The notes below the pieces were generated by a model that worked only from the letters and a program-made list of their open reading frames with translations, was not told the DNA's origin and ran no database searches. Below, piece by piece: positions 1 through 64,000 of a stretch of 64,000 nucleotides of DNA (the stretch's first letter is position 1; every line of letters begins with the position of its first letter). Made by a program: the position numbers and the translations under genes. The DNA is taken from the sequence record MK562505. One strand, given 5' to 3'. Source of the stretch: Shigella phage Silverhawkium.

Positions 1-2422
1 CATTGCACCTGATTTATGGAACTTTGATAATCCAAAGTGTAAACCTTGGGGTGATTTCTTCCAAGACTCACTTATTCAGTCTCGCGTTCAGTGGATGGAT
101 AGGCCAACACCAAAAGGCTACAAAGGTGCTCACGGATTGGCTGCGTGGGGTGCTCGTGTTGGTGTTCGTAAACCTGAGATTGAAGAGTGGGGTGTATGGA
201 ATGCAGAAATCCTTAACCGTGTTGTTGAAGATATCCGCATTAACGCCAAAGCAAAAAGGGCTATGGATAATGAGTATCTAAAACTGAAGAAGTGTGGTGT
301 TGATACTTATGAAACATACATGAGAGCCAAGGAAACATCTTTTTGGATGAGTCAGCAAGCAATCAATGGTTGGAAAGCTGATATCAACAAAATGAAAAGT
401 TGTATCAAAGAGTTGGATAAGATGACTTCTGACTTAGCTTCTGAGGTAGAACCATTCTTACCACCAACTATCAAAACAAAAGGTAAAGTTACTGGTGAAG
501 AATTTGCCAAGTCATGGAATGAGTACGTAGAGACATTTGGTGGTGCAGATGGTTTGAAGAGAATCACAAAGTACCCTAAGACAAAATATCGTCAGCAGGT
601 TCGTAATGGTGAGATGCAAAGTTACCCTATCAAGCCATATGGAAAACCAACTACAAAGATTTTCAGCATTGAAAAAAGAAATTGCTACACTCCAACTAAC
701 ACCGTTACTGGAGAAGAGTACAAAGAAGGTTTTGTAGCGATGAAAGATGCTCGTGCAGTTTGCAATGAGTTAAATGCTAAAGTGGATAAGAAGTGCAAAG
801 ATTGGAAGCCAGTTAAGACGGTGAAGATTGTGAAGTACTACAACAACCATGTAGTTAATCACTTTGGTCTTGAATCAAGTCGATACACAGGGTTGATTGA
901 TGCACCGTATACACCTATTGAGTTTGAAGTGTCACGAATGACTCAGGTGGCTGTTGTTAAGGATTACTTGAAGACTTTAGGTTGGATTCCTGATGATTGG
1001 AATTACAAGAAGGATTCAGATGGTCGTCCTGTGAAAGTTTGTCGATTCAAAGACAATAAGAAAATGATTCGCAAGCACCCAAAATGGGATGAAATGGTTG
1101 AGCGTTGTGGATTGAACTATGTTGAGCACGAAGGTATTCAGTACATTGAGCATAACTGGTCTGTCAAAAAGTACACAGACTTGCTTGAGCCTTGCTTGAT
1201 TCGTACTTCACCAAAACTGACTGAATCATCTTATGACACCATTGAAGGTGAACTTGGACAGAAGATTGCGAAGTACTATACTTTGATGCACCGACGTAGA
1301 ACTATTGAGAACTCAAAAGATGATGAAAAGGGCTGGTTGAACCAGATTCGTCCAGATGGTCGTTTGAGTGCTGGTGCAATGGTGTTTGGTACATCTACTG
1401 GACGTATGACGCAGTATGGTATTGTAAACGTACCTTCTGGTGCTGCCGTTTATGGGGAACCAATGAGGGCAGTTTGGATTTGTGAAGAAGGGACAAACGT
1501 AGTCTCTGTAGATATGAACTCTGCACAGCTTGTTCTTCTTTGTAACTTTATGGGTGATAAGGATTTCACAAAGGCTGTAACTGAAGGTAAAGAAGAGATT
1601 GAGTTTGTTCGTCAAGAAGATGGTCGTTACTATTGCAAACACTTTGATGAATACTTGAACCCTGAAGTTGACAAGTATCTTCGTTATGACCATGAAAATG
1701 ACCTGTATGTAGTTTACTCAGGTACTGATGCTCATACACTGAACAGTATCTACTTTAGTTTGAATGATGAGCAGGATATCTTGACTTGTCGTATGACTCA
1801 GGATGAAAATCTTCTTCACGAAATTAGTAAGGGTCGTAAGAAAGCTAAGAATGGTATCTATGCACTGTTGTTCGGTGCAGGTGATGAAAAGTTTGCTAAG
1901 ACCATTAAAGCAGCTACCACTCAGGAAGGTGCATTAACTAAACAGACTTACTTTGTGCGTTTGCCGAAGATTAAGAAACTGTTAGACAACTTAGAAGCCG
2001 ACTTTAAAGCTACTAAGAAAGCACTGGAAGAGGTGTTTGGTAAAACTGCTGCTATCGCTAAAGGTGGTTTTGTTAAGGTTGCTGGTGCTTGGTTGTGGTG
2101 TAAATCTCCACATAAACTTTTGAACTATCTGTTGATGGGTTCAGAAGCACAAGTACAGAATGAAGCAATCAACCTTGCTTGTCGTCGTATGATTGATGAA
2201 GGGTTAATGAAACTGAATGGTCGTAAACCAGCTATTGGTGCTCGCCTACTCTGTGCTTACCACGATGAAACAAGCTGGGAATGTCCAGAGAGCATGACAG
2301 CAGAAGTCAAAGCAGTAACTGACTGGTACTACGGGCAAGCTTCTAAGAACTTAGGTCTTAAAAAAGATACCCTTGTAACTGGTGCTGGTAAGGTTGGTAA
2401 AAGCTGGCTGGAAGTTCACTAA
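1..2422 (+). CDS. DNA polymerase, family A (Pol I-like), 5'-partial; reading frame is open to the window edge
   Basis: Motif A-like DMNSAQLVLL, motif B-like RKKAKNGIYALLFGAG, motif C-like YHDETSWE; frame continues upstream of first ATG at 95. Confidence 0.85.
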   Translation, partial: IAPDLWNFDNPKCKPWGDFFQDSLIQSRVQWMDRPTPKGYKGAHGLAAWGARVGVRKPEIEEWGVWNAEILNRVVEDIRINAKAKRAMDNEYLKLKKCGVDTYETYMRAKETSFWMSQQAINGWKADINKMKSCIKELDKMTSDLASEVEPFLPPTIKTKGKVTGEEFAKSWNEYVETFGGADGLKRITKYPKTKYRQQVRNGEMQSYPIKPYGKPTTKIFSIEKRNCYTPTNTVTGEEYKEGFVAMKDARAVCNELNAKVDKKCKDWKPVKTVKIVKYYNNHVVNHFGLESSRYTGLIDAPYTPIEFEVSRMTQVAVVKDYLKTLGWIPDDWNYKKDSDGRPVKVCRFKDNKKMIRKHPKWDEMVERCGLNYVEHEGIQYIEHNWSVKKYTDLLEPCLIRTSPKLTESSYDTIEGELGQKIAKYYTLMHRRRTIENSKDDEKGWLNQIRPDGRLSAGAMVFGTSTGRMTQYGIVNVPSGAAVYGEPMRAVWICEEGTNVVSVDMNSAQLVLLCNFMGDKDFTKAVTEGKEEIEFVRQEDGRYYCKHFDEYLNPEVDKYLRYDHENDLYVVYSGTDAHTLNSIYFSLNDEQDILTCRMTQDENLLHEISKGRKKAKNGIYALLFGAGDEKFAKTIKAATTQEGALTKQTYFVRLPKIKKLLDNLEADFKATKKALEEVFGKTAAIAKGGFVKVAGAWLWCKSPHKLLNYLLMGSEAQVQNEAINLACRRMIDEGLMKLNGRKPAIGARLLCAYHDETSWECPESMTAEVKAVTDWYYGQASKNLGLKKDTLVTGAGKVGKSWLEVH

Positions 2423-2427
2423 TAGTG

Positions 2428-2456
2428 TTGACAAGGTGCTCATGGAAGAGTACCTT
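2428..2456 (+). promoter_or_regulatory. possible sigma70-like promoter (TTGACA-17-TACCTT)
   Basis: -35 TTGACA at 2428-2433; weak -10; precedes RBS and ATG at 2483. Confidence 0.25.
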
Positions 2457-2482
2457 ATACTATATCTTGTATAGGAGGTCAT

Positions 2483-2701
2483 ATGACACTTTCAGAGATT
2501 GAAGTACAATTGCAGTGTGCAGGTTATTCTCAAAAAGAGATTGAAGGTATGTTTATTGCTCTTTGCAGTGGTTCTAGAAATTTGAAGGTAAACCCTGAAG
2601 TTCTGCGTAAAGTAGATATCTTTATTGCTGGTGGGAAAATTGCAAAAGATAAGACAGGCTACTTAAAAGGTGAGCACGTAGATATTGAGAGTTTACTATG
2701 A
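2483..2701 (+). CDS. hypothetical protein (72 aa)
   Basis: ORF with AGGAGG-type RBS upstream; no recognisable motif. Confidence 0.4.
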   Translation: MTLSEIEVQLQCAGYSQKEIEGMFIALCSGSRNLKVNPEVLRKVDIFIAGGKIAKDKTGYLKGEHVDIESLL

Positions 2702-2907
2702 GCCACCGTGGAAGAACACATCTGGCAATGATGAAAGATGCTTCAAAGGAGACTATTAAGAACCGTAAGCAGAAGTTGTTTGAGAGGATGAACAGACTCA
2801 TTGATAACACTTCTCTTTCTGGTAGTGAGAAGGTTTTCTTGAAAGGGAATCTGAAAAGTATTGCACAGGAACTTATTGACATTGAATTTTGGAGACACCA
2901 AAAATGA
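2698..2907 (+). CDS. hypothetical protein (69 aa)
   Basis: ORF overlapping previous stop by 4 nt (ATGA coupling). Confidence 0.35.
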   Translation: MSHRGRTHLAMMKDASKETIKNRKQKLFERMNRLIDNTSLSGSEKVFLKGNLKSIAQELIDIEFWRHQK

Positions 2908-3155
2908 GCAGTAGAGAAGAAGAAGCTTTAGCAATCTTCAAGAATGAAGACAAATCAATAGCTTTTGTCTCAGAGGCTTGGTGCAGAGGTTTGGGATATG
3001 ATTGGTATCTTTTCTTATGCGCTAAGAAAGATGTTAAACCAGTTGATGAAACCCGATTCAAAGAACTGTATAATATCTGCCAAGAGGGTTATGAAGAACA
3101 TTACAAAGGTTCTTTGAATCCTGTAAATTCAAAAGCTTCAGATTTATTTTATTGA
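2889..3155 (+). CDS. hypothetical protein (88 aa)
   Basis: ORF in compact plus-strand gene series. Confidence 0.4.
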   Translation: METPKMSSREEEALAIFKNEDKSIAFVSEAWCRGLGYDWYLFLCAKKDVKPVDETRFKELYNICQEGYEEHYKGSLNPVNSKASDLFY

Positions 3156-3165
3156 GAGGTTTAAA

Positions 3166-3411
3166 ATGTTAAAATTATTGATACCAGCTTTAGCAGTCAT
3201 ACTGGTTGGGTGCAACCCTTCTTATGAGAATAAGGATGCTTCTTACAGACTTCCTCCAGAAATGCAAGACTGCAAGATTTATAAACTTAATGGTGATGCC
3301 ATTAGCAGGGATGTTATTGTAGTTCGCTGCCCAAATTCTCAGACTACAACTTCTTACAAGTATGGAAAGAATAGTCAGTCACACACTACAGTTTTTGATG
3401 GAGGATATTGA
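3166..3411 (+). CDS. putative lipoprotein (81 aa)
   Basis: N-terminal signal peptide with lipobox-like LVGC (MLKLLIPALAVILVGCNP). Confidence 0.45.
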   Translation: MLKLLIPALAVILVGCNPSYENKDASYRLPPEMQDCKIYKLNGDAISRDVIVVRCPNSQTTTSYKYGKNSQSHTTVFDGGY

Positions 3412-3412
3412 T

Positions 3413-3616
3413 ATGCAGGTTCTGGTAAACTTTATCTATAAGTATGAAAACATCTTCAGCACTATGACTGAAGGTCAACGCAATCCAGTTATCCCACGAG
3501 AAGGGGATACTGTTGAGATTAATGATTGGAACCACAGAGTTGCAGGGGTCAAGCATAAACTTAAAGATGATTATGACCACCAAGTTGTAAATGTGTATTT
3601 AGAAGGTAAGTGGTAA
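3413..3616 (+). CDS. hypothetical protein (about 67 aa)
   Basis: Internal Met of ORF 3362..3616 preceded by GGAGGA RBS; earlier start would overlap upstream gene. Confidence 0.3.
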   Translation: MQVLVNFIYKYENIFSTMTEGQRNPVIPREGDTVEINDWNHRVAGVKHKLKDDYDHQVVNVYLEGKW

Positions 3617-3710
3617 TGAGAATCTTACATATCATCTCTGAAGATTTTGGAGGGTGCTCTTGGCACTCATTTTTCACAAAAGGTTGTCTAGCTTGTGAGG
3701 CACGTAATAA

Positions 3711-4811
3711 ATGACAATTCTGTACAAACAAAATAAAGATGGCTCTTTTAACGTCTGGTCATGTGTTGCTGTAGGTGACAAAGTCGTCACAACTTATGGT
3801 AAAGAAAATGGCAAGATGATGTTTGAAGAGTACACAGCAGAACCTAAGAACATCGGTAAAAAGAATGAGCGTAATGCTGAACAGCAAGCTCTCTTTGAAG
3901 TTGCTGCTAAGTACAAGAAGCAGGTTGACCGTAAAGGGTATGCTTACACAAAATCTGAAGCAGAGAATGTTGAAAAGGTTGGTGTACAGCTTGCTCAGGA
4001 TGCTTCCAAGATAAGTCACAAGAAGTATCTGGTATTCCCTGCCGATGCTCAACCTAAACTTGACGGGGTTCGTTGCAGGATTTCAAGAGATGCTGACTCA
4101 GAAAGTTTTACAGCATATTCTCGTGAGAACACGGTATACAACATTCCTGTAGAGTTGATTCCTGATGTTCTTCTTATGCTGAAGCTTCATAAAGATGTTG
4201 AAGATTTCGACGGTGAGATTTATGCTCATGGTTGGGACTTGGAAGATATTGTGTCTATGATTAAGAATGCTGACAATCCAGACCGTCACCTTCTTAAATT
4301 CTACTGGTATGATATCTGTGACAAGACTAAATCTTGGCCTGAGCGTCGTGAAGTTATTGATAATTCACCAATCGTTGAACTCGGTGATGCTTGCAGGGTT
4401 GTACCTGTTCAGACAATCCGTGTTAACTCTTGGGAAGAATTTGATAATGCTCATGACAATTGGGTTAAACTCAAGTTTGAAGGGGCAATGTATCGGTCAA
4501 TCTCACCAGATTCGTTCTATGAGTGTGGTCACCGTTCGTACTTCTTGATTAAACACAAGAAGATGCACACGCAGGAGTTCATAGTAACTGCTGTCAAGAC
4601 TGATAAACGTGGTCACGGTAAGTTCGTTGTAGAGACCCTTCCTAACGTCTTTGTAGATGTTTCATGGAAAACTACCCATGAGAAGAAGCAGCATCTTGCT
4701 GAACATCCTGAAGAGTTTATCGGGAAGCCTTTAACGGTTCAGTTCCAGAAGATGACTCGTAAGGGGTCTTTACAGTTCCCTGTTGGGCTTGTTATACGAG
4801 ATTATGAATAG
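3711..4811 (+). CDS. ATP-dependent DNA ligase
   Basis: Nucleotidyltransferase motif I KLDGVRCRI (KxDGxR), DGE motif III-like FDGEIYAHG; size 366 aa similar to T7-type ligases. Confidence 0.75.
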   Translation: MTILYKQNKDGSFNVWSCVAVGDKVVTTYGKENGKMMFEEYTAEPKNIGKKNERNAEQQALFEVAAKYKKQVDRKGYAYTKSEAENVEKVGVQLAQDASKISHKKYLVFPADAQPKLDGVRCRISRDADSESFTAYSRENTVYNIPVELIPDVLLMLKLHKDVEDFDGEIYAHGWDLEDIVSMIKNADNPDRHLLKFYWYDICDKTKSWPERREVIDNSPIVELGDACRVVPVQTIRVNSWEEFDNAHDNWVKLKFEGAMYRSISPDSFYECGHRSYFLIKHKKMHTQEFIVTAVKTDKRGHGKFVVETLPNVFVDVSWKTTHEKKQHLAEHPEEFIGKPLTVQFQKMTRKGSLQFPVGLVIRDYE

Positions 4812-4974
4812 AGGTTAGCATGTTTAGCGCAATTATCCTGTTTGTTTTTGTTGTTTTATCATTATCTTACTTCATAAGTAAACTGATAAGCATAACATAC
4901 AAATCAGCCTTAGCCCTTACTCTGTTATCATTTGTAGTAAATGCAGTAGTCAGAGAATTTTTAATATAAAGTTG

Positions 4975-5002
4975 TTGACATAGAAAATTTGGTGAGTATA
5001 CT
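4975..5002 (+). promoter_or_regulatory. sigma70-like promoter (TTGACA-16-TATACT)
   Basis: Near-consensus -35 and -10 hexamers; lies upstream of repeat block and gene at 5366. Confidence 0.45.
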
Positions 5003-5038
5003 GAGCAGCATAAACCAACGGGTACTCACCAGCATCAC

Positions 5039-5330
5039 TTAAGAGTCTTTGAAAAGGATTTTTAAGTGATATTTGGTATGGTATGGTACGGTTCGGTGGT
5101 GTATGGTTTGGTTCGGTGGTGTAAGGTGTGGTCCGGTAAAGTATGGGTAGTTAGTCTCAGCTACATTAAAATGAGACTTACCTTTTTAAAAGGTCTTGAA
5201 GAGGGTCTTTTAATAAGGTAGGGTAAGGTTAGGTAAGGTATGGTTGGGTTAGGTATGGGTGGATGGTAGTAGCCACGTTAAAAATCTACCAAGTTTCTAA
5301 AGAGTCTTCTGTTGAGGGTTCTTTATAAAC
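5039..5330 (+). repeat. modular non-coding repeat block A: two units, each AAGAGTCTTT-type motif + about 75 nt GG-periodic tract + hairpin
   Basis: GG dinucleotide every about 5 nt at 5074-5156 and 5217-5265; hairpins agtctca/tgagact (5153-5178) and ggtag/ctacc (5265-5290); related to block at 6430-6691. Confidence 0.7.
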
Positions 5331-5348
5331 AACTTAACAATAAACTAA

Positions 5349-5954
<606 letters not shown>

Positions 5955-5956
5955 TT

Positions 5957-6397
5957 ATGAATACAAAAGCATTAGCAGCAAAGTTTAGTTACGGTGATAC
6001 TGTATCACACTCTGAGATGGACACCTTCTTAGGTATTGAGAAGCCAACTTATCAAGGTAACATTGTTAAGTACGAAGATGAAATGAAGGCTTACGCGCTT
6101 ACACGCCTAAATCGACTTGAGAAGTTTATTGAGAAGCTTCTTAAAGAAGAGAAGATTTATCTGGTTGCTTCAATGGGTGTTGGTTATCGCGTGGTTGAAC
6201 CCAAACATCAAGCAACTATTGCAAAACGTAAAATGTCTAGTAAGATTGGTCGTGCTTTAAAGCAAGCCACTCAAGCGATTGAGAATGTGAACACTATGGC
6301 ACTGAGTCATCAAGAACGTTCACGACTGATTGAACAGCAAAACCATTTAGCTGCCATGAAAGCTAACATTAACAAACAACGTAGAAAGCCTTTCTAA
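5957..6397 (+). CDS. hypothetical protein (146 aa), charged/helical
   Basis: ORF immediately following previous gene; Lys/Glu-rich. Confidence 0.45.
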   Translation: MNTKALAAKFSYGDTVSHSEMDTFLGIEKPTYQGNIVKYEDEMKAYALTRLNRLEKFIEKLLKEEKIYLVASMGVGYRVVEPKHQATIAKRKMSSKIGRALKQATQAIENVNTMALSHQERSRLIEQQNHLAAMKANINKQRRKPF

Positions 6398-6408
6398 GTT
6401 GATTAGGT

Positions 6409-6431
6409 AGCCTCTTCGGAGGCTCCTTTTT
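6409..6431 (+). terminator. rho-independent terminator
   Basis: Hairpin AGCCTC-ttcg-GAGGCT followed by TTTTT. Confidence 0.55.
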
Positions 6432-6691
6432 AAAAGGTCTTTAAAAGGGTCTTTTAATAAGGCTCGGCAATGTTCGGCATGGTCTGGTATAGTCCGGTGC
6501 TGTTCGGCGTGGTAAGGTGAGGTATGGGTAGTTAATCGGAGCTACATAAAAATTCGATTACATCACTTAAGAGTCTTTGAAAAGGGTTTTTAAGTGAGGT
6601 TTGGCTCAGTATGGTTATGTGTGGTGATGTGTGGTTCTGTAAGGTCATGTTTGGTATGGAAGGATGGCAGTAGCCTTATAAAAAATCTGCC
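6430..6691 (+). repeat. modular non-coding repeat block B: two units paralogous to block A, in shuffled order
   Basis: GG-periodic tracts 6461-6536 and 6597-6668; hairpins taatcg/cgatta and ggcag/ctgcc show compensatory changes relative to block A. Confidence 0.7.
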
Positions 6692-6710
6692 AAATAAGCT
6701 ATAAAATCTG

Positions 6711-6739
6711 TTGACAAGTCAGGTGTTATAGCTTATTTT
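6711..6739 (+). promoter_or_regulatory. possible sigma70-like promoter (TTGACA-17-TATTTT)
   Basis: Consensus -35, weaker -10; upstream of AGGAGG RBS and ATG 6780. Confidence 0.35.
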
Positions 6740-6779
6740 TATACTCAAATGTATACAAAATTTTATATAGGAGGTAGTT

Positions 6780-7160
6780 ATGAAAAAGTTACTTGTTGGT
6801 GTCATTGCTCTTGGTATGAGTTTTAGTGCAGTGGCTATGAAGATGCCTGAAGCAAACTTTAGTGGTGTTGCTTTAGAATCTTGTAAGATTGTACAGAAAA
6901 TTGCATCAAATGCTGGAGAGTTAACTAAACCGTTGTCTGCTACGACTGTTCAAGAAATGACTGATAAGATGGTTGACTACAACTACCATTTTATGGGAGA
7001 TTACTATGACAGATTAGCAGATGAGATGGTCACTCAGAACGTTGACCTTCTTGATAGTAAAGGTATTGAGACTGTAGAAGATGTGAAAGACAACTTTATG
7101 CGTGAGTCTTTCAAAGGTGTTCAATACTTTATTGAAAATCGTCACTGCATGGGTTTATAA
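6780..7160 (+). CDS. secreted/periplasmic protein (126 aa)
   Basis: N-terminal signal peptide MKKLLVGVIALGMSFSAVA. Confidence 0.5.
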   Translation: MKKLLVGVIALGMSFSAVAMKMPEANFSGVALESCKIVQKIASNAGELTKPLSATTVQEMTDKMVDYNYHFMGDYYDRLADEMVTQNVDLLDSKGIETVEDVKDNFMRESFKGVQYFIENRHCMGL

Positions 7161-7162
7161 TC

Positions 7163-7366
7163 ATGAAGAAGAACATCTGTAGAACAGACTATGGTGAAGT
7201 GGTCGATGATGACGGAGTAGTTATTTACAGAGTTTGGGCTAATGATTTTGCAACCGTTGTAGAGTCTTTAGATAACTACATCAATGGGACTCGTGAAAAC
7301 GTCAGAGCAACTAATCTTGATTCGTTAATCGACACTTCCAGAAAACGGAGAAAGAAAGATGAATGA
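7163..7366 (+). CDS. hypothetical protein (67 aa)
   Basis: ORF directly after previous stop. Confidence 0.35.
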   Translation: MKKNICRTDYGEVVDDDGVVIYRVWANDFATVVESLDNYINGTRENVRATNLDSLIDTSRKRRKKDE

Positions 7367-7658
7367 GGTTTTTGACCCTTATGCTCCACAAGATGATTGG
7401 GAGGCAAATAGAGAGGCTGAAATGGAAAGCTATATCTGTCCAATGGATGTTGAAGAAATGAGAGAGTTCGTTTCTTACAGATTCAGAAAAGAGATTGAGA
7501 AGCGAAAGTACTCTCAAGCACAAGTTGCAAAGATTTGTGAAATATCTCAAGCAAGAGTCTCGAACATCATTAATGAAAATGGTAAAGTAACTCTCGAATA
7601 CATGCTCAGGGCATGTGAAAAACTAGGTGTAAATTTTAACTTAAGGCTGGCAGACTAA
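7359..7658 (+). CDS. helix-turn-helix (XRE-like) DNA-binding protein
   Basis: C-terminal segment SQAQVAKICEISQARVSNIINENGKVTLEYMLRACEKLGV resembles HTH_XRE. Confidence 0.5.
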   Translation: MNEVFDPYAPQDDWEANREAEMESYICPMDVEEMREFVSYRFRKEIEKRKYSQAQVAKICEISQARVSNIINENGKVTLEYMLRACEKLGVNFNLRLAD

Positions 7659-7659
7659 T

Positions 7660-8019
7660 ATGAAAACTCAAAATGCAATCTTCAATGACAACTTTGCTCT
7701 TGGATTTTATGGTAAACCTACAAGAGTTGAGAAATCGTTTGGTGAAGAACTCTTATCTGTTTTGAAGAGTATGTACAAAGATGGTAAGATAAAACACACT
7801 GAAAAGAAGCGAATCGCTGGATACATGACGATTGGCTCTGCTATCTCAAACATTAAACTTGAAACAACATGTGCTCATGATGTTCGCAACAAGTTTATAA
7901 AGGAACTTTTTGACAACATTGATGGTGTTTCTGTGAAAGCTATCTGGTTAAATGTTGATGGTACTAACTACACAACATTCACTTTCAAAAACGAGGATAT
8001 CAAATGTCTCTTCCCATAA
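7660..8019 (+). CDS. hypothetical protein (119 aa)
   Basis: ORF in compact series. Confidence 0.4.
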   Translation: MKTQNAIFNDNFALGFYGKPTRVEKSFGEELLSVLKSMYKDGKIKHTEKKRIAGYMTIGSAISNIKLETTCAHDVRNKFIKELFDNIDGVSVKAIWLNVDGTNYTTFTFKNEDIKCLFP

Positions 8020-8507
8020 AAATAAACTTAGTCTTTGGATTTAACGTTCTAAAGGGTCAAATACTGAGTCTCCCAAAGTCACCTTATCGCACTGATAAGG
8101 GTTCAGTGAAACGTGCTGCACACTATAACAACAATTTAGGTGCTTTGCAGTCTCTATATGAGTGGCTTGATGAGGATGGAAGACTCAATGAATACCTTCA
8201 TCAACTTAATTTGACATTGGAAGAGGGCAATATGGTTTATAACCACCTTCCACAACTTTACACGCCAATGTCACCAACTCAGCAAAACTGGAATGAACGT
8301 GCTTTAGATGGGTATAGCACAATTACACACTCGAAAAGTCTGGACAGCACACCTGAGTACAGGAAACTCAGAGAGATTATCTACCAAACTATAGGTAAGA
8401 GAGTTTCAAAAGGGCTTGGTTACAAAGAAAAGGTTGACTGGAATACACAAAAGTGTATAAAATTCTACTCATTTGATAATGAGAAGCAGACATTTATAGA
8501 GGTTTAA
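8004..8507 (+). CDS. hypothetical protein (167 aa)
   Basis: ORF in compact series. Confidence 0.4.
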   Translation: MSLPIKINLVFGFNVLKGQILSLPKSPYRTDKGSVKRAAHYNNNLGALQSLYEWLDEDGRLNEYLHQLNLTLEEGNMVYNHLPQLYTPMSPTQQNWNERALDGYSTITHSKSLDSTPEYRKLREIIYQTIGKRVSKGLGYKEKVDWNTQKCIKFYSFDNEKQTFIEV

Positions 8508-8508
8508 C

Positions 8509-9030
8509 ATGCAAAAGATAGGATTCCTGTTGATACAACCAGAAGCTATTCTATTAAAAGGTATCATTTCAAGCCATTTTAAGAACAGAAACCTCCAAGA
8601 AGGTGAAGTTCTGATTGAGACAAACTATGAAGCTGGCACAACTGAGTTTGTTGATGCAGATACTGGAGATTCACTTTGTATTCTCCCTTCACACTTGTTC
8701 ACACCGGAGTTGAGAGATTCTAAATCAATCTCTATGAAGCTGGAGTCAAGTATTGAACTTTATGAGGATACTCAGTATCCAAGAAGCTTCAAATCTATGT
8801 TGAACATCTTCTTAGAGGATATCAAAGAGATTGTGAAACCAGAAGCAGGGAAACATATAGTGACTGCTGAGTGTCCAAATGGGACACACATAACATTTAC
8901 CGGAGATTTTGGTTCAATGGAGTTTCTGAGTTTTGTACCAAAACACTTCGTAGATTTCTTATCAACTGAGTGTGATGATTTAGATTTCATCGTTGATATT
9001 CAACAAATATTTAAGGTAAACAAAAAATGA
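8509..9030 (+). CDS. hypothetical protein (173 aa)
   Basis: ORF in compact series. Confidence 0.4.
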   Translation: MQKIGFLLIQPEAILLKGIISSHFKNRNLQEGEVLIETNYEAGTTEFVDADTGDSLCILPSHLFTPELRDSKSISMKLESSIELYEDTQYPRSFKSMLNIFLEDIKEIVKPEAGKHIVTAECPNGTHITFTGDFGSMEFLSFVPKHFVDFLSTECDDLDFIVDIQQIFKVNKK

Positions 9031-9299
9031 AAATCTTTGAAAAGTTTGAACAATGTTACGCTCAAGATGGTGAGCCTTTGAAATGCCCCACTTGTGGAGG
9101 TTCAAACTTCCAAGGTGAAATTTCAGAGATTGTTGCTGGGAACATAGCTGAAGAGTACACACGCTGTATTGATTGCAATAACATTGTATCTTTTTGGGCG
9201 TATGGTAGCTATCAACCACAACCTAAGCTGGTGTACCATCCGGTAAAAATCATCAAAGATATTGCAAACTGGTTTGTAATTAAGGGGTTCACACAATGA
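9027..9299 (+). CDS. zinc-ribbon protein (90 aa)
   Basis: CPTCGG ... CIDCNN pair of CxxC motifs. Confidence 0.4.
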   Translation: MKIFEKFEQCYAQDGEPLKCPTCGGSNFQGEISEIVAGNIAEEYTRCIDCNNIVSFWAYGSYQPQPKLVYHPVKIIKDIANWFVIKGFTQ

Positions 9300-9841
9300 T
9301 TCGTTTAGTATTTGCAAGTGGTAGAAAAGGTGAGTTTGGTTGCCCTAGTGGGATGCCTTGGGAACGTAACCGTGAAGACATGAAGGAGTTCAGGAAACTT
9401 ACTGAAAACCAACTAGTGGTTATGGGTAATGAGACCTTTAAAAGCCTTGGTAGAAAGCCTTTACCAAACCGTGAGAACATGGTTTTATCAAATAACCTAC
9501 CATACTATGGTATAGATTTTGATAATGAAAACTTTGTCATTGCAAAGGTTGAACCAGACTCTTTTGGTGCATTCCTTAAAAAGATTGATAAGCAAATTGA
9601 TGAAGATGTTTGTGTAATCGGTGGTGCAAATATCTTGAAAGCTGCCTTACCATTTGCTGATGAGGTTTACCATACAGTAATTTATGAGATTACTAAGGAA
9701 CCGACTGTCTATTTACCTGAAGAGGGTTTCTTTGAGTATTTGCATGAGAAAGAGTTATTTGCTAGAATACAATCTAAACCGTTAGCTGACAAATCTGGTG
9801 TAGTTAACTTTTATGTACCACAAGTAAGAGGACGTTTTTGA
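9296..9841 (+). CDS. frd: dihydrofolate reductase
   Basis: DHFR pattern MIRLVFASG...GMPWE...VVMGNETFKSLG...RENMVLS; 181 aa; adjacent to thymidylate synthase. Confidence 0.8.
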   Translation: MIRLVFASGRKGEFGCPSGMPWERNREDMKEFRKLTENQLVVMGNETFKSLGRKPLPNRENMVLSNNLPYYGIDFDNENFVIAKVEPDSFGAFLKKIDKQIDEDVCVIGGANILKAALPFADEVYHTVIYEITKEPTVYLPEEGFFEYLHEKELFARIQSKPLADKSGVVNFYVPQVRGRF

Positions 9842-9842
9842 T

Positions 9843-10742
9843 ATGTCACAAGCAGATGTAAGTTACAAAGGGATACTCAACCATGTTCTTTCTGTTGGAG
9901 AAGAACGTAAAACAAGAACTGGAAAGGTAGTATCTACATTCGCACCACCTGAGTTTCGATTTGATATGCGAAGCGGGTTTCCATTAATAACTTCGAAGCA
10001 AACATTTATGCGTCAAGTTTTAGGTGAAGCTCTATGGTTCCTCAACGGAGAAAACAAACTAGGTCACTTACGTTACAGGACTTGGGGTGAAAACGATGGA
10101 GAGCGTTGGACTATCTGGTCAGATGATTTTGAACGTTGGCTGAAGACAACTTATGCAACTGAAACAGATTGGTTGGAAGATGCAGGTGGAAGAATCTATG
10201 GAGTCCAATGGAGAGCCTACGAAGGTCATGGAGGGGTTGTTGTTGACCAGCTAACCAATCTTGTAGAGAAGATGAAAAACTCTCCTACAGACCGTTATAT
10301 GCTGGTTAATGCGTGGAATGCAGCAGATATTGCAAGCAACTCTATGGCATTAGCACCTTGTCATGTTCTGTTTCAGATTTATATCTCTAACACTGGTGAG
10401 GTTGACTTGAAATGGTATCAACGTTCCTGTGATACATTCTTAGGTTTGCCATTTAATATTGCATCGTATGGGTTTATTTTGGAAGTTTTGTGTAAGATGA
10501 CAGGGTTGACTCCACGATACCTCATTGGTACTTTTGGAGATACTCAAATCTACATGAACCATATGCAACAAGTTTACCAGTTGCTTGCAAATGAGGATTA
10601 CCCAGCACCTAAGTTCGAGATTGGTATCAACCTACACAGCATGGAAGACTTAAAACACTTAACAGCAGATGATTTTATTGGTGGTTTAACAGACTACCGA
10701 CATGCTGGTAAAATTGAAGCTCCACTGTCAGTAGGTAAGTAG
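9843..10742 (+). CDS. td: thymidylate synthase (ThyA-type)
   Basis: Active-site motif LAPCHVLFQIY; 299 aa; uninterrupted ORF. Confidence 0.9.
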   Translation: MSQADVSYKGILNHVLSVGEERKTRTGKVVSTFAPPEFRFDMRSGFPLITSKQTFMRQVLGEALWFLNGENKLGHLRYRTWGENDGERWTIWSDDFERWLKTTYATETDWLEDAGGRIYGVQWRAYEGHGGVVVDQLTNLVEKMKNSPTDRYMLVNAWNAADIASNSMALAPCHVLFQIYISNTGEVDLKWYQRSCDTFLGLPFNIASYGFILEVLCKMTGLTPRYLIGTFGDTQIYMNHMQQVYQLLANEDYPAPKFEIGINLHSMEDLKHLTADDFIGGLTDYRHAGKIEAPLSVGK

Positions 10743-10744
10743 AA

Positions 10745-10775
10745 ACAAAAAAGGCTCCCATAAAAAGGAGCCTTA
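10745..10775. terminator. bidirectional rho-independent terminator between convergent genes
   Basis: Hairpin AGGCTCC-cataaaa-GGAGCCT flanked by A-run and T-rich tract. Confidence 0.55.
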
Positions 10776-10778
10776 TAA

Positions 10779-11153
10779 CTATTTGTTTTTATTGTTCTGT
10801 GTATTTTGCTCAGTAATTGCTTGCAAAGCTGATACAGATTGTGCTAAGTTGTTAACACTGTCAGAGAATTTATCAAGGGTTTTGGTCAACTTAGCGTTTT
10901 CACCCTTTACGTTCTCTAGCTGAACTTTCTGGTTCTCCATCCCTAACTGTAAAAGTTTCATATCAGATTGCAAATCACGAATTGCTGAGTAGTTACCTTT
11001 AGAGTAACCATCCAACTGCTGTAATTTTGTATTGATAGAAACTTCCTGCTTACCGTCAGAGACCTGCATCGTAGTGTACATTCCAATCACACTGAAAATA
11101 CCCACAACAATTGCACCAATGTTATTCTTAAAAGCCTCTTCAATCCACTTCAT
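10779..11153 (-). CDS. membrane-anchored coiled-coil protein (124 aa)
   Basis: N-terminal hydrophobic helix then Q/L-rich heptad-like region; downstream of tail fibres. Confidence 0.4.
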   Translation of the reverse strand: MKWIEEAFKNNIGAIVVGIFSVIGMYTTMQVSDGKQEVSINTKLQQLDGYSKGNYSAIRDLQSDMKLLQLGMENQKVQLENVKGENAKLTKTLDKFSDSVNNLAQSVSALQAITEQNTQNNKNK

Positions 11154-11347
11154 TATTTCTCACCCTTAAAAGCCTTTTCCAAGGTATCTACAAATTCATC
11201 ATCAATAGGTGTATCAGTCTTACTCGCAAGGTATCTTGCAAGCTTGAAGAACACTTTTTCAATCATGTATTCACTAAGAAGAGAAAGTAGAAGCTTCCAG
11301 AAGAATGCCCCAAGATTTTTCATGAGGATTGCTAGGATAGTCGGCAT
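11153..11347 (-). CDS. small membrane protein (64 aa), possible holin
   Basis: Hydrophobic N-terminus, charged C-terminus; holin assignment is positional guess only. Confidence 0.3.
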   Translation of the reverse strand: MPTILAILMKNLGAFFWKLLLSLLSEYMIEKVFFKLARYLASKTDTPIDDEFVDTLEKAFKGEK

Positions 11348-11433
11348 TTAATCACCTTACTTCTTGAGCCAAGATGGTGAGAATACCTACTAAGAAATAT
11401 TAACACCATCTTAACAATTAGTCAACAAGGTAA

Positions 11434-13797
11434 TTAAGCAGTTCTAACCCAAGCCATCAGTTTGATGTAACTGTTTAACACACTGAATGCAGAACCAGAA
11501 CCAGTTGCACCAGTATTACCACTCACTGTATGGTTGTGAGCACCAATACCAACGTTGTGTGCATGGTTACCAGTTGTGTTGGTTACACCTGTCCAAGTTC
11601 TTGATGCGTGGAAATCAACTGGAGCACCATAAGTGAAGTTAGAACCTGTGAAGCCGTGTGAAGCCTGACTACCACCCATAACAAACGCACCACTCGCAGT
11701 GTAGAATGCACCGTTATCACTTCTGAACCAACCAAACACACCAGAGATTTCCATGTTACCCCTATCATGAGCGTGGTTACCTGCTGCCGTTGTTCCTTTA
11801 GTACCATAGTCGAACGTTGAAGTTGTACCAGAGAAGCTATGAGTGTGTGAAGGAATATGCCCTACAGACAGTGCTACAGAGTCTGCACCACCAACCTGCT
11901 TGATATCTGAACCGTTTGCTGCACCAATTCTGATAGTTCTTCCTGCACCCTCTGACAAATAAGTCCAAGTAGTGCCTGGGAAAGCAGTATTTGGGTTTGT
12001 GTTTGCTGCAAAGAATGTTACAATCCCAATTGGATAAATCTTCTTAAGGTCTGTTGAATCTGTTACAGCAGCAGCAATCTTCTGGTCAGTTTCAGCTTTA
12101 GTGTATGCACCAATATCTGAAGGTGTAGGTTTGTTCTTCTCTGTATAGAATTGGGTGAATGGTTCTTCAAAACCAAGACCATCTCTTGAAGACCTATACC
12201 ACACTCCACCATTTTTATAGTTGAATTTCAACTGTGCAGATGGTGTTGAGCTTGCCCCTTGATATAGCTGTAGGACAAGGTTAGTAGAGCCTCCAGAAGA
12301 AGTTGTTACATTGTAAAGTCCTGTTTTAGCATTCCAAGCAATACCATCTCCACCTCCAGCTTCAGTACCTGTACCAGTTGCACTAGCCAGCATGAATCTT
12401 GCATTTGCAGAGCTTTGAGTAAAGTATCTTGAATCTAGGTTAGACCAGTCAGAAGGTTGCACCTGTCCAGAAATTGCCAGAGTGGTATTAAGTTCTGCTG
12501 CTGAACCAATGCTAAGACCTTTACCTGTCTTGTAGTTATACAGGTTTAAGATATCACTGGCATCACCGTTACCAATATACCACTTGCTGGTTCCATCAGC
12601 AGCCTTACCTCTAATGAACAATGACGTGGCAGTTTTTGCTTGCAACGCAAGGGCTTCACCATCAGAGTTGATAATCTGCTGTACAGAGAATGTGTTAACA
12701 GCATTAGTTCTTGCTAGGACGTTTGTCAGAGAACTTGGAACATATCTTGAATCAAAGTTAGCAAAGTCACTTGGTTTTACTTGACCAGTTACATTAATTG
12801 CTTTATTGAAAGAAAACTCAGTAGCAATCTTAAAAGCAACGTTAGTCATCTGGTTAACCAGAGCAATCTCAGACTGAGTACCATCTGCTTGACCAACATA
12901 CCAAGTCCCTGTATTAGCACTATTGTACCCACGGATAAACAATGCAGCATTCTCTGTAGCTGCTCTTAAGTTTAGGGCATTGCTATCTGCAATAACGTAA
13001 GTCTTACCATTAAAATTGTTAACACCTACAAAGTTGTTATTTGCAGACAGTCTTGCAAATCTCTGGTCAGCAGCAGTTTGAGTAAAGTATCTTGCATCTA
13101 GGTTAGACCAGTTGTTAGGCTGGACTTGACCATTAATTTCCAAGTTCTTATCAAAACTAGCAGAGTTTGTACCAAGAGTCAATGTTGCACCCTTGCTATT
13201 AACTAAGGTTACATCAGAGCTTGAAGTCAGGTTACCAACTGTGAATCTCAAAGCATTTGAAGAATCTCTTGCTTCAATAAATGCACCACCATCAGGTAGG
13301 ATACTTTTCAGAGTCAGACCAACACCATTGATATTAATAATTTGTCTTGCTAAGAAAGTGTTTTCAGTTGCTTTCATAGCATATCTTGCATCATTCTCTG
13401 CATTTGTTCTCATGCCAAGTTCATTAGGAGTTGGTTTGTTCAAAGTGTGATAAACATTTGCAGACCTTGTAGCATCATTAACAGTAAGTCTCAAACCATT
13501 TGCATTAATTCTAAAAGTTTTTGCAACATCACCAAGAATAACCTCAGATGCACCTGTTGGGTCAAGTAAATCATTCCCACCATAAGTTAACTTCACAATA
13601 CCAAGATTACCTGTCATAGTCCCACCAGTTAATTGCAGGAATCTTTGAAGGTTAAAAGAGGCTAGGAAGTTTGCATAGGTCATTTTACGGTCTTCGTCAC
13701 CTAACATGTCAGACCTTTTAATAATTCTTAGGTGAAGCAAATCTTCTGAGCGAACTGTATCAATACTGTTTAGTTCACTTAGCTTATATTCAGCCAT
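11434..13797 (-). CDS. long tail fibre protein (787 aa)
   Basis: Repetitive Gly/Asn/Thr-rich; C-terminal His-x-His repeats (HTHS, HAHD, HAHN, HNHT) and shared C-terminus ...WVRTA with next gene. Confidence 0.7.
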   Translation of the reverse strand: MAEYKLSELNSIDTVRSEDLLHLRIIKRSDMLGDEDRKMTYANFLASFNLQRFLQLTGGTMTGNLGIVKLTYGGNDLLDPTGASEVILGDVAKTFRINANGLRLTVNDATRSANVYHTLNKPTPNELGMRTNAENDARYAMKATENTFLARQIININGVGLTLKSILPDGGAFIEARDSSNALRFTVGNLTSSSDVTLVNSKGATLTLGTNSASFDKNLEINGQVQPNNWSNLDARYFTQTAADQRFARLSANNNFVGVNNFNGKTYVIADSNALNLRAATENAALFIRGYNSANTGTWYVGQADGTQSEIALVNQMTNVAFKIATEFSFNKAINVTGQVKPSDFANFDSRYVPSSLTNVLARTNAVNTFSVQQIINSDGEALALQAKTATSLFIRGKAADGTSKWYIGNGDASDILNLYNYKTGKGLSIGSAAELNTTLAISGQVQPSDWSNLDSRYFTQSSANARFMLASATGTGTEAGGGDGIAWNAKTGLYNVTTSSGGSTNLVLQLYQGASSTPSAQLKFNYKNGGVWYRSSRDGLGFEEPFTQFYTEKNKPTPSDIGAYTKAETDQKIAAAVTDSTDLKKIYPIGIVTFFAANTNPNTAFPGTTWTYLSEGAGRTIRIGAANGSDIKQVGGADSVALSVGHIPSHTHSFSGTTSTFDYGTKGTTAAGNHAHDRGNMEISGVFGWFRSDNGAFYTASGAFVMGGSQASHGFTGSNFTYGAPVDFHASRTWTGVTNTTGNHAHNVGIGAHNHTVSGNTGATGSGSAFSVLNSYIKLMAWVRTA

Positions 13798-13842
13798 TTG
13801 TAAATCCTCTTATTAGGGGCTGTGTAGCCCCTTTAAAAATAA

Positions 13843-15018
13843 TTAAGCAGTTCTCTTCCAGACATATACAACATAAGATGGTTGTTCAATATTAAATGCT
13901 TGTCCAGAACCAAATGCACCAGTTGTACCTGAGTGTGTATGCTCAGAAGACTGTACAGTTACTGTACCAGAGTGGCTATGAGCACCAATTGCAACACTAT
14001 GACTGTGAGCACCAATATACACAGAGTGGTTGTGGTTACCTGCTGCTGAAGAGTTGACGTTGAATGTATGTGTATGAACACCGTCAAAATCAGTGTAGGA
14101 AGCATTACCAACACCAGCATCAGAAGAAGCTGTGATACCATTAGAGCCGGGTCTGTCATTACCACGCAACGGGATTCTGTGACTGTGATTACCAGCACTA
14201 CTTACAGAACCATTAACATTGTGAGCGTGATTACCACCGTCAGTTGTTGCCTTAGAACCGTAGTCGTAGCTTGAGGTGTTCTTGCTACCATAATCAAAAC
14301 TTGAAATACTGACCGTTGCTCCGTGAGTATGTCCACCACCAGTTAAATACACCGAGTGTGTGTGACTTGGGATGTTGTTCTGTGTAAGTGAAACCGTAGA
14401 AGAACCAAATACAGACTCTACAGGTCTTTCATCAGAATCGTAACCAACCAGTGACCTTCCTTTAGAAACTAACTCCCAAGTACCACCACAAAGTAAATAT
14501 GTAGCTGGGTTTGCAGGGTTAACTGATAAGTGAATAGTACCAATTGGGTAGCTATTCTGAATAGCTCTATACAGAGCATTAACAGCCCTTGCACTAGCAT
14601 ATTTGTCAGCATCTTCAGAGTAAGAGTTTGTGTAAGTCCAGTTTTGGATATTTCCAAGACCAACTTGAATTTTAGTAACGTTGTGAGGGTTATTCTTGTC
14701 ATCAATGTGAGCTTGAATAAGTGCATTCACTTCATCACTAGAAAGGATTCCTAAGTTTGTTCTTGCCTCTTCAACACTAACCACATCTGATAAGTTATTT
14801 GCCGCAACTAATTGCAGGGCGTTAATAACACTACTCAGACCAACTTGAGACTTTGTAACTCCATGAGGGTTATTTTTAAGTGATGCGTGAGGTGCAAGTA
14901 ACTGCTCTAATGTGCAGCGTTTATCCTCAATACCTTGCTTTAAGTGAAAGATATCACTCATATCAATTGGCAAGGAAGCTTGAGGTAACGCACTAATTTG
15001 AATTTCACCAACTGCCAT
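13843..15018 (-). CDS. tail fibre / receptor-binding protein (391 aa)
   Basis: C-terminal half dense in HxH motifs (HTHS, HTHG, HAHN, HSHR, HTHT, HNHS, HSHS x2, HTHS); ends ...WKRTA. Confidence 0.7.
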   Translation of the reverse strand: MAVGEIQISALPQASLPIDMSDIFHLKQGIEDKRCTLEQLLAPHASLKNNPHGVTKSQVGLSSVINALQLVAANNLSDVVSVEEARTNLGILSSDEVNALIQAHIDDKNNPHNVTKIQVGLGNIQNWTYTNSYSEDADKYASARAVNALYRAIQNSYPIGTIHLSVNPANPATYLLCGGTWELVSKGRSLVGYDSDERPVESVFGSSTVSLTQNNIPSHTHSVYLTGGGHTHGATVSISSFDYGSKNTSSYDYGSKATTDGGNHAHNVNGSVSSAGNHSHRIPLRGNDRPGSNGITASSDAGVGNASYTDFDGVHTHTFNVNSSAAGNHNHSVYIGAHSHSVAIGAHSHSGTVTVQSSEHTHSGTTGAFGSGQAFNIEQPSYVVYVWKRTA

Positions 15019-15020
15019 TA

Positions 15021-15320
15021 TTAGCCCCCTACATATTCATATGTGTATAGGTTGGTTGTGCTTGTACTTGCAGTCCCTGTTACGGTATCAATCAGAGTCC
15101 AACCATTTGATACAAGGTCTGGTTGTTCAGTAGCAAAAGAACGAACCTCCCCAACCGTACCATTTACTTTATTAAGCAGATAGTTGATAATATAGTTAAA
15201 CCACTGACGACCCATAGGTTCACCCCTTAATAGACCAGTGGCTTGAATTTCAGGAGGTGGTAAAACTTTAAGCTGGTTACCATCAGCATCAACTGTATCT
15301 GTAGACCATTCAAGAGCCAT
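15021..15320 (-). CDS. hypothetical tail-associated protein (99 aa)
   Basis: Positional, between baseplate and fibre genes. Confidence 0.35.
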
Positions 15321-16177
15321 TATGAGCTTCCTTCTTGTTGGGATTTATCTTTTCTGCCTTTGATGATTTGTGCAACTTCAGCCATAACACCATAATCACC
15401 ACCTGCAACCGTTTCTTTGCCAGCAATAAAGTAATCATTACTATTATTTGACTTGCTGACCTGCATATAATCTTTGCTTGTGCTATCACCAGTTTTATCA
15501 ACTCTGACATAGCCATCTCTTACACCAGCATCTGCTAAACTACCGAGCATGTTTGCTTCAAGAGAACCACCTGTGTTGTTTGTGATAAGACCCTTGTTAG
15601 TGTTCGTAACAAACCAGTTATTCTGTTCATCTGTGATTGCTAAGGCTGAGTCAGCAACCTCTACAGGAGTCCACGCAGTTCCATTAAGTGTTACATCTCT
15701 CAAGATAACTGCTGAACCAATAGTTGTTGCAGCAATCTTTGAAAGTGTGTATGCTGTATCTACAACGTTATTCCTTGTGTTAACCCTGATTACCACCCCA
15801 CCAGTCATTGGTGTAATATGCTCAAACACTTGGCTAAAAGTGGCATCATAAAGGGTCATAATAGCTTTCTGGAGGAATGCTGGAGTTGTGTCAGAACGTC
15901 TTAGAAAGATTTGGATGTAGAGGATTGCTCTATAGGTTTCGTCATCAGCACCAATAGGACGAGGGACTTTAATCAAAGCCCCAATATTGTCAAGCTGCTT
16001 ACCAACACCTGTACGGATATTTCTTTCAGTAAATAACTGACCACTAATATCCTCTAATAATTGTAACTCATTTGTAATAGATTTCAATAGACTAGTGTAA
16101 ATAAACTTATCTTTGAATTGAGTTACAGTCCTTTCATCCAATGTTTTCTCATAAAAGTTTTCAATCTTTTGAAACAT
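15320..16177 (-). CDS. baseplate protein (gpI-like position)
   Basis: Position in V-W-J-I-fibre order typical of P2-like baseplate operons. Confidence 0.45.
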
Positions 16178-16179
16178 TG

Positions 16180-17649
16180 TTACTCCTTAGTGATTGTGTA
16201 CTGTGAACTTTCCCAAACAGTATACTGGTCACCATCAATAGTCACCCTTGCTGTTGTATATTGGTCATCAGCAGGTGGAGTTGCTTGGTTGTTTGACAGA
16301 GCAACTTTAATCTCATTAATCTCAATACCCTGAATAACATCATAGATGTATCCATAGATTCTATTTGGAATTACGTCATTACCAACCTTTAGAGTCCTAC
16401 CATAAGCATTAATACCAGTTACAATTCTATCATGGATATCCTGTTCAGGGATGTTTAAGCTTTCTTCATCGTATAATGAGTAGGTTACCTTCACAAATAC
16501 ATACTTCGGCATAGGTCTACTAAAGTATACATTATGAGGAAGTCCACCTAAATCATATGCAGTACCAAAGATAGAGCCATAGGCACGAATACCAGCAGGT
16601 TTTGTATCCCAGATTGCTTGTGCGATATTATCATTCTGACCACCAACAACGACAATCTTAAATGATTTTGGAGGTAAACCATCTGACGTAGTAGTTTCTG
16701 TATCGTTCTCTACTCCAGAAGCATCAGATACACCTTGGATTCTCTTGACAGCAGCAACGATAGCATCTAAAGTACCAACACCAGTTACTGCAAGAGACTC
16801 TAGGTAGCGTTGTCTTAACTCTGTGTCAGTTTCTTCATCTCTACCAGTTGTTAGGTCATATCTGTTAAACACGCTATCAAGACCATCTACAGTTGTTTCA
16901 ATCTCAATAAGTGTCCCTGCCAAGGTCTGAATAGCACCAGTTTCTTCAGCTACAACGTCACTAATAGTAATAACCTTTGTAAATGTTAAGAAGGTTGTAG
17001 CAGTAACAACCATAGGGTTTGTTCTCGCAACAATATCACCAGTGTCTTTATAAATTCTTAACAGGGAACCATTTTCAATTACTTCTGCTTTTGCAGTCAG
17101 TCCACCATTAATAGCATCTGCTAACTCTTGAAGGAGAGTAGTGATAGTGTCTGAGCTAGTTGGTTGGTATGAGTATTCAACGTTATCAATGATAATAACA
17201 TAATTTGTGTCTGGACGCAAAGAGTTTACTTCTAAATTTGCTTCAACACAGTAAGAGGGTGTCAGTGTAAAAGTTGATACAGGGTAAAAGATATTCCCTG
17301 CTGTACTTCTTAGTCGTGTTGTTACTGGAACCTGAGCACCAGTGTTACCACTAAATTCTGCTTGTCCTCTTGTAGCTTGAGCAACAAATCTATAGACAGC
17401 ATTCAAAGCTGTTACATCGTCTAAACTGAAACCTTCAGCTTTATCAATAGTTCCACCATCATAGATTTCTGATAGAATCTCATGAACATCTGCAAGACCT
17501 CTACAAACCGAAGCTAAGAAGAGGCCAAGTTCACTATCTTCCGAAACGTCAAGGTTTGGAGAAATATCTCTATATAGACTTGCTTTTACATCATCAAGAA
17601 TCTCTTGGTATCTTTTTGTCTGCAAACCTGTACTAGTTAATCCAGCCAT
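16180..17649 (-). CDS. baseplate wedge protein (gpJ-like)
   Basis: 489 aa, position between W-like and I-like genes. Confidence 0.5.
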
Positions 17650-18064
17650 TAAATATTCACCTCTTCATTAATTTCAACTTCATTAGTAGAAGTCGTTGCA
17701 TTAAATCTCACCGAAACTTTCCTCAGTGCATTATCCATTGTTGAAGAGTAGTTATAGATGTTTGTTACATCCCTTGTATCAACAAGGTAACTCTTCATGT
17801 AATTGTCAAAAATAGAAGTCTTTTGCTTGAACTTAGCAAGCTGTAAATAAGGGAAGCCAGCAGATGTGTTAAAGAACACTTCACCAGCCCTTAATAGACA
17901 CCTAATATGTAATCTTTGTGCAACCTGTGTAGCTTTGTCATCTTCTGGGATGATTCTAATCTGGTTACCAACAATTTTTAAATCTCCGTGAGCTACATAA
18001 ACAGAATCATTTCCTAGTTTTGCTACGTAGTCACCGCCAAGGTTAATTGCAAAATCTGTTTTCA

Positions 18065-18065
<1 letters not shown>
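17649..18065 (-). CDS. baseplate wedge subunit (gpW/gp25-like)
   Basis: 138 aa, position and size typical of gp25/W family. Confidence 0.5.
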
Positions 18066-20808
<2,743 letters not shown>

Positions 20809-20809
<1 letters not shown>

Positions 20810-23025
20810 TATTCATCCTCTGGGTAGCTAGAGTTTAACAAAATATCTTCCTGATTCTTATCAGTGATATCAACCATCTTAGTAGCAATCTGCTTACCAT
20901 CCAGATTAAACGAGACATTAAGAGTTTGCTTAGTTTGCATTGGGAATCCAGAAGGTGTCATCATCATAGGTGTCTGGTTAAACTTAGTTGCAAAGTTGTT
21001 TAGAGACTCAGACAGGTTATTCATAATAATATCCCAATTCGACAAACCATTATCAACTCTCTGAATATTTCCAGAGGCATCTGTGGTATATTGTGCAAAC
21101 TGGAGTTGTCCATTCTGGTCAAAGAACATAGGGCGTTTAGCATTGGTAATCCCAGCAGTAGCTTCGTTGAAAGGATTTGGTGTATTAACATCACTAAACC
21201 TCTTTCCAGCATTAGGGTCAGAAGACCTAGATAGTGCCATTGTTGCCAAGGCTACCTTTACTTGAGGTGGCATTAAAAATGGAGATGCTCTTGGTGCAAC
21301 TTTCTCAGCCACCTCAATGCCAAATCTCTGAAGAATCTTTCGTACAATTGCTGTATCAAAGAATCCAGTGATAAGCTTCGCCACTTTAGCAACGGTTGCT
21401 ACAGCACCACCAATAGCAACAACCGTTGCAAGGAACTCTGAAGCTTCTTTCACTAACTTCTGCTGTCCAGCATCCATTTCCTTGTAATAACCCATTGCTG
21501 TGTAGTACAATGAAGAAATGCGGTACATAATATCTGTCACGAAGTCTAGAAAGTTACTAGCACCTTTCAAAAGGTAACCAATACCAGTACCAAGAGCTTC
21601 AGAAGTACCTAAAGAGCCTTGCAAGAACATTGCAACTGAGTTAGATAGCTGTGAAATACCATCACTAGAGTTATTAAACAGGGCTACCAGAGTGTTATCC
21701 CACATAGCCTTTGCCTGACCCATAGATGTTGCTGTCTGCTTGGAAACGGCATTCATACCACCTGCTGCATCCACCAACTCTCTCATTTTCTCAGAGACTT
21801 TTGGAAGAACATCTTTAGCAAGCAACTTACCGTCTTGCATCAACTTATCAAGCTCCTGTGGAGTCTTGCCAATAGCATCAGAGAATAACTGAACAGCACC
21901 TGCTAAACGGTCACCTAACTGACCACGAAGTTCTTCAGCCTGAATCTTACCTTTAGATGCCATCTGTTGGAAAGCAACCATGATACCTTTCAAGTCTTCA
22001 TCAGATGCCCCTCTAATACGAGAGAACATTGCAGCATTTTTATAGAACTCTTGAGTACCCTGAAAACCTAGTGTTGGTTGAGCACCAGCAGCAAAGTTTG
22101 AGTACTGTTTCATAGTGTCTGTATAGTTCTGACCAATCTGGTGAGCGAACGTTGCAGCGAACATTCTAGCTTGCTGTGTATCTCCACCAAAAATAGCTGT
22201 GGAAGCTAATTGTGCAGACTGTCTTTTAATACCAGCATCAATTGTCTTTTGAGCTAATTCAATCATAGCATATGCAGATACAAATCCACCGATTAACTGT
22301 CTCAGTGATGAGTTTGCTCTATCCTGTAGCCATGCTGATTCTTTGACTGCCTTAAGTCTAGCATTTTCTGCAATAACCCAACGTTTGGTTGTGTCAATGA
22401 GCTTTTTAACTTCCATCTCATATTCACCAACCTTTCCACTCCCTTTATACTTGTTATAGATGCCTTGTAAGTTTCCTCTAAAGGAAGCAGCCATTTGGTT
22501 TCCTTGTCCACCAATTGTTTCAAGACGACGAGTTAACCCAGAATAGAAGTTGTTATTAAACATCCTTTCCATCTGTCTCTGAGCAATATCCGGTCTTACT
22601 CTTGGTGAACCACCACTACCACCTGTTGGTGGAATATTATTACCACGGCCTTTACCAGTTCCACCACGAATATTAACTTTACCTTCAACATTCATAGCTT
22701 GTCTTAAAACCTTGTTAATTTCTTTGGCTGTTTTCTTACCTTGTGTCTCTAATTTACGGAGAGACTTAACACCTTGAGAATCCAAGTTTAGGGCGTTATT
22801 TAGGGATTTATTGATTCTGCCCGAAGCAGTCTGAGCGTTTTTAACAAGTCTGTTTAAAGCTTCTTGAGAACTTTTATTAGGCTTCACATCAAAAGCTTTG
22901 TTAATATTTCTTTCAATACGTTGAGCGGATTGCATAGCCATCTTTTCAACTCTTTGTAAGCCTTTAACTACTTTTTCACTGAATCCAAGTTCAACAATAA
23001 AACTATCAACTGTATACTGTGCCAT
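20809..23025 (-). CDS. tail tape measure protein
   Basis: 738 aa, Ala/Gln/Lys-rich helical with Gly-rich segment [20 protein letters not shown]; follows chaperone pair. Confidence 0.65.
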
Positions 23026-23252
23026 TAAATTTTACCTGCCTTTCTAAGTTCGTTGTAGGCCATTTCTTCTTTGTATGACTTTTGAATTTCAAGGTATTGA
23101 CGAAGAGATAATAGGTCAACGAAAGTCATTGAGAAAAGTTGGTCAAGTGTTTCTTTACACCCTTCCATACCATAAATGGCAAGCACAAATTTCATCTCAT
23201 CTGCTTCTTCATAAGTTGCTTCTACAGCCCCGTCAGTCAGCGGGGTCTGCAT
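23025..23252 (-). CDS. tail assembly chaperone (distal part)
   Basis: Small acidic ORF between chaperone and tape measure. Confidence 0.4.
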   Translation of the reverse strand: MQTPLTDGAVEATYEEADEMKFVLAIYGMEGCKETLDQLFSMTFVDLLSLRQYLEIQKSYKEEMAYNELRKAGKI

Positions 23253-23260
23253 AGCATATC

Positions 23261-23668
23261 TTAAGCTTCCTGAGAAGTTAGGCTTTTGAAAATGCTTGCC
23301 TCGAAAAAACTTCCGAAGTTTGCCTCCAAAGCAAATGCCAAGAAGTCAATAAACTCACCATAGTTTGCTTGGAAGTAACTATCAATTTTTAGTGGGAAAT
23401 CATCTACCGTTGCTCCCTGAAAAAGCAACTCTGCCATTGAGTCAAGATTTAACTCATCAATTTTATCAAAGCAAGCTTCCACAAGTTCTTTGAAAGGAAC
23501 TTTAGGAGCATCAGCATTTCCATCTTTTCCAGCAAGACTTGTCATCATCTGAGCAAATGTTGGAACAACTACTTTACCAAGCTTCATAGAAATCTTGATA
23601 CCTTCTCTTGCACCAAGAAGAATGATTGTTACCTTCTTGCCGTTAATAATTTTAGTTTCTGTTTTCAT
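23261..23668 (-). CDS. tail assembly chaperone
   Basis: 135 aa ORF between tube and tape measure genes. Confidence 0.45.
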   Translation of the reverse strand: MKTETKIINGKKVTIILLGAREGIKISMKLGKVVVPTFAQMMTSLAGKDGNADAPKVPFKELVEACFDKIDELNLDSMAELLFQGATVDDFPLKIDSYFQANYGEFIDFLAFALEANFGSFFEASIFKSLTSQEA

Positions 23669-23745
23669 TGTGATTCCTTAAATTTTGGTGGTATAAAAAC
23701 ACAAAAGGGGAAGACCTTTTACAGTCTCCCCCTTATTAGGATATT

Positions 23746-24192
23746 TTAAACACTTGACGCAGGAATTGTTGAAGTGTAGTCTAGCTTCTCACAACCGAAA
23801 ATCCAAGTTTTGGAGTTCTGGTCACGACCTAGTTCAATCTGTGGCAGTTCTTGCAACCAAGCATTAATACCTGTTGCTAAGACTGAACCAGATGGGTCGT
23901 AAATAACGAAGTTAGAAGAGATATCTTCTTCAAGTTCCATATCATCTTGTTTAGCTTGAATTGCAGAAAGCATCTGATTAGAGAGTGAAGTTTGCATTAA
24001 CTCAATCTCAATAGTACCTGTCTTATCTGCGTTTCTTGTCAGAGCTACTTGACCACCTGCACCTACAACTGGCGTAACAAGTGGAGAAGTTCTCTGAAGA
24101 CGTAAGAATGAATCTGGGGCAAAGCCTTCAATGGCAATACCATTCCAGCTACAAACTACATCTTTAGGGGAATATTGCTGATACATAGCCAT
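23746..24192 (-). CDS. tail tube protein
   Basis: 148 aa, directly downstream of sheath gene. Confidence 0.55.
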   Translation of the reverse strand: MAMYQQYSPKDVVCSWNGIAIEGFAPDSFLRLQRTSPLVTPVVGAGGQVALTRNADKTGTIEIELMQTSLSNQMLSAIQAKQDDMELEEDISSNFVIYDPSGSVLATGINAWLQELPQIELGRDQNSKTWIFGCEKLDYTSTIPASSV

Positions 24193-24207
24193 TCCTAATT
24201 ACTCCTT

Positions 24208-25560
24208 TTATTCGTAAGCCACTGTGCCTTTCAAGTCAACATCCAAGATAGCCCCTGCAAGAATACCGTGGAAGGTAATATCTTTCAGAATACGTGCTTT
24301 CTTATCTGCCAATGATACTTGTGAGGCTTTAGGAACAGTAACGGTATAAGTAGACAAAAAGTTTCTGTTAACTGCTCTCTGAAGAGATGTTTCAATGACC
24401 TGACGAATACGGGTAATACCAGTATCATCATAAGTAATCTTACCACCCTTCTGATTAATTAGCAAGTCTCTCAGAGAAGTTTTCAAATCAGATTCTAACC
24501 AGTCAACACCACGAATGATATCAATCCATTCTCCACCAGAAGTGATACCTCTACGCACAACTGGAACGCCACCATCAAGGTCAACGAAGTTACAGCTACG
24601 TGCATCAAGAGCAGACTTCTGAATGCTTGTCAGAGGTCTCTGATTAGCTGGCTGCAAAGATGCTTCCACACCAGTTAACTGAGCGTTACCCCAAGCAATT
24701 GAACCTGCATCATATGGAGCACCATATGCAATGTAAGCCATTTCTGGATAGTCAAACTGTGCAGTGTGATGCCATAGGCAAACTGTACGAGTGTATTTGC
24801 TCTTAGCAAGTTGTGCTGGTACGTCTGTAGCAGACTCTAGCTCAGTTCCTTGCAGGGCTTTCACATCAGCGTTAGCTGTGAAGAAAATCTTCTTACGAGC
24901 TTGAATCTCTGAAGCCATTGCCAATACAAACTGTGAAGTTCTATCTTCCGTGGCAATGAAATACCAATCAGTTGAATATGCTTCGATAGAGGCCAATGCA
25001 GTCGATGCTGTGTCGGCAGTCGTTGCAGCTACTGAAACTGTCTGTGTAGTTGTGGTAACTTTTACGAAGTCATTGTCACCAGCTTTTGTGATAATCATCG
25101 TTGCTGAAGAACCTGAACCAGTTACGCTAACAGATACACCCTCACTAATTGATGGCTGTGCTTCAATCTGTGTTTTGAACTCTCCAAGAACAATTTCAGC
25201 AGTGTCGTCAGCTTTAGCTGTATACTGGAATGGCTGAGAAATACCACCACCAATAGCAACTGTCAGTGAATATTCTTTACTTTCTTCAACTGTGTCTGGG
25301 ATTGAAACTGTATACTGCATAGTACGTCTACCAATATACAACTGAGTTACTTTTGGAGTTTGACTCCATAGCTGTTTAGCAGCTTTATACGCAGCAGTAT
25401 CTTCATCAAAGTCTTCGGCTACTTCAGATAGGGAAGTGTAACCACGAACTCTCTCTTCAAAGTTATCAGTTGAAGCGAGGAACAATGGTAAACCAAACCC
25501 TTCTCTCGTAGTCCCTGCTGTGTTCAATGTAATATCTACATTAACAATTGGATTCCACAT
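24208..25560 (-). CDS. contractile tail sheath protein
   Basis: 450 aa, position preceding tube gene. Confidence 0.6.
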   Translation of the reverse strand: MWNPIVNVDITLNTAGTTREGFGLPLFLASTDNFEERVRGYTSLSEVAEDFDEDTAAYKAAKQLWSQTPKVTQLYIGRRTMQYTVSIPDTVEESKEYSLTVAIGGGISQPFQYTAKADDTAEIVLGEFKTQIEAQPSISEGVSVSVTGSGSSATMIITKAGDNDFVKVTTTTQTVSVAATTADTASTALASIEAYSTDWYFIATEDRTSQFVLAMASEIQARKKIFFTANADVKALQGTELESATDVPAQLAKSKYTRTVCLWHHTAQFDYPEMAYIAYGAPYDAGSIAWGNAQLTGVEASLQPANQRPLTSIQKSALDARSCNFVDLDGGVPVVRRGITSGGEWIDIIRGVDWLESDLKTSLRDLLINQKGGKITYDDTGITRIRQVIETSLQRAVNRNFLSTYTVTVPKASQVSLADKKARILKDITFHGILAGAILDVDLKGTVAYE

Positions 25561-26160
25561 TTATTTTACCCCTTTGGAGTCTACATCTAGATGGATAGTA
25601 TATTCTGGTGGCTCCTGTCCTTCCTCATAAACCAATTCACCATCAACAATGATACGTTCAATAATATTTCCACGTTCATCTTTTAATACTGAATTTTTTA
25701 CAAGTGTTACAACAAGAGGTGCAGAATTTTCAAAGTCTGTGTTAAGATAAGTATAGTCATTTGGGATAGCTCCAGTGTCTAAGACTGTTGCTCCAGTTTC
25801 TTCAAGAATTAAATCTCTTGTAGTACTCATCTCTAACCTTTGTTTCAACTCAAGCATAATGCTATGAGCACCTTTACCATTTACCGTGATTAATACTGGA
25901 ATCTGGAAAGCAATTCTGTAACAAACTACATCATCTTCCACGAATTTATCAAGAACCCACCCGTAAGGTGTTGTAGCATCTTGACAGTAAACAGTAATAA
26001 ATGGCTGGTCAGGTTTTAAACCTTTATCATTAGAGTTGTCAGAAGGGTAAGCCCTAATAACATTTGGTCTGTTATTCTTATCTCGTGCTAAACGGTGTCC
26101 AATAACATCTACCAAAGTTCTAACAATCCCTTTCTCAAGTTCTGCTGTTTCTAACTGCAT
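25561..26160 (-). CDS. head-tail joining / tail completion protein (199 aa)
   Basis: Positional only. Confidence 0.35.
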   Translation of the reverse strand: MQLETAELEKGIVRTLVDVIGHRLARDKNNRPNVIRAYPSDNSNDKGLKPDQPFITVYCQDATTPYGWVLDKFVEDDVVCYRIAFQIPVLITVNGKGAHSIMLELKQRLEMSTTRDLILEETGATVLDTGAIPNDYTYLNTDFENSAPLVVTLVKNSVLKDERGNIIERIIVDGELVYEEGQEPPEYTIHLDVDSKGVK

Positions 26161-26536
26161 TCATTTTATCCCTTCTAATGATGATATATTCATAATGGGA
26201 TGTGTGAGCTAACTGATTAGACCAATCCATAGTCATAAATACCTCATATTCGTGACCATCAATCATTACAATATCTGCCTCTGTCCATTCAACATCATCA
26301 GAGGTTCTCAGTTTAGCTACAGTGAAAAGGATTCTTGTATCTGTAAGTCTGATACCTTCAGGTAAAACAATCTGTGTACCATTCTTTACAGAACCCTTAA
26401 TGTAAGGTTGAATATTACCTTTGCAGTTCACTTCCACAATATCCTGAGAAGATACCCAATCACCATCGGCATTGTAATAACCATCTTCAGAGACCTTGCG
26501 TTTGACTACAAAGCTGTGTCGATTTAAGAGTCTCAT
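26135..26536 (-). CDS. head-tail connector protein (133 aa)
   Basis: Positional only. Confidence 0.35.
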   Translation of the reverse strand: MRLLNRHSFVVKRKVSEDGYYNADGDWVSSQDIVEVNCKGNIQPYIKGSVKNGTQIVLPEGIRLTDTRILFTVAKLRTSDDVEWTEADIVMIDGHEYEVFMTMDWSNQLAHTSHYEYIIIRRDKMNAVRNSRT

Positions 26537-27015
26537 TTCTTAATACCCTTTTTAGTAGAAATTTTATAAGCAAGGTTATCTCGTAAATCTCCAGTCTCCA
26601 CTAGAGGTGCATTAAAGCCTTTCTTTTTAACAGTGGAAGGAGCATTAGGAGGAAGGATAGCAGTATTACCAAAACCTCTCTTAATAGACTTTTGAGCACC
26701 TTTTGCAAATGCCTCTAAAGTATCTGAGGGGTCTACATTAAGACTGTTTAGTTGCTTATAGAGATTCTTCTTAGTCTGCTCTAACAAGGTCTGTCTAGAT
26801 AACATCATAGTAATTTCGAACAGCCTACGATACACTTTACCAGAAGCTGAGGGAACACCTATAACTTCGTGTAAGTACATTAAAGCAGGATAAGAAAAAC
26901 CAGAGCTATGTTGACCTTGTTCTTGAAAATACCCAACTTGAGCATTAGCCGTTCGCAAGTTCTTCATAGCCCCGACTAATTTAGCTCTAGCGGGGTGAAT
27001 AACCCTTTTTACCAT
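26533..27015 (-). CDS. head-tail connector protein (160 aa)
   Basis: Positional only. Confidence 0.35.
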   Translation of the reverse strand: MVKRVIHPARAKLVGAMKNLRTANAQVGYFQEQGQHSSGFSYPALMYLHEVIGVPSASGKVYRRLFEITMMLSRQTLLEQTKKNLYKQLNSLNVDPSDTLEAFAKGAQKSIKRGFGNTAILPPNAPSTVKKKGFNAPLVETGDLRDNLAYKISTKKGIKK

Positions 27016-27464
27016 TATTCATCTCGCTCAATAATAAATACGCCATTGACACGTTCACAGTAATCTCTACCGTTGTATCTAGCAGCATCGCCATATTCAG
27101 TGTATTTCTTGACAGAGCAAGGATTACGACGACGCATATCAATATCACACTGATTAATACCACCCGCATAGGGAATACCATTAACAGAGCTTTTAACTAG
27201 GTCGTCGTAGACAGCTTTCAGAGATTTAAATCTGGAAGAGTTACGTAAATAAACACCACCAACTTTCTCATCTCCCATCTTGGCTACTTGAAAGAGTAAA
27301 TATTTAAGAGCTTTGATGGCTGCTTTCTTTTCATCCTTTCCAGATTCTAGATAGAACCACTCTAGCACCGATTGTTCAATAAGAATTTCATCGTTATTGG
27401 TATCGGTGCAGAGGATTCTAACTCTATCAAGAGGGTTATTGGCTGGGTCGCCTGTATAACACAT
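27015..27464 (-). CDS. head completion/adaptor protein (149 aa)
   Basis: Positional only. Confidence 0.35.
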   Translation of the reverse strand: MCYTGDPANNPLDRVRILCTDTNNDEILIEQSVLEWFYLESGKDEKKAAIKALKYLLFQVAKMGDEKVGGVYLRNSSRFKSLKAVYDDLVKSSVNGIPYAGGINQCDIDMRRRNPCSVKKYTEYGDAARYNGRDYCERVNGVFIIERDE

Positions 27465-27485
27465 TTATAACCCTCCTTATCTGAA

Positions 27486-28589
27486 TTACTCTGCGTCTGA
27501 ACGAACGTCAACCAGCAGTTGAGGACGTGTGCAGTATGGCAGCATGTAAGAGTGAGCTTCGAAGTCAATACCTTCGTCACGGTCTTTTTCGTATTCAAAT
27601 ACGTACAGTTCCTGACCAAGAGTATTTGCATAACCCATCTTAGGACATGGAGCGTAAGCCACTTCAAAGATGTTGTTTGCTTCACCCAGCATTGCTACGT
27701 TAGGGAAAGCATGACCTACACCAACGTTAGTATCAGAAACACCATCAATGCTAACCAGAGTGTGAGTCTTACCACGCTTGTCTTTGAACTTACCGTTGTA
27801 CTGTACGAATACAACACCACCGTAGTAGAAACGGTTCATGTGAGCCTGAACACCGTCAGCCCCACCAGTTCTCAGAGAACCAGTAATCTGTTGCCAAGCC
27901 AGCGGAGTCTGCTGTGCAAGGTATGCATCACGAATCTTAGGATGCTTGATAAGCTTGCTGAAGAAAGTTCTGTCAACAACGATGTGAATTTCTTCACCGT
28001 TGATTACAGTACCTGTCTTAGCTTCGTCTTCCATGTGCATACGCAGGTCTTCGATATGAGCATCGATATCAGAGTTCGGGTTGTCCAAGTCAAAGTAGAT
28101 AGTCTTCTTAGTTACATCGAACTGCTTGTACAGGTCTGCGTACAGAACACCGTTAGCGTCGATAACTTTACCCTTCAGAGCTTGCATGAACAGGAACTCA
28201 CGAGTAATATCAAACTTGGTACGAATCTTCATCAGCTTCTTAGCACGTACAACTGCTTCAGTAGTCAGTTCATTTGCAGTGCCTGGCTGACGAACACCCT
28301 GAATCTCATCAGGAGTAATGCTTTCAACTTCCTTGAAGTACATCATTGGGAAGCTAATCTGACGAACACGTTCAGGAGCGCTAGTCTCAGCTTTACGGCT
28401 AGTGCGGTCTACAGCGTCAAGCAAGCTGATATCCCAATCAGTCAGGTCCATCAGGAAAGTCGTCGTAGTTTGTGGAGCAGAACGGAACAATCCCAGACCA
28501 GAGATATATCCGTAAGTATTTGGAATAGACTGGACTTCACCAGTTAAATCAGCAAGGAAAAATCTGCTTTTTTCAGAATTAGTCAACAT
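27486..28589 (-). CDS. major capsid protein
   Basis: 367 aa, follows protease/scaffold and decoration-like gene. Confidence 0.55.
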   Translation of the reverse strand: MLTNSEKSRFFLADLTGEVQSIPNTYGYISGLGLFRSAPQTTTTFLMDLTDWDISLLDAVDRTSRKAETSAPERVRQISFPMMYFKEVESITPDEIQGVRQPGTANELTTEAVVRAKKLMKIRTKFDITREFLFMQALKGKVIDANGVLYADLYKQFDVTKKTIYFDLDNPNSDIDAHIEDLRMHMEDEAKTGTVINGEEIHIVVDRTFFSKLIKHPKIRDAYLAQQTPLAWQQITGSLRTGGADGVQAHMNRFYYGGVVFVQYNGKFKDKRGKTHTLVSIDGVSDTNVGVGHAFPNVAMLGEANNIFEVAYAPCPKMGYANTLGQELYVFEYEKDRDEGIDFEAHSYMLPYCTRPQLLVDVRSDAE

Positions 28590-28620
28590 TGTAAAATTCT
28601 CCAGAATGTCTTATTATTAA

Positions 28621-28998
28621 TTACAGGCCAGTTGGGACGAAATCAATACCTTTCGCCTTCAGAGCAGTCTTGACAGCAGCAGCATCAACGCTTTCTGCCA
28701 AAGTCAGCATGTCTTTCAGTTCAGCGTCACGGTAGATACCAACGACTTTTAACTGACCATGATAAGACAGTTGCAGGTCTGCGTAGAAGTTGACGATACA
28801 TACAGAGTCTGCCTGAGATTCTTCACCTGCTGCGACCTTAGTACCATCAGCTTTCAGAACTTCACCTACACGGTATTCTGTGCTGGCTACTGGAGCGTAC
28901 TCTTTACGAGAATGTCCAGTTGGTGTAATCTGTTCCCAAAGGATAATATCGTTAAGAGGTTCTCTGTTACCTAATTTAGTAAAACCTTGATATGCCAT
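28621..28998 (-). CDS. head decoration / auxiliary capsid protein (125 aa)
   Basis: Small ORF immediately upstream of capsid gene. Confidence 0.35.
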   Translation of the reverse strand: MAYQGFTKLGNREPLNDIILWEQITPTGHSRKEYAPVASTEYRVGEVLKADGTKVAAGEESQADSVCIVNFYADLQLSYHGQLKVVGIYRDAELKDMLTLAESVDAAAVKTALKAKGIDFVPTGL

Positions 28999-29010
28999 TA
29001 TTTGTGTTCC

Positions 29011-30357
29011 TTATTTGATAAGAGTTTTCAAAGCATTCTGGAGAGCCAGTTTGCGTTGGTCAGCGTTAGCATTAGCATTTGCTTCTGGAGCGGTGTCTTT
29101 ACCGTCATCCACTTCTGCTTCACCGTCATTTCCAATTTCTTCCATTGCGGTAGAGTGTTCCAGAACAGCACCAGCAGTTTCTTTCAGCTTAGTGATTTCT
29201 GAATCTTTCTCTTCCATTGCAGAAGCATGGGACGCGATAGTTTCATTAAGTTTCTGGTTAGCACCTTCCATAGCATTCATAAACAGAACACTCAGAGGGT
29301 TGTCAAGACCAGCACCTAAAATAGCTGTTGCAGCTTCTTTTGCATCAAACCCGAAAGCTTCAGCAGAAGCAGAAATCTTGCCAGTTAAATCTGACAGTGC
29401 AGCTTCCTGTTCTTTAGCTTTCATTTGAGCAACCTGAAGACGCAGAGCTTCTAGTTCTTGCTTTTCTTGTTCAGTCATTTCTTCACCTGAATTGTTAACG
29501 TTTAAACTTACAGGAGCCTCTTCAGAACCTTGTAAGTAATTTAAGAAATCATCTTGAGACATGATTGAGTTAATTAAACCAAGTTCAAGAGCTTCCTGAG
29601 CAGAATAAACATTCGCCTCAGTATTCTTTACAGCTTCTTCAGAGATGTTACGAGACTCCGCTACAAAACCTGTAAAGGTTGAATAGGTGTCGTTAATTCT
29701 CTTTTGAAGTCTTTCTTTGCTTTCTTCTGAAAGTGCTTGGAATGGAGAACCCATACCTTTAAATTCACCAGCTTTGATAACGTTAATAGTAACGCCATTC
29801 TTTTCAAATGCCTTGGTCAATTCTTGGTGAACCATAATTACACCAATTGAACCAACGTCTGCATCTGGTGATGCAATAATTTCTTCAGCAGAAGATGCAA
29901 GAGCATATGCAGCGGAACAAGCGAACTCATCTACATAAGCGATAATTTTCTTTTGGCCTCTTGAAGCCATAATGTGACGTGCCAACTCAAAGCAACCTGA
30001 CGCTTCACCACCACCTGAGTCAACGTGCAGTACAATTGTCTTAATAGATTCATCTGCTAAGGCTTCATCAAAACCTCTGCGTAAACCTTCATAAGAACTC
30101 AGACCACCTGTACACATTGCATCCATGAATGTCATACGATGTGTTAGGCCACCCATAATAGGAATAATAGCAATATCATCTTTAACTTTTAAAAGACTTC
30201 TTGCTTCACCTTTAGGTTTATCAAAATTGACTGCTGCTTGAACTTCACCTAGCAAACGGTTATTAACATACGTCGCTGCTGAGTGAGCTAATGATTCAGT
30301 GGCTAGTAAAGGTTGGTTGAATAATCTATCAGCAAGTCTGAAGATATTCGAACTCAT
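29011..30357 (-). CDS. prohead protease (S49/ClpP-like) fused to scaffold domain
   Basis: N-terminal peptidase-like segment (FACSAAYALASSAEE) then Ala/Glu/Lys-rich coiled-coil C-terminus. Confidence 0.55.
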   Translation of the reverse strand: MSSNIFRLADRLFNQPLLATESLAHSAATYVNNRLLGEVQAAVNFDKPKGEARSLLKVKDDIAIIPIMGGLTHRMTFMDAMCTGGLSSYEGLRRGFDEALADESIKTIVLHVDSGGGEASGCFELARHIMASRGQKKIIAYVDEFACSAAYALASSAEEIIASPDADVGSIGVIMVHQELTKAFEKNGVTINVIKAGEFKGMGSPFQALSEESKERLQKRINDTYSTFTGFVAESRNISEEAVKNTEANVYSAQEALELGLINSIMSQDDFLNYLQGSEEAPVSLNVNNSGEEMTEQEKQELEALRLQVAQMKAKEQEAALSDLTGKISASAEAFGFDAKEAATAILGAGLDNPLSVLFMNAMEGANQKLNETIASHASAMEEKDSEITKLKETAGAVLEHSTAMEEIGNDGEAEVDDGKDTAPEANANANADQRKLALQNALKTLIK

Positions 30358-30368
30358 TATTACTCACC

Positions 30369-30701
30369 CTATTTGTTTAAATCAACGGACACTGAAGAGA
30401 TAACATAGATACCTTCTTCAGCAAAGAACTGAGGACTACTCAAAGCACCTGTTGCCATGCACTTATCATTGTCATCCCATAGGCTAAAATGTGAAACCGT
30501 TGCAGAAGCCGGAACAGTAATGTTTACCGTATCTTCCGAGGCGATTAAGCCGTTATTAGGTTCCGAAAAGAAGATAGCCACTGGCTGAGTAACCTTATTT
30601 GCTGTAGGGTCTGCCGTTGGGTCTACGTTGTGTAATACAATAGTCGTTGGGGTTAGTGTGGCTAGGATTTTATTCTTACCATCAATAGTTAATGTTCCCA
30701 T
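30369..30701 (-). CDS. hypothetical head protein (110 aa)
   Basis: Positional only. Confidence 0.3.
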   Translation of the reverse strand: MGTLTIDGKNKILATLTPTTIVLHNVDPTADPTANKVTQPVAIFFSEPNNGLIASEDTVNITVPASATVSHFSLWDDNDKCMATGALSSPQFFAEEGIYVISSVSVDLNK

Positions 30702-31201
30702 TAATTAAACCTTACTTTTTGTTTAAGGACTGTTGAATGGTTACCAGATTCATCCACCACATTTACAATCATATCATAAACTTTACCTTTGACAAGTACT
30801 TTGTAATCATTTTGTGAAAAAATGTATTCAAGTCTGTTAGTGACTTTGTTTACTGTCATAGGAGATTGAAATGCTGTATCAATGGTAATGAAAGCAGCTT
30901 CAACACTATTAACGTTAACACGTTTATTCTCACAGTTATATAACTTTACACCCAAAAGGCATGAACTGTCAAATGGAATTTTAACAATTTCGTTACAATT
31001 GTTTGAAATAAACGAATTTCCGCTCATTGGAGCATCAAGTAACCTGCAAATAGTGAAAACGTCAGAGGTTCCACCATCACTAACATAACCTGAAAGGCTG
31101 ACTCTTGAGCCAGCCCTTACAGATAATTCATCAGTAATGATTAAGACACCTCTATAAGAATGCACTCTCGTAGCATTTGAAATAGAGATAACTTCTGCCA
31201 T
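30701..31201 (-). CDS. hypothetical head protein (166 aa)
   Basis: Positional only. Confidence 0.3.
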   Translation of the reverse strand: MAEVISISNATRVHSYRGVLIITDELSVRAGSRVSLSGYVSDGGTSDVFTICRLLDAPMSGNSFISNNCNEIVKIPFDSSCLLGVKLYNCENKRVNVNSVEAAFITIDTAFQSPMTVNKVTNRLEYIFSQNDYKVLVKGKVYDMIVNVVDESGNHSTVLKQKVRFN

Positions 31202-32667
31202 TATTTGTTTGCCTTGTTAGCTGTACTTGGGTCTTTTGCTGAAGGAGTCTTAGCAGTCCCTTCTCCAGCAGTCTTATAACCATCACCAGAGCGACTCTGA
31301 GTGTTTGGAGATAATGTCTCAGATACTGGTTTTGATTCATCAGCAGGTTCAAGGTCAAGGTATTCTCTAAGCTTGTTAGACAGAGGTTTGTCAACTTCAA
31401 GAGCACCGACTGCAACTGTCTTCTGAATAAAGGAAGCAATAGCTTCTAAATCAGGGGTTTCAATATCATCATAAACAATCTCAACATGTTCTTCATCGTC
31501 CCACATATTCAGAGCATAAGTCTGAGCTACTAGGTCACGATTAATGACATTCTTGATTTGTTTTAAGAGAATATCTACAGACATTGCAAGTAAGCTTGTC
31601 TTAGAATCTGCTAGAGAGAATGAACCATATTTTGATTGTCCCATTGCAAGAATATCAGACATAAATGCCATCATAATCTGCTTAGAATATCTGTCAATGA
31701 TTGCCCCTGTGTCATAAGCTTTAGCACCCTGTCTAGACACTAATGAGAACTCAAAAATATCCTCTTTAGTTTCTGGGTCAATAAATCTAGGCCAGATAAT
31801 ACCTGCCCTGTCATTTGCAATCATATCATTAACGATATCTTTGCAGTATTGTACGAAAGCTTTCTTCTCAGGTTCTGCATTCTCATCCAGATAATCTGGT
31901 GGAAGACCAATCTTAGGCATACCCACTAAGTCTCTGGAAACACCAACTGCTTCATACTCTTCAATCTGTACTTTATATTTCCAAGGTACATAAGCATTAA
32001 GTAATGGTGAACGACCTTCTGGGTTACCATATTCATCATCATACTTAAACAGTAAGAATTTACTTCTTGGGAGTTTTCTTGTTAGTGGTTGTTCTGCAAG
32101 ATTCATTGCTCCAGTGATGTATGAGATGTTTCTAAGGTTCTGTCTAACTCCAGTAACTTTTCTGTAGTCAGCATCAAAATACCACTTATCAAGAGTGGAT
32201 TGGTTTCTGATTGGTAACTTAGCCCAACCAATTAAACCGTCATTATATTTTGATGGATATTTCCCTTTCTTACCTTGACGCTTTTTGTAAACTTTTTCAT
32301 TGACACAGAAGCCATAAGTGCAGAATGACATTACAGAGTTAATAAAGTCAGCCCAATCATGCTCCATGTCATTCATTAATGAGTTGAAGAACTCTGCTCT
32401 TTCAATAAGCTTTGCATCTTTCTCTTTACCCTTCGGTGGTACGAATCTCCAGTTTACCTTTCTAACAAACATTTTAATAATGTTCACAGATGCAGCTACT
32501 GCTGGGTCTCGCATCATAAGTTGGAAAGTCTTAATACTTTCTGGGAATCTTAAAGCCTGTCTAGGTTCTTCATAGATTCTTCCTGAACGAACTTTAAGGC
32601 CAAGACTCCCAACCTCACCCATTCTGAATGGAGGAAGGCTTTCTTGTGTTTCTGTGATATCTGCCAT
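31201..32667 (-). CDS. portal protein
   Basis: 488 aa, immediately downstream of large terminase; acidic Lys/Ala-rich C-terminal tail. Confidence 0.6.
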   Translation of the reverse strand: MADITETQESLPPFRMGEVGSLGLKVRSGRIYEEPRQALRFPESIKTFQLMMRDPAVAASVNIIKMFVRKVNWRFVPPKGKEKDAKLIERAEFFNSLMNDMEHDWADFINSVMSFCTYGFCVNEKVYKKRQGKKGKYPSKYNDGLIGWAKLPIRNQSTLDKWYFDADYRKVTGVRQNLRNISYITGAMNLAEQPLTRKLPRSKFLLFKYDDEYGNPEGRSPLLNAYVPWKYKVQIEEYEAVGVSRDLVGMPKIGLPPDYLDENAEPEKKAFVQYCKDIVNDMIANDRAGIIWPRFIDPETKEDIFEFSLVSRQGAKAYDTGAIIDRYSKQIMMAFMSDILAMGQSKYGSFSLADSKTSLLAMSVDILLKQIKNVINRDLVAQTYALNMWDDEEHVEIVYDDIETPDLEAIASFIQKTVAVGALEVDKPLSNKLREYLDLEPADESKPVSETLSPNTQSRSGDGYKTAGEGTAKTPSAKDPSTANKANK

Positions 32668-32679
32668 TCTTTCTACCTA

Positions 32680-34296
32680 TTAGAATCTTAGCCCCTGATA
32701 TGGGTTGCTTCTTACAATATCTGTGTGAGAACCCATTGAAGGTGGCTTAAATAGTTTAACTTCGTTTAGACTGTTGAAAGCATCACTGGTAGCATCCACT
32801 TGGTCATCCTTAGTTCGACCATCACCACAAAAACCTTCTAGTTCTTGAAAGTAAGCCTCATTCCAAGAGCCTCTCACAATTTTTACAAGACCAGCTTCTG
32901 AAGCAGCAGAGAAACCCGCAAAACGGGTAACTTTATCTTTATTGGTAGGTTTAGCTCTTGCTCTATAGCCTTTCTCAGCAAGTTTTCTAATAAGAGATGT
33001 TGCGTAGGATTTACCAGCAGCGCCTGGGTCTTGTGGGATAAAAATACCAGTGCGTTTACCATCACCTTCAGCAGTCAGGTTAATTTGTGTCTCAACTCCA
33101 GAAGGTCTATCTCTAAATCTTACTACGTTAATTACATAATAGCAACCATCTTTTTTAGATTTACCCATTTTAACACCTGCTGTCCAGTCAGGGTTAGGGT
33201 TAACTTCAGAAGGTAATGTTGCAGCCAAGTCCCAAGCTCGAACATCAAATACATCTGCTGGAACACTATCAACAATCTCACACCATTGTCTTTGCCAATA
33301 GTTTGAACCTTCTGCACGAGCTTTCCAGTTACCGAAACGAAGTCTTGCAACGTTGACTGGTGTATTGTTTTCCAATTTACCACGATATTTTGGTTCTAAG
33401 AAGTCAAGGATTGGATTATCATCAATCGTACCAGAAATAAAGGTGTATGTTTGAGGAATCTCAAGAGGGAACATTTCAAGAATCTTATTCTTATCCCAAT
33501 CAGAAATCATAACACCATCACTCATTACATACCAACGAATCCTACCGCATTTAGCTGGGTCTGGATAACCTTCTTCATCCAAGAATGGTTCTACCCAATC
33601 GTAAATAAAGTGGTCTCTATCTGGGTTCATTGAAATCTTCATATATGAGTCACCTTCAGCACCAGAACGTAAACGTGTCTGTAGATAAGAAATCTGTGAA
33701 GCTGAGAAGTGAGTCCCTTCATCGAAATAGATAGCGGAATACTCAATCCCTTGGTGACCCTCTGAGTGCTTTTCAAGTTCCAAATAAGTGAACTTGATAG
33801 TTGCCCCTGAAGGGAATGTAATAGTCATCTTCTGTTCATGTGGGATTCCACCGAACTTACCAAATAACTTTTTAGCTGCTGGCCACAAACCACCCTGTAA
33901 CTGTGTAGTGTTTCTACGGAAATATACAGCATTATAGTTAGGGTCATCAATAAATCTTAGAGAGTCCATTAAAAGGGCAGCAGTCTTACCAGCACCAGCA
34001 GCACCACCATATAGCACTAGGTCAGCATTAGTGTTCAAGAATACCTCTTGAGAGCCAGGCTGAGGGGCTACATAGTTCTTGTCAGTCATCAATTTAAAGA
34101 TGAGTCTTACTTGGTCTGGGGTGTATCTTAATAAAGTCAGAATTTGAGTTGGAAGGAATTTAGAGGGGTCTTTACCAAATGATTTGATAATTTCTTTTAC
34201 TTCTTCAGAAAGCCCCAACTCACCAGCTAGGACTTTCCTTACATCTTCCACTCGCTTCTGCTTAATAGCATTTAAGTCCATTAAGCACCTCTGCAA
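32680..34296 (-). CDS. terL: terminase large subunit
   Basis: Walker A LYGGAAGAGKT near N-terminus; 538 aa; precedes portal. Confidence 0.8.
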   Translation of the reverse strand: MQRCLMDLNAIKQKRVEDVRKVLAGELGLSEEVKEIIKSFGKDPSKFLPTQILTLLRYTPDQVRLIFKLMTDKNYVAPQPGSQEVFLNTNADLVLYGGAAGAGKTAALLMDSLRFIDDPNYNAVYFRRNTTQLQGGLWPAAKKLFGKFGGIPHEQKMTITFPSGATIKFTYLELEKHSEGHQGIEYSAIYFDEGTHFSASQISYLQTRLRSGAEGDSYMKISMNPDRDHFIYDWVEPFLDEEGYPDPAKCGRIRWYVMSDGVMISDWDKNKILEMFPLEIPQTYTFISGTIDDNPILDFLEPKYRGKLENNTPVNVARLRFGNWKARAEGSNYWQRQWCEIVDSVPADVFDVRAWDLAATLPSEVNPNPDWTAGVKMGKSKKDGCYYVINVVRFRDRPSGVETQINLTAEGDGKRTGIFIPQDPGAAGKSYATSLIRKLAEKGYRARAKPTNKDKVTRFAGFSAASEAGLVKIVRGSWNEAYFQELEGFCGDGRTKDDQVDATSDAFNSLNEVKLFKPPSMGSHTDIVRSNPYQGLRF

Positions 34297-34302
34297 ATAG
34301 AA

Positions 34303-34569
34303 TTATTCAGGTTGAACTTCTTCTGGTTTAGCTTCTACACCAAATTTAGCATCCACTAAATCCAGAAGCTTATCCATAGTTGCTTCTTTAGGGTCAATAC
34401 CCGTAGCATTAATCAGTCGTTCAGCAACAGCCATAACAGTTGTCTTCAACATTTCAGCGTGTTTCTGAGTTTCATAAAGTTCTTTGTAAACGTTAGTCTC
34501 ATTCATTGTATTTTCTCCAAAAGTAAAGTTAATGGTTCCTCTGAAAAAAGACGGCGCAGAGACCGTCAA
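34303..34569 (-). CDS. hypothetical protein (88 aa; likelier start at internal MNETNVY)
   Basis: Small acidic ORF upstream of terminase; too small for a typical small terminase. Confidence 0.3.
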   Translation of the reverse strand: MTVSAPSFFRGTINFTFGENTMNETNVYKELYETQKHAEMLKTTVMAVAERLINATGIDPKEATMDKLLDLVDAKFGVEAKPEEVQPE

Positions 34570-34724
34570 GGAGAAACCACAATGTATGCCAGAGACATAC
34601 TGTATAAGTCTTCTTATAAAGTATAACTCTATAAAAAAGCCCTGTCTAAAAATACTCTCCGGTAGCGAAAGGGAGAATACTCATAGCAGGGCATATAATA
34701 ACTTTGAGAGAGATATTATTAAAT

Positions 34725-34800
34725 TGGAGTATCGGAAGGGACTCGAACCCTCATAAACCTGTTTTGCAGACAGGAACATATCCATTTCTGTCACCGATAC
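34725..34800 (-). tRNA. tRNA-Cys (anticodon GCA)
   Basis: Manual fold: 7-bp acceptor GTATCGG/CCGATAC, anticodon loop CTGCAAA, T-loop TTCGAGT, CCA encoded. Confidence 0.65.
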
Positions 34801-34806
34801 ATAATT

Positions 34807-34899
34807 TGGAGGAAGATACCAGACTTGAACTGGTACGCCGATTTCTCGGTTACTGGCAGTTTAGCAAACTGCTCCCTTACCTGTTAGGGTTAATCTTCC
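34807..34899 (-). tRNA. tRNA-Ser (anticodon GCT), long variable arm
   Basis: Acceptor GGAAGAT/ATCTTCC, anticodon loop TTGCTAA, long variable arm, T-loop TTCAAGT. Confidence 0.65.
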
Positions 34900-34901
34900 A
34901 G

Positions 34902-35699
34902 TTATTTGTTAAGTGCATCTTTCATTTCTGGTGTAGAGATAGAGTCAATAACACCAGTCTTACAAGCATCATCAAACCAGTCTGGTAAGACATTTGCAAG
35001 AAAACCGTTAATGTTTGTCTTAAGATACTCAGCCATCAATGCTACTTCATCAGCAATCATCTGTGTGACTTCTGAAGCGTATGCAGTAATCTTTGACATA
35101 CCTTCATTAATCGCTGTAACAGCTTGTGAGGCTAAATCTTCGATTGTATCAAGCCCTTGGTCAATTGCATCTTGTAAGTCGCTTAGAACGCCGTTTACAG
35201 CGTCTATGGAGGTGTTTATAATCTCCATAGCTTTGTTACCATACTCAGTAGCAACTCCCATAATCCCACTGAATGGCGTACAACCAACTTGTTCACCTGC
35301 TGCTCCCATTACATTAGAGTAGCCTTTTGCCACCTGCATTCGTTGAGAGAACTCATCTACAGATTTCTGACCATACTCAGTCAGTGTAGTGGTTGTTGAA
35401 GTTGTACTGCCAAGACTTGTTGTGAAGCTACTTAAGAGTGCTGCTGTTAATCCAGCCGCAATAAGCTTATCTTGCACAGTCGGGTCTGTTACGGAACTAA
35501 TAGAGTTTACTAATGACTGAGAGGCAGCAATTGTACCACCAAGGACTGCTGCACCAGTAATAAGAGGGTTTGAGAAACCATTACCAGTTTTAAGGAGATT
35601 AAAAATCTCTTTACTTTGTTCTGTCATCTCTTTCATTATGCACCTATAAAGTTGGTAGCCCATCGGGATTTGAACCCTGTTCTCATGTTTTTCAGACAA
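34902..35699 (-). CDS. hypothetical Ala/Ser/Thr-rich protein embedded in tRNA island (265 aa)
   Basis: Long ORF between tRNA genes; low-complexity A/S/T-rich N-terminal half. Confidence 0.4.
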   Translation of the reverse strand: MSEKHENRVQIPMGYQLYRCIMKEMTEQSKEIFNLLKTGNGFSNPLITGAAVLGGTIAASQSLVNSISSVTDPTVQDKLIAAGLTAALLSSFTTSLGSTTSTTTTLTEYGQKSVDEFSQRMQVAKGYSNVMGAAGEQVGCTPFSGIMGVATEYGNKAMEIINTSIDAVNGVLSDLQDAIDQGLDTIEDLASQAVTAINEGMSKITAYASEVTQMIADEVALMAEYLKTNINGFLANVLPDWFDDACKTGVIDSISTPEMKDALNK

Positions 35700-35729
35700 G
35701 CGCTTTAACCATATAAGCTAATTGAGCTA
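35655..35729 (-). tRNA. probable tRNA, isotype uncertain (possibly Phe, anticodon GAA)
   Basis: T-loop TTCAAAT with 3-bp GGG/CCC stem, D-loop ATATGGTTA, loop CTGAAAA; acceptor register ambiguous. Confidence 0.35.
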
Positions 35730-35735
35730 TTAAAT

Positions 35736-35812
35736 TGGGGTGACCTACGGGAATCGAACCCGTATAGACCATGTTCACAGCATGGGTCATTATCCATTTA
35801 TGATAAGGCCAC
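35736..35812 (-). tRNA. tRNA-His (anticodon GTG)
   Basis: Acceptor GTGGCCT/AGGTCAC, anticodon loop CTGTGAA, T-arm ACGGG-TTCGATT-CCCGT, CCA encoded. Confidence 0.7.
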
Positions 35813-35843
35813 ATTTAAGGACTCTCGTAAGAACCCTTAGAAG

Positions 35844-35919
35844 TGGCAGCAGTATAAGGATTTGAACCTTAATCTTTCAGCTTCAGAGGCTGGAGCATTG
35901 CCAGTTATGCTATACTGCT
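35844..35919 (-). tRNA. tRNA-Gln (anticodon CTG)
   Basis: Acceptor AGCAGTA/TACTGCT, D-arm GCAT/ATGC, anticodon loop CTCTGAA. Confidence 0.65.
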
Positions 35920-35925
35920 AATATT

Positions 35926-36004
35926 TGGTACTCCATATCGGATTCGAACCGATACATAACACAGATTTTAAATCTGGCCTCTCTGCCAATTGGAGTAATG
36001 GAGC
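35926..36004 (-). tRNA. tRNA with Leu-type anticodon TAA but short variable arm
   Basis: Acceptor pairs, A14/G18G19/A21 D-loop, anticodon stem CAGA/TCTG with loop TTTAAAA, T-arm ATCGG-TTCGAAT-CCGAT, A73. Confidence 0.5.
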
Positions 36005-36006
36005 CT

Positions 36007-36082
36007 TGGCGGGGGATGATGGAATTGAACCATCTTCTTCGATTTCAAAGACCGAGGTTTTAACCTTGTAAACTAATCCCCT
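36007..36082 (-). tRNA. tRNA-Gln (anticodon TTG)
   Basis: D-arm GTTT/AAAC, anticodon loop CTTTGAA, T-arm GATGG-TTCAATT-CCATC; A1-C72 mismatch. Confidence 0.65.
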
Positions 36083-36090
36083 ATTAAATT

Positions 36091-36167
36091 TGGTGCAGAA
36101 TAGAGGATTCGAACCCCTAACAAACAACTTCGTAGATTGCTGTTCTATCCATTTGAACTAATTCTGC
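36091..36167 (-). tRNA. tRNA-Arg (anticodon ACG)
   Basis: Acceptor GCAGAAT/ATTCTGC perfect, D-arm GTTC/GAAC, anticodon loop CTACGAA. Confidence 0.7.
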
Positions 36168-36168
36168 A

Positions 36169-36411
36169 TTATCCGATAAGGACACCATAAAGTTTTAACT
36201 CTTCATTAGTGTCTCTTCTGCTTAAGACTGACTCTCTAAAATCTTTAGCAATATTCTTTCGAGATTCCTGTCTAGCTCTCTTCTTATCTCTTCTGAGAAA
36301 GCGTTTACGATGGTCTGTACGCCATTTGTAATAATCTTCTTCACCATCATGTGCTGCACAGCAGCCACAACTTGCAATTTCAACTTTACCGTGTCTACCA
36401 TAAGGTTTCAT
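36169..36411 (-). CDS. small basic Cys-cluster protein (80 aa) embedded in tRNA island
   Basis: ORF with SCGCCAAHD cysteine cluster and Arg/Lys-rich C-terminus; abuts tRNA-Arg. Confidence 0.35.
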   Translation of the reverse strand: MKPYGRHGKVEIASCGCCAAHDGEEDYYKWRTDHRKRFLRRDKKRARQESRKNIAKDFRESVLSRRDTNEELKLYGVLIG

Positions 36412-36427
36412 AGGAATCTCCTAAAAT

Positions 36428-36505
36428 TGGTACTCCAAGACGGATTCGAACCGTCACTAATACAAGGTTTGAGCTTGCATCCTCTACCAATTGGGATACT
36501 GGAGC
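36428..36505 (-). tRNA. tRNA with Leu-type anticodon CAA but short variable arm
   Basis: Anticodon stem GCAAG/CTTGT with loop CTCAAAC, T-arm GACGG-TTCGAAT-CCGTC, A73, CCA encoded. Confidence 0.5.
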
Positions 36506-36506
36506 A

Positions 36507-36581
36507 TGGTACTCGCTGAAGAACTTGAATCTTCTTCACCAACTTGTAAGGATGGGGTTTTACCGTATAAACTAAGCGAGC
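36507..36581 (-). tRNA. tRNA-Val (anticodon TAC)
   Basis: Acceptor GCTCGCT/AGCGAGT, D-arm GTTT/AAAC, loop CTTACAA, T-arm GAAGA-TTCAAGT-TCTTC. Confidence 0.6.
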
Positions 36582-36676
36582 TTTGAAGAGGTCTGAAGCT
36601 GTGCCGCTAACTCAACTCCGTGGAATTTGTTACGGTCTTCAGTTGACTCAAGCGGTCTTTCACTTGACCTCAAAAT

Positions 36677-36752
36677 TGGTGCTCCCACAAGGATTCGAAC
36701 CCTGATAAGTTGCTTACAAGGCAACCGTAATAGCCAATTATACGATAAGAGC
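36677..36752 (-). tRNA. tRNA-Thr (anticodon TGT)
   Basis: Anticodon arm GTTGC-CTTGTAA-GCAAC perfect; T-loop TTCGAAT. Confidence 0.7.
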
Positions 36753-36758
36753 ATTATT

Positions 36759-36833
36759 TGGAGCATCCAGAGGGAATCGAACCCTCAACCTCAGTTTGGA
36801 AGACTGTAATTTTCCCGTTTAAACTATGGATGC
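36759..36833 (-). tRNA. tRNA-Gly (anticodon TCC)
   Basis: Acceptor GCATCCA/TGGATGC perfect, loop CTTCCAA, T-arm GAGGG-TTCGATT-CCCTC. Confidence 0.7.
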
Positions 36834-36839
36834 ACTAAT

Positions 36840-36914
36840 TGGTGGAGTCACCGAGAATTGAACTCGGTTCCCAAGTTTGCAAAACTCGAATTTTAACCAT
36901 ATAAACTATGACCC
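36840..36914 (-). tRNA. tRNA-Ala (anticodon TGC)
   Basis: G3-U70 wobble pair in acceptor stem (Ala identity element), loop TTTGCAA, T-arm CCGAG-TTCAATT-CTCGG. Confidence 0.7.
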
Positions 36915-36921
36915 CATTGTT

Positions 36922-36997
36922 TGGTACAGGTGGAGGGAATTGAACCCATCGTCTTACTGATTAAGAGTCAGCCGCATAACCATTTTGCTACACCTGC
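36922..36997 (-). tRNA. tRNA-Lys (anticodon CTT)
   Basis: Acceptor GCAGGTG/CACCTGT, loop CTCTTAA; T-stem only 3 GC pairs. Confidence 0.55.
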
Positions 36998-37004
36998 ATT
37001 AATT

Positions 37005-37081
37005 TGGTACACCTAGAGAGATTCGAACTCACACTGAGCAGATTCTAAGTCTGCTGCCTCTTCCAATTGGGCTATAGGTGC
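37005..37081 (-). tRNA. tRNA with Leu-type anticodon TAG but short variable arm
   Basis: Anticodon arm GCAGA-CTTAGAA-TCTGC perfect, 5-nt variable loop, T-loop TTCGAAT, A73. Confidence 0.5.
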
Positions 37082-37331
37082 ATTAAATCTTTGTAGAGAA
37101 CTGCTAAGACGCCAAAGCAACAATGGTATCAAATGCCTTAACAATTCTCTAAAAAGACCTATTGGCCTTTGCATAGTCTTGCTTAATCCGGTGACTAGAA
37201 CCTTTGGAGAGCTTGATACTATCTCTTCTCCGTGACACCTACTAGGTGCTTTCTCAACATCGTGTACGCCAATACACGGAGGGAAACCTAACGCAACATT
37301 CGAACGGAGCGCGGCTTTAAATCTTATTAGG

Positions 37332-37419
37332 CGGTAAGTAAAGGAGTCGAACCCTCACCGTATCTCTACAGTGGCAACTGTTTTCAAGACAGTTTGGCTA
37401 CCATTAGCCGCTACCTACC
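37332..37419 (-). tRNA. tRNA-Ser (anticodon TGA), long variable arm, CCA not encoded
   Basis: Anticodon arm ACTGT-CTTGAAA-ACAGT perfect, about 20-nt variable arm, T-loop TTCGACT. Confidence 0.65.
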
Positions 37420-37432
37420 CCTAATAAGACTT

Positions 37433-37515
37433 TGGCATGGGACGTAGGATTCGAACCCATTTGAAACGGTTTTGGAGGCCGTCGCACATGCCTTAGTGTC
37501 TTAACATCGTCCCAT
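37433..37515 (-). tRNA. probable tRNA-Trp (anticodon CCA) with atypical extra nucleotides 5' of the D-arm
   Basis: Perfect 7-bp acceptor ATGGGAC/GTCCCAT, anticodon loop CTCCAAA, T-loop TTCGAAT; 83 nt. Confidence 0.4.
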
Positions 37516-37680
37516 ACTATATTTCGAAGCTTACCCTGTTATCTCAACACTGTCAAGCTTCTTCTCAGATTATTTACATGTTCTGGAAAACATGAGATAC
37601 AGACCACCTCCTTATGAGATTGACTCTTTCAAGTCAATGCGGAGACCCATAAAGGTCGTCGTAGTAATCTGCTAACTATT

Positions 37681-37756
37681 TGGCACTCCGTATAGGACTC
37701 GAACCTATATATGAACTGTTTAGAAGACAGTTGCCTATCCTTTAGACTAACGGAGC
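37681..37756 (-). tRNA. tRNA-Arg (anticodon TCT)
   Basis: Anticodon arm ACTGT-CTTCTAA-ACAGT perfect; T-arm ATAGG-TTCGAGT-CCTAT perfect. Confidence 0.7.
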
Positions 37757-38003
37757 ATTATCTTTAAAGGCTCTCTTAGAAAACCCTTAAAGATGCCCAC
37801 TTTATTAATCATACCGTGGGCTAGTACGCCAAATTCTTTAACAGGGAGTTGGAATACCCTGCTGGTGTTTAGCCTATTAAGCTACTGCCAGAAAAACATT
37901 ATCGTTTGCATTTATTTTTAAGTTTTTAAAATAGACGCTACGCTAACGAAAACTAAGGTTATCTTAAAGTGGTCACATCTGAATGTCAACAACTTTATGA
38001 AAT

Positions 38004-38078
38004 TGGTTGTAGGTGAGGGTATCGAACCCTCTTCTAACGGTTATCAGCCGTTTGCATTACCATTTATGCTAACCCACA
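38004..38078 (-). tRNA. tRNA-Ile (anticodon GAT)
   Basis: D-arm GCAT/ATGC, anticodon arm AACGG-CTGATAA-CCGTT, T-arm GAGGG-TTCGATA-CCCTC. Confidence 0.7.
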
Positions 38079-38080
38079 AT

Positions 38081-38157
38081 TGGAGGTTCAGGTGGGAATC
38101 GAACCCACATTCATAGGGCTTATGAAACCCTTGCATTACCTTATCTGCGACTGAACC
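38081..38157 (-). tRNA. tRNA-Met (anticodon CAT)
   Basis: Acceptor GGTTCAG/CTGAACC perfect, loop TTCATAA with G-C-rich anticodon stem. Confidence 0.65.
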
Positions 38158-38161
38158 ATAT

Positions 38162-38237
38162 TGGTAGAAGTGGAGGGATTCGAACCCGTCGCCTGTCAGA
38201 TTAAAAGTCTGCCGCATCACCATTCTGCTACACTTCC
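38162..38237 (-). tRNA. tRNA-Lys (anticodon TTT)
   Basis: Loop CTTTTAA, T-loop TTCGAAT with 3-bp GGG/CCC stem as in tRNA-Lys(CTT). Confidence 0.6.
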
Positions 38238-38424
38238 ATTAAATCATCTTTGCAGTAACCTACGCAAACCTTGCTAAAGGGTTTGTAGAGTCATCTCTTA
38301 GTAAGCTAATCTAGAATCATGCTCAAGAGACTCTTCGGCACTCATGGGACGACTGGTTAGCTCCATAAGTCACTGCAAAGGTGATTACCAGACCGTTGTT
38401 ATCTTAAGTGCTTCCATTACACCA

Positions 38425-38525
38425 ACACGCCGTAACGTGTGAAGGAATCGAACCTTCGCCTTTTCTTTACCAGAGAAATAGATTGTTTAACTTGCTGTAA
38501 ACGGTCTTCTGTAAATTGTTGGAAC
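38425..38525 (-). ncRNA. orphan tRNA-like element (T-arm only) of unknown function
   Basis: Perfect T-arm GAAGG-TTCGATT-CCTTC at 38441-38457 but no matching acceptor, D or anticodon arms; overlaps repeated 24-nt motif. Confidence 0.3.
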
Positions 38526-38659
38526 CAGACCAAGTTTTAAATTTTTCAAAATTAAATTGGCTTGAAATTTTAAGTGACTTGCTGTATTTGGTCTTCTGCT
38601 CCTTTAAAGAATACTCGCAAGAACTCTTTAAGGGAGGGGCTAAATAGCCCTCTCAAAAT

Positions 38660-38736
38660 TGGCGGCTACGATGAGACTTGAACTCACATCATCTCCCGTG
38701 ACAGGGGAGTATTTTCTCCAGTTAAACTACATAGCC
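38660..38736 (-). tRNA. tRNA-Asp (anticodon GTC)
   Basis: Anticodon arm CTCCC-CTGTCAC-GGGAG perfect; T-loop TTCAAGT. Confidence 0.7.
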
Positions 38737-38741
38737 TTTAT

Positions 38742-38829
38742 TGGTGTGCCGTGTAGGAGTCGAACCTACCGAGTCTCAATGACAAGGGATTTACAGTCCC
38801 CACCGCTACCATCTACGGGATAACGACAC
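38742..38829 (-). tRNA. tRNA-Tyr (anticodon GTA), long variable arm
   Basis: 3-bp D-stem, loop CTGTAAA, long variable arm, T-arm GTAGG-TTCGACT-CCTAC. Confidence 0.65.
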
Positions 38830-38838
38830 ATTTAAATT

Positions 38839-38915
38839 TGGCGGTTAGTCAGGGATTCGAACCCTGTACCATTCGGTTAACAGCCGACCGCACATGCCTT
38901 ATGTGCTTCCTAACC
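38839..38915 (-). tRNA. tRNA-Asn (anticodon GTT)
   Basis: D-arm GCAC-ATAAGGCAT-GTGC, loop CTGTTAA, T-arm CAGGG-TTCGAAT-CCCTG. Confidence 0.65.
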
Positions 38916-38998
38916 ATGTTAGTATTACCAGACCGTATCTTTTCATTTTTTCCGATAAAAAATTTTAAGTGTTTGCTGTAAACGGCCTTCTGTAAATT

Positions 38999-39074
38999 TG
39001 GAGGCGGGTGTAGGAGTCGAACCTACCGATACCATGCTAATGAGACATGTGAGACGCCCTTTCTCTATACCCGC
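38999..39074 (-). tRNA. tRNA-Met or Ile2 (anticodon CAT), second copy, with 1:72 mismatch
   Basis: Anticodon arm CATGT-CTCATTA-GCATG; T1-C72 mismatch reminiscent of initiator-type acceptor end. Confidence 0.5.
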
Positions 39075-39162
39075 AATTCTTAATGACCAGACCAAATCTT
39101 TTTTGGATTTCTATGCGCGAAATTGAAAAGTTTGTTTGCTGTAATTGGTCTTCTGTCAAAAC

Positions 39163-39240
39163 TGGCATTCCCGAAGGGACTTGAACCCTCAAACCACACC
39201 TTGAAAGGGTGTTGACTTTACCTAATTTGTCTACGGGAAT
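39163..39240 (-). tRNA. tRNA-Glu (anticodon TTC)
   Basis: Acceptor ATTCCCG/CGGGAAT perfect, anticodon arm ACACC-CTTTCAA-GGTGT perfect. Confidence 0.7.
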
Positions 39241-39246
39241 ATAATT

Positions 39247-39326
39247 TGGTCTCCGTTGAAGGATTTGAACCTTCGACCCCTTGCTCCCAAAGCAAGTGCT
39301 GCTAAACCAAACTGAGCTAAACGGAG
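39247..39326 (-). tRNA. tRNA-Pro (anticodon TGG)
   Basis: Acceptor CTCCGTT/AACGGAG perfect, anticodon arm CTTGC-TTTGGGA-GCAAG, T-arm GAAGG-TTCAAAT-CCTTC. Confidence 0.7.
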
Positions 39327-39444
39327 ATAATCTTTTTAAACTCTATGAAACCACTATAACATTATTTTTTAGTGTTTGTCAAGAGGTTTTTTAAAACATT
39401 TTGAAAATCTTTTAGAAAAACTCTTTTTCGTTTCGATGTAGAAC

Positions 39445-39473
39445 ATCTTACAGGGTATCAACAACATTGTCAA
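39445..39473 (-). promoter_or_regulatory. sigma70-like promoter (TTGACA-17-TAAGAT) at head of tRNA island
   Basis: Read on minus strand; sits between vWA gene stop and first tRNA; spacer forms hairpin AGGGTAT...ATACCCT. Confidence 0.45.
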
Positions 39474-39491
39474 TACCCTTTTTAAAACTTT

Positions 39492-40976
39492 TTACCAATC
39501 GTAACGTTCAGACATAACAGCTTTAAGCATTACGCTAATTGGGTCAAACTTCTCACCACCAAGTAGTGCTTTTAAGGTGGCTGGAGAGAAGCCAGATACC
39601 ATAGCTACTCCGTTATCCTTTACAGATACTTCGCAGTTTCCACCACGATTAGCTAGATACCAGAAAACTAACTGAGGCATCTCATAACCAGACTCTTTAT
39701 ACTTACGACGAATTTCTTCGAAGTTAGTATTACCTCGCTGACCATCAACCTGATTGAACTGCATATCAGAGAATATAATAAGCTTACTTGGCATTGCTTC
39801 TTGAGTCAAGTTATTTTTAACACCAATCTCAAGGATTCGGTCAAAAGCTGCTTGAATGTTTGTTGAACCATACTCAACATTCTTCATAACTTGTCGAATA
39901 CGAGTCTCCAGAGAGCCACTCAGGGAGATAAAGTATGGTCTAGTAGAGTAAACCATTAACTCATCTTTGAAGCATCCTGTGTTGCGTTCTGCTACGTATA
40001 GGGCAAGTGATACACCAATATCTAAAGCAGTTACTGAGCCGTGTTTCTCCCAAGTCATAGAGTCAGATACATCAGCCATGCAAAGGATGTTTTCACCATC
40101 TCTCATCCAGTTTGGCAAAGCTTTCCATTGCTCATTAGCAACATCTGCTCGACCATACCGTACAGACTTCGTAATGTCATAAGGGTAGACAGCACCAGCA
40201 TTGATTTTCTCAGTACCTTCTGACAAAGCCTTTACATATTCTGCATAACGTTCTCCACCTTTTCTGGTGAAAAGCTTCTGGTAACGTGCAGCAGCAAGTG
40301 AAGGTAGTTTGCTATAGTCAATCTCACCAAATGAGTTTGCAGAGATTTTCTGCTCAACTGTATCTGATAGCACTGACAGCATCAGTCGGTACTCTTTCTG
40401 GCTTAGATTTGCAAACTTGCAAAAACGTTTTACAAAATCCATATGACGCTTTTTAACCCTTGGGAGCCACTTAGCAGCCAATGCTGAAGTATCTGGGTTA
40501 AGCAGACCTTGCTCAATATGCTTGAAAGCATCTGTCTCATAACGAGTACCCACAAAGATTTTGAAGTCATCAAAACGACCTAGTTCAGAAATCTTATCCA
40601 TAATACGGAGTACTTGGAACTCGTCAATCATATTTGTTCGGATTGCTTCGGTCATTACAGTCCTGAATGCCTTACGTTCGCCCATACCCTCTCGTGCATC
40701 TCGCATATGAAGGAGGATTCGAACCGCTACATCAACATCCTCTCGCAGAGCCTTGTAAAACAAGTTTGGTAGTGCCTCTGTAGAGTTGCGGCTAGAGCCA
40801 GCAGCCTTATAGAAATCTACCAGTGCAGACATTGAGGACAGGTGGTTTACAGCACCATTCTCAGTCAAACCAGCGTGTAAGTTCGCATGGTTAAATAATT
40901 CGCTCATAATATTCTCTCTTCTCTCATTGTTGTTGGTTAGACAGACTCTAGAGTAACCAATAAAGTCTGTCAACAC
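39492..40976 (-). CDS. von Willebrand factor A (vWA) domain protein, about 490 aa; Ro60/TROVE-like architecture is a hypothesis
   Basis: C-terminal MIDAS-type motif DVSDSM (DxSxS); long helical N-terminal region; function not assignable from sequence. Confidence 0.6.
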   Translation of the reverse strand: MLTDFIGYSRVCLTNNNERRENIMSELFNHANLHAGLTENGAVNHLSSMSALVDFYKAAGSSRNSTEALPNLFYKALREDVDVAVRILLHMRDAREGMGERKAFRTVMTEAIRTNMIDEFQVLRIMDKISELGRFDDFKIFVGTRYETDAFKHIEQGLLNPDTSALAAKWLPRVKKRHMDFVKRFCKFANLSQKEYRLMLSVLSDTVEQKISANSFGEIDYSKLPSLAAARYQKLFTRKGGERYAEYVKALSEGTEKINAGAVYPYDITKSVRYGRADVANEQWKALPNWMRDGENILCMADVSDSMTWEKHGSVTALDIGVSLALYVAERNTGCFKDELMVYSTRPYFISLSGSLETRIRQVMKNVEYGSTNIQAAFDRILEIGVKNNLTQEAMPSKLIIFSDMQFNQVDGQRGNTNFEEIRRKYKESGYEMPQLVFWYLANRGGNCEVSVKDNGVAMVSGFSPATLKALLGGEKFDPISVMLKAVMSERYDW

Positions 40977-40985
40977 ATTTTTAAA

Positions 40986-41357
40986 TTATTTCTTCAGGGT
41001 TGCTACAGCAGAGAACGTTGGTTTGTTGTCTTGTGGTTTTTCTCCACCCTTATCACCAACCTTCTTAGAGTCTTCTGCAATGGCTTTCATCTCACCTGCT
41101 GAGTGAGTCATGATGACTTTCCCAGCTTCCATCATAGATTTTAGCTGAACATCATTTGGTGCAAGACCAAACTCTGCAAGCTTAACAGGGTCTCTGGTAA
41201 CAACTGCCTCAAATAACTTTGCAGCAAACTCTGCTGAGTTGTCAATAGTTAATTGAGCTTTTACAAGAGAGCTTTTGTTACGTGAACCTTTTGGTCTCCC
41301 AGAAGGGTTACCGGATTGACCTTTTTTAAACTGGCCTTTGTTTGTTCTTTTGGTCAT
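40986..41357 (-). CDS. hypothetical basic protein (123 aa)
   Basis: N-terminal Lys/Arg-rich segment with GNPSGRPKG motif. Confidence 0.4.
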   Translation of the reverse strand: MTKRTNKGQFKKGQSGNPSGRPKGSRNKSSLVKAQLTIDNSAEFAAKLFEAVVTRDPVKLAEFGLAPNDVQLKSMMEAGKVIMTHSAGEMKAIAEDSKKVGDKGGEKPQDNKPTFSAVATLKK

Positions 41358-41359
41358 TC

Positions 41360-41520
41360 AACCTCCTACTATGAAGACTTCTTAAAAGGCTTTTAAGATA
41401 AGAGATAGATATCCAGAAAGATATCTGTTTAAATAGCCTTTTTAGAAGAGTCTTTTAAGTTATCTTTTAAGTGTTTTATTAGGCTACATCTTGTCAAGCC
41501 CCTTGTCAAGTAAAATTTTT
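41360..41520. promoter_or_regulatory. divergent regulatory region with AAGAGTCTTTT-family motifs and tandem TTGACA boxes
   Basis: Motifs AAAAGGCTTTTAAG and AGAAGAGTCTTTTAAG match those at 5.0 and 6.4 kb; palindrome AGATATC..GATATCT; two minus-strand TTGACA boxes at 41494-41512. Confidence 0.4.
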
Positions 41521-41534
41521 AAGTTGCAATAGTT

Positions 41535-41563
41535 CTTGACTTGTTGTATGGATTACTGTACCA
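41535..41563 (+). promoter_or_regulatory. possible sigma70-like promoter (TTGACT-17-TACCAT)
   Basis: Hexamers upstream of plus-strand gene series starting near 41751. Confidence 0.3.
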
Positions 41564-41750
41564 TCTTACTAAAGCTGTAGGTCTGCCTTGTCTACAAAGG
41601 AGACTTAATGAGAAAACAATCGAAAAAGAAGAAAGGTAATAATACCAATCACTGTAAGGAATCAAAACGTGTGGAAGCAATCCACTATACATCCTCTGAA
41701 ATTGGTTTGTACCTATACTTTCAAAATTATAGAAAACAAGAGGATTACTT

Positions 41751-41984
41751 ATGTGTAGCTCCCAATTAGAAATCACAGATATTATTGATTTGTACCAAAC
41801 TGCAAAGAGTCATGGCTATATCACTTCGGTAGGAAAGAATAAGCACTATGATGCTTTAACTGGTATGTATTTCAGAGCAATTGCTCAATCTAGTGAACAA
41901 GTGTTAATGGTTTCTTCCAGTGAATTTGCTTCTTTTCTCTATTGCAGCAAAATTATCAATCGTAGGAGAACTGATAAATGTTAA
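41751..41984 (+). CDS. hypothetical protein (77 aa)
   Basis: First ORF of plus-strand gene series. Confidence 0.35.
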   Translation: MCSSQLEITDIIDLYQTAKSHGYITSVGKNKHYDALTGMYFRAIAQSSEQVLMVSSSEFASFLYCSKIINRRRTDKC

Positions 41985-42568
41985 ACGTAAGTTTTAATTA
42001 TAATGGTGATGGCTCTGTTTCAATTACGTCACCATACTCTGATGACCTTCTTAGAGAATTGGTCAATCAGTGTGAAAGAGGTATGCACTACGTACCTAAC
42101 TCATTTAAACAGAAAACTATTGCAAATAATCTTATGCGTGTGACTGTTCAGTCTATGAACCCAAGTTACAGCATTGACGGTGAAAGCCCTTACTCGCTTA
42201 TGGCTATGGGTTCTGATAGTGAATTTAAACTTGTCTGCCACGATTCTGAAACCTTCTTCAAGGTATTCTCTAATCTTATCCACAACTCAAAATATAGTTA
42301 TGTAGAGGGTTCAACAACGTTCTCTCCAGCAAACTACACATGTATTGTTATTGATAACTTGCGAGAGTTAGAAGATACGGCAACAGAGATTTCATTTGAT
42401 GTGAACACCTCCCCAGAATCAACTCCAAGTAATGATTTTGATATGAATTACGCTCTAGCATTGAGCAAGAAATCTGATTTCATTGAGTATGTCAATGGAT
42501 TTGGATTTAAGTTTGACGAGACAATGAATCTCAAGAAACTTAAAAACATGCTTAAGACGATGGCTTAA
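41978..42568 (+). CDS. hypothetical protein (196 aa)
   Basis: ORF followed by clear terminator. Confidence 0.5.
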   Translation: MLNVSFNYNGDGSVSITSPYSDDLLRELVNQCERGMHYVPNSFKQKTIANNLMRVTVQSMNPSYSIDGESPYSLMAMGSDSEFKLVCHDSETFFKVFSNLIHNSKYSYVEGSTTFSPANYTCIVIDNLRELEDTATEISFDVNTSPESTPSNDFDMNYALALSKKSDFIEYVNGFGFKFDETMNLKKLKNMLKTMA

Positions 42569-42574
42569 GTTTTT

Positions 42575-42598
42575 GGGGCGAAAGCCCCTTTTTATTTG
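42575..42598 (+). terminator. rho-independent terminator
   Basis: Hairpin GGGGC-gaaa-GCCCC followed by TTTTTATTT. Confidence 0.7.
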
Positions 42599-42611
42599 TT
42601 AAGGAAAGATA

Positions 42612-42980
42612 ATGAAGGCTAAGAGTGGAAAAGACTTTTACTGCTTCTTACAATCTTATGTCCAAAGCGTTCAAGACGGTGACAGGTATAATCTTGATGA
42701 TGTACTTCCGACACCCTTAACATGGCGTGATAGTGAGTGGCCTGAGAAGGATATCAACCCAACTACAGCTACCTTTAAGTATGAACCAAAGATTGAACTT
42801 CCAGATTCAGAGGATTTGTTATATCCGATGTTTCATATTGTTGGTCTTGGAACGTTCTTAATGGATATTCAGTATGTGATGGGTAAAGGCTATAAGATTG
42901 AAGGTGTTGTTCTAGGTGACGTATCACCACAACACAAGGGTTATTTTAGACTAAACGCAAGATTAGAGGCTAATAAATGA
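42612..42980 (+). CDS. hypothetical protein (122 aa), paralogue of N-terminal domain of next gene
   Basis: Shares pattern GDRYNL/GKRYDF, SEWPEKDI/SPWPESDI, FLMDIQYVMGKG/FFMDLQYAIINGKD with ORF 42977. Confidence 0.5.
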   Translation: MKAKSGKDFYCFLQSYVQSVQDGDRYNLDDVLPTPLTWRDSEWPEKDINPTTATFKYEPKIELPDSEDLLYPMFHIVGLGTFLMDIQYVMGKGYKIEGVVLGDVSPQHKGYFRLNARLEANK

Positions 42981-44107
42981 TTAAAGCAAAAACATATCCA
43001 GACTTTAAAGAGTTCGTAAAAGGTTTTATCTCGAACATTAAAGCTGGTAAAAGATATGACTTTAGAACATATCAAGAAGCAATCCTACCACTGACTTATA
43101 GTTCTCCGTGGCCTGAGTCAGACATTCCTGAAGTGACAACGTTTAATTACACACCAGATTACACCGTCCCATTTAGCAATGAGCTTTTGTACTCCGTGGG
43201 TGCTCAAATGAGGACTGCTGACTTCTTCATGGATTTGCAGTATGCAATCATCAATGGTAAAGATGTAGACACTGTTTACTGTGAATGGCTTGCAAGGGTT
43301 AAACCTTTCTCTATGCTGAATGCCAAGTTGAAAGATGCTGTAGTTCCTCCAACAATTACTACACAACCAACTGACCAGACGGTTAATGAAGGGGATACCC
43401 TGACTCTACAGGTTGTTGCCTCAAATGCTACTGGTTATCAGTGGAAGAAGGGTGCTTCTAACATCTCTGGCGCAACTTCTGCAACCTACACAAAGAACTC
43501 TGTAGTCCCTGCTGATGCTGGCTCGTATACATGCGTAGTTTCTGGTGAAGGTGGTTCAAGTGTAACTTCTGATGCAGCTTCAGTAACTGTTAATGCACTA
43601 CCTGTAATCACTGTTCAACCAACTAACCAGACTGTTAATGCTGGTGGTACATTAAACCTTAGCGTAACTGCAACAGGTGCTACGGGTTACCAGTGGAAGA
43701 AAGGTGGGACAGATATCTCTGGAGCAACCTCTGCAACGTTCACTAAGGCAAACGTAACAACTGCTGACGCAGGTTCTTACACTTGTGTTGTGACAGGTGC
43801 TGGTGGCTCTGTAACGTCAAGTGCTGCAACAGTAACTGTGAACACTCCACCAGTGATTACAACTCAGCCTACTGGTGTAACTCTTAACGTAGGTGCTGCA
43901 CTGAACTTAACAGTTGTAGCTACTGGAGCAACTAGCTATCAGTGGAAGAAAGATAATGTAAACATCCCTTCCGCAACTCTGGCAACTTACACTAAAGCAG
44001 CAGTCGTAGCTGGTGATGCAGGAAACTACACTTGCGTAGTAACTGGTGCTGGTGGTTCTGTAACAACTAACCCTGTAAAAGTTGTTGTAAACGCAGTTGG
44101 AGGTTGA
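42977..44107 (+). CDS. protein with N-terminal domain plus three tandem Ig-like domains
   Basis: Three about 83-aa repeats each with ...TGYQWKKG...SGATSATYTK...ADAGSYTCVV...GGSVTS... Confidence 0.6.
   Translation: MIKAKTYPDFKEFVKGFISNIKAGKRYDFRTYQEAILPLTYSSPWPESDIPEVTTFNYTPDYTVPFSNELLYSVGAQMRTADFFMDLQYAIINGKDVDTVYCEWLARVKPFSMLNAKLKDAVVPPTITTQPTDQTVNEGDTLTLQVVASNATGYQWKKGASNISGATSATYTKNSVVPADAGSYTCVVSGEGGSSVTSDAASVTVNALPVITVQPTNQTVNAGGTLNLSVTATGATGYQWKKGGTDISGATSATFTKANVTTADAGSYTCVVTGAGGSVTSSAATVTVNTPPVITTQPTGVTLNVGAALNLTVVATGATSYQWKKDNVNIPSATLATYTKAAVVAGDAGNYTCVVTGAGGSVTTNPVKVVVNAVGG
43343..44104 (+). repeat. three tandem about 250-bp coding repeats (Ig-like domain units)
   Basis: Nucleotide-level tandem repetition underlying the three protein repeats. 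Confidence 0.6.
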
Positions 44108-44574
44108 TAATGAGACTTTCACAGAAAGGTTTAGATGCAATCAAGTTCTTTGAAGGGCTTGAATTAGAAGCTTACCCTGACTCTGCTGGAATCCCAACTA
44201 TCGGGTACGGTACAATTCGTATCCACGGAAAGCCAGTAACAATGGGTATGAAGATTACTGCTGAACAAGCGGAGCAGTATCTTCTTGCAGATGTTGAAAA
44301 CTACGTTGGTGCTGTAGCAAGAGCTATCAAGGTTCCTACTACACAAAACGAGTTTGATGCTCTTGTTATTGAGACTTACAACATTGGTATTGCTGCCATG
44401 CAGGATTCAACCTTTATCAAGCGACACAATGCTGGTGATAAGGCTGGATGTGCAGAAGCTATGCAGTGGTGGAATAAGGTTACCGTCAAAGGTAAGAAAG
44501 TTCCTTCCAATGGTCTGACAAACAGGCGTAGAATGGAAGCACAGATTTATCTTGACGGAGTATATCCAAAATAA
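44104..44574 (+). CDS. endolysin, T4-type lysozyme (GH24)
   Basis: Catalytic region FEGLELEAYPDSAGIPTIGYGT matches lysozyme E...D...T triad spacing. Confidence 0.8.
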   Translation: MIMRLSQKGLDAIKFFEGLELEAYPDSAGIPTIGYGTIRIHGKPVTMGMKITAEQAEQYLLADVENYVGAVARAIKVPTTQNEFDALVIETYNIGIAAMQDSTFIKRHNAGDKAGCAEAMQWWNKVTVKGKKVPSNGLTNRRRMEAQIYLDGVYPK

Positions 44575-44584
44575 TATATTCATA

Positions 44585-44608
44585 GGCTCCTTCGGGAGCC
44601 TTTTTATA
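44585..44608 (+). terminator. rho-independent terminator
   Basis: Hairpin GGCTCC-ttcg-GGAGCC followed by TTTTTAT. Confidence 0.7.
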
Positions 44609-44622
44609 TCTAGGAGAAAACT

Positions 44623-45021
44623 ATGAAACTGTGGGCTGATGATGTAGGAACTTTCAAGTACACAAGAAGTGGGATGAAGGTTAGAATTTACGGTAGTAAA
44701 CTAATAACATATGGTGAAAAGGTTGTTACCAAGTTCATTGTTGAGGTGATTGAACGTTCACCTATCACGATGGCTAACAAGGGTTTCTTTACAAATGAAC
44801 TCTACGATGTGAACGATGACGGGACATTTTGTAAACTTGGAGAGAGTTCTTTAGATATTATCTCAGAACACCCCTTGACAAGACAGCAATTATCAGGTTA
44901 CTATAAAACTCTACTTGAGGGACAGAAAGAGATGCACAGTCGTGAGGCTAACTACCACAACAACCAGTGTATCAAACTGCTGGATAAAATTGAGAAAGCT
45001 GAGAGAGGTTATTATGAATAA
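44623..45021 (+). CDS. hypothetical protein (132 aa)
   Basis: ORF with AGGAGAAAA RBS. Confidence 0.45.
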   Translation: MKLWADDVGTFKYTRSGMKVRIYGSKLITYGEKVVTKFIVEVIERSPITMANKGFFTNELYDVNDDGTFCKLGESSLDIISEHPLTRQQLSGYYKTLLEGQKEMHSREANYHNNQCIKLLDKIEKAERGYYE

Positions 45022-45409
45022 AGAGATTAAAGTAAAGGTTGACACTTCACGTCATGGTCATGACACTAACAATTTGGCAGATGCGACTATCTACCAGTAT
45101 CAAGGTGGTCTACGTTTACGTTTCGATATGTCTGGTAACATCCTATCTCATACACGAGATGATGAAGATGGTTGCCCTGTATTTGGTTGGTATGGTACAG
45201 ATTTCCCTCTGTATGCAATCCATTACCCAGATGGTCAAGAAGACTGGACTACACAATCAGTTCTGGATGAACTGAACGGAGTACCACTTGAAGATGAGAA
45301 CGATGGAGAGAAAGACTCCCTTGTGACATTCACCTTCATCACTGAAGAGAAGGTTGGCGATATCTCAGTAACAGAAGCAATTCAAGTATCACAGGTTATC
45401 CGAGCATGA
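45014..45409 (+). CDS. hypothetical acidic protein (about 131 aa)
   Basis: Internal Met (MNKEIKV) of ORF 44915..45409 chosen to avoid overlap with upstream gene. Confidence 0.4.
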   Translation: MNKEIKVKVDTSRHGHDTNNLADATIYQYQGGLRLRFDMSGNILSHTRDDEDGCPVFGWYGTDFPLYAIHYPDGQEDWTTQSVLDELNGVPLEDENDGEKDSLVTFTFITEEKVGDISVTEAIQVSQVIRA

Positions 45410-45699
45410 GCAAAGTACAGGTTATCTTCCCGATATGTAACTTTGAGTTAACACGAGAATTTGACCTGTACGAAGAAATAACTGATGAGAAGGTTTGGGA
45501 GGTTGTCAGTGAAGCTATTAAGAAGCTTTATGGTAACCTTCTGAATCCAAACAACAAGAAGCTGACTACAAATCAGGTGTCAGAACCCTATTCAGGGTAT
45601 GATGTAGGTAACTTTAAATACGAAATAACCTGCTTTGACCTTCTCGTAGGTTCTCAGAAGATTAACTATTTCTTCGTTAGGGAATATCGTGATGAATAA
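45406..45699 (+). CDS. hypothetical protein (97 aa)
   Basis: ORF in compact series. Confidence 0.4.
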   Translation: MSKVQVIFPICNFELTREFDLYEEITDEKVWEVVSEAIKKLYGNLLNPNNKKLTTNQVSEPYSGYDVGNFKYEITCFDLLVGSQKINYFFVREYRDE

Positions 45700-46036
45700 G
45701 TTGCATATAGTTGTATATAAAAGCTTTGCAGATATCCAAAACGCATTAACATCAAAAATTAATGAGTACCGCTCAAAGCTTTTTATTATGTGTGATTTAG
45801 ATGACTACCAGCCTCCAAAGATTCTGAACTACAAAGACGGCACTACAGTTATGAAGTGCAGAGATAGCGTCACAGTCTTTGTTAAGCACGATTTGCCAGC
45901 TAAACAGGTTGGTATGCTAGAATATTACATTTTTCAATCAACAGGTATGCGTGGTGATGGTATAAAGATTGACTCTATAGAAGTCTTTGAAAAGCCTAAC
46001 ACCCCACTTAAGAAATACCTAACAAGGAAACTTTGA
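45689..46036 (+). CDS. hypothetical protein (115 aa)
   Basis: ORF in compact series. Confidence 0.4.
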   Translation: MMNKLHIVVYKSFADIQNALTSKINEYRSKLFIMCDLDDYQPPKILNYKDGTTVMKCRDSVTVFVKHDLPAKQVGMLEYYIFQSTGMRGDGIKIDSIEVFEKPNTPLKKYLTRKL

Positions 46037-46632
46037 TTATGTCAAAAGAAACTAAGAATCCAACTGATGAACAGATTCCTCAAGTGAATTATGTCCAGTA
46101 CTGCAACAACATCCAAGGGGTAATTGCAGCTTTTCAACCAAGCATTACATCCCCAGCAAAAGTTGTGAAACTTACAATGGACGTTAACAATATCTCTGTG
46201 TGTATTGTTGATGATATTCAATACTTCAAATTCTCAGCAAAAGAGGTTGATGAGGCGTTACTCAAGTATCGTCTAGACCTTGAGAAAGACATTGACCACA
46301 AAGAAGTTGTTAACCTCTTCGGTGATTTGCATGACATGCTGGATAAGGTTCATAAGCGTACATACTACATGAACAATGGTTCAGTAATTACCACTTTCAC
46401 TTCACCACATACTGATGAGGTCATTTTGACTGATGATGGTCAGTATTTTGTTATGACTGCCTCAATGTCTGATTGGTGGATGAAGAATACTGGAATTAAG
46501 ACAATTGTTGAAGCAATCCGTCAACATATCCCAGACTTCAGCCCTTGGAAGGGTACGAAAGATACCATTGTTGGTTACTTGACAGATGTAAGAGACAAAA
46601 GAAGTGCATTACTGCCTAAAAAACATTCTTGA
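46033..46632 (+). CDS. hypothetical protein (199 aa)
   Basis: ORF in compact series. Confidence 0.45.
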   Translation: MIMSKETKNPTDEQIPQVNYVQYCNNIQGVIAAFQPSITSPAKVVKLTMDVNNISVCIVDDIQYFKFSAKEVDEALLKYRLDLEKDIDHKEVVNLFGDLHDMLDKVHKRTYYMNNGSVITTFTSPHTDEVILTDDGQYFVMTASMSDWWMKNTGIKTIVEAIRQHIPDFSPWKGTKDTIVGYLTDVRDKRSALLPKKHS

Positions 46633-46706
46633 CACTGATATATAAAATTGTTTATGATGGGAGCTATCGAAAGGTAGTTCCCTTTTTCATTTGCGAGGAA
46701 AGAAAC

Positions 46707-47378
46707 ATGATTACAGTTAAACCAGCAGATAAAATCACAATATACGTGAAAGATAACCCATCACGTAGAACAAAAGCGCTTGTTACATACATCTCTGCAA
46801 GTGGTGTTGTCTATTTTAGGCCACTAAAGACATTACATTTTAAAGTTTATCCAAACACGACTCTTGGCACAGAGGCTCATTTGTGGGCTGGTAATGTATA
46901 CTCAACAAGTGATATTGAAAATTTGGTCTTTACTGGAAGCTTCAAAGACTTGCTTGGTATTGCCCTCCAAGAATCTGATGAAGAGGCTACCTTTGAAGCA
47001 GCACCAACACTAAAACTCTCAGAGCTTCCCAGCCATGACTACGGAGAAGCACGATATACAACTGAAGAGGTTATAGCTGGAGGTGAATCAAGAGTTGTTG
47101 ACCGTGTTGGAGAATTTTTCAAAGCTTTCTCTTCTAACAGCCAACACCACCACTTTATGAACCCTAGTAAAAAACTTGACACAACCTTGACAAGTTTCTG
47201 TGAAGATGCTAAGAAGAAGTCTGAGGATTTTAAAGAGGCAGTCTTTATTGCAGACCGTGTGATAAACCACGGAGATATTGAGTACACAGTTAGAATGATG
47301 CTAAAAGCTGGTTTAACACCACATCAAATTGCTGAAGAAATCCAAAGACAGTTTTACAACGCAATGGTGACAGAATGA
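46707..47378 (+). CDS. hypothetical protein (about 223 aa)
   Basis: Internal Met (MITVKPADK) with GAGGAAAG RBS; ORF 46629..47378. Confidence 0.45.
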   Translation: MITVKPADKITIYVKDNPSRRTKALVTYISASGVVYFRPLKTLHFKVYPNTTLGTEAHLWAGNVYSTSDIENLVFTGSFKDLLGIALQESDEEATFEAAPTLKLSELPSHDYGEARYTTEEVIAGGESRVVDRVGEFFKAFSSNSQHHHFMNPSKKLDTTLTSFCEDAKKKSEDFKEAVFIADRVINHGDIEYTVRMMLKAGLTPHQIAEEIQRQFYNAMVTE

Positions 47379-47593
47379 AAAAGTTGACAACACTAGCAGA
47401 CTATTGGAAACTCTCTGTAAGTGAACAGTACCGTAGAGCAAAGAAAGTGAAACAGTGCTATGGTAAATTTGCAAGAGGTGACATACTTGTTTGCAGCCAA
47501 GAATCTCTTGAGAATGTAACGCCAAGAGGTAAAACATTCCAGAAAATGATTGACCGAGAGTGGGAAGCACGTTTAAAGAGGATTGAAAAATGA
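47375..47593 (+). CDS. hypothetical protein (72 aa)
   Basis: ORF in compact series. Confidence 0.35.
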   Translation: MKKLTTLADYWKLSVSEQYRRAKKVKQCYGKFARGDILVCSQESLENVTPRGKTFQKMIDREWEARLKRIEK

Positions 47594-48096
47594 TTATCGA
47601 AGAAACACGCGACAAAATTTCATATACACAGTCTCAGCACCATGTATCTTTCAAAATTGTAAAAGCGAACGGTGAAGAAGGTGTAATTTCCCACTTCGGA
47701 GGGGATAATTGGTTCGGCACAGGTTGTTTTGAAGGTTACAGTCGAGAGTACTTAAAAGCTTTCTACAGAGACTTTTCTAATGACTATAACGAACTTATCA
47801 ATACGAAGAATAAACAGACTATGTTTGAGCAACATGTAAGAGCATACGCAGGGATGATTGTATTCCTAGCAGTGTTCTTAGTAATGATTTGTGCAGTGGC
47901 TATAACATCTTTTTATGGACAAGAAATGACCATTAAGCAATCAATAGATAAGATTGAGGAAATTTGGTTCTTGTACGTGATTCCAATTGGTGCTATGATT
48001 GCTGCCTACTTTAGAATGAAGTTCCATAGGAAGAAAGCCTTGGAACAAGAGCGAAAATTTGAAGAGGTAAGTAAAGAATGCAACCTAAAATTTTAG
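47590..48096 (+). CDS. membrane protein (168 aa)
   Basis: Two hydrophobic helices (MIVFLAVFLVMICAVAI; FLYVIPIGAMIAAYF) in C-terminal half. Confidence 0.45.
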   Translation: MIIEETRDKISYTQSQHHVSFKIVKANGEEGVISHFGGDNWFGTGCFEGYSREYLKAFYRDFSNDYNELINTKNKQTMFEQHVRAYAGMIVFLAVFLVMICAVAITSFYGQEMTIKQSIDKIEEIWFLYVIPIGAMIAAYFRMKFHRKKALEQERKFEEVSKECNLKF

Positions 48097-48160
48097 TTAT
48101 CTGTATTCGTTATGCAATTGCAGAGATGATTAACAAACACATTCTTGATGAGGTGAATAA

Positions 48161-48355
48161 ATGATTAGAACTCCAATTAAACCGTTTGGCTTTGAAACTC
48201 TGGAAGATTTTAAAGAGTATCTTGACAAAGGCTTTTACAATGAGCAACCTGTAACTGTCTTGAAAGATGACCTGTCAAAGCTTGTAGATATTGCTATTGC
48301 AGCAACTTCTAAGAAGAAAACTTCTAAGAAAGACAAAGAGAAATCTGAAGAATAA
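48161..48355 (+). CDS. hypothetical protein (64 aa)
   Basis: Small ORF with Lys-rich C-terminus. Confidence 0.35.
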   Translation: MIRTPIKPFGFETLEDFKEYLDKGFYNEQPVTVLKDDLSKLVDIAIAATSKKKTSKKDKEKSEE

Positions 48356-48398
48356 TCTTGTGAGGGGTGTAAAAACCCCTTTAAATGAGGTAGCGAAA

Positions 48399-48695
48399 AT
48401 GACACCAGATAGCCGTAAAGTGAAAGGTATTCATCCACCAGAGGGTGGTTGGAAAGATAACACTTTTTATGTTGTAGAGGTTGCTTACAAGCCACTCAAT
48501 ATGATTCATAAGGCAATCTTTTACACTGGATTCTGTGATGAGAATGGTATACCATCTGGTTATAACTGGCTTATGAATGGTGGTTATGAAGACCTTTGCA
48601 GTATCCAAGAAGCTTATTACTTGAAAGCTATTGCAGAGTTACCTGAAGAGTTTCAAATTGAGAGAGATGAGGATTGGAACGATGAAGAACATTAA
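48399..48695 (+). CDS. hypothetical protein (about 98 aa)
   Basis: Internal Met (MTPDSRKV) preceded by RBS; ORF 48291..48695. Confidence 0.4.
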   Translation: MTPDSRKVKGIHPPEGGWKDNTFYVVEVAYKPLNMIHKAIFYTGFCDENGIPSGYNWLMNGGYEDLCSIQEAYYLKAIAELPEEFQIERDEDWNDEEH

Positions 48696-49146
48696 AGAGA
48701 CTGTTCGCAAAGCTATGCTGAACAACGGGACTAAGAATGAAATGTATGAAGAGATTGTTGCAGAGCTTGGTTGCTCAAGACATGCTGCAAAGGTTCTTCT
48801 TCATTGCTTTATCTGGGAGTGTTCAGAAGCTTACATGGCTCATGCAGCTTTTTCAGAGTCCCACTTACAAGCTGATAGAGACTTACTGAAACCATTTGAC
48901 TTACGTGTACCTGAAGAAGAAGAAGATTGTAAACTGAACCGTGTGTACATCATCAAACATGCACCAACAGGTGAAACAGTTGGCTCTATTAAGCTGGTCA
49001 GAGAGATTGATGATTTAGGCTATGAAGGTGATATTATGAGTGCTGATAGCAACTCTATTTTTAACACATATGGAAGATGGATGGTAGGTTATGATGGGTT
49101 CATTACAGCAAACTATAGCCGTTCAGACTACAAAGTTGACTTGTGA
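48682..49146 (+). CDS. hypothetical protein (about 154 aa)
   Basis: Internal Met (MKNIKETV) with GAGGA RBS; ORF 48631..49146. Confidence 0.4.
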   Translation: MKNIKETVRKAMLNNGTKNEMYEEIVAELGCSRHAAKVLLHCFIWECSEAYMAHAAFSESHLQADRDLLKPFDLRVPEEEEDCKLNRVYIIKHAPTGETVGSIKLVREIDDLGYEGDIMSADSNSIFNTYGRWMVGYDGFITANYSRSDYKVDL

Positions 49147-49814
49147 TTATGGTAGCCCGTCTGAAGAAGAGTCTGAAGTTCTTGAGAGATATGGTTCTCC
49201 CTCAGAAGAAGAACTCAGAAGAATGGAAGAAGGTTACTGAAAAAGTTTTTAAGGATTTGATAGAGATGAATATTAAAGAGTTTAACTTAGAGAGAAAGTA
49301 CTTGGTACTTAGCTTGGAAGATATTAACCAGTATCTTAATGAGGATGACAGAAGCACTTTACAGCAGATTGTTTTCACACTAAGGCATCACAGAGAGCAT
49401 GTAGAGGGTCGTGAACCACTCGAAGGTATCTTTGTGAAGAACTCTTATCCGTTCTATGAAGACACTTTCAAGAAACTTGAGATGTATGTTAGGCAGAAGA
49501 ATCGTAAAGAGTTCTCTATGGTTTCTCTTGGTGGTCAACAGATGCTAGTCTTGGAAGACATTAATCCAAAGAGAGTTAACAAGGGTGTCTGTATTAAGGT
49601 CACAGGTAAAGAAGAGTTTATTGATGCACATCTACTAGAACACATTGTAGAAGGTGGAAGTGCTGTATTGAACCTAAATGAGTATCACATAAGCTCACAC
49701 CCAATTAAGGGTGACCAGATAATGATTCAGGTAAGAGAACGACATAATGGATTCACACACTTCTTCCAGACGAATAAAACCTCATTGAAGGTAATGTTCA
49801 AAGAAGTGATGTAA
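49143..49814 (+). CDS. hypothetical protein (223 aa)
   Basis: Last ORF of plus-strand series, followed by terminator. Confidence 0.5.
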   Translation: MIMVARLKKSLKFLRDMVLPQKKNSEEWKKVTEKVFKDLIEMNIKEFNLERKYLVLSLEDINQYLNEDDRSTLQQIVFTLRHHREHVEGREPLEGIFVKNSYPFYEDTFKKLEMYVRQKNRKEFSMVSLGGQQMLVLEDINPKRVNKGVCIKVTGKEEFIDAHLLEHIVEGGSAVLNLNEYHISSHPIKGDQIMIQVRERHNGFTHFFQTNKTSLKVMFKEVM

Positions 49815-49820
49815 CTACAT

Positions 49821-49845
49821 AGCCCCTTAATTGGGGCTTTTTATT
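49821..49845 (+). terminator. rho-independent terminator
   Basis: Hairpin AGCCCC-ttaatt-GGGGCT followed by TTTTTATT. Confidence 0.7.
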
Positions 49846-51560
49846 GAGTAAAATTTACGAAATTTATATTTCTTATAAAATTTGGATTCACTCCGTTCAT
49901 CTTGGGTCACCATGATATGTGATAAAATATCTACCCCTTCTTAACAACCTATCTAAGCATACTCTCTATATAGTATTATATAGTATCTATATATCCTCTT
50001 AGTCCCTTTCTAGTGATTTGATATAGCTATCTCATAGTGAACTGTATAGCCCCTTCTAAATAGCCTCTTAACAAGCCCTCTAACAAGCCTTTCTTAACCA
50101 CCTATACAATCACCTTCCTAGCCTCTTAATAACCCCTTAGAAGCCCCTATACCCATCTTAATCTCTATGTTACCTGTGTTACCCTCTATAGATGGTTCAC
50201 TAGGGTCAACTAAGCCTCTATATAGACTGTTATATAGAACTAAACAGGTATTCCCTTCTAGTTGATTCGGTTGTTCTTAAGAATCAACCTCTTAGGCTTA
50301 CCCTACAAGGTCTAACACGGTATTAACAAGGTATCTTATAAGCCTGTTTTTACCTGTATTATATTAGATAGTGTATAGATAGTTATTCAGTTCTATAAAA
50401 TTTTTATAAAATAGACTGTCAAGTGTTTATTTAGGGGTCTTGAGAGAATCTGAAAAATATCTGTCTAGGATGTATATCTGCTTGGTAGCCCTTAACAGCC
50501 CTGTAACATCCCCTTTGCAAAATCTTAAAATATCATTAACAATTTCTTAACAACTCTAACAAGCTCCTAACAAGTCTCCAGAGTTCTTAACAGACCCTTA
50601 ACAGTTCTAACAAGGGCTTAACAAGTTCTTAACAGTTGTTGCATAGTCTTTACAGATGCTTAACAGATGACTAACAAGAGCTAACAGGGATTGGTAACAA
50701 TACCAATTAGTTAATTTTAAAGAGTTATTTTGTTAGGGATTGGTAACAATACCAATTAGATTATTAACAAGTTCCTAACAAGTGTTTAACCTTTTTAACA
50801 GTCTCTTAACATGGTCACTATCTCTTGGTTTATAGTTCCCTATCGTTCTTAGTGATTCTTTAAATAGCCCTCTTAAAAGCCCTGTATAGCTCTGTATAGC
50901 CTCTTCTTAGTCTCTCCTTAGTATCTATAGCCCAACTACCTGTATAGCTCTTTATAGCCCTTTCTAGGGGCTTTTATAGAGACTTCAAAGTGTCTTACAA
51001 GGTTGTAACATAGTCTTAACAAGGATTTAACAAGGGGCTAACAAGCATAACTATGTAGTAATTGTTAAAAATTTGTTAAGAAAATGTTAAGGGGGCTAGC
51101 TTTTACGATACTATTACGTAACTTTGAAGTGACTTTTAAGCTACTTTATAGCCCCTATAACATACTTTTTAGTAACTAACAAGCCCTTTTTAGTAGTTCA
51201 CTAGGGATTGGTAACAATACCAATAAGATACTAGCCAGCATATAAGCTTATACCCTTATAAGATTCTTTTAAGGCTCTAGGAAGCTCTATAAAGGGCTTT
51301 AAAGAGTGGGTTAATTGATTGGTTAAGTTGAGATGATAAGCCGTTATAGAGCGTTATAGAGCGTTTAAGGGATTGCCCTTCCCTTTCGGGTTATGGGCTT
51401 ATATTTATAGTTGATTTGATAAGAGAATATAGAGTAAACTATAGAGTTATTGTTCTAAATGTCTGGAAAGGGATTGTATAAGGATTCGATAGAGTCCTGT
51501 CTCATAGACGTTAAAAAGCCCCATTTAAGGGGCTGTTAAGGTATCTGGGGCTATTTGCCC
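49846..51560. repeat. 1.7 kb ORF-free region densely packed with short direct repeats (iteron-like)
   Basis: More than 25 copies of YTAACA(A)G at about 11-12 bp phasing, (C)TRTATAGC repeats, and three copies of GGGATTGGTAACAATACCAAT. Confidence 0.75.
50691..50706. promoter_or_regulatory. palindromic site TTGGTA-acaa-TACCAA (copy 1 of 3)
   Basis: Perfect 6-bp inverted repeat with 4-bp spacer inside conserved 24-mer; other copies at 50740-50755 and 51208-51223. Confidence 0.5.
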
Positions 51561-51575
51561 CGATGCGGCGTCTTA

Positions 51576-51827
51576 TTAGTCATTGAAGCCGTTTTTGTTG
51601 TAGTAAAGAGTGATAATAGAATCACCCCAATAGTAAGTTGTAACGCCGTCTTTTAAGACTTCCTGTTTTGTTTCTTTCCAGAAATTTTCTGACGGTTGAT
51701 AGTCCTGAATAGTTGCTTTCAGACACATTTCAATCATTCCGAAAGCATCACCAGTGCCTACCATGTCAAATTTAACATCTAAAACGTGAAAACCAAAGTT
51801 GTTAACAGTTGCGCGGATAGTTGCCAT
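51576..51827 (-). CDS. hypothetical small protein (83 aa)
   Basis: ORF preceded by conserved cassette CCTAAACTGGAGATTCTAAAATG. Confidence 0.45.
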   Translation of the reverse strand: MATIRATVNNFGFHVLDVKFDMVGTGDAFGMIEMCLKATIQDYQPSENFWKETKQEVLKDGVTTYYWGDSIITLYYNKNGFND

Positions 51828-52141
51828 TTTTAGAATCTCCAGTTTAGGATTGTTTAGGTTCTAAATAGTAGGGGCTTTTACACCCCTTGTCAACACTTAT
51901 TAGATAACTTTCTTATAAGAGTTACCAGATAAGATATAGTTAGTAACTGAGTGATTTAGTAAGTCTACACCAGTGATAACTACCGTTTCTTCATTTTTTC
52001 TTTCTTCGTGCTCTTTTTTCATCTCTTCCCAACGTTTAGCACCAAATTTACTAATCATACGCTGTTCAAAATTCATCTTTCTAGTCTCCAGTTTAGGATT
52101 TTTGTTTAGTGGGGAAGTTTCCCTCCCCGTTGAAAGTAATA

Positions 52142-52405
52142 TTAATTCATTGCCGCGTAGGTTGCAAGTCTTTTTTCGTTATATTTTGAAAGAATCTCAC
52201 AAGATAAAACATCATACTTAACAATTGCTTCAGATTTTGTCAAGTCAAAGTGTCCAAATGTTTCCCCATCTTTAAACCCTACCACTTCGTAAGATTCTTT
52301 GATTTGTTCACCTGTAAACATGTCGGATTCGACACGGTGAAACAATGAAACATCTTCTGTTACAGTGCCAATTTTTAACAGTTCGATAAGTTCTACATGT
52401 TCCAT
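52142..52405 (-). CDS. hypothetical small protein (87 aa)
   Basis: ORF preceded by conserved promoter/hairpin/RBS cassette. Confidence 0.45.
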   Translation of the reverse strand: MEHVELIELLKIGTVTEDVSLFHRVESDMFTGEQIKESYEVVGFKDGETFGHFDLTKSEAIVKYDVLSCEILSKYNEKRLATYAAMN

Positions 52406-52465
52406 TTTGAATCTCCAGTTTAGGATTTAGTGTGGAAGGTCATTCCCTCCCCGTTGATAAGTACT

Positions 52466-52993
52466 TTACAGACTTTCGATTAACTGGTCAAGCCCTTTTT
52501 GCATATCTTTTAAGGATTTTTCATGTAATTTTATCATGTCGTTGATTGCTTGCCCTAACTGAAGAGAGTAATCACCGTCTTTTGTTTCACTTGTATAGAT
52601 GTTCTCTACATCATACAGATTAAAAGGATTGCACCCTGTACCCATTGCCTGAGTCCCAAAAGCCAACGGCATGATATACAAATTAAGAGACTTTATAGAG
52701 CGCTCATAAGCCATTTTATAGCGGTTAATCTCTTCTTTTGATGACTTGATGCAATGCTCGTAGAGTTCTGCAACTATAGCCATAAAATCCGGTAAAATCA
52801 TTGCAACTGCTTTCATAAAATTGTTTGCTGTTACAAGTTTTACATTTGGGCGATGAATGTAATATTTTTTATCACTTCCCTTTGTGATGACTGCAAAGAG
52901 TTTAGCATTACAACGGAATTCGAAAGTGTCTTTTACTGGTTTGGTCATTACGTCTTTTGAGCGGATAGTGTTAATTGCAGTGAACTTATTCAT
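52466..52993 (-). CDS. hypothetical protein (175 aa)
   Basis: ORF preceded by conserved cassette with hairpin GGGGAGGGAAACTTCCCC. Confidence 0.5.
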   Translation of the reverse strand: MNKFTAINTIRSKDVMTKPVKDTFEFRCNAKLFAVITKGSDKKYYIHRPNVKLVTANNFMKAVAMILPDFMAIVAELYEHCIKSSKEEINRYKMAYERSIKSLNLYIMPLAFGTQAMGTGCNPFNLYDVENIYTSETKDGDYSLQLGQAINDMIKLHEKSLKDMQKGLDQLIESL

Positions 52994-53053
52994 CTTGATT
53001 CTCCAGTTTAGGATTTTTGTTTAATGGGGAAGTTTCCCTCCCCGTTGATAAGT

Positions 53054-53082
53054 ACTTTACTTGTTTTGATTTGCCTTTGCAA
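53054..53082 (-). promoter_or_regulatory. sigma70-like promoter (TTGCAA-17-TAAAGT), type-A cassette
   Basis: Hexamers followed by ACTTATCAACGGGGAGGGAAACTTCCCC hairpin and CCTAAACTGGAG RBS block; same cassette near 52080 and 55860. Confidence 0.45.
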
Positions 53083-53392
53083 GCTTTTTATTGAAAAAAT
53101 AATCTTGAATCTCACTTGCTATCAGCAGACCAAAAGGAATAACCACTGATACAATCATGCCACACAGAATAGGGTTTTTAATTACTTCCATCATTTTAGA
53201 ATCTCCAGTTTAGGAAAGCGTTATTGCTTGAGATAAACTATATAGACTTTGATGAGTCATTGCAAGTAATTTTTAAGCTTATCTATAAAGAATCTTTTAA
53301 GTGATTCCTTTTAGATAAACCCCCTCGAACAAAGTTACCAATGTCAAGGGGTATTGTCAAGATAATTTTTAATGTTTTTTGTAAGTCATTGA

Positions 53393-53734
53393 TTAGCTTA
53401 TAAAGATTTTTTCAGGCTTGACATAGGTTAATCTCTGTGATTTTAGTAAGTCACTCCAGATTAATCCCGCTATGTGACTATAACCCTTTTCACGTAGTTG
53501 TTTCATTGTCTCCGCTCTAGTTTCAAAGCGGCTTGCGTAGTATTCAGTGTTAAGGGTTGTTTTGTTTCCTTCGTTATCTGTATGCACAATTTGCATCACT
53601 TGAAAGGGGCTTACATCTTCCCCCCTATTCCATTGCTCAAAGTACTTCAGGCACTGCATAGGAGTCATTTTATCATTCACCTGAGTAGACCATGATGAAT
53701 TTTCTTTGTCAGTGATAACTGTTACGTAAGCCAT
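53393..53734 (-). CDS. hypothetical protein (113 aa)
   Basis: ORF preceded by conserved cassette. Confidence 0.45.
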   Translation of the reverse strand: MAYVTVITDKENSSWSTQVNDKMTPMQCLKYFEQWNRGEDVSPFQVMQIVHTDNEGNKTTLNTEYYASRFETRAETMKQLREKGYSHIAGLIWSDLLKSQRLTYVKPEKIFIS

Positions 53735-53786
53735 TTTAGAATCTCCAGTTTAGGATTGTTGGGGCTTGCTTGCCCCGTTGATGAGT

Positions 53787-53815
53787 ACTTTACTTGTTTT
53801 GTTTTCTAGTGTCAA
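53787..53815 (-). promoter_or_regulatory. sigma70-like promoter (TTGACA-17-TAAAGT), type-C cassette
   Basis: Hexamers followed by hairpin GGGGCAAGCAAGCCCC and CCTAAACTGGAG RBS block. Confidence 0.45.
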
Positions 53816-54045
53816 TCTTTTTCTATGATTATTTCATATTCTTTATCGACACTATCAAAATAGATTCCGTATTCGTCCTCAGTCTTGTAATAACATTGTA
53901 TATCATCGCTTTTTGGATAGTCAAGCCTTGCGATTTGGCATACAGCAATTGCATTTTCTTCTGTACCTGTGAACTCTTCAAGCCCTTTAAAGTCACATTG
54001 CGACCCGTTACAGATTGATAGTATTAGATAGATTGTTGTAAGCAT
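53812..54045 (-). CDS. hypothetical small protein with hydrophobic N-terminus (77 aa)
   Basis: ORF; possible signal peptide MLTTIYLILSICNG. Confidence 0.4.
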   Translation of the reverse strand: MLTTIYLILSICNGSQCDFKGLEEFTGTEENAIAVCQIARLDYPKSDDIQCYYKTEDEYGIYFDSVDKEYEIIIEKD

Positions 54046-54108
54046 GTTTTAAGCCTCTTATAAGCCCCTACACGGGGCTTTTATGGTTAACTGATACGTT
54101 TGCTTATC

Positions 54109-54666
54109 TTAAGCGGTAAAGCTCTCTAAATCGCTTTCTGTGATGTTAGATTGCATATTTTCGAAGATATCACAATAAACGTTACTCATTTCATCGTTAC
54201 GCTGTACCATTGCGGCAATATTGCGTAATTCATCCGGCAGATAACCCAAATTACGATTTTGCAAGCTGGGAACAAAGAAAGGTGCATACATTGTATTAAA
54301 ATCTGTTACGTAAACCTTTTTAATCCATTCCTTATCAAAGTATTCTGTAAAACTTGCAACGTCGCTCATATTTTCACAACTCCAATCGTCTTGCAACTCT
54401 TCGTCTGGTATGTCAAGCTCTAAAATAACTATTTTTTGCGACTTCATTTGATAAGCTGCTGTGATACTTGCACTATCAAGAGCATTTTTAATACCCTCAT
54501 CCGTGATTTGTTCGTTGTCCATTTCTTCAACGTCATAGAACTTGCTTACAGGGTAGACATAAAAACATCCATCCATATCTGAGCAATTCCAAGCGCCTGA
54601 TGGCTTATCGCCACCATTTAACAGGTTTACAAAGTTTTCTTGAGTAGTACCGTGAAAGCATTTCAT
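54109..54666 (-). CDS. hypothetical acidic protein (185 aa)
   Basis: ORF preceded by conserved cassette. Confidence 0.45.
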   Translation of the reverse strand: MKCFHGTTQENFVNLLNGGDKPSGAWNCSDMDGCFYVYPVSKFYDVEEMDNEQITDEGIKNALDSASITAAYQMKSQKIVILELDIPDEELQDDWSCENMSDVASFTEYFDKEWIKKVYVTDFNTMYAPFFVPSLQNRNLGYLPDELRNIAAMVQRNDEMSNVYCDIFENMQSNITESDLESFTA

Positions 54667-54750
54667 TTTAGATTCTCCAGTTTAGGATTGTTGGTAAAAT
54701 TCTTTATCTGGGGCTTATCTTATCGAACTATAAACCCCATGTAAAGCATT

Positions 54751-54999
54751 TTATTTAGTTTTCTTTGTAAAGATTAGTTTAACTGCAACAGTGGGCAACT
54801 CTTCAATACTTGTGAACAAAGTCACCTTTTGAGTCTTGACATTATAGCCATTTTTTGCAGCGTATGCCGTAAACCGATTCACAATATAGCTGTAAGTTTT
54901 TGCCGTATTATCTGGCATATGGTATAAATAGGGCTTGCCTAAATTTTGCGGTTGTGTTAATAGTCGGCAAGTGTCTGGAACGTTTAAGTAATTCAGCAT
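54751..54999 (-). CDS. hypothetical small protein (82 aa)
   Basis: ORF preceded by conserved cassette. Confidence 0.45.
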   Translation of the reverse strand: MLNYLNVPDTCRLLTQPQNLGKPYLYHMPDNTAKTYSYIVNRFTAYAAKNGYNVKTQKVTLFTSIEELPTVAVKLIFTKKTK

Positions 55000-55087
55000 T
55001 TTAGAATCTCCAGTTTAGGATTTTTGGGGCTTGCTTGCCCCGTTGATGAGTACTTTAATCTATCTAAAAATCAGTGTCAAACTATTT

Positions 55088-55489
55088 TTAAAGTTCTGCG
55101 TAAATTACATCGCAGATATCTTGAAAATCTTGCTTTGTCAAGTTGCGCTGTAACCAAGTTGCGAAAAAATCAGCAATTGCAAAATTTGCATCGAACTCGA
55201 TAGATAGCCACACTTTAACAGCAAATCGAAACATTTTCAAGTCTAGTTCTTTATTCATAACTTTTGATTTGGCTAACATGTCAGCCATTTCATATTGTGC
55301 GCCATCAAGTGTACTACCATTTGCAACGTTTGCAAGTGAATTTTTAATGTTTTCTACATCTAAAATCACTCCCTGAATTTTACCGATAATGTTATGCAAT
55401 GTTTCATCAGGTGCGGTTGATGTAATGGCATTGATGCGGTTTACAGTCAAACGTGCTTTCAGGATTGCAACTTCTTTATTGTTAGCCAT
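55088..55489 (-). CDS. hypothetical protein (133 aa)
   Basis: ORF preceded by type-B cassette (hairpin GGGGTTATCAGGCTGATAAGATAGCCCC). Confidence 0.45.
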   Translation of the reverse strand: MANNKEVAILKARLTVNRINAITSTAPDETLHNIIGKIQGVILDVENIKNSLANVANGSTLDGAQYEMADMLAKSKVMNKELDLKMFRFAVKVWLSIEFDANFAIADFFATWLQRNLTKQDFQDICDVIYAEL

Positions 55490-55579
55490 TTTTAATACTC
55501 CAGTTTAGGTTGGTTGTTTGGTAAATCTCTTTATCTGGGGCTATCTTATCAGCCTGATAACCCCATGTAAAGCAATTTA

Positions 55580-55852
55580 TTAAACTAAGTGTAATTTTTT
55601 ACCGTTAACAATGATGTAACTTACGCCGCTATTACTATAAACATCTTGATAAATTCTGCGTAACTTGCCCAAATAACGTACTTTCCAAGACGTTGGAATC
55701 TTTTTTCCATAGCCCGTAGCAGTTTTTTGAAGCCCTGCCAGTTGCCAATCTAAGATATGTTGTTCTGCTTGCAACTCTTCAAAGTTTAAAACCCCGTCAA
55801 TGTAAACTTTTAAGGTAACGTTTAAGGTACGGCCATTGTTAGTTGTATACAT
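55580..55852 (-). CDS. hypothetical small protein (90 aa)
   Basis: ORF preceded by conserved cassette. Confidence 0.45.
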   Translation of the reverse strand: MYTTNNGRTLNVTLKVYIDGVLNFEELQAEQHILDWQLAGLQKTATGYGKKIPTSWKVRYLGKLRRIYQDVYSNSGVSYIIVNGKKLHLV

Positions 55853-55951
55853 GTTTTGATTCTCCAGTTTAGGATTTTTGTTTAGTGGGGAAGTTTCCCT
55901 CCCCGTTGATAAGTACTTTACTTGTTTTGATTTGCCTTTGCAAGCTTATTT

Positions 55952-56281
55952 TTAAGAATTTTTTCTTTTGTTTATTTCTTGTGCAACAACTGGATAATAG
56001 TCTGTTAAATCAGCCACTTGCAAGGACTCTAACAGTACATTATAATCATTGATTAGTTCAAAATCACCAGATAAAACATCATTGATTTGGTATGTTTTAG
56101 CCTTAAATCTGAAGCTCATCTCTAAACGTTGCAATTGTGTACCATCTAAACGCTCTAAAAAGCCCCTGACAAGGTTTATTTTAACTTCCTTAGTGGTTAT
56201 CTCATTTACTTTGTTTAGCGCCTTATAAGCCTTGTAAAGCGCTACAATTGAGACCAGCAAAGCAACACCAGAGATTAACAT
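55952..56281 (-). CDS. membrane-anchored small protein (109 aa)
   Basis: N-terminal hydrophobic helix MLISGVALLVSIVALY. Confidence 0.45.
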   Translation of the reverse strand: MLISGVALLVSIVALYKAYKALNKVNEITTKEVKINLVRGFLERLDGTQLQRLEMSFRFKAKTYQINDVLSGDFELINDYNVLLESLQVADLTDYYPVVAQEINKRKNS

Positions 56282-56571
56282 TATGATTTCCCCTTGTGAA
56301 ATAATTTACCAGTATGACTAATTTCAAAAGAGTCTATCATGTCTTTTGTAGACTTAACAGAACTTTTATTAGTGTTATCATAAATATCAACCTGAAGCAA
56401 AGGTTTTTTGTATTCTTTACAAAAGTTCCATACACAAATAACAACTTCTTTACCATTGATTTTTCCATGATACCATTCCGTAATATCATGAGTTCGGCGC
56501 ATAGATTCTATGAAGTTGATATCTTGTAATAGTTTGCTGAGTTTAGAGCGTACATGAGCGGCAATAAACAT
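56281..56571 (-). CDS. hypothetical small protein (96 aa)
   Basis: ORF preceded by conserved cassette. Confidence 0.45.
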   Translation of the reverse strand: MFIAAHVRSKLSKLLQDINFIESMRRTHDITEWYHGKINGKEVVICVWNFCKEYKKPLLQVDIYDNTNKSSVKSTKDMIDSFEISHTGKLFHKGKS

Positions 56572-56662
56572 TTTAGATTCTCCAGTTTAGGATTGTTAGT
56601 TGTAAATCTCTTTATCTGGGGCTATCTTATCAGCCTGATAACCCCATGTAAAGCAATTTATT

Positions 56663-57175
56663 TTAAATATTGAAGATATTCATCACGGAATCTTTTAAAG
56701 CTTCCAAGCGCTCTAAAACTTCCCCTTCAGCACCTGAATTACTCACTTCCTCTTTTAATCTTTCCTCTAAATCTTCCCCGTCAAGATAGCACCAATCAAA
56801 GGAATAAGCAAGTGAAAAACTGTTTAGGACTGTATTTCCGTTGTTATCAACCACTGAAGCAAACAAGATATAGTTTGATGCTTCCAAATCACGCTGTAAT
56901 TCGTCCTGTAAGCTCTTATAAGCTTCCTGTGATGGGTTAACCCTTCCTTGTTTTGAATAGTCGCTCATAAGCTGTGATAATTCGTAATGCTGAGGAATAG
57001 CATATTTATAATCGCTACGTCCTGCATTTTTAACTTTTATTGTAACCCCGCCTTTGTGCTCATCTGTAAATTGCCAGTTTTCCACACAGTGGGAAGATTC
57101 ATAAAAGTTTACAGCTTCATAAACGATGGAATAGTTTTCTTTCTGTACTTCAAAGGTTGCGTCAACAGTTTTCAT
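56663..57175 (-). CDS. hypothetical acidic protein (170 aa)
   Basis: ORF preceded by conserved cassette. Confidence 0.45.
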   Translation of the reverse strand: MKTVDATFEVQKENYSIVYEAVNFYESSHCVENWQFTDEHKGGVTIKVKNAGRSDYKYAIPQHYELSQLMSDYSKQGRVNPSQEAYKSLQDELQRDLEASNYILFASVVDNNGNTVLNSFSLAYSFDWCYLDGEDLEERLKEEVSNSGAEGEVLERLEALKDSVMNIFNI

Positions 57176-57262
57176 TTTAGATTCTCCAGTTTAGGATTGT
57201 TGGTAAAATTCTTTATCTGGGGCTTATACTAGCAACTTATAAACCCCATGTAAAGCACTTTA

Positions 57263-57520
57263 TTAGATTAAATTGCTAGTTAATGCTAAGTGCATTTTAT
57301 AACCTTGTTTAGTGAATACATTCACTTTACCGATGGTTTTTACACCTTTAAAAAGGTTGTGTGAACTATGTTTCAGGGTTAATTCTTTATCAGTCTTTAC
57401 TCCCCATCTTACATCAGAATTTTTTCCGTTGTCAACAACTTTTCCATTTAATTTTTTAGCAGTTGCGCGAGCGTCATCACGAGATTTTGCAGAAATTACG
57501 ATGTTTTTGATAGTAGCCAT
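57263..57520 (-). CDS. hypothetical small basic protein (85 aa)
   Basis: ORF preceded by conserved cassette. Confidence 0.45.
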   Translation of the reverse strand: MATIKNIVISAKSRDDARATAKKLNGKVVDNGKNSDVRWGVKTDKELTLKHSSHNLFKGVKTIGKVNVFTKQGYKMHLALTSNLI

Positions 57521-57610
57521 TTTTAATACTCCAGTTTAGGTTGGTTGTTTGGTAAATCTCTTTATCTGGGGCTATCTTATCAGCCTAATAACCCCATGTA
57601 AAGCAATTTA

Positions 57611-57994
57611 TTAGTTAATTTCAAAGATTGTTACATATCCATCACTACCAACAACCTGAGATACTCCAGCTTTTACCACGTTATAACCCATGTTGTCAAG
57701 ATGATAAACTGCATCTTCATAGCCATATTTGCAACCTTGATAACGGCGCTTGTCGCAACGAATTATGGTCTTCCCACGTCCTGCCAGTGCATGGATAATA
57801 GCTTTTTCTCCTGAGAGTGTACCATCTAACATTGTAGCGGTATAGTGATTTATTTTGTTGCCATTCACATCATACTTAAAATTGTATGCGTGGACAACAA
57901 TTATTTTGCCTTTTAAGTTTTCACTCATAGATTTTTCTAGTGCATCACGAAAGTTTTCTTTGTTGATGAATTTAGGCATATAATATTTTTTCAT
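57611..57994 (-). CDS. hypothetical protein (127 aa)
   Basis: ORF preceded by conserved cassette and promoter. Confidence 0.45.
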   Translation of the reverse strand: MKKYYMPKFINKENFRDALEKSMSENLKGKIIVVHAYNFKYDVNGNKINHYTATMLDGTLSGEKAIIHALAGRGKTIIRCDKRRYQGCKYGYEDAVYHLDNMGYNVVKAGVSQVVGSDGYVTIFEIN

Positions 57995-58043
57995 TTTAGA
58001 TTCTCCAGTTTAGGATAGTTGGGAGTTGTTCCCGTTGATGCAA

Positions 58044-58071
58044 ATACTATAAAACCAGATTCATACAGTCA
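58044..58071 (-). promoter_or_regulatory. sigma70-like promoter (TTGACT-16-TAGTAT)
   Basis: Read on minus strand upstream of cassette and gene 57611..57994. Confidence 0.45.
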
Positions 58072-58246
58072 AGAAATTTTTTAAAAATATTTTTGGCATG
58101 TTGTGAATGAAACGGGTGCGTACACGTAGCACTAAACAGAAAACTGGTCAAGAATTATTTTTCAATCCGCTACAAATTTTTCTCTTGACTTTTGGGAGGA
58201 AGGGGAGTAAGAGGGGATGGTGGGGCTGGCTACCTATTGCGCTCTA

Positions 58247-58430
58247 CCTGCACAAATTGAAAATAAATTTCCTTGCCCGACCTTGGCGGGGTCTGCACGT
58301 TTTGAAAATGAAAAAACTCTTTGGAGTTGACCTGCACAATTCTAAAATGAATTTTCCCTTTGGAGATTGTGGAGATGTGTCTACAGATTTATGTGTAGCT
58401 TTTTATCTGCACGTTTTAGAAATAAAAAAG
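58247..58430. repeat. four direct repeats of about 24 bp, YCTGCAC(A/G)WTT..AAAAT(R)AA
   Basis: Copies start near 58247, 58292, 58331, 58406; ORF-track ORF 58107..58460 is probably an artefact of these repeats. Confidence 0.6.
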
Positions 58431-58460
58431 CCCTCCTTACCTCATTTTTTAAAATGGTAA
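58405..58460 (-). terminator. probable rho-independent terminator downstream of macro-domain gene
   Basis: Imperfect hairpin AAGCCTTCTTTACC...GGTAAGGAGGGCTT followed by TTTTTTATTT on minus strand. Confidence 0.4.
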
Positions 58461-58496
58461 AGAAGGCTTTATACACTGTCCACTTATGGACGAGAG

Positions 58497-59291
58497 TTAG
58501 TTACGTGCTTCAACAAAGGTAATACTCTTATCTGTGATAATTACATCAACTTCTTCATGGTTATCTGCAAGAATGTATACGCTTGCATCTACACCAAATG
58601 TGATAGCTCTGCAAGAATGTCCCTGTAACCTGTGGGTAACTTGAGCGTTACTCTTAGAGTACTCCTCAACCGGAGGGTTACTTTTATGTACCTTACCTTT
58701 GCGTTTCACCCGAAGGGTAACTTGCTCATTGTCTAATAGTGCAACACCATCGAAGAATTGTGGTTCGCTGTAGTTCTTCCAACCCTTAACCGGACTAGTC
58801 AACTGACTATACATCTTATCTTCATAGATATACATGTACACATCAACGTCCTTCATTGTCTGGTTAATGATTGACAGCACAGCCATTCCATCAAGACCAC
58901 CAATCCCTGCACCAAGCATTGGCAAGCCAACCTTCTTAAGTTGGTTAACTTTACAGTAATTGTTCAGACGCTGCAAAGCTTCTTCTAAAGCATTGTAACG
59001 TGCATCTTTACCAGTGATAACCTGAGTGTAAAGGTTTGCAATTCGACCTTGTTTTAATCGAGCTACAGAGATATTCCCAAGCATAATGTGCATTGGTTTA
59101 TGGTCTTCTCCACCAACAACTCCATAAACTTCTGAATCAGTTTCATAAGCTTTTGGATATCGTTTAGAAATGGTTGCTGCAATACCTGCACCCATCAGAT
59201 TCATACAGTTACATCCGTGACCAATGATATCAAACTTCTTGTTATCAAAAGCTTCAAAGATATCACCTTTAATGATTTTCACGATACCCAT
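58497..59291 (-). CDS. macro-domain protein (TARG1/OARD1-like ADP-ribose-binding fold) with C-terminal extension
   Basis: N-terminal KGDIFEAF...DIIGHGCNCMNLMGAGIAATI resembles macro-domain signature; 264 aa. Confidence 0.55.
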   Translation of the reverse strand: MGIVKIIKGDIFEAFDNKKFDIIGHGCNCMNLMGAGIAATISKRYPKAYETDSEVYGVVGGEDHKPMHIMLGNISVARLKQGRIANLYTQVITGKDARYNALEEALQRLNNYCKVNQLKKVGLPMLGAGIGGLDGMAVLSIINQTMKDVDVYMYIYEDKMYSQLTSPVKGWKNYSEPQFFDGVALLDNEQVTLRVKRKGKVHKSNPPVEEYSKSNAQVTHRLQGHSCRAITFGVDASVYILADNHEEVDVIITDKSITFVEARN

Positions 59292-59492
59292 TTAATACTT
59301 CTCCCATGATTCTTTGTCTTCAGAAGGTTTTACACGTTGACCTTCATGGTCTACCCAGATTCCACCACAACCTTCACACAGTGTAGGCATTGCATAACCT
59401 GCCTTGAAATCATCCTCTGTGATGAGACCTTTTAAGTCACCTGTATCACGTCCAAACATTTCTATAGAGCAATCTTTGCAGAAATCAGCCAT
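59292..59492 (-). CDS. small zinc-ribbon protein (66 aa)
   Basis: CKDC ... CEGC pairs of CxxC; start abuts macro-domain gene. Confidence 0.4.
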   Translation of the reverse strand: MADFCKDCSIEMFGRDTGDLKGLITEDDFKAGYAMPTLCEGCGGIWVDHEGQRVKPSEDKESWEKY

Positions 59493-59721
59493 TTGAGATT
59501 ACCTCTTGGAAGAAGATTTGACCATCATAAGCCCAAGCCTTTTTAAAATTTTCCTTAGTTACAGTGGTATACTGAGTTTCTAAGTAGTGTTTAAAGTTAT
59601 CATTCTTAAAATCAGATTGGCGTAATGGGTTCATAAATGGGACAACTTCATCCCGATTGATTACTATTGCACCACCTAATACACTACGGTTGATTTCACT
59701 TCTTACTAGAATTGCTTTCAT
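59485..59721 (-). CDS. hypothetical small protein (78 aa)
   Basis: ORF overlapping neighbours by a few nt. Confidence 0.4.
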   Translation of the reverse strand: MKAILVRSEINRSVLGGAIVINRDEVVPFMNPLRQSDFKNDNFKHYLETQYTTVTKENFKKAWAYDGQIFFQEVISNG

Positions 59722-60010
59722 ACATTACCTTCTCAGTTAGTTGGTACAAGTCTACGTGCTCTACAGAAGCTATGTCAATACCTAACTTCTCATAATTTTT
59801 CTGGATACTTTCAAAATCTATCCAGATAAGACACCAATGATTATGCACAGACTCTTCTAAGATATCAACACATTTCTTAAAAGTTTTTGTATCGCCTCTT
59901 GCACCAATCAAGGCAGTAATCCCATAAAGGAATCCTGAACAACCTTGTGTGACCTGTGCAGTACCTACAGGATTGTCTTGAGAATCCTTTAATACAGCTA
60001 CAATTTTCAT
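59696..60010 (-). CDS. hypothetical protein (104 aa)
   Basis: ORF in compact operon. Confidence 0.4.
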   Translation of the reverse strand: MKIVAVLKDSQDNPVGTAQVTQGCSGFLYGITALIGARGDTKTFKKCVDILEESVHNHWCLIWIDFESIQKNYEKLGIDIASVEHVDLYQLTEKVMYESNSSKK

Positions 60011-60169
60011 GCGATACTCCCCAATTCTTTCTTGATTTGTTGCAATATTGCTTCTGAAGATTCTTCCCAGAAAGTTAAGCCATCAATAGAACCTTGACAA
60101 CTTTCTCCAGCTACGTTATAGCGAGCATCACCATACTCTTTAATCAATTCAAGTAGCTTTTGCTTATCC
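60008..60169 (-). CDS. hypothetical small protein (about 53 aa), absent from ORF track
   Basis: Hand-translated MDKQKLLELIKEYGDARYNVAGESCQGSIDGLTFWEESSEAILQQIKKELGSIA; stop overlaps next start (ATGA). Confidence 0.3.
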
Positions 60170-60172
60170 ATG

Positions 60173-60442
60173 TTATTTCCTAGTCTTTAACGTTGCGTAG
60201 ATTTCTTTAGAATCTTCCCCGAACCAGATGTAGTGATTCTCGTTGATTTCTGGATGATTGTCAACACGAATCTTACACTCTCTTCCAACATGTTTAAGTT
60301 GTGCTGTGATTCCCTGTATAAACAAGTGGCACATCACATCATCCATGATTGTTGGCAAGAAATCAATTCTCATGTAAGTATTGCTTGGTCTTGGAAGGAG
60401 TAGATAACCTTCTACATAGAACGTTTCATTCTTTTCTGTCAT
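60173..60442 (-). CDS. hypothetical protein (89 aa)
   Basis: ORF in compact operon. Confidence 0.4.
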   Translation of the reverse strand: MTEKNETFYVEGYLLLPRPSNTYMRIDFLPTIMDDVMCHLFIQGITAQLKHVGRECKIRVDNHPEINENHYIWFGEDSKEIYATLKTRK

Positions 60443-60708
60443 TGCTGCTTATTTCCTAACAAAATCATATCAATCAAATTGTTTGCCTTGATAGTACACT
60501 CATAAAATCCATCACGATAAAACTCAAGAGCATTGGCAAGGTCTTCACCTTTAGTACCCTTGACAGTATATCTGGTTTCTTCCTGAGTGTACTTGTCACT
60601 CTCACTTACTTGGGAGTTTTTGAAGGTACTGTTCACTTTGTTCGTTGAACACCCTGACATAAGGCTCAGAAGCACAAATATTAAAAAACTCTGTCTTAGT
60701 TTTCTCAT
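60439..60708 (-). CDS. outer-membrane lipoprotein, o-spanin-like (overlapped with next gene)
   Basis: Signal peptide with lipobox LMSGC; start lies inside 3' end of upstream membrane-protein gene in another frame. Confidence 0.4.
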   Translation of the reverse strand: MRKLRQSFLIFVLLSLMSGCSTNKVNSTFKNSQVSESDKYTQEETRYTVKGTKGEDLANALEFYRDGFYECTIKANNLIDMILLGNKQQ

Positions 60709-60949
60709 AAGTCAACACCTCTTTTGTATGTTTATTTTTAGAAAGCACATCTTTTAAATCATTTTTGTAATTAGCGCTAAGATTTGCTAAACCTTCTTGA
60801 TAAGCATCCTTAGCAACACTTACGAGTTTCTGGTTAGTCAACTCTTTCTCATTAACTTGGCTGGTCTTGTAGGTGTAACCTCCCCAAGCTCCAACACCTA
60901 ATAAAAACATAATTGCAAAAGCTGCTTGGCAAAATTCTTTAAATGTCAT
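60602..60949 (-). CDS. inner-membrane-anchored periplasmic protein, i-spanin-like
   Basis: N-terminal transmembrane helix AAFAIMFLLGVGAWGG then charged helical domain; overlaps lipoprotein gene. Confidence 0.4.
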   Translation of the reverse strand: MTFKEFCQAAFAIMFLLGVGAWGGYTYKTSQVNEKELTNQKLVSVAKDAYQEGLANLSANYKNDLKDVLSKNKHTKEVLTYEKTKTEFFNICASEPYVRVFNEQSEQYLQKLPSK

Positions 60950-60960
60950 TCTAATCTCCT

Positions 60961-60988
60961 AAAATGAAAAAGGCTCCCGAAGGAGCCT
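60961..60988 (-). terminator. rho-independent terminator
   Basis: Hairpin GGCTCC-ttcg-GGAGCC followed by TTTTTCATTTT on minus strand. Confidence 0.65.
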
Positions 60989-60999
60989 CTATATTAACC

Positions 61000-61464
61000 T
61001 TAACCTAGAACTTTAGCAAGTACATTTGCAGCCATTGTTGAGGCTTTAGCAGCAGCGTTAACCCCAGCTTTAATGGTGCTGTCCTTGATAGCTGATACCG
61101 TTGCAGCATCAGTGAACAGATAAGTGGTAGTCTTATCACCACTTGTAAAGGAAAGCATAAGAGCAGTTTCCAGATTGAAGGAACGGTATGGAGCACCTTG
61201 TTTTACAATTCCTTCTGCACCAAGTTCTGAAGCCATTCCCATATCATAGATGGTCATCAGGTTTTCTTTGTGAGCAGTTGTAGAACCAACACCTTTAACG
61301 TGTTTAGAAACGTTTAGCAATGCGCGATACTCACGAATCTCCCCATCGGCTTTAACGTTTACAGCACGAAAGATTTTGCCTTCAAAGTTGTCTTTGATAA
61401 TACGACGAACAACTTCAGATTTATTTCCGGTTGCATCAATAGCTACTGTGATAATGTTTTGCAT
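61000..61464 (-). CDS. hypothetical protein (154 aa)
   Basis: ORF preceded by (GA)9 purine tract. Confidence 0.45.
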   Translation of the reverse strand: MQNIITVAIDATGNKSEVVRRIIKDNFEGKIFRAVNVKADGEIREYRALLNVSKHVKGVGSTTAHKENLMTIYDMGMASELGAEGIVKQGAPYRSFNLETALMLSFTSGDKTTTYLFTDAATVSAIKDSTIKAGVNAAAKASTMAANVLAKVLG

Positions 61465-61469
61465 GGTTT

Positions 61470-61487
61470 TCTCTCTCTCTCTCTCTC
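61470..61487. repeat. dinucleotide microsatellite (TC)9 / (GA)9
   Basis: Perfect repeat between stop of 61486..62181 and start of 61000..61464. Confidence 0.9.
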
Positions 61488-62181
61488 AGTTTTTCACTAG
61501 CATTGTTTTAATTTGTGGAAGGATTCTTTCAACCTTTGCCACGTTCTTTACTGTATCTTCTATAAAGCATACTACATCATAATAGGGGAGTATGCAAGAC
61601 TGAAGCATACGAACTTTCAAACTTTCTGCACTGATTGTATTATCACCAAAACCACGCATGAAGAGAAGAAAGTCACTGTCCACATTATCATTCAGGAACA
61701 GATGAGTCACAACCCTTTGTGATTCACCACGAGCAGTTAAGAACCCTATATCCGCATTCTGTGATATCCCACACAGGATATTAAAAACATAAGTTGGTTT
61801 AGCCCTGTGAGAGTCTACCAAGTTGGTATACTGTGAGTAAGTACCATCATCTAATAATGTTGCATTAAGCCCTTTATCAAAGCTTGTAAGTACTCCGTCA
61901 ATGTCTGCCAGAATCATCTTACGCTTTGCTTCTAAATCCTTTGCAACTAAGATAAGACTGTTACGGCCTACATACACAGTTTTACCAGTTAGCAAATCTT
62001 GACAAGGAACCTTTGTCATCGTCGAATGAAAGTCTTCAAATTTACACTCAACATACCTTGCTGTATCTGCAAAGTCAGCCTTAGCAACATCTGACCAACT
62101 TGCAGAACTGATATCTAAATCCAGTGGACTGATATCGTAAGCGTGACACAGAACCTTATCAAATTGTTTTGATTCGCTCAT
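61486..62181 (-). CDS. HAD-superfamily phosphatase-like protein
   Basis: Motif I ILADIDGVLT (DxDG), motif II-like GFLTARGES; 231 aa. Confidence 0.5.
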   Translation of the reverse strand: MSESKQFDKVLCHAYDISPLDLDISSASWSDVAKADFADTARYVECKFEDFHSTMTKVPCQDLLTGKTVYVGRNSLILVAKDLEAKRKMILADIDGVLTSFDKGLNATLLDDGTYSQYTNLVDSHRAKPTYVFNILCGISQNADIGFLTARGESQRVVTHLFLNDNVDSDFLLFMRGFGDNTISAESLKVRMLQSCILPYYDVVCFIEDTVKNVAKVERILPQIKTMLVKN

Positions 62182-62731
62182 ATTTTACCTTTTTAATGTT
62201 GGTTGCAAACTCACATTGAGCAAGCAGTTGCATGTTATTGTACACATCCTGAGAATATTGTCTAGCTTTTGGAATCTTATATCTGTAACCAGCATTATAA
62301 GAGGCTAGGACACGCTTCATAGAGTACTTTCCATTTGGGTGACCATGTACCTTAGTCCAGAAGAGAAGTTCCTTATGAGCCTCTTTAGCTGAGTAATGGA
62401 AATCTCTTACAAGCTTTCTCTTTGCAGTATTCGGTGAAATTTTGTTACGCTTTACAACAGTCTTCAAATGATTCTGGAATACTCCATAATCGTGAGTCTT
62501 ATTATTAACTACATTGACACCTAATTGTGACTCTTGTAAGGCTATAGCTGCCAGTGGGATTCCCCAACCTTGTCCCATCTCTTTCTCGCCATAATTGTAA
62601 GCCTTTAACATATTAACCTTTTGACTAATTGTTAGCTCTGGACAATCTGACGCTGTAGCAACCTGTGCTGTGAATAATAAGCACAAACCTAAAATGAATT
62701 TCTTCATTGGGTCTCCTATTTTGTTAAACAT
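62159..62731 (-). CDS. secreted lytic transglycosylase-like protein
   Basis: Signal peptide MKKFILGLCLLFTAQVATA; SLT-like catalytic region AAIALQESQLG...DYGVFQ. Confidence 0.5.
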   Translation of the reverse strand: MFNKIGDPMKKFILGLCLLFTAQVATASDCPELTISQKVNMLKAYNYGEKEMGQGWGIPLAAIALQESQLGVNVVNNKTHDYGVFQNHLKTVVKRNKISPNTAKRKLVRDFHYSAKEAHKELLFWTKVHGHPNGKYSMKRVLASYNAGYRYKIPKARQYSQDVYNNMQLLAQCEFATNIKKVKYERIKTI

Positions 62732-62763
62732 GCAAACAATTATACACCATCATGCACGTTTTT

Positions 62764-62792
62764 CAAATAAAAAAGGCTGCCGAAGCAGCCCT
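62764..62792 (-). terminator. rho-independent terminator
   Basis: Hairpin GGGCTGC-ttcg-GCAGCC followed by TTTTTTATTTG on minus strand. Confidence 0.65.
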
Positions 62793-62807
62793 TTAGGAAT
62801 CTTACTA

Positions 62808-63935
62808 TTAAACTTCACGTTGACGCTGAGAGATGAGTTCACCAGCAGTACCTACTACGACGTGGAGTGCATCTTGACCATCCCATTCTTTAACAACTTC
62901 ACGATGACCATTTACAATCGCTGCAACTTCATAACGAGAAGCTCGCATTTTCATGTCATTGTAGTCAGTTGGTACAGAGACTACATCTCGTGGATGTACT
63001 CGAACTTTCAGAATTGTATCACCAGAGAAACTAGTAACGTAATCCCAAGCCCCTACGTGCAGACCTTGTGAGCATGTTACGTTACGGTTATTATCAACCA
63101 TCCAACGAGGCATCTCTACAATGTTACCTAAATCATTAGGAACCTTACAAGTACGGGAGTCAAACAGTTTACCGCCACGGCTAGTAACCTTCTTCCAACC
63201 GATGATATAACCTTCTTCATCAATCTCAACGTCCAGATGTGATACAAATCCCCACAACTGCTCTACAGAGTCTTTGGATGGGTTTTCCATCAGTTTTTCG
63301 AAGAACGCTACCAAGCGGGTAAAACCTTCATCGCCATTCTTCATCATGTCCAGAATACGGTCTACCAGAGTTGAACGCATTTGTACAGCACCGTAGTACA
63401 AATTATCACCTTTGATAGTGATAGCACCTTGAGTGAAATTCTCAATAGATTTGCGAATGTTCATCAACTCAAATGCTTTCTTGTACTCACCTGAAACAAC
63501 TGCCACTTTGATTTCTGCAAAGTTTGGATGAGTTGACTCAACAATCTCAGACTCTGCACCAAATGTCATAATAACAGAGTCGCCAGTAATCATGTACTCA
63601 ATCTGGTTATTGTTCTGCATTGCATCGTGCAAAGCATTTACTGGTTCTGCTTTAACTTCTTCTTTCTTAACAGCCTTGCTAACAGCCTTTGCAACCGTAG
63701 TCTTAGAAGTTGTTTTTTTAGAAGTCTTAGCAGATTTTGCAATGGACTTCAGAGTTTTTGCTGGTTTAACTGGAGTCTTACCAAGAGTTGCTTGGTGACG
63801 CTCTACAGCACGACCAACAGAACGTGTTGATGTATTGTAACGGTTTGCAATGGCGGTCTTGGTCAGTTTACCTTCCATAACCAGTGCATAGATTTCTGCG
63901 TCGATTTGTGCTTTAGTTTTAGTAGTCATCTTCAT
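62808..63935 (-). CDS. putative DNA-binding protein with N-terminal HTH and Lys/Thr-rich linker (375 aa)
   Basis: N-terminal TKTAIANRYNTSTRSVGRAV helix-turn-helix-like segment; basic low-complexity linker. Confidence 0.45.
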   Translation of the reverse strand: MKMTTKTKAQIDAEIYALVMEGKLTKTAIANRYNTSTRSVGRAVERHQATLGKTPVKPAKTLKSIAKSAKTSKKTTSKTTVAKAVSKAVKKEEVKAEPVNALHDAMQNNNQIEYMITGDSVIMTFGAESEIVESTHPNFAEIKVAVVSGEYKKAFELMNIRKSIENFTQGAITIKGDNLYYGAVQMRSTLVDRILDMMKNGDEGFTRLVAFFEKLMENPSKDSVEQLWGFVSHLDVEIDEEGYIIGWKKVTSRGGKLFDSRTCKVPNDLGNIVEMPRWMVDNNRNVTCSQGLHVGAWDYVTSFSGDTILKVRVHPRDVVSVPTDYNDMKMRASRYEVAAIVNGHREVVKEWDGQDALHVVVGTAGELISQRQREV

Positions 63936-63964
63936 ATCTCTCTTTAGTTAATTTACAGTATCGT

Positions 63965-63993
63965 ATTCTAAGGGGCTTCTCAGCCCCTGTCAA
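63965..63993 (-). promoter_or_regulatory. sigma70-like promoter (TTGACA-17-TAGAAT) with hairpin in spacer
   Basis: Near-consensus hexamers on minus strand; spacer contains AGGGGC-ttctca-GCCCCT; upstream of gene 62808..63935. Confidence 0.55.
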
Positions 63994-64000
63994 ACTATTA

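Follow-up and report, generated by a model that had tools for sequence, protein, structure and literature searches.

The tRNA island of Shigella phage Silverhawkium (sequence record MK562505) contains three genes with leucine anticodons and short variable regions, and these raise the question of whether they specify genuine leucine tRNAs and, if so, which synthetase would charge them. They were analysed within a stretch of 64,000 nucleotides, referred to here as the window, which derives from a FelixO1-like (Mooglevirus) phage. The initial annotation left two possibilities side by side, namely that the phage supplies atypical leucine tRNAs or that the genes are something else (mischarged or suppressor-like). 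The trio are real leucine tRNAs and neither suppressors nor mis-annotations; judged from their sequence features, they probably function as type I leucine tRNAs of the phage that are charged by the host LeuRS.

Gene identification and cloverleaf structure

The tRNA genes of the window were located with ARAGORN and Rfam (Table 1). The three leucine genes were recovered by ARAGORN at exactly the positions of the initial annotation and score above the gathering score of the Rfam tRNA family RF00005 (29 bits); CCA is encoded in all three (ARAGORN). The island is syntenic with the annotated tRNA island of Shigella phage Sf14. Leucine had been regarded as otherwise the only amino acid without a tRNA in the island; this does not hold, as neither ARAGORN nor Rfam detects a tRNA-Trp in the window, and the published Sf14 account likewise gives 26 tRNAs serving 19 amino acids. 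An Rfam-only match at 38433–38496 was considered as a hidden tRNA-Trp and rejected (GGU, Thr-type, anticodon loop and truncated D arm). A CCA anticodon loop, sought with a short motif, gave 197 matches, too many to discriminate.

Table 1. Positions in the window and scores of the three leucine tRNA genes and of the island containing them.
Feature	Position	Strand	Length or content	Identification
tRNA-Leu(UAA)	35926–36004	minus	79 nt including CCA	ARAGORN (anticodon taa); Rfam RF00005, 46.9 bits
tRNA-Leu(CAA)	36428–36505	minus	78 nt including CCA	ARAGORN (anticodon caa); Rfam RF00005, 45.0 bits
tRNA-Leu(UAG)	37005–37081	minus	77 nt including CCA	ARAGORN (anticodon tag); Rfam RF00005, 56.1 bits
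tRNA island	34725–39326	minus	26 genes, all on the minus strand; 19 amino acids, no Trp	ARAGORN and Rfam

Each gene was parsed into a cloverleaf. tRNA-Leu(UAA) has G1·U72, A73 and U8-A9, a D arm with a 3 bp stem (CUC-C-AAUUGGCAGA-GAG), an anticodon loop UUUAAAA that is the same as that of host leuZ, a C·U mismatch closing the anticodon stem, a 7 nt variable region (GUUAUGU) and the T arm AUCGG-UUCGAAU-CCGAU. In tRNA-Leu(CAA) the parse gives G1·U72, G7·U66 and A73, the D arm UCC-C-AAUUGGUAGA-GGA, the anticodon loop CUCAAAC, which places a C at position 38, a 6 nt variable region (AUUAGU) and the T arm GACGG-UUCGAAU-CCGUC. tRNA-Leu(UAG) combines G1·U72 and A73 with the D arm GCC-C-AAUUGGAAGA-GGC, the anticodon loop CUUAGAA (A37, not G37), a 5 nt variable region (UCAGU) and the T arm GUGAG-UUCGAAU-CUCUC, which contains one U·U mismatch. 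Pairing across the three is complete in the acceptor stem (7/7) and reaches 4–5 of 5 pairs in both the anticodon stem and the T stem. Single-sequence thermodynamic folding yielded a cloverleaf-like structure for the CAA tRNA and a mispaired one for the UAG tRNA; the z-scores were weak (−0.6 to −2.1), and the result was given no weight either way.

A class II (type II) tRNA has a variable arm of at least 10 nt with a stem-loop; the variable regions found here (7, 6 and 5 nt) are shorter and form no helix. The estimate of 4–7 nt made earlier by manual folding and the A73 discriminator reported with it are thus both borne out, and ARAGORN together with the parse agrees on the anticodons TAA, CAA and TAG and reveals no hidden long arm. 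All three genes instead combine a leucine anticodon, a variable region of about 5 nt and a leucine-type body, which is the definition of type I tRNA-Leu as used for Streptomyces coelicolor and mitochondria. In the island itself, long variable arms persist in the two Ser tRNAs (93 and 90 nt) and in the Tyr tRNA (88 nt).

Leucine identity elements

According to a review (PMC9976931), E. coli LeuRS recognizes A73, A14, A15-U48, G18G19, A20a and the tertiary pairs that link the D loop to the T loop, and variants that lack not only the long arm but also the anticodon arm stay active. The U8-A14 pair, the A15-U48 Levitt pair, the G18G19 register and A20a of this identity set are present in all three phage tRNAs. 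The D loop AAUUGG-N-AGA matches E. coli leuW and leuQPV in sequence and spacing. The T loop is UUCGAAU in each case, providing U54, U55, C56 and A58, and the D loop provides GG, so that the elbow pairs G18-U55, G19-C56 and U54-A58 could form in all three.

The specificity of these features was assessed with a five-feature leucine signature (A73; A14-A15; a 3 bp D stem with 13:22 unpaired; U48; and a G18G19-N-A20a-N-A D loop). All five features occur together in each of the three leucine tRNAs of the window and in none of its 23 other tRNAs. In the viral sample described below the signature was found in 19 of 26 short and 33 of 49 long leucine tRNAs, and in none of about 560 non-leucine tRNAs.

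Isotype scoring with tRNAscan-SE models had been suggested as a check, and it too favours leucine in the scores published for the near-identical Sf14 orthologues of the window genes. In the Sf14 study, the leucine model ranks first for the CAA orthologue (49.1, next model 36.1) and for the UAA orthologue (60.2, with Lys at 54.2), and all three leucine tRNAs are flagged as 'Consistent'.

Conservation, covariation and distribution

Compared with Sf14, the TAA gene of the window is identical, the TAG gene differs at 1 nt and the CAA gene at 4 nt. The differences in the CAA gene include a compensatory exchange of C2-G71 in the window for U2-A71 in Sf14, plus U72 to C72. The UAA gene is found at 95–100% identity in about 250 phage records, where it is annotated as tRNA-Leu, and hundreds of GenBank records already give this label to genes of the trio. 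Among 174 unique short viral leucine tRNAs each stem position is paired in 92–100% of sequences, against 40–73% in shuffles (95% at the near-invariant G53-C61 pair), and most stem positions show 4–6 pair types. Conservation across about 250 genomes, the compensatory change at 2:71 and stem pairing above that of the shuffles indicate that these genes are under selection.

The UAG gene gave ungapped matches of 74–83% to annotated tRNA-Leu genes of Mycobacterium, Streptomyces, Vibrio, Cronobacter and other phages. When 5,426 E. coli genomes were searched by BLAST with the CAA tRNA, there was no match and hence no sign of recent capture from the host.

The wider distribution was surveyed in a generically anchored sample of viral contigs, in which A73 and U48 were not forced by the search. 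Short-armed genes made up about one third of the leucine tRNAs in this sample (26/75, or 19/60 once carriers of the anchor motif were removed), whereas none of 47 Ser and 17 Tyr tRNAs was short. All 26 of these unforced short leucine tRNAs carry A73 and 25 carry U48; among pattern-selected short viral leucine tRNAs A73 is found in 151 of 160. The short-armed viral genes mostly sit in large tRNA arrays. The enterobacterial Cronobacter phage CR8 shows the same combination of short leucine tRNAs with long Tyr and Ser tRNAs. T5, an experimentally studied coliphage with many tRNAs, was considered as a proxy and set aside (its sole tRNA-Leu, UAG, is a conventional 85 nt class II molecule).

The common core recurs in CR8, in mycobacteriophages and in chromosomal genes of Actinomycetota, in many of which the short design is a normal chromosomal gene. 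The actinobacterial relatives share U8-A9, a D arm of the form GCCC-AAUUGGCAGA-GGC and an NCAGU variable region with the trio, and the median core identity between the window tRNAs and these chromosomal short leucine tRNAs is 73–81%. The view of the long arm as the norm for bacterial tRNA-Leu is therefore correct for E. coli and not universal, given S. coelicolor (PMC6614811), Actinomycetota chromosomes and phages. No earlier account of short-arm tRNA-Leu in phages was found in open-access papers and bioRxiv, and the term 'type I tRNALeu' appeared in one paper only in the searchable literature, on Streptomyces.

Comparison with known leucine tRNAs

The type II leucine tRNAs of E. coli (leuZ UAA, leuX CAA, leuW UAG and leuQPV CAG; 85–87 nt) include genes with anticodons matching those of the phage trio. 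They share with it A73, U8, A14-A15, U48, the 3 bp D stem with 13:22 unpaired and a G18G19-N-A-G-A D loop of identical spacing; G1·U72 is common to leuZ and the trio. They differ in having a variable region of 13–15 nt folded into a stem-loop, as against 5–7 unpaired nucleotides in the phage, and G9 in place of A9, and core identity to the trio is only 54–68%.

The closest described counterpart is the type I tRNA-Leu(CAA) of S. coelicolor (PMC6614811, Nucleic Acids Res 2019), which likewise combines a leucine anticodon with a 5 nt variable region (ACAGC; the UAG tRNA of the window has UCAGU) and in which the U8-A14 pair matters for identity. It is, however, a cellular gene with C48, whereas the trio are phage genes with U48; moreover, A73 is no identity element for ScoLeuRS, while the trio, in an enterobacterial host, keep the E. 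coli identity set. Animal mitochondrial tRNA-Leu also has a short variable region and rests its identity on A73 and A14 (PMC9976931), but it is organellar, with a structurally relaxed core and a dedicated mitochondrial LeuRS. Arm-less tRNA-Leu derivatives are charged by E. coli LeuRS if A73 and the D/T-loop contacts are intact (Larkin 2002 and Asahara 1998, as summarized in PMC9976931); the set retained in these molecules is that of the phage trio, although they are laboratory constructs and not natural genes.

Discussion

Each gene of the trio can be described as a tRNA-Leu body minus the long extra arm. The elements read by LeuRS of the E. coli type (A73, U8-A14, A15-U48, the placement of G18G19, A20a, the 3 bp D stem and the elbow contacts) are kept, and neither the anticodon nor the arm is read by this enzyme. 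Since LeuRS ignores the two features in question and the identity elements are present, leucylation of the trio by the host LeuRS is the most likely outcome. The efficiency may be lower than for host tRNAs, because EcLeuRS prefers, through its leucine-specific domain, tRNAs whose variable arm has a larger loop. Loss of the arm would be open to leucine tRNAs only, since bacterial SerRS and TyrRS use it for recognition, and this would explain the long Ser and Tyr tRNAs of the island and of phages generally.

Once expressed and charged, the UAA tRNA would be expected to read UUA and UUG, the CAA tRNA UUG, and the UAG tRNA CUA plus other CUN codons. The AT-rich phage would thereby have tRNAs of its own for both of the leucine codon boxes. 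Leucine in the window is encoded by TTA (25%), TTG (17%), CTT (27%), CTA (11%), CTG (15%) and CTC (5%), so that tRNAs reading UUR and CUN are what the phage needs. Two host modifications of the anticodon loop (i6A37 with Cm34, and m1G37) probably do not occur, given C38 in the CAA tRNA and A37 in the UAG tRNA; this counts against the reading of the trio as functional leucine tRNAs, as do the U·U mismatch in the T stem of the UAG tRNA and the C·U mismatch that closes the anticodon stem of the UAA tRNA.

Arm loss might in addition be adaptive. If class II host tRNA-Leu were cut in or via its long variable arm, by a host defence nuclease or in the course of a phage-induced host shut-off, arm-less leucine tRNAs would serve as nuclease-resistant replacements. 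This does not conflict with charging by the host LeuRS and supplements that reading with a selective reason. Precedent is provided by the variable-arm-directed attack of Retron-Eco7/Septu on tRNA-Tyr, and type II tRNAs, tRNA-Leu(UAA) among them, are the preferred targets of cleavage by human SLFN11, SLFN12 and SLFN14; the frequency of short leucine tRNAs in phages and their position in large arrays would also fit. The phage tRNA-Tyr molecules that escape Retron-Eco7/Septu (PMC11555353, PMC13096335) are nevertheless of the class II type, with a variable region unlike that of the host: their arm is altered but kept and they are demonstrably resistant to a defined nuclease, whereas in the leucine tRNAs of the window the arm is absent. 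No bacterial nuclease aimed at the tRNA-Leu variable arm was found in the literature searched, and bacterial Schlafen defence nucleases were rejected as class II-specific tRNases, as cleavage by the two systems that have been characterised falls broadly on anticodon arms or T loops. The chromosomal short design of many Actinomycetota indicates that an arms race is not required, and the Sf14 study considered an escape from nucleases improbable in this phage group, from an examination of anticodon loops alone. An adaptive origin of the arm loss is thus rather improbable, and it is equally doubtful that arm-less phage tRNA-Leu constitutes a widespread counter-measure, immune to a postulated activity that destroys class II tRNA-Leu via its arm.

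It is considerably less probable still that the trio are poorly charged or not charged by the host LeuRS and act as decoys or sources of tRNA fragments, or are mischarged by another synthetase. EcLeuRS, described as charging type II tRNA-Leu alone, did not charge the S. coelicolor type I tRNA-Leu(CAA), the only bacterial type I molecule tested (PMC6614811), which also speaks against leucylation of the trio by the host LeuRS. This failure may not transfer to the phage trio, given C48 and the different identity rules of the Streptomyces tRNA. The Lys model is not far below Leu for the UAA orthologue, and the Sf14 study predicts a lower stability for phage tRNAs than for those of the host, with which the modest fold z-scores agree. 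The complete leucine identity signature is, however, confined to tRNAs with leucine anticodons. The lack of G3·U70 excludes Ala and the lack of a long arm excludes Ser. LysRS, GlnRS, PheRS and most other synthetases require specific anticodon bases, and these are missing from the trio. The link between leucine anticodon and leucine body persists in hundreds of unrelated phages; if the tRNAs did not decode leucine, this would be difficult to account for. Of the alternatives first raised, that of atypical leucine tRNAs is supported, with a full identity set, and that of mischarged or suppressor-like species is not. Suppression of stop codons can be dismissed almost entirely, the likeness of the spellings TAA and TAG to stop codons being superficial: a nonsense suppressor needs the anticodon UUA, CUA or UCA, whereas 5'-UAA-3', CAA and 5'-UAG-3' pair with the sense codons UUA, UUG and CUA.

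The preferred reading of the trio as functional type I leucine tRNAs charged by the host LeuRS has consequences beyond this locus. The oddity is not confined to a single phage, as about one third of the sampled phage leucine tRNAs are arm-less and Ser and Tyr tRNAs never are. Such leucine-only arm loss is a natural experiment in agreement with biochemistry, according to which the arm is dispensable for LeuRS but needed by SerRS and TyrRS. The prevalence of the design in phages and Actinomycetota appears to be under-appreciated, to judge from the single searchable paper in which its name is used. The trio also raise the question of whether E. coli LeuRS, reportedly specific for type II, charges natural type I substrates. 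The finding further points to a possible connection with the newly discovered defence nucleases whose target is the variable arm. If arm loss were indeed a counter-measure, enterobacterial LeuRS would charge natural type I tRNA-Leu, against the published statement, and about one third of all tRNA-Leu genes of phages would be anti-defence devices, in a conflict resembling that of Retron-Eco7/Septu over the tRNA-Tyr arm and the action of human SLFN11/12/14 on type II tRNAs.

Gene calls and structure

In the window ARAGORN predicted 26 tRNA genes, which all lie on the minus strand (34725-39326), and placed the three leucine tRNAs with short variable regions (anticodons UAA, CAA and UAG; hereafter the trio) exactly where the initial annotation had put them. 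Scores were taken from the Rfam tRNA model (threshold 29 bits), and the acceptor stem, T arm and anticodon position served as anchors for parsing the cloverleaves of the trio. The variable regions obtained in this way (5-7 nt) are too short for any helix. An A73 discriminator, also part of the initial description, was found in all three; each also encodes CCA and opens with a G1·U72 wobble. Host leuZ also has G1·U72, as do about one third of the viral Leu tRNAs with short arms. Long arms of the usual kind occur in the island's two Ser tRNAs (93 and 90 nt) and its Tyr tRNA (88 nt); in E. coli K-12, leuZ, leuX, leuW and leuQPV measure 85-87 nt, with arms of 13-15 nt.

Features of the tRNA island discussed in the text (window coordinates)
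Feature	Position	Strand	Length	Variable region (nt)	Rfam (bits)	Remarks
tRNA-His	35736-35812	-				ARAGORN; unreported by Rfam at gathering threshold
tRNA-Leu(UAA)	35926-36004	-	79 nt	7	46.9	ARAGORN
80-aa ORF	36169-36411	-	80 aa			MKPYGRHGKVEIASCGCCAAHDGEEDYYKWRTDHRKRF...; GGAG ribosome-binding site; between tRNA-Arg(ACG) and tRNA-Leu(CAA)
tRNA-Leu(CAA)	36428-36505	-	78 nt	6	45.0	ARAGORN
tRNA-Leu(UAG)	37005-37081	-	77 nt	5	56.1	ARAGORN
tRNA call	38433-38496	-	64 nt		35.5	missed by ARAGORN
tRNA-Tyr	38742-38829	-	88 nt			ARAGORN; unreported by Rfam at gathering threshold
tRNA-Met (second)	38999-39075	-				ARAGORN; unreported by Rfam at gathering threshold

Leucine had been thought the only amino acid that would be uncovered without the trio; this was incorrect, because neither ARAGORN nor Rfam found a tRNA-Trp in the island. 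The published description of the sister Shigella phage Sf14 likewise gives 26 tRNAs for 19 amino acids. TGG nevertheless accounts for about 1% of the codons of window ORFs (150/14,611). The His, Tyr and second Met genes are missed by Rfam and are therefore atypical tRNAs.

The anticodon loop of the UAA tRNA is identical to that of host leuZ. The CAA tRNA carries C38 (loop CUCAAAC versus host UUCAAAA), which disrupts the A36-A37-A38 motif required for i6A37 and then for Cm34 by TrmL; the UAG tRNA carries A37 (CUUAGAA versus host UUUAGGU), so that m1G37 formation by TrmD is not possible.

The 64-nt call has a Thr-type anticodon loop (CUGGUAA, anticodon GGU), a D arm reduced to ∼6 nt, two mismatched acceptor-stem pairs and a perfect T arm; its sequence suggests either the remnant of a decayed tRNA or a tRNA that lacks a D arm. 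Sf14 carries no annotation in the corresponding gap. The 80-aa ORF encodes a Cys-rich N terminus and a basic C terminus, and the matching Sf14 intergenic gap is ∼85 nt shorter and has no annotated gene.

Relatives of the island

Matches to the island were found in 354 phage records, of which the best (93-96% identity) are Shigella phages Sf13-Sf18 and Citrobacter phages Michonne, Moogle and Mordin, which are FelixO1-like myoviruses (subfamily Ounavirinae, genus Mooglevirus). Three tRNA-Leu genes are already annotated in the records of these phages, and ∼250 phage genomes carry the UAA gene at 95-100% identity. Compared with the window, Sf14 has an identical UAA gene, one different D-loop base in the UAG gene and four differing positions in the CAA gene, two of which form a compensatory change (C2-G71 to U2-A71) and another of which converts G1·U72 to G1-C72.

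The tRNAscan-SE isotype check proposed in the initial annotation has in effect been published for Sf14: the Leu model ranks first for the CAA (49.1 versus 36.1) and UAA (60.2 versus 54.2) tRNAs, all three Leu tRNAs are flagged 'Consistent', and the paper makes no mention of the variable region.

Leucine identity

In E. coli the leucine identity set is made up of A73, A14, G18G19, A20a, the Levitt pair A15-U48 and the tertiary contacts between D loop and T loop; neither the anticodon nor the long arm is required, and tRNAs lacking both arms can still be charged (PMC9976931). The whole set was found in all three trio tRNAs. Their D arm (a 3-bp stem, 13:22 unpaired, then A14-A15-U-U-G18-G19-N-A-G-A) has the same sequence and spacing as that of leuW and leuQPV. 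A five-feature signature (A73, A14A15, unpaired 13:22, U48 and GG-N-A-N-A) is complete in each member of the trio and in none of the 23 other island tRNAs; in a generic viral sample it was complete in 19/26 short Leu, 33/49 long Leu and 0/∼560 non-Leu tRNAs. The trio are type I leucine tRNAs, a kind already known from mitochondria and Streptomyces and evidently present in many Actinomycetota and phages. The atypical leucine tRNAs suspected initially are real and correctly described; databases already list them as tRNA-Leu. The alternative that they are mischarged or suppressor-like is unsupported given this signature, and they are not suppressors because their anticodons read the sense codons UUA/UUG, UUG and CUA/CUN.

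Occurrence in phages

An IMG/VR scan for sequences that combine a D loop of the Leu type with a Leu anticodon and a closely following T loop returned at least 120 contigs. Among the matches listed, 160 short Leu tRNAs (148 unique) were confirmed by ARAGORN, with A73 in 94% and U48 in 93%, neither position being forced by the pattern. A second viral scan, for which a generic T loop with CCA was the sole anchor, served as an unbiased denominator. This generic sample (L125-L243) contained 26-27 short and 48-49 long Leu tRNAs (19 and 41 without the tRNAs carrying the anchor motif), 0 short and 47 long Ser tRNAs, and 0 short and 17 long Tyr tRNAs; its short Leu tRNAs had A73 in 26/26 and U48 in 25/26. 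ARAGORN also called six 'tRNA-Pyl' (CUA anticodon) and one 'tRNA-Stop' in these contigs, which are candidate suppressor tRNAs of uncultured phages.

In 174 unique short viral Leu tRNAs each stem position is 92-100% paired, with four to six pair types at most positions; column shuffles gave 40-73%, except for 95% at the near-invariant G53-C61. Position 13:22 is paired in 1% of short and 6% of long-arm Leu tRNAs. Cultured examples are the Bxz1-like mycobacteriophage ArcherS7 (three Leu tRNAs, 74-76 nt), Streptomyces phage JXY1 (one, 75 nt) and Cronobacter phage CR8 (two, 77-78 nt by ARAGORN, 74-75 nt as annotated, adjoining Tyr and Ser tRNAs of 85 and 84-92 nt). Unlike the trio, the sole tRNA-Leu of phage T5 is conventional class II (85 nt). 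In T5 (L364, 20000-60000) ARAGORN called one short 'tRNA-Ser' beyond the three long annotated ones, probably an annotated tRNA-like stable RNA or a miscall.

Charging and decoding

On the best-supported reading, host LeuRS would charge the trio by way of A73 and the elbow/core architecture, and the charged tRNAs would then decode leucine codons. The phage has a G+C content of 39% and its leucine codons in the window are TTA 25%, CTT 27%, TTG 17%, CTG 15%, CTA 11% and CTC 5%; E. coli is strongly CUG-biased. The three anticodons could in principle cover both leucine codon boxes. Arm loss is confined to Leu because bacterial TyrRS uses the long arm, as does SerRS, and LeuRS does not. For the latter two enzymes this is reviewed in PMC9976931.

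Against charging, E. coli LeuRS, which according to PMC6614811 'only charges type II tRNALeu', failed in that study on Streptomyces type I tRNA-Leu(CAA), and its leucine-specific domain prefers tRNAs with a larger variable-arm loop. However, the S. coelicolor tRNA has C48 in an ACAGC variable loop and its LeuRS makes no use of A73 (PMC6614811), whereas the trio keeps both E. coli determinants, U48 and A73; a different outcome with E. coli LeuRS is therefore plausible, though these bases are not proof.

Cellular genes and origin

GTDB species genomes were scanned with the short-Leu pattern (loci L244-L363), and short Leu tRNAs were confirmed at no fewer than 99 loci, 70/99 of them single genes within 8 kb. 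Among the matches listed, the single-gene loci are mostly Actinomycetota by record title: Nocardia (for example L248), Rhodococcus (L255), Mycobacterium (L250), Gordonia, Corynebacterium (L258), Bifidobacterium (L265) and Arthrobacter. Most of the listed single-copy chromosomal genes have the anticodon UAA, with CAA and UAG next, and their D arm hardly varies (UA-GCCCAAUUGGCAGAGGC-A). At a further 19/99 listed loci the short-arm Leu genes belong to large, closely packed arrays with 5-34 tRNA genes in 8 kb; these (among them L254, L271, L311, L314, L317, L327, L333 and L348) occur in cyanobacteria, Acidobacteriota, Polyangia, Planctomycetota and others, and may be prophages or known bacterial tRNA gene arrays.

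The trio, actinobacterial, CR8 and ArcherS7 genes have a distinctive core in common, namely U8-A9, (G/U/C)(C/U)CC-AAUUGG-N-AGA-G(G/A)N and an NCAGU-like variable region, often with a GUGAG/CUCUC-type T stem. Core identity of the trio is 0.73-0.81 (medians; maximum 0.92) to the actinobacterial set and 0.54-0.68 to E. coli type II Leu tRNAs, a comparison that is indicative only because 10 of the 37 positions are fixed by the search pattern. The FelixO1-type genes may go back to an old type I lineage that they have in common with Actinomycetota and the phages of these bacteria, or may have converged on that design. Other short-arm phage Leu tRNAs have different cores (U8-G9 with GAAUUGGYAUAC or AAAUUGGNAAAG), so the arm was probably lost more than once.

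That arm loss is adaptive, an arm-less tRNA-Leu being immune to any arm-directed activity, is improbable: human Schlafens 11, 12 and 14 do preferentially cleave type II tRNAs, tRNA-Leu(UAA) included, but the searched literature yielded no bacterial nuclease aimed at the tRNA-Leu arm, those bacterial Schlafens that have been characterised show no class II specificity and the short-arm design is an ordinary chromosomal gene in Actinomycetota.

Three points appear to have gone undiscussed so far: how frequently phages carry short-arm tRNA-Leu, that the short-arm design is confined to Leu, and that it occurs in enterobacterial phages. In the searched literature the term 'type I tRNALeu' occurred only in PMC6614811, which describes the published bacterial case, tRNA-Leu(CAA) of Streptomyces coelicolor; the chromosomal genes of Actinomycetota widen type I tRNA-Leu far beyond this single example.

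What the first reader, a model, noticed from the sequence alone, without database searches (positions are those of the whole stretch)
37082..38659. ORF-free 150-250 nt spacers inside the tRNA island with internal inverted repeats
Five spacers (37082-37331, 37516-37680, 37757-38003, 38238-38440, 38526-38659) hold no tRNA and no ORF of 60 aa or more, yet contain stem-loops such as ctccgtg...cacggag, catgttctggaaaacatg, ttgact..agtcaa and gaggggc..gccctctc. tRNA clusters in large phages often also encode small stable RNAs, so these are candidate ncRNA genes, or tRNA pseudogenes decayed beyond recognition.
Basis: inference. Interest (0 to 1): 0.45.

Follow-up and report, generated by a model that had tools for sequence, protein, structure and literature searches.

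The report
Phage tRNA-island spacers encode structured RNAs
The "empty" gaps between the tRNA genes of this Felix-O1-like phage hold conserved non-coding RNA genes, including a headless copy of the bacterial ribosome-rescue RNA (tmRNA) shared by hundreds of unrelated phages, and tRNA-mimicking Y RNAs lying beside a Ro60-like protein gene.

Summary
The window is an Ounavirinae (Mooglevirus-like) phage, and its tRNA island is on the minus strand. The five spacers are real, hold no ORF of 60 aa or more, and are as conserved among relatives as the neighbouring protein gene or the tRNAs. They are not decayed tRNAs.

- **Spacer 3.** It holds a sigma-70 promoter and a 164-nt RNA (37954-37791) built like the mRNA-like half of tmRNA. 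It has the invariant U-5/A-4 frame-setting bases, a GCA resume codon, a 10-codon tag (ANDNVFLAVA) and two covariation-supported pseudoknots, but no tRNA-like domain. It occurs, almost always unannotated, in 774 phage records of at least five phage groups. The tag frame is kept through synonymous changes.
- **Spacers 4 and 5, and two spacers upstream.** They hold four hairpin RNAs sharing a CAGAAGRCC..UACAGCAA / GGUCUGG stem. One (38511-38388) carries a permuted tRNA-like module (V, T-arm, closed acceptor, D-arm), which is the YrlA Y-RNA architecture. The adjacent gene folds as Ro60. The same RNA-plus-gene pairing recurs in distant phages.
- **Spacers 1 and 2 and the rest of spacer 4.** These are lineage-specific conserved RNAs of unknown role.

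How the tag frame is decoded remains unknown.

The parts
37961..37989 (-). Sigma-70-type promoter inside spacer 3 (TTGACA-17 nt-TAAGAT), ending 6 nt upstream of the tmRNA-like RNA.
   Evidence: scores it 10 of 12. Unrelated lineages carry a -10 box (TAGATT, TATAGT or TAAGAT) 5-12 nt upstream of the same RNA.
37791..37954 (-). tmRNA-derived 'mRNA-like domain' RNA with no tRNA-like domain. Order of elements: 5' AGUUUUCG, small hairpin, helix, UAAAU, tag frame, stop-codon helix, pseudoknot A, pseudoknot B.
   Evidence: Model R1 scores it 143.9 bits, E 2.6e-34, as the single copy in the window. It is present in 774 phage records. Rfam tmRNA models score below threshold.
37877..37909 (-). Tag reading frame GCA AAC GAU AAU GUU UUU CUG GCA GUA GCU UAA, encoding ANDNVFLAVA plus a stop; a second stop (UAG) follows at 37876-37874.
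   Evidence: Coordinates are. Across 99 elements there are 23 distinct frames, all of 10 codons plus a stop, with synonymous variants.
37760..37794 (-). 17-bp hairpin. It is the reduced remnant of the 'cassette' that follows the tmRNA-like RNA in Felix-like and T1-like phages.
37564..37672 (-). Spacer 2 structured RNA closed by the stem CAGAUUA/UAAUCUG. It includes the conserved CAUGUUUUCCAGAACAUG hairpin and a clade-specific inserted hairpin.
   Evidence: Folding z-score -2.9.
37528..37556 (-). Promoter-like site TTGACA-17 nt-TAAGCT in spacer 2, upstream of tRNA-Trp.
   Evidence: Read from the sequence. It is conserved as TTTACA/TTGACA..TAAGCT in relatives. The scan did not list it.
37433..37515 (-). 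Unannotated tRNA-Trp(CCA) with an extended D arm and an encoded CCA end.
   Evidence: ARAGORN misses it. Relatives show compensatory changes in the anticodon and D stems.
37082..37329 (-). Spacer 1: a ~250-nt conserved RNA. Its ~120-nt core is near-invariant, with an exactly conserved stretch at 37252-37164. The terminal hairpins vary.
   Evidence: 61 predicted pairs, of which 5 show compensatory change. Identity to relatives is 79-89%.
38242..38386 (-). Spacer 4 RNA closed by a 21-bp long-range stem (38386-38366 with 38262-38242).
   Evidence: (inverted repeat I4). It is full length only in Mooglevirus-like genomes and a few Felix-like genomes.
38388..38511 (-). Y4, a YrlA-like Y RNA. Elements: closing stem CAGAAGACCGU/ACGGUCUGG; UUACAGCAA box; V hairpin 38478-38462; T arm 38457-38441; closed acceptor-like hairpin 38440-38425; D arm 38422-38408.
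   Evidence: In one search, 16 of 23 pairs show compensatory changes.
38525..38598 (-). Y3: a Y-RNA-like hairpin with the same stem and box and an AU-rich insert.
   Evidence: (D11, D16).
38601..38654 (-). Two hairpins at the 5' end of spacer 5 (GAGAGGGCUAUUUAGCCCCUC and CUUAAAGAG..CUUUAAAGG), 95-98% conserved.
   Evidence: One search shows an A:U to G:C compensatory change.
38928..38992 (-).
39087..39155 (-).
39495..40907 (-). Ro60-like protein gene (471 aa; DUF2828 + DUF7788; MIDAS motif DVSGSM), directly upstream of the island on the same strand.
   Evidence: the eight best Foldseek matches in the PDB are all Ro60.

Best explanation
The spacers are genes for structured non-coding RNAs that share transcription units with the phage tRNAs. 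There are three kinds.

(1) Spacer 3 has its own sigma-70 promoter. It makes a ~164-nt RNA descended from the messenger half of tmRNA: the frame-setting UA, a GCA resume codon, a 10-codon SsrA-like degron tag, a helix presenting the stop codon, and two H-type pseudoknots. The tRNA-like half is missing. The tag frame is under coding selection, so the RNA most likely serves as an alternative template for trans-translation, or otherwise manipulates host ribosome rescue. That it is decoded is shown only indirectly, and the route into the ribosome is unknown.

(2) Four hairpin RNAs (Y1-Y4) share a conserved stem and a UACAGCAA box. Y4 carries a circularly permuted tRNA mimic. These are the Y RNAs of the adjacent Ro60-like protein. 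By analogy with bacterial and Thermus-phage Ro60-Y RNA particles, they would dock on the protein and link it to a nuclease or to tRNA-recognising factors. Binding is inferred, not shown.

(3) Spacers 1 and 2 and the stem-closed RNA of spacer 4 are Ounavirinae-specific stable RNAs, or processing and regulatory modules, whose function is unknown.
For: Conservation. The spacers are 79-98% identical to relatives whose Ro-like gene is 76-78% identical.

Spacer 3.
- Distribution: it occurs in 774 phage records, including Ounavirinae, Ackermannviridae, Drexlerviridae, Schitoviridae, SSU5-like phages and others. It is in at least 120 IMG/VR contigs and in 780 of 5,426 E. coli genomes, on prophages and phage-plasmids. 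Model R1 finds one copy per locus.
- Structure: 91% of cells are paired, against 32-48% in the slid controls. Seventeen pairs have two-sided changes. Both pseudoknot helices are 100% paired with compensatory changes.
- Tag frame: there are 23 distinct sequences, each of exactly 10 codons plus a stop. The last codon is always Ala (GCC, GCG or GCU). The stop is UAA, UAG or UGA. Synonymous D, E, N, V, L and F variants occur.
- The equivalents of U85 and A86 are invariant (PMC2481249).
- A promoter lies immediately upstream in several lineages.

Y RNAs.
- The AlphaFold model of the neighbouring protein (pLDDT 87) matches only Ro60 structures at full length.
- The Y4 architecture V-T-AS-D is found by unconstrained folding in about 10 divergent units. 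RNAalifold finds compensatory changes in 16 of 23 pairs.
- Within the window, each 5' arm matches its own 3' arm (AA/UU or GU/AC), reading.
- Five or more such units follow the homologous gene in a 143-kb phage and in a 90-kb phage at about 50-55% protein identity.
- The Bas63 homologue gp130 is reported as Ro60-like and as a counter to the Ppl defence system (doi 10.1101/2024.10.10.617714).
Against: - No expression data exist, so the RNA ends are inferred.
- The tmRNA-like RNA has no acceptor stem, T arm or CCA. ARAGORN finds no tmRNA. No partner strand for its 5' end was found. No SmpB is encoded in the window. How the frame could be translated is therefore unexplained.
- The Y RNAs lack the GNCGAAN0-1G motif of known bacterial Y RNAs and are not hit by Rfam YrlA. 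Individually, the short stems are only marginally better than shuffled controls.
- The spacer 1 core never varies, so its fold is untested.
- Part of the conservation could reflect RNase processing signals for the flanking tRNAs.
Confidence: 0.6

Rival explanations
1. The spacer 3 RNA is not translated. It acts as a decoy or antisense regulator of host trans-translation. Its invariant 5' end (A/G)GUUUUCG pairs with the tag codons GAC GAA AAC U of host ssrA. Alternatively, its tmRNA-like body soaks up a tmRNA-binding factor such as S1 or SmpB.
For: - There is 10 nt of perfect complementarity to E. coli ssrA nt 96-106, at the same site in Ounavirinae, T1-like and N4-like copies. The Aeromonas phage copy is shifted to GAAAACUAC.
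- The 5' end is single-stranded and lies at the start of the promoter-proximal transcript.
- A precedent exists: the CDS-less tmRNA of phage DS6A inhibits host tmRNA (PMC11915505).
Against: - A 10-mer match somewhere is reached by 8-9 of 200 shuffles, so the match is weak and was noticed post hoc.
- A pure decoy does not explain the strict 10-codon frame, the always-Ala last codon with three synonymous codons, or the interchange of all three stop codons.
Confidence: 0.2
2. The spacers are mainly precursor-processing and transcription signals for the tRNAs: RNase III, E or P sites, internal promoters and spacers. No free-standing RNA has a function, and conservation reflects processing constraints only.
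For: - Promoters lie in spacers 2 and 3.
- Long closing stems such as the 21-bp stem of spacer 4 and the 17-bp hairpin at 37794-37760 resemble RNase III substrates.
- The Y1 and Y2 hairpins sit immediately after tRNA 3' ends.
Against: - The spacer 3 RNA occurs in phages and prophages with no tRNA beside it.
- Pseudoknots, a coding-constrained frame and a permuted tRNA mimic are not needed for processing.
- In L129 the Y units precede the first tRNA as a block directly after the Ro60-like gene.
Confidence: 0.1
3. These are decayed tRNA pseudogenes and a dead fragment of captured host ssrA. This combines the reader's second option with a relic reading of spacer 3.
For: - Rfam's tRNA model scores 35.5 bits at 38496-38433.
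- Spacer 3 resembles tmRNA only in part.
Against: - In the Rfam alignment the acceptor is mismatched and the D arm truncated. The permuted reading is kept by compensatory changes in divergent phages.
- The spacer 3 element has diverged into 23 frame variants and several stem variants while keeping every helix and the frame.
- The pattern is in only 3 of 185,579 bacterial species genomes, and never beside a tmRNA or tRNA.
Confidence: 0.04
4. The spacers encode micro-proteins. One example is the 7-codon ORF after AAGGAGG in spacer 2; others are the 25-59-aa ORFs in the ORF list.
For: - An SD-like AAGGAGG lies 13 nt before the ATG of ATGTTTTCCAGAACATGTAAATAA in spacer 2.
- Several short ORFs are listed.
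Against: - That ATG lies inside a conserved hairpin, and the spacing is poor.
- The substitution pattern in spacers 1, 2 and 5 shows invariant blocks and paired changes, not third-position wobble.
- Most listed ORFs overlap tRNAs or lie on the opposite strand.
Confidence: 0.04

Closest known systems
tmRNA (SsrA), including two-piece/permuted tmRNAs and the CDS-less tmRNA of mycobacteriophage DS6A
   Same: - The bases at -5 and -4 (U, A) upstream of a GCA resume codon match tmRNA.
- The tag has 10 codons of the ANDxxxLxxA type, ending in Ala, with the stop codon in a helix loop.
- H-type pseudoknots follow the frame.
- Rfam's permuted and alpha tmRNA models align the resume region.
   Different: - It has no tRNA-like domain: no acceptor stem, G3:U70, T arm or CCA.
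- It has two pseudoknots instead of three downstream, and a plain hairpin instead of PK1.
- It is about 165 nt long, against about 360 nt.
- It is encoded only by phages and prophages.
- It is the mirror image of the DS6A form, which keeps the tRNA-like part and lacks the frame.
YrlA/YrlB bacterial and phage Y RNAs bound by Ro60 (Rsr); Yrl1/Yrl2 of Thermus phage phiLo
   Same: - They are encoded next to a Ro60-type protein, with several paralogues per locus.
- The 5' and 3' ends form a stem.
- One member carries V, T, closed acceptor-like and D stem-loops in exactly the YrlA order, with tRNA-invariant bases (PMC4201824).
   Different: - The protein belongs to the DUF2828/DUF7788 family, not Pfam TROVE.
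- The 5' strand carries CAGAAGRCC plus a UACAGCAA box instead of GNCGAAN0-1G/CGAA.
- Rfam YrlA does not detect them.
- They are interleaved with genuine tRNA genes.
Stable RNAs of unknown function in the T4 and T5 tRNA clusters (T4 species 1 and 2 / RNAs C and D; T5 RNA I and RNA II). This comparison rests on my own recollection, not on a tool result.
   Same: They are small stable non-tRNA RNAs encoded between phage tRNA genes and co-transcribed with them.
   Different: No sequence or structural relation was tested here. Those RNAs have no reported tmRNA-like frame or Ro60 partner.

Membership tests
tmRNA (Rfam RF00023 and clan; ARAGORN definition) | A tRNA-like domain: 5'/3' acceptor stem with G3:U70, a T arm and a 3' CCA. 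| tested here: not met
   ARAGORN reports no tmRNA in the window or in related loci. No tmRNA-family model reaches its gathering score in the window, and only weak tmRNA-family matches appear in the e-value scans. The only spare T arm in the window is in Y4. No strand complementary to the 5' end follows a T loop.
tmRNA (Rfam RF00023 and clan; ARAGORN definition) | A resume codon preceded by the conserved U85/A86-type frame-setting bases. | tested here: met
   UAAAU-GCA is invariant in 42 of 42 aligned elements. The role of U85 and A86 is taken from PMC2481249.
tmRNA (Rfam RF00023 and clan; ARAGORN definition) | A short tag frame with no start codon, an Ala-rich hydrophobic C-terminus, and evidence that it is conserved as a coding sequence. 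| tested here: met
   There are 23 distinct sequences, all of 10 codons plus a stop, with synonymous variants. The final codon is always Ala, and all three stop codons are used.
tmRNA (Rfam RF00023 and clan; ARAGORN definition) | Pseudoknots flanking the frame. | tested here: inconclusive
   Two downstream H-type pseudoknots are supported by compensatory changes. Upstream there is a hairpin rather than a demonstrable PK1.
Permuted (two-piece) tmRNA, Rfam RF04321 | An acceptor piece followed by a coding piece, scoring above the gathering threshold. | tested here: not met
   The score is 34.7 bits against a gathering score of 47. The 'acceptor piece' of the alignment is simply the T arm of the neighbouring tRNA-Ile.
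Y RNA / YrlA (Rfam RF02553; Chen et al. 2014) | Encoded adjacent to a Ro60 orthologue. | tested here: met
   The Ro60 fold of the adjacent gene is shown. The linkage is repeated in L129 and L132.
Y RNA / YrlA (Rfam RF02553; Chen et al. 2014) | A stem formed by the 5' and 3' ends, enclosing V, T, closed acceptor-like (AS) and D stem-loops. | tested here: met
   16 of 23 pairs show compensatory changes.
Y RNA / YrlA (Rfam RF02553; Chen et al. 2014) | The GNCGAAN0-1G (CGAA) Ro-binding motif in the 5' strand, and a match to the family covariance model. | tested here: not met
   The 5' strand is CAGAAGRCC followed by UUACAGCAA. Rfam YrlA gives no hit at E up to 10 on 38380-38530.
Y RNA / YrlA (Rfam RF02553; Chen et al. 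2014) | Physical binding to the Ro60 protein. | not testable with these tools
   This needs RIP, EMSA or a structure.
   The Rfam alignment has a mismatched acceptor and a truncated D arm. ARAGORN is silent. The permuted order is the one that is conserved.
Ro60/TROVE protein (for the neighbouring gene) | A HEAT-repeat ring plus a vWA domain with a MIDAS motif. | tested here: met
   The Foldseek top eight matches are Ro60, E 3.7e-8 to 1.1e-5, aligned at full length. DVSGSM is invariant.
Ro60/TROVE protein (for the neighbouring gene) | A sequence match to Pfam TROVE, or to solved Ro60 sequences. | tested here: not met
   Pfam gives only DUF2828 and DUF7788. phmmer against PDB sequences finds nothing.

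The most novel reading that the evidence does not exclude
The spacer 3 RNA is the template half of a split, phage-controlled trans-translation system. A tRNA-like entry module is supplied in trans: host tmRNA-SmpB, a tRNA-like cassette, or a processed Y RNA. The phage would thereby redirect ribosome rescue so that stalled products receive a phage-specified tag (AANDNVFLAVA and its variants) instead of the host SsrA degron. This strategy would be shared by hundreds of virulent and temperate enterobacterial phages.
Probability: 0.25. Interest if true: 0.92.

Novelty: new variant of a known kind. Interest (0 to 1): 0.78.

Why it matters
**tmRNA-like RNA.** No tmRNA relative that keeps the tag template but lacks the tRNA-like domain turned up in the literature I could search or in Rfam 15. 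This RNA is present, and almost always unannotated, in hundreds of sequenced therapeutic and model phages: Felix O1-like, Vi1/CBA120-like, T1-like and N4-like phages, and phage-plasmids. If its frame is decoded, phages manipulate ribosome rescue in a previously unrecognised way. That idea is directly testable by mass spectrometry for the predicted tag.

**Y RNAs.** The Y-RNA-like family supplies the missing RNA partners for the DUF2828 Ro60-like protein. The Bas63 homologue of that protein was reported to counter the Ppl defence system, and its authors only guessed that some 'tRNAs' might be Y RNAs. The coordinates and consensus given here make that guess testable.

**Annotation.** These phage 'tRNA islands' should be annotated as mixed ncRNA islands. 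One tRNA-Trp is also missing from current annotations.

Tried and rejected
- **Rfam.** Gathering and e-value scans of the window and of 14 related loci gave only tRNAs, sub-threshold tmRNA hits, one STnc100 hit and one int-alpA hit elsewhere. No family covers the spacers.
- **Complete or two-piece tmRNA.** I looked for a tRNA-like partner using ARAGORN, a search for a T loop followed by a strand able to pair with GUUUUCG, a scan for all spare T arms, and tblastn with a recalled SmpB sequence. All were negative.
- **Bacterial origin of the spacer 3 RNA.** A pattern scan of 185,579 species genomes gave 3 hits. None lies next to a tmRNA or tRNA gene.
- **An AUG-initiated frame overlapping the resume codon.** It was rejected because its length varies from 5 to 9 codons between phages (reading).
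- **C/G motifs pairing across the tRNAs as leader-trailer stems.** This was rejected because each 5' arm matches the 3' arm downstream of it, not the one upstream (AA/UU against GU/AC).
- **Sequence search of the Ro-like protein against the PDB.** phmmer found nothing. Only the fold search was informative.
- **Whole-molecule duplex folding of the element with ssrA.** The result was uninformative.
- **Statistics on single Y stems against shuffled arms.** These were only marginal. The case rests on the multi-unit comparison instead.
- **Hammerhead-like core in a T1-like cassette (L121).** Rfam did not confirm it.
Full report
**Identity and layout.** The window matches Ounavirinae phages. The best match is Escherichia phage vB_EcoM_3HA14 (Mooglevirus) at 94.6% identity, and 297 phage records match the region. 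ARAGORN finds 26 tRNA genes, all on the minus strand, from 34725 to 39326. At curated thresholds Rfam finds only tRNAs. Strong sigma-70 promoters lie at 39473-39445 and 39382-39353, upstream of the island. The gene immediately upstream on the same strand (39495-40907) is a DUF2828 + DUF7788 protein.

**Checking the observation.** No ORF of 60 aa or more lies in the five spacers. The quoted inverted repeats are present. Single-sequence folding gives z-scores of -1.9, -2.9, -4.6 and -3.0.
- 37515-37433 is a real tRNA-Trp(CCA) with a long D arm. Its anticodon stem (ACGG/CCGU to UAAG/CUUA) and its D stem covary among relatives.
- 38441-38525 is not a tRNA, as shown under "Spacers 4 and 5" below.

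All five spacers are conserved in the 21-22 Ounavirinae loci I collected. Against Felixounavirus-like genomes whose Ro-like gene is 76-78% identical at the DNA level, the figures are as follows.

| Segment | Identity |
|---|---|
| Spacer 1 | 79-89% |
| Spacer 2, conserved part | 91-96% |
| Spacer 3 | 88-91% |
| Y4 | 86-95% |
| Y3 | 88-94% |
| Two 5' hairpins of spacer 5 | 95-98% |
| tRNAs | 74-100% |

**Spacer 3: a tmRNA-like RNA without a tRNA-like domain.** A promoter, TTGACA-17 nt-TAAGAT (37989-37961), is followed by AGUUUUCG..., then ...AUAAAU GCA AAC GAU AAU GUU UUU CUG GCA GUA GCU UAA UAG. This reads ANDNVFLAVA, against ANDENYALAA for E. coli SsrA (ssrA was fetched).
- *Rfam.* The permuted and alpha tmRNA models align exactly this resume region, but below threshold: 34.7 bits against 47, and 20.3 against 50. 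The "acceptor" part of the first alignment falls on the T arm of tRNA-Ile.
- *Distribution.* A sensitive BLAST search unexpectedly found the same ~170 nt in unrelated phages. With a T1-like copy as query, 774 phage records match. They include Ounavirinae, Ackermannviridae, Drexlerviridae, Schitoviridae, SSU5-like phage-plasmids and phages of Vibrio, Acinetobacter and Aeromonas, and almost all are unannotated. The element is in 780 of 5,426 complete E. coli genomes, mostly on 90-115-kb plasmids and prophages, and almost always without an annotated feature. The same pattern occurs in only 3 of 185,579 bacterial species genomes, with no tRNA or tmRNA beside it. It is therefore a phage element, not part of any bacterial ssrA.

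**Structure of the spacer 3 RNA.** I aligned 42 non-redundant copies and counted pairs for a hand-drawn structure with two pseudoknots.
- 91% of cells are paired, against 32-48% when the partners are slid.
- Seventeen pairs show two-sided changes.
- 108 compensated cells are seen, against 6-21 in the slid controls.
- Pseudoknot A pairs the hairpin-loop bases CCGA with UCGG downstream. Seven sequences, including the window, have CCAA/UUGG instead.
- Pseudoknot B pairs CGCACU with GGUGUG in the loop of the last hairpin. Variants are CGUAC/GUAUG (six sequences), CGCAU/AUGUG and CGCAG/CUGUG. RNAalifold found this helix on its own.
- The last hairpin stem changes completely between lineages, while the rest of its loop (AUUAAUAA) is nearly invariant.

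A covariance model (R1) finds exactly one copy in the window (37954-37791, 143.9 bits). It also finds one copy in each of 99 sources.

**Evidence that the frame is decoded.** Among those 99 copies there are 23 different frame sequences. Every one has 10 sense codons followed by a stop. Codon 10 is always Ala but uses GCC, GCG or GCU. The stop is UAA, UAG or UGA. Synonymous variants occur for Asp, Glu, Asn, Val, Leu and Phe. The bases at -5 and -4 (U, A) are invariant. They correspond to U85 and A86, which set the frame on E. coli tmRNA (PMC2481249). There is no Shine-Dalgarno sequence. The overlapping AUG frame varies in length.

These are signatures of a tag template. Yet no tRNA-like domain is present, and no partner could be found. 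I commit to "tmRNA-derived template or modulator of trans-translation" as the most likely function. The entry route into the ribosome remains the open question.

A secondary lead concerns the invariant 5' end. It is perfectly complementary over 10 nt to ssrA tag codons 3-6. However, 4-5% of shuffles do as well.

I found no description of such an RNA in the searchable literature. The nearest reported case is the opposite one, the CDS-less tmRNA of phage DS6A (PMC11915505).

**Spacers 4 and 5: Y-RNA-like RNAs.** A direct-repeat family (D10, D11, D16) resolves into four units on the minus strand. Each has CAGAAGRCC(NN) followed by a UACAGCAA box on the 5' side, and (NN)GGUCUGG on the 3' side. The units are Y1 39155-39087, Y2 38992-38928, Y3 38598-38525 and Y4 38511-38388.
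- *Which arms pair.* The two variable bases match within each unit: AA/UU in Y1 and Y3, and GU/AC in Y2 and Y4. Each 5' arm therefore pairs with the next 3' arm, not across a tRNA.
- *Y4 contents.* In order, Y4 encloses a V hairpin; a T arm (GAAGG UUCGAUU CCUUC); a closed hairpin (ACACGU UACG GCGUGU); then U, G; and a D arm (GUGU AAUGGAA GCAC).
- *Known architecture.* This is the V-T-AS-D order that defines YrlA Y RNAs (PMC4201824).
- *The tRNA reading.* Rfam's tRNA alignment of the same region has a mismatched acceptor and a truncated D arm.
- *Comparative support.* Unconstrained folding gives the same five-element structure for units from the window, five relatives, L132 and L129. RNAalifold on a plain MAFFT alignment of ten units predicts 23 pairs, of which 16 have compensatory changes. 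The acceptor-like hairpin has a different sequence in almost every lineage.

**The protein partner.** The 471-aa neighbour belongs to PHROG 850, "RNA-binding protein", and has an invariant DVSGSM MIDAS motif. Its AlphaFold model (pLDDT 87.4, pTM 0.88) matches eight Ro60 structures at full length. These come from Xenopus, human and Thermus phage phiLo, with E-values of 3.7e-8 to 1.1e-5. Below them come only isolated vWA domains. Sequence searches do not see this relationship.

A 2024 preprint reports that the Bas63 homologue gp130 resembles Ro60 and counters the Ppl defence system. Its authors speculate that "some tRNA genes ... are possibly Y RNAs". They identified no such RNA.

Homologues at about 50-55% identity are also followed by tRNA islands.
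- In a 143-kb phage (L129), a promoter and five tandem units lie between the gene and the first tRNA. They carry AGAAG-type stems and the UACAGCAA box, and three of them have T-AS-D modules.
- In a 90-kb phage (L132), at least five units are interleaved with tRNAs.

Ro60 with Y RNA is established in other phages (PMC12135203, PMC4201824). These RNAs are therefore a divergent new branch of a known kind. They lack the GNCGAAN0-1G motif and are invisible to Rfam YrlA.

**Spacers 1 and 2 and the rest of spacer 4.**
- *Spacer 1* is a 250-nt element. Its ~120-nt core is near-invariant in 15 relatives, and its terminal hairpins vary with a few compensatory changes: 5 of 61 predicted pairs. The fold of the core is untested.
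- *Spacer 2* holds a ~110-nt stem-closed RNA, followed by a TTGACA-17 nt-TAAGCT promoter-like site for tRNA-Trp.
- *Spacer 4* holds a 145-nt RNA closed by a 21-bp stem. It is present at full length only in the Mooglevirus-like clade and a few Felix-like genomes.
- None of the three has a match outside Ounavirinae or in Rfam. I class them as lineage-specific stable or processing RNAs of unknown function.

**Verdict.** The ncRNA interpretation is right, and the pseudogene alternative is wrong. They comprise a widespread, unannotated, tRNA-domain-less tmRNA relative with a coding-constrained tag frame, and the likely Y RNAs of a phage Ro60-like anti-defence protein.

Noticed in passing
window 37433-37515 (-): A tRNA-Trp(CCA) with an extended D arm and an encoded CCA end is missed by ARAGORN, and several related GenBank records do not list it. 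Its D arm resembles that of the neighbouring tRNA-Asn (38915-38839).
   Followed up: partly
L002, L008, L015, L113, L121 and other loci (T1-like phages and prophages); L003 and L111 (Ackermannviridae); L004 (N4-like): The tmRNA-like RNA sits in ORF-free arrays of 'cassettes' closed by a conserved, covarying stem. In T1-like phages the stem is ACAACAGGUAAGAGCAUU ... AGUGCUCUUUCCGUUGUGGUG. The inserts vary, and several end in a T arm next to the 3' arm. The nature of these cassettes is unknown.
   Followed up: partly
L121, downstream of the element: One cassette insert contains CUGACGAGUCC..GGACGAAACGC, which resembles a hammerhead ribozyme core. No Rfam hammerhead hit appeared at the gathering threshold.
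   Followed up: partly
window 37681-37756 (-); L118, L025, L127: A tRNA-Arg(UCU), which reads the rare AGA codon, lies just downstream of the tmRNA-like RNA in Ounavirinae and also in T1-like arrays.
   Followed up: no
window 37947-37954 (-) against E. coli ssrA nt 96-106 (L133): The invariant 5' end of the tmRNA-like RNA is complementary over 10 nt to host SsrA tag codons 3-6. This is only weakly above chance: 8-9 of 200 shuffles do as well.
   Followed up: partly
L116 2223-2436 (-): The Ackermannviridae-type ncRNA island also contains a match to Rfam STnc100 (48.7 bits against a gathering score of 47). STnc100 is a prophage-associated enterobacterial sRNA.
   Followed up: no
L015 264-330 (-): An int-alpA RNA (Rfam RF02996, 43.7 bits) lies at the end of a prophage cassette array that carries the tmRNA-like RNA.
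   Followed up: no
E. coli plasmids of 85-115 kb: Most E. coli matches to the element lie on plasmids of phage-plasmid size, and many cover only the 5' third of the RNA. These may be truncated or divergent copies.
   Followed up: no
window 36169-36411 (-) and 34902-35699 (-): Two protein genes lie inside the tRNA island. One is an 80-aa Cys-rich, basic protein (PHROG 10765). The other is a 265-aa DUF7217 protein. A DUF7217 gene also follows the tRNA island in L132.
   Followed up: no
Relatives of the window: Michonne, Sf16, SeKF_63: HNH homing endonuclease genes are inserted at different places in the tRNA island of some relatives. Spacer lengths differ by 100-700 nt between close relatives.
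   Followed up: no
L108, L110, L112 (Felix-like) and L109, L121 (T1-like): A second small module, CCCUUAUGGGGCUUGGCUUAAAUGCA, is shared between Felix-like and T1-like phages inside differently sequenced closing stems. In the window it has been deleted, leaving the hairpin at 37794-37760.
   Followed up: partly

What the first reader, a model, noticed from the sequence alone, without database searches (positions are those of the whole stretch)
39492..40976. vWA-domain protein at the head of the tRNA island: possible Ro60-like RNA-binding protein
A roughly 490 aa protein has a C-terminal vWA domain with MIDAS motif DVSDSM after about 300 helical residues. That architecture is shared by Ro60/Rsr proteins, which bind Y RNAs that contain tRNA-like modules and are often encoded next to tRNAs. 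It sits immediately upstream of a promoter (39445-39473) that faces into the tRNA island, and the island contains an orphan tRNA-like element. The Ro60 assignment is a hypothesis from architecture and context only.
Basis: inference. Interest (0 to 1): 0.6.

Follow-up and report, generated by a model that had tools for sequence, protein, structure and literature searches.

The report
Phage Ro60-like protein with Y-like RNAs
The gene encodes a phage version of the ring-shaped RNA-binding protein Ro60, and the tRNA cluster just downstream holds four small RNAs, apparently not yet described, that look like its RNA partners and recur next to this protein family in very different phages.

Summary
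An ORF at 39492-40976 (-) encodes a helical N-terminal region followed by a vWA domain with a complete MIDAS site. The real start is most likely ATG 40907, giving 471 aa.

What appears new is the RNA side. The tRNA island holds four elements of one design, here called E1-E4: a 7-8 bp closing helix, the motif CAGCAA starting 10 nt after the first helix base, a variable loop, and an unpaired G after the helix. E4 carries a circularly permuted tRNA-like module, as the bacterial Y RNA YrlA does.

The same design lies beside DUF2828 genes in 60 of 80 metagenomic phage loci: 108 hits on the gene strand, 7 on the other, about 5 in shuffles. It also occurs in Mycobacterium, Listeria, Bacillus, Campylobacter and Klebsiella phages. 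Rfam 15 has no matching family. Binding is inferred, not shown.

The parts
39492..40907 (-). Gene for a 471-aa Ro60-fold protein of the DUF2828 + DUF7788 family: a helical repeat ring plus a vWA domain with MIDAS D-x-S-x-S, T, D. The mechanical ORF runs on to the GTG at 40976.
   Evidence: It is 79% identical to Bas63 gp130.
40945..40973 (-). Sigma-70-like promoter in front of the gene (TTGACA, 17 nt, TAGAGT). It overlaps the GTG that the mechanical ORF starts from.
   Evidence: Consensus match only.
39445..39473 (-). Promoter-like site facing the tRNA island (TTGACA, 17 nt, TAAGAT), set inside a stable inverted repeat GGGTAT...ATACCC at 39446-39484.
   Evidence: The hairpin has z -4.7. Promoter and inverted repeat are kept in seven relatives.
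39353..39382 (-). Second and stronger promoter-like site, directly before tRNA-Pro (TTGACA, 18 nt, TG-TATAGT).
39084..39158 (-). E1, a short Y-like RNA candidate between tRNA-Glu and tRNA-Met. Outer helix UGAC/GUCA, internal loop AGA/G, inner helix AGACCAA/UUGGUCU, CAGCAA at 39141-39136. The core is 39088-39151.
38925..38995 (-). E2, a short Y-like RNA candidate between tRNA-Met and tRNA-Asn. Outer helix UUAC/GUAA, inner helix AGGCCGU/ACGGUCU. The core is 38929-38988.
   Evidence: In relatives the outer helix changes on both sides, UUAC/GUAA to UUGC/GCAA.
38521..38602 (-). E3, a short Y-like RNA candidate after tRNA-Asp. Outer helix GGAGC/GUUCC, inner helix AGACCAA/UUGGUCU. The core is 38526-38594.
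38385..38514 (-). E4, a long Y-like RNA candidate with a circularly permuted tRNA-like module. CAGCAA at 38497-38492; anticodon-arm-like hairpin 38462-38478; T arm 38441-38457 (loop UUCGAUU); closed acceptor-like hairpin 38425-38440 (6 bp, loop UACG); D arm 38407-38423 (loop AAUGGAA). The core is 38389-38507.
   Evidence: In relatives the acceptor hairpin changes on both sides, ACACG/CGUGU to ACUCG/CGAGU.

Best explanation
The gene encodes a divergent member of the Ro60 fold class: a ring of helical repeats closed by a vWA domain with an intact metal site. It belongs to the large, mostly phage-borne DUF2828 family.

The gene appears to have its own promoter. Just downstream, two promoter-like sites face the tRNA island. 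I infer that host tRNA-processing enzymes cut this precursor and thereby release four non-tRNA RNAs that lie between tRNAs.

Each of these RNAs has its two ends paired in a 7-8 bp helix. The helix usually starts A/U-G-R, ends Y-C-U/A, and is followed by an unpaired G. The single-stranded motif CAGCAA sits at a fixed distance from the first helix base. I infer that this helix plus motif is the site the protein binds, as Ro60 and Rsr bind the conserved helix and motif of Y RNAs.

One RNA, E4, also carries a tRNA look-alike in permuted order (T arm, closed acceptor stem, D arm), as bacterial YrlA does. The other three are short, like YrlB.

By analogy with Rsr/Y RNA particles, the complex probably gates or tethers an RNA-handling enzyme such as host PNPase or RNA repair enzymes, or shields RNAs during infection. 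In the Bas63 orthologue the protein is needed against the Ppl defence.

Shown here: the fold, the family, the RNA design and its co-occurrence with the gene. Inferred: binding, processing and biochemical role.
For: Protein
- AlphaFold model with pLDDT 90.6 and pTM 0.90.
- Foldseek top 11 hits are all full-length Ro60.
- Pfam 'Ro60 vWA domain' is hit by 12 of 56 homologues.
- The orthologue Bas63 gp130 has the same synteny, and published genetics show it counters Ppl.

RNAs in the window
- The 5' pattern AGAAGRCC-N(2-4)-TACAGCAA occurs four times against 0.00 expected. GGTCTGGT occurs six times against 1.13 expected, four of them in the island.
- All four elements fold with paired ends.

RNAs elsewhere
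- A fixed-register descriptor gives 108 hits on the gene's strand in 80 loci found through the protein, with 60 loci positive. It gives 7 hits on the other strand, and 5.2 on average (at most 13) in dinucleotide shuffles. With an earlier, stricter descriptor (exact ACAGCAA), 38 of 53 hits lay within 1 kb of the gene.
- 26 positive loci hold no tRNA gene in about 13 kb, so the element follows the gene and not tRNA arrays.
- Reverse test: an RNA pattern alone recovered 120 loci. DUF2828 is the commonest protein family in them, present in 38, always on the same strand, at a median distance of 292 nt. Only 709 of 50,697 phage records have the protein at all.
- The helix sequence is free but pairing is kept: helix positions 4-7 each show all four Watson-Crick pair types.
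- The same design lies next to the gene in Mycobacterium phage Wilder, Listeria LMTA-57, Bacillus MrDarsey, Campylobacter NCTC12673 and Klebsiella KP2025.
- Of 360 distinct elements in all held DNA, 32 carry a T arm, a closed acceptor stem and a D arm in tRNA geometry.
- Among eight Ounavirinae genomes the loops diverge while helix and motif stay fixed, with changes on both sides of pairs in two helices.
Against: - No experiment links the RNAs to the protein.
- The Pfam TROVE model and the Rfam YrlA and Y_RNA models do not match.
- The motif differs from the known Ro60 sites GGUCCGA and GNCGAAN0-1G.
- Bas63 gp130 expressed alone from a plasmid, or inserted into T7, is enough to counter Ppl. 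That activity therefore does not need the phage RNAs.
- 82 of the 120 RNA-pattern loci show no DUF2828 gene in the DNA held. The pieces are short, and at least five come from contigs known to carry the gene.
- No element was seen near the gene in Vibrio phi-ST2 or Staphylococcus Alsa_1.
- The pair counts come from elements that were selected for pairing, so only the controls carry weight.
Confidence: 0.65

Rival explanations
1. The protein is an anti-defence factor that works without dedicated phage RNAs, through its vWA metal site or by binding host RNAs. The four elements belong to the tRNA cluster for another reason, such as processing or spacing signals, or decoys for host tRNA-cutting nucleases.
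For: gp130 alone rescues T7 on a Ppl host. Many RNA-pattern loci are tRNA-rich and show no DUF2828 gene in the held DNA. The vWA MIDAS residues are invariant.
Against: 26 loci have elements beside the gene and no tRNA within about 13 kb. The strand is the same in 38 of 38 loci, and the median distance is 292 nt. DUF2828 is the only widely shared protein neighbour. A 7-8 bp helix is too short for RNase III and no U-tract follows it, so a processing or terminator role has no obvious basis (inference).
Confidence: 0.2
2. The elements are cis-acting sites on the gene's own transcript or on the tRNA precursor. The protein binds them to control its own expression or tRNA maturation, and they do not accumulate as free, stable RNAs.
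For: In many loci the elements start 25-40 nt after the stop codon or lie just upstream of the start, on the same strand. A helix resembling the element's closing helix overlaps the promoter right after the stop codon in the window.
Against: In the window the elements sit between tRNAs, so the cuts that mature the neighbouring tRNAs should also release them. Known bacterial Y RNAs are likewise cut from a shared precursor next to rsr. The tRNA-like modules with 7-bp acceptor stems suggest independent folded RNAs.
Confidence: 0.1
3. The four elements are a local repeat family, such as remnants of duplication or of a small mobile element, and have no function of their own.
For: Within the window the four copies share long identical stretches.
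Against: The design recurs with unrelated helix sequences in phages of distant hosts. It is strand-specific, 108 hits against 7. Loops diverge while helix and motif are kept.
Confidence: 0.03

Closest known systems
Bacterial Rsr (Ro60) with YrlA and YrlB RNAs (Chen et al. 2014, PMC4201824)
   Same: A ring-plus-vWA protein encoded within a few kb of, and on the same strand as, two or more small RNAs whose ends pair. One RNA carries a tRNA-like module with T arm, closed acceptor stem and D arm; the others are short. The RNAs are cut from a shared precursor.
   Different: The protein is Pfam DUF2828, not TROVE. The conserved RNA motif is CAGCAA at a fixed distance from the helix start, not GNCGAAN0-1G. 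The Rfam YrlA model does not match. The RNAs are embedded in a phage tRNA array.
Thermus phage phiLo Ro60 with Yrl1 and Yrl2 (PMC12135203; PDB 9KOP, 9L5Y)
   Different: The phiLo protein is a TROVE-domain protein and its RNAs carry the CGAA motif. Sequence identity to the window protein is 15-18%.
Bas63 (Felixounavirus) gp130 (PhageMaP preprint, 10.1101/2024.10.10.617714)
   Different: No RNA partner was identified there. The candidates found here lie between the annotated tRNAs, not among them. In Bas63 they are at L089 22073-22139, about 22240-22300, 22695-22762 and 22782-22907.
'Ro-like RNA binding protein' of cluster L mycobacteriophages (for example Wilder gp55, LeBron gp53)
   Same: The same protein family at about 33% identity. 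Wilder has three elements of the same design right after the gene. LeBron gp53 is moderately toxic when overproduced.
   Different: The helix begins UGG and ends CCA rather than AGA and UCU. The record annotates part of the long element as tRNA-Asn.

Membership tests
Pfam DUF2828 / DUF7788 protein family | Matches to both Pfam models above their gathering scores | tested here: met
   DUF7788 scores 148 bits against a cut-off of 27.1. DUF2828 scores 91.6 bits against a cut-off of 29. PHROG 850 matches at E 1e-171.
Ro60 / TROVE family | Sequence match to the TROVE domain model (PF05731) | tested here: not met
   No TROVE hit at E up to 1 for the protein, or at E up to 10 for any of 56 homologues. 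A profile search of PDB sequences reaches Ro60 only at E 0.68, at the MIDAS segment.
Ro60 / TROVE family | Helical-repeat ring closed by a C-terminal vWA domain, seen as whole-protein fold similarity | tested here: met
Ro60 / TROVE family | vWA domain of the Ro60 type with a MIDAS site | tested here: inconclusive
   The MIDAS residues are invariant. Pfam vWA_Ro60 is matched by 12 of 56 homologues, best E 4.7e-4, but not by the window protein itself.
Ro60 / TROVE family | Binds Y RNAs and misfolded RNAs | not testable with these tools
   This needs immunoprecipitation, CLIP or gel-shift assays.
YrlA RNA (Rfam RF02553) | Match to the covariance model at its gathering score of 69 bits | tested here: not met
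   No YrlA hit on E4 at E up to 10. The only YrlA hit in the region scores 21.8 bits and lies over two adjacent tRNAs. No hit in 11 related loci.
YrlA RNA (Rfam RF02553) | GNCGAAN0-1G motif near the 5' end | tested here: not met
   The conserved 5' motif is CAGCAA. E4 contains GGCGAAG, but that is part of its T stem and it changes to GGAGAAG in L004.
YrlA RNA (Rfam RF02553) | tRNA-like module in the order T arm, closed acceptor stem, D arm, enclosed by a helix formed by the two RNA ends | tested here: met
   This is the minimum-energy fold of E4 and of most of 13 counterparts. 32 of 360 elements meet an explicit geometric test.
Metazoan Y RNA (Rfam RF00019) | Match to the model, with a bulged helix carrying GGUCCGA on the 5' strand | tested here: not met
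   No hit at E up to 5. In the window a conserved GGUCUGG lies on the 3' strand instead.

The most novel reading that the evidence does not exclude
DUF2828 proteins form a second large branch of Ro60-like proteins: about 9,000 clusters at 50% identity. They have their own, so far undescribed class of partner RNAs, defined by a closing helix, the motif CAGCAA and a trailing G. These RNAs come in short and tRNA-mimicking forms and are spread across phages of Proteobacteria, Firmicutes, Actinobacteria and Campylobacterota. Together protein and RNA would form a phage particle that acts on host RNA turnover or repair, or on defence systems such as Ppl.
Probability: 0.5. Interest if true: 0.75.

Novelty: new variant of a known kind. 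Interest (0 to 1): 0.62.

Why it matters
Ro60 and its Y RNAs are a long-studied pair whose roles in bacteria and phages are still only partly understood. A very large phage protein family shares the fold: 8,958 cluster representatives at E 0.001 or better. One member has a proven anti-defence phenotype, yet no RNA partner has been named for the family.

The elements found here give concrete, sequence-defined candidates in a phage that can be manipulated genetically (Bas63 and its relatives). They answer the guess made by the authors of the Bas63 study. They also come with a simple rule that can be mutated and tested: helix, CAGCAA, G.

Finally, they explain some doubtful tRNA calls in phage genome records, such as 'tRNA-Asn' in phage Wilder.

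Tried and rejected
- Sequence search of PDB with the single protein found nothing. With the profile it found only a marginal Ro60 hit.
- Rfam Y_RNA and YrlA gave no credible match.
- A covariance model built from loop-trimmed elements (R1) could not bridge the long natural loops. It missed all four true elements and found only unrelated hairpins, so I dropped it as a search tool.
- MAFFT plus RNAalifold on 14 tRNA-like elements gave no consensus because the 3' ends were misaligned. I used single-sequence folds and an explicit geometric test instead.
- My first helix descriptors were too permissive: 6 bp anywhere within 220 nt was met by 77 of 164 controls. I replaced them with a fixed-register rule.
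- Two further descriptor hits in the window, at 62073-61939 and 60457-60356, lie inside coding ORFs. They match the chance expectation of 0.94, so I rejected them.
- A literature search for 'ACAGCAA' was uninformative.
- The 2020 Annual Review on bacterial Ro60 and the supplement of Chen et al. 2014 are not held. I therefore could not check whether any DUF2828 phage was in their phage list.
- A search on how Ppl works found nothing useful.

Full report
WHAT IS THERE

The window is a Mooglevirus-like member of the Ounavirinae. An 8-kb stretch around the finding is 89% identical in DNA to Shigella phages Sf13-Sf18 and to Citrobacter phage Michonne, with the same gene order. The order on the minus strand is a DUF5681 protein, the gene in question, a run of 26 tRNA genes, and then the large terminase and portal genes.

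The mechanical ORF is 39492..40976 (-), 494 aa from a GTG. Close homologues are 471 aa and start at the residue matching M24. The GTG sits inside the -35 hexamer of a promoter-like site at 40973-40945, and a purine-rich stretch precedes ATG 40907. I therefore place the gene at 39492..40907.

THE PROTEIN

Pfam assigns residues 298-478 of the 494-aa ORF to DUF7788 (a vWA-type domain, E 2.8e-43) and residues 194-292 to the end of DUF2828 (E 6.3e-26). TROVE is not matched. PHROG 850, labelled 'RNA-binding protein', matches end to end at E 1e-171.

In an alignment of 56 homologues the MIDAS residues D279, S281, S283, T349 and D381 are invariant. So is a set of arginines and aromatic residues in the helical part.

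An AlphaFold model built on that alignment is confident, with pLDDT 90.6 and pTM 0.90. Structure searches gave these results:
- Foldseek against the PDB returns eleven full-length Ro60/TROVE structures as its top hits. They are Thermus phage phiLo Ro60, Xenopus and human Ro60, and D. radiodurans Rsr, at E 2e-9 to 4e-6. After them come bare vWA domains at E above 1e-3.
- At sequence level the only links are a marginal profile hit to Ro60 at the MIDAS segment (E 0.68) and matches of 12 of 56 homologues to Pfam's 'Ro60 vWA domain' (best E 4.7e-4).

The protein therefore has the Ro60 fold but fails the usual sequence test for TROVE. I file it as a DUF2828-family, Ro60-like protein.

The family is large. 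A profile search finds 8,958 cluster representatives at E 0.001 or better and 4,163 at 1e-30 or better. In GenBank phages, 709 of 50,697 records carry it, in phages of Escherichia, Salmonella, Mycobacterium, Vibrio, Listeria, Staphylococcus, Campylobacter, Bacillus and others. Annotations range from 'hypothetical protein' to 'Ro-like RNA binding protein'.

WHAT WAS ALREADY KNOWN

The window protein is 79% identical over all 471 residues to Bas63 gp130 (locus tag bas63_0130), which sits in the same place before the same tRNA series. The PhageMaP preprint reports the following:
- Deleting it cripples Bas63 on a host carrying the Ppl defence.
- gp130 alone, from a plasmid or inserted into T7, restores T7 plaques on that host.
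- The authors speculate that some annotated tRNAs might be Y RNAs, but they name none.

True TROVE-type Ro60 proteins with Y-like RNAs are known in mycobacteriophages, Caulobacter phage CcrColossus, Bacillus phage G and Thermus phage phiLo. In phiLo they bind host PNPase. The cluster L1 mycobacteriophage member, LeBron gp53, is moderately toxic when overproduced.

THE RNAS

Reading the minus strand of the island, I found four stretches that begin AGAAGRCC-NNN-TACAGCAA and end GGTCTGGT. The 5' pattern occurs four times in the window against 0.00 expected. GGTCTGGT occurs six times against 1.13 expected, four of them in the island.

Each stretch folds with its ends paired. The fold is an outer 4-5 bp helix, an internal loop AGA/G, and an inner 7-8 bp helix AGRCCNN/NNGGUCU enclosing a loop of 38-95 nt. 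Their positions are:
- E1 (39158-39084) fills the gap between tRNA-Glu and tRNA-Met.
- E2 (38995-38925) fills the gap between tRNA-Met and tRNA-Asn.
- E3 (38602-38521) and E4 (38514-38385) follow tRNA-Asp.

Cuts that mature the neighbouring tRNAs should release these RNAs. That step is inference.

E4 contains the orphan tRNA-like signal (Rfam tRNA, 35.5 bits). Its parts come in permuted order:
- an anticodon-arm-like hairpin;
- a T arm with loop UUCGAUU;
- directly abutting it, a 6-bp hairpin closed by UACG, where a tRNA has its acceptor stem;
- one nucleotide later, a D arm with loop AAUGGAA.

This is the layout described for bacterial YrlA, in which the acceptor stem is closed and the RNA ends lie on the anticodon side.

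IS IT MORE THAN A LOCAL REPEAT?

I fetched 80 metagenomic viral loci through the protein alone, at 38-80% identity. The motif ACAGCAA is over-represented on the gene's strand: 164 occurrences, against 57 on the other strand and 77.5 in shuffles. Typically it lies just after or just before the gene.

Inspection showed a fixed register. CAGCAA starts exactly 10 nt after the first base of a helix whose partner strand is followed by G. A descriptor with that register (7 pairs, at most one G-U, loop of 15-250 nt) gave these results:
- 108 hits on the gene strand in 60 of the 80 loci, 7 hits on the opposite strand, and 5.2 on average (at most 13) in 30 dinucleotide shuffles.
- With an earlier, stricter descriptor that required exact ACAGCAA, 38 of 53 hits lay within 1 kb of the gene.
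- 26 positive loci have no tRNA gene in the roughly 13 kb held, and there the elements start 25-40 nt after the stop codon or lie just upstream. The element therefore tracks the gene and not tRNA arrays.

In 76 non-redundant elements, every helix position shows changes on both sides of the pair, and positions 4-7 each show all four Watson-Crick pair types. Position 2 is G-C in 70 of 76. These elements were selected for pairing, so the weight lies on the strand and shuffle controls, not on the 100% pairing figure.

The same design lies beside the gene in cultured phages of distant hosts:
- Mycobacterium phage Wilder has three copies right after the gene. The long copy overlaps the record's 'tRNA-Asn'.
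- Listeria phage LMTA-57 has three copies just upstream.
- Bacillus phage MrDarsey has five copies.
- Campylobacter phage NCTC12673 has two copies.
- Klebsiella phage KP2025 has at least two clear copies (a few weaker candidates lie nearby).
- Bas63 has four copies.

I saw none near the gene in Vibrio phage phi-ST2 or Staphylococcus phage Alsa_1.

Lengths are bimodal, at about 51-72 nt and about 95-136 nt, with a longer tail. Of 360 distinct elements in all the DNA held, 73 have a T arm. Of those, 32 also have an abutting closed acceptor-like stem, mostly 7 bp, and a D arm with GG in the loop at tRNA spacing.

REVERSE TEST

A pattern taken from the RNA alone, AGGATNNNTACAGCAA-N(30-60)-ATCCTG, recovered 120 viral loci.
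- 38 of them hold a DUF2828 homologue in the DNA held, always on the same strand as the element, at a median distance of 292 nt.
- DUF2828 is the commonest protein family in these loci. The next largest clusters (18 and 11 loci) look like antisense reading frames inside the DUF2828 gene; the largest independent family reaches 16 loci.
- The other loci are tRNA-rich. At least five are short pieces of contigs known from the first search to carry the gene. Whether the rest have the gene further away could not be tested.

CONSERVATION AMONG CLOSE RELATIVES

All eight Ounavirinae genomes examined have four elements in the same order. The E1 and E2 loops are nearly unalignable between the window and the Felixounavirus sequences, while helix, motif and trailing G are fixed.

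The base before CAGCAA varies among A, G and U. The outer helix of E2 changes from UUAC/GUAA to UUGC/GCAA. The acceptor-like hairpin of E4 changes from ACACG/CGUGU to ACUCG/CGAGU.

COMPARISON WITH KNOWN RNA FAMILIES

Rfam 15 has no family matching E1-E4 at E up to 5. Scattered matches far below threshold to unrelated families overlap parts of E1, E2 and E4. No YrlA hit appears in 11 related loci at gathering score. The motif is not the GGUCCGA of animal Y RNAs or the GNCGAAN0-1G of YrlA.

Searches of the held literature found no description of RNA partners for DUF2828 proteins. That library is incomplete.

HOW IT MOST LIKELY WORKS

Shown here are the Ro60 fold, the intact MIDAS site, a family-wide adjacent RNA with a conserved helix-and-motif signature, and tRNA-mimicking and short forms of that RNA.

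I infer that the protein binds the helix plus CAGCAA, as Ro60 binds the conserved stem of Y RNAs. I also infer that the RNAs are freed by tRNA processing. The particle would then gate or tether an RNA enzyme, or shield RNAs.

Two context observations fit an RNA-metabolism role. Listeria phage LMTA-57 encodes an RtcB-type ligase 1.3 kb downstream. This echoes the bacterial rsr-yrlBA-rtcBA arrangement, which I cite from established knowledge of that operon. LeBron encodes an RNA ligase and a polynucleotide kinase.

The published anti-Ppl activity works with the protein alone. Either the RNAs serve another function, or they modulate that activity, or host RNAs can substitute.

VERDICT

The protein assignment is already in databases and in a 2024 preprint. 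The added value is a probable new class of Y-like RNAs for this protein family, supported by statistics and comparative data but not by experiment.

Noticed in passing
window 38238-38384 (-): The gap between E4 and tRNA-Lys folds into a very stable structure closed by a helix of about 17 bp (-48.8 kcal/mol, z -4.6, 0 of 200 shuffles as good). Felixounavirus relatives keep a long closing helix with a different sequence (GCAGUGAC/GUUACUGC against GUAGAUAAG/CUUAUCUAC). It looks like another structured RNA, and Bas63 annotates small minus-strand ORFs over it.
   Followed up: partly
window 37430-37513 (-): A second tRNA-like sequence not called by ARAGORN. It has a paired acceptor-like stem, a T loop GGUUCGAAUCC and an oversized anticodon-like loop. 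Rfam gives only a weak tRNA-Sec hit (21.5 bits).
   Followed up: partly
window 37877-38064 (-): A weak Rfam hit to permuted tmRNA (34.7 bits, threshold 47) spans the end of tRNA-Ile, a promoter-like site (37989-37961) and the following spacer. It is probably driven by the tRNA half.
   Followed up: no
window 39446-39484 (-): The promoter-like site right after the stop codon sits inside a strong inverted repeat GGGUAU...AUACCC (z -4.7). The repeat is kept in seven relatives and could be an operator or an RNA hairpin. Its helix starts AGG and ends CCU, like the closing helix of the elements, but it lacks CAGCAA.
   Followed up: partly
window 40986-41357 (-): The gene just upstream encodes a 123-aa DUF5681 protein (PHROG 4114, function unknown). 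It occupies the same position in Sf17 and Bas63.
   Followed up: no
L083 6509-6631 (Mycobacterium phage Wilder): The record's 'tRNA-Asn' (6510-6580) lies inside a long element whose tRNA-like parts are in permuted order. It is probably not a tRNA gene. Similar doubtful calls occur in Klebsiella phage KP2025 (L082), which has a 'tRNA-Pseudo' and a 432-nt 'tRNA-Arg'.
   Followed up: partly
L084 7868-9079 and 1001-1099 (Listeria phage LMTA-57): An RtcB-type 'tRNA-splicing ligase' lies 1.3 kb downstream of the DUF2828 gene. A 'drum' RNA (Rfam RF02958, 50.2 bits) lies within the tRNA array upstream.
   Followed up: no
L012 5276-5370, L013 3133-3232, L015 1265-1373, L061 5734-5828: A subgroup of elements carries a different conserved insert (CCUUUCYGGAGGGGAAAGCAAAAACUCGCCAAAA) in place of a tRNA-like module. 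This may be a third form of the RNA.
   Followed up: no
window 42977-44107 (+): A protein with three tandem Ig-like repeats, annotated as a tail protein in Sf17, is followed by an endolysin at 44104-44574.
   Followed up: no
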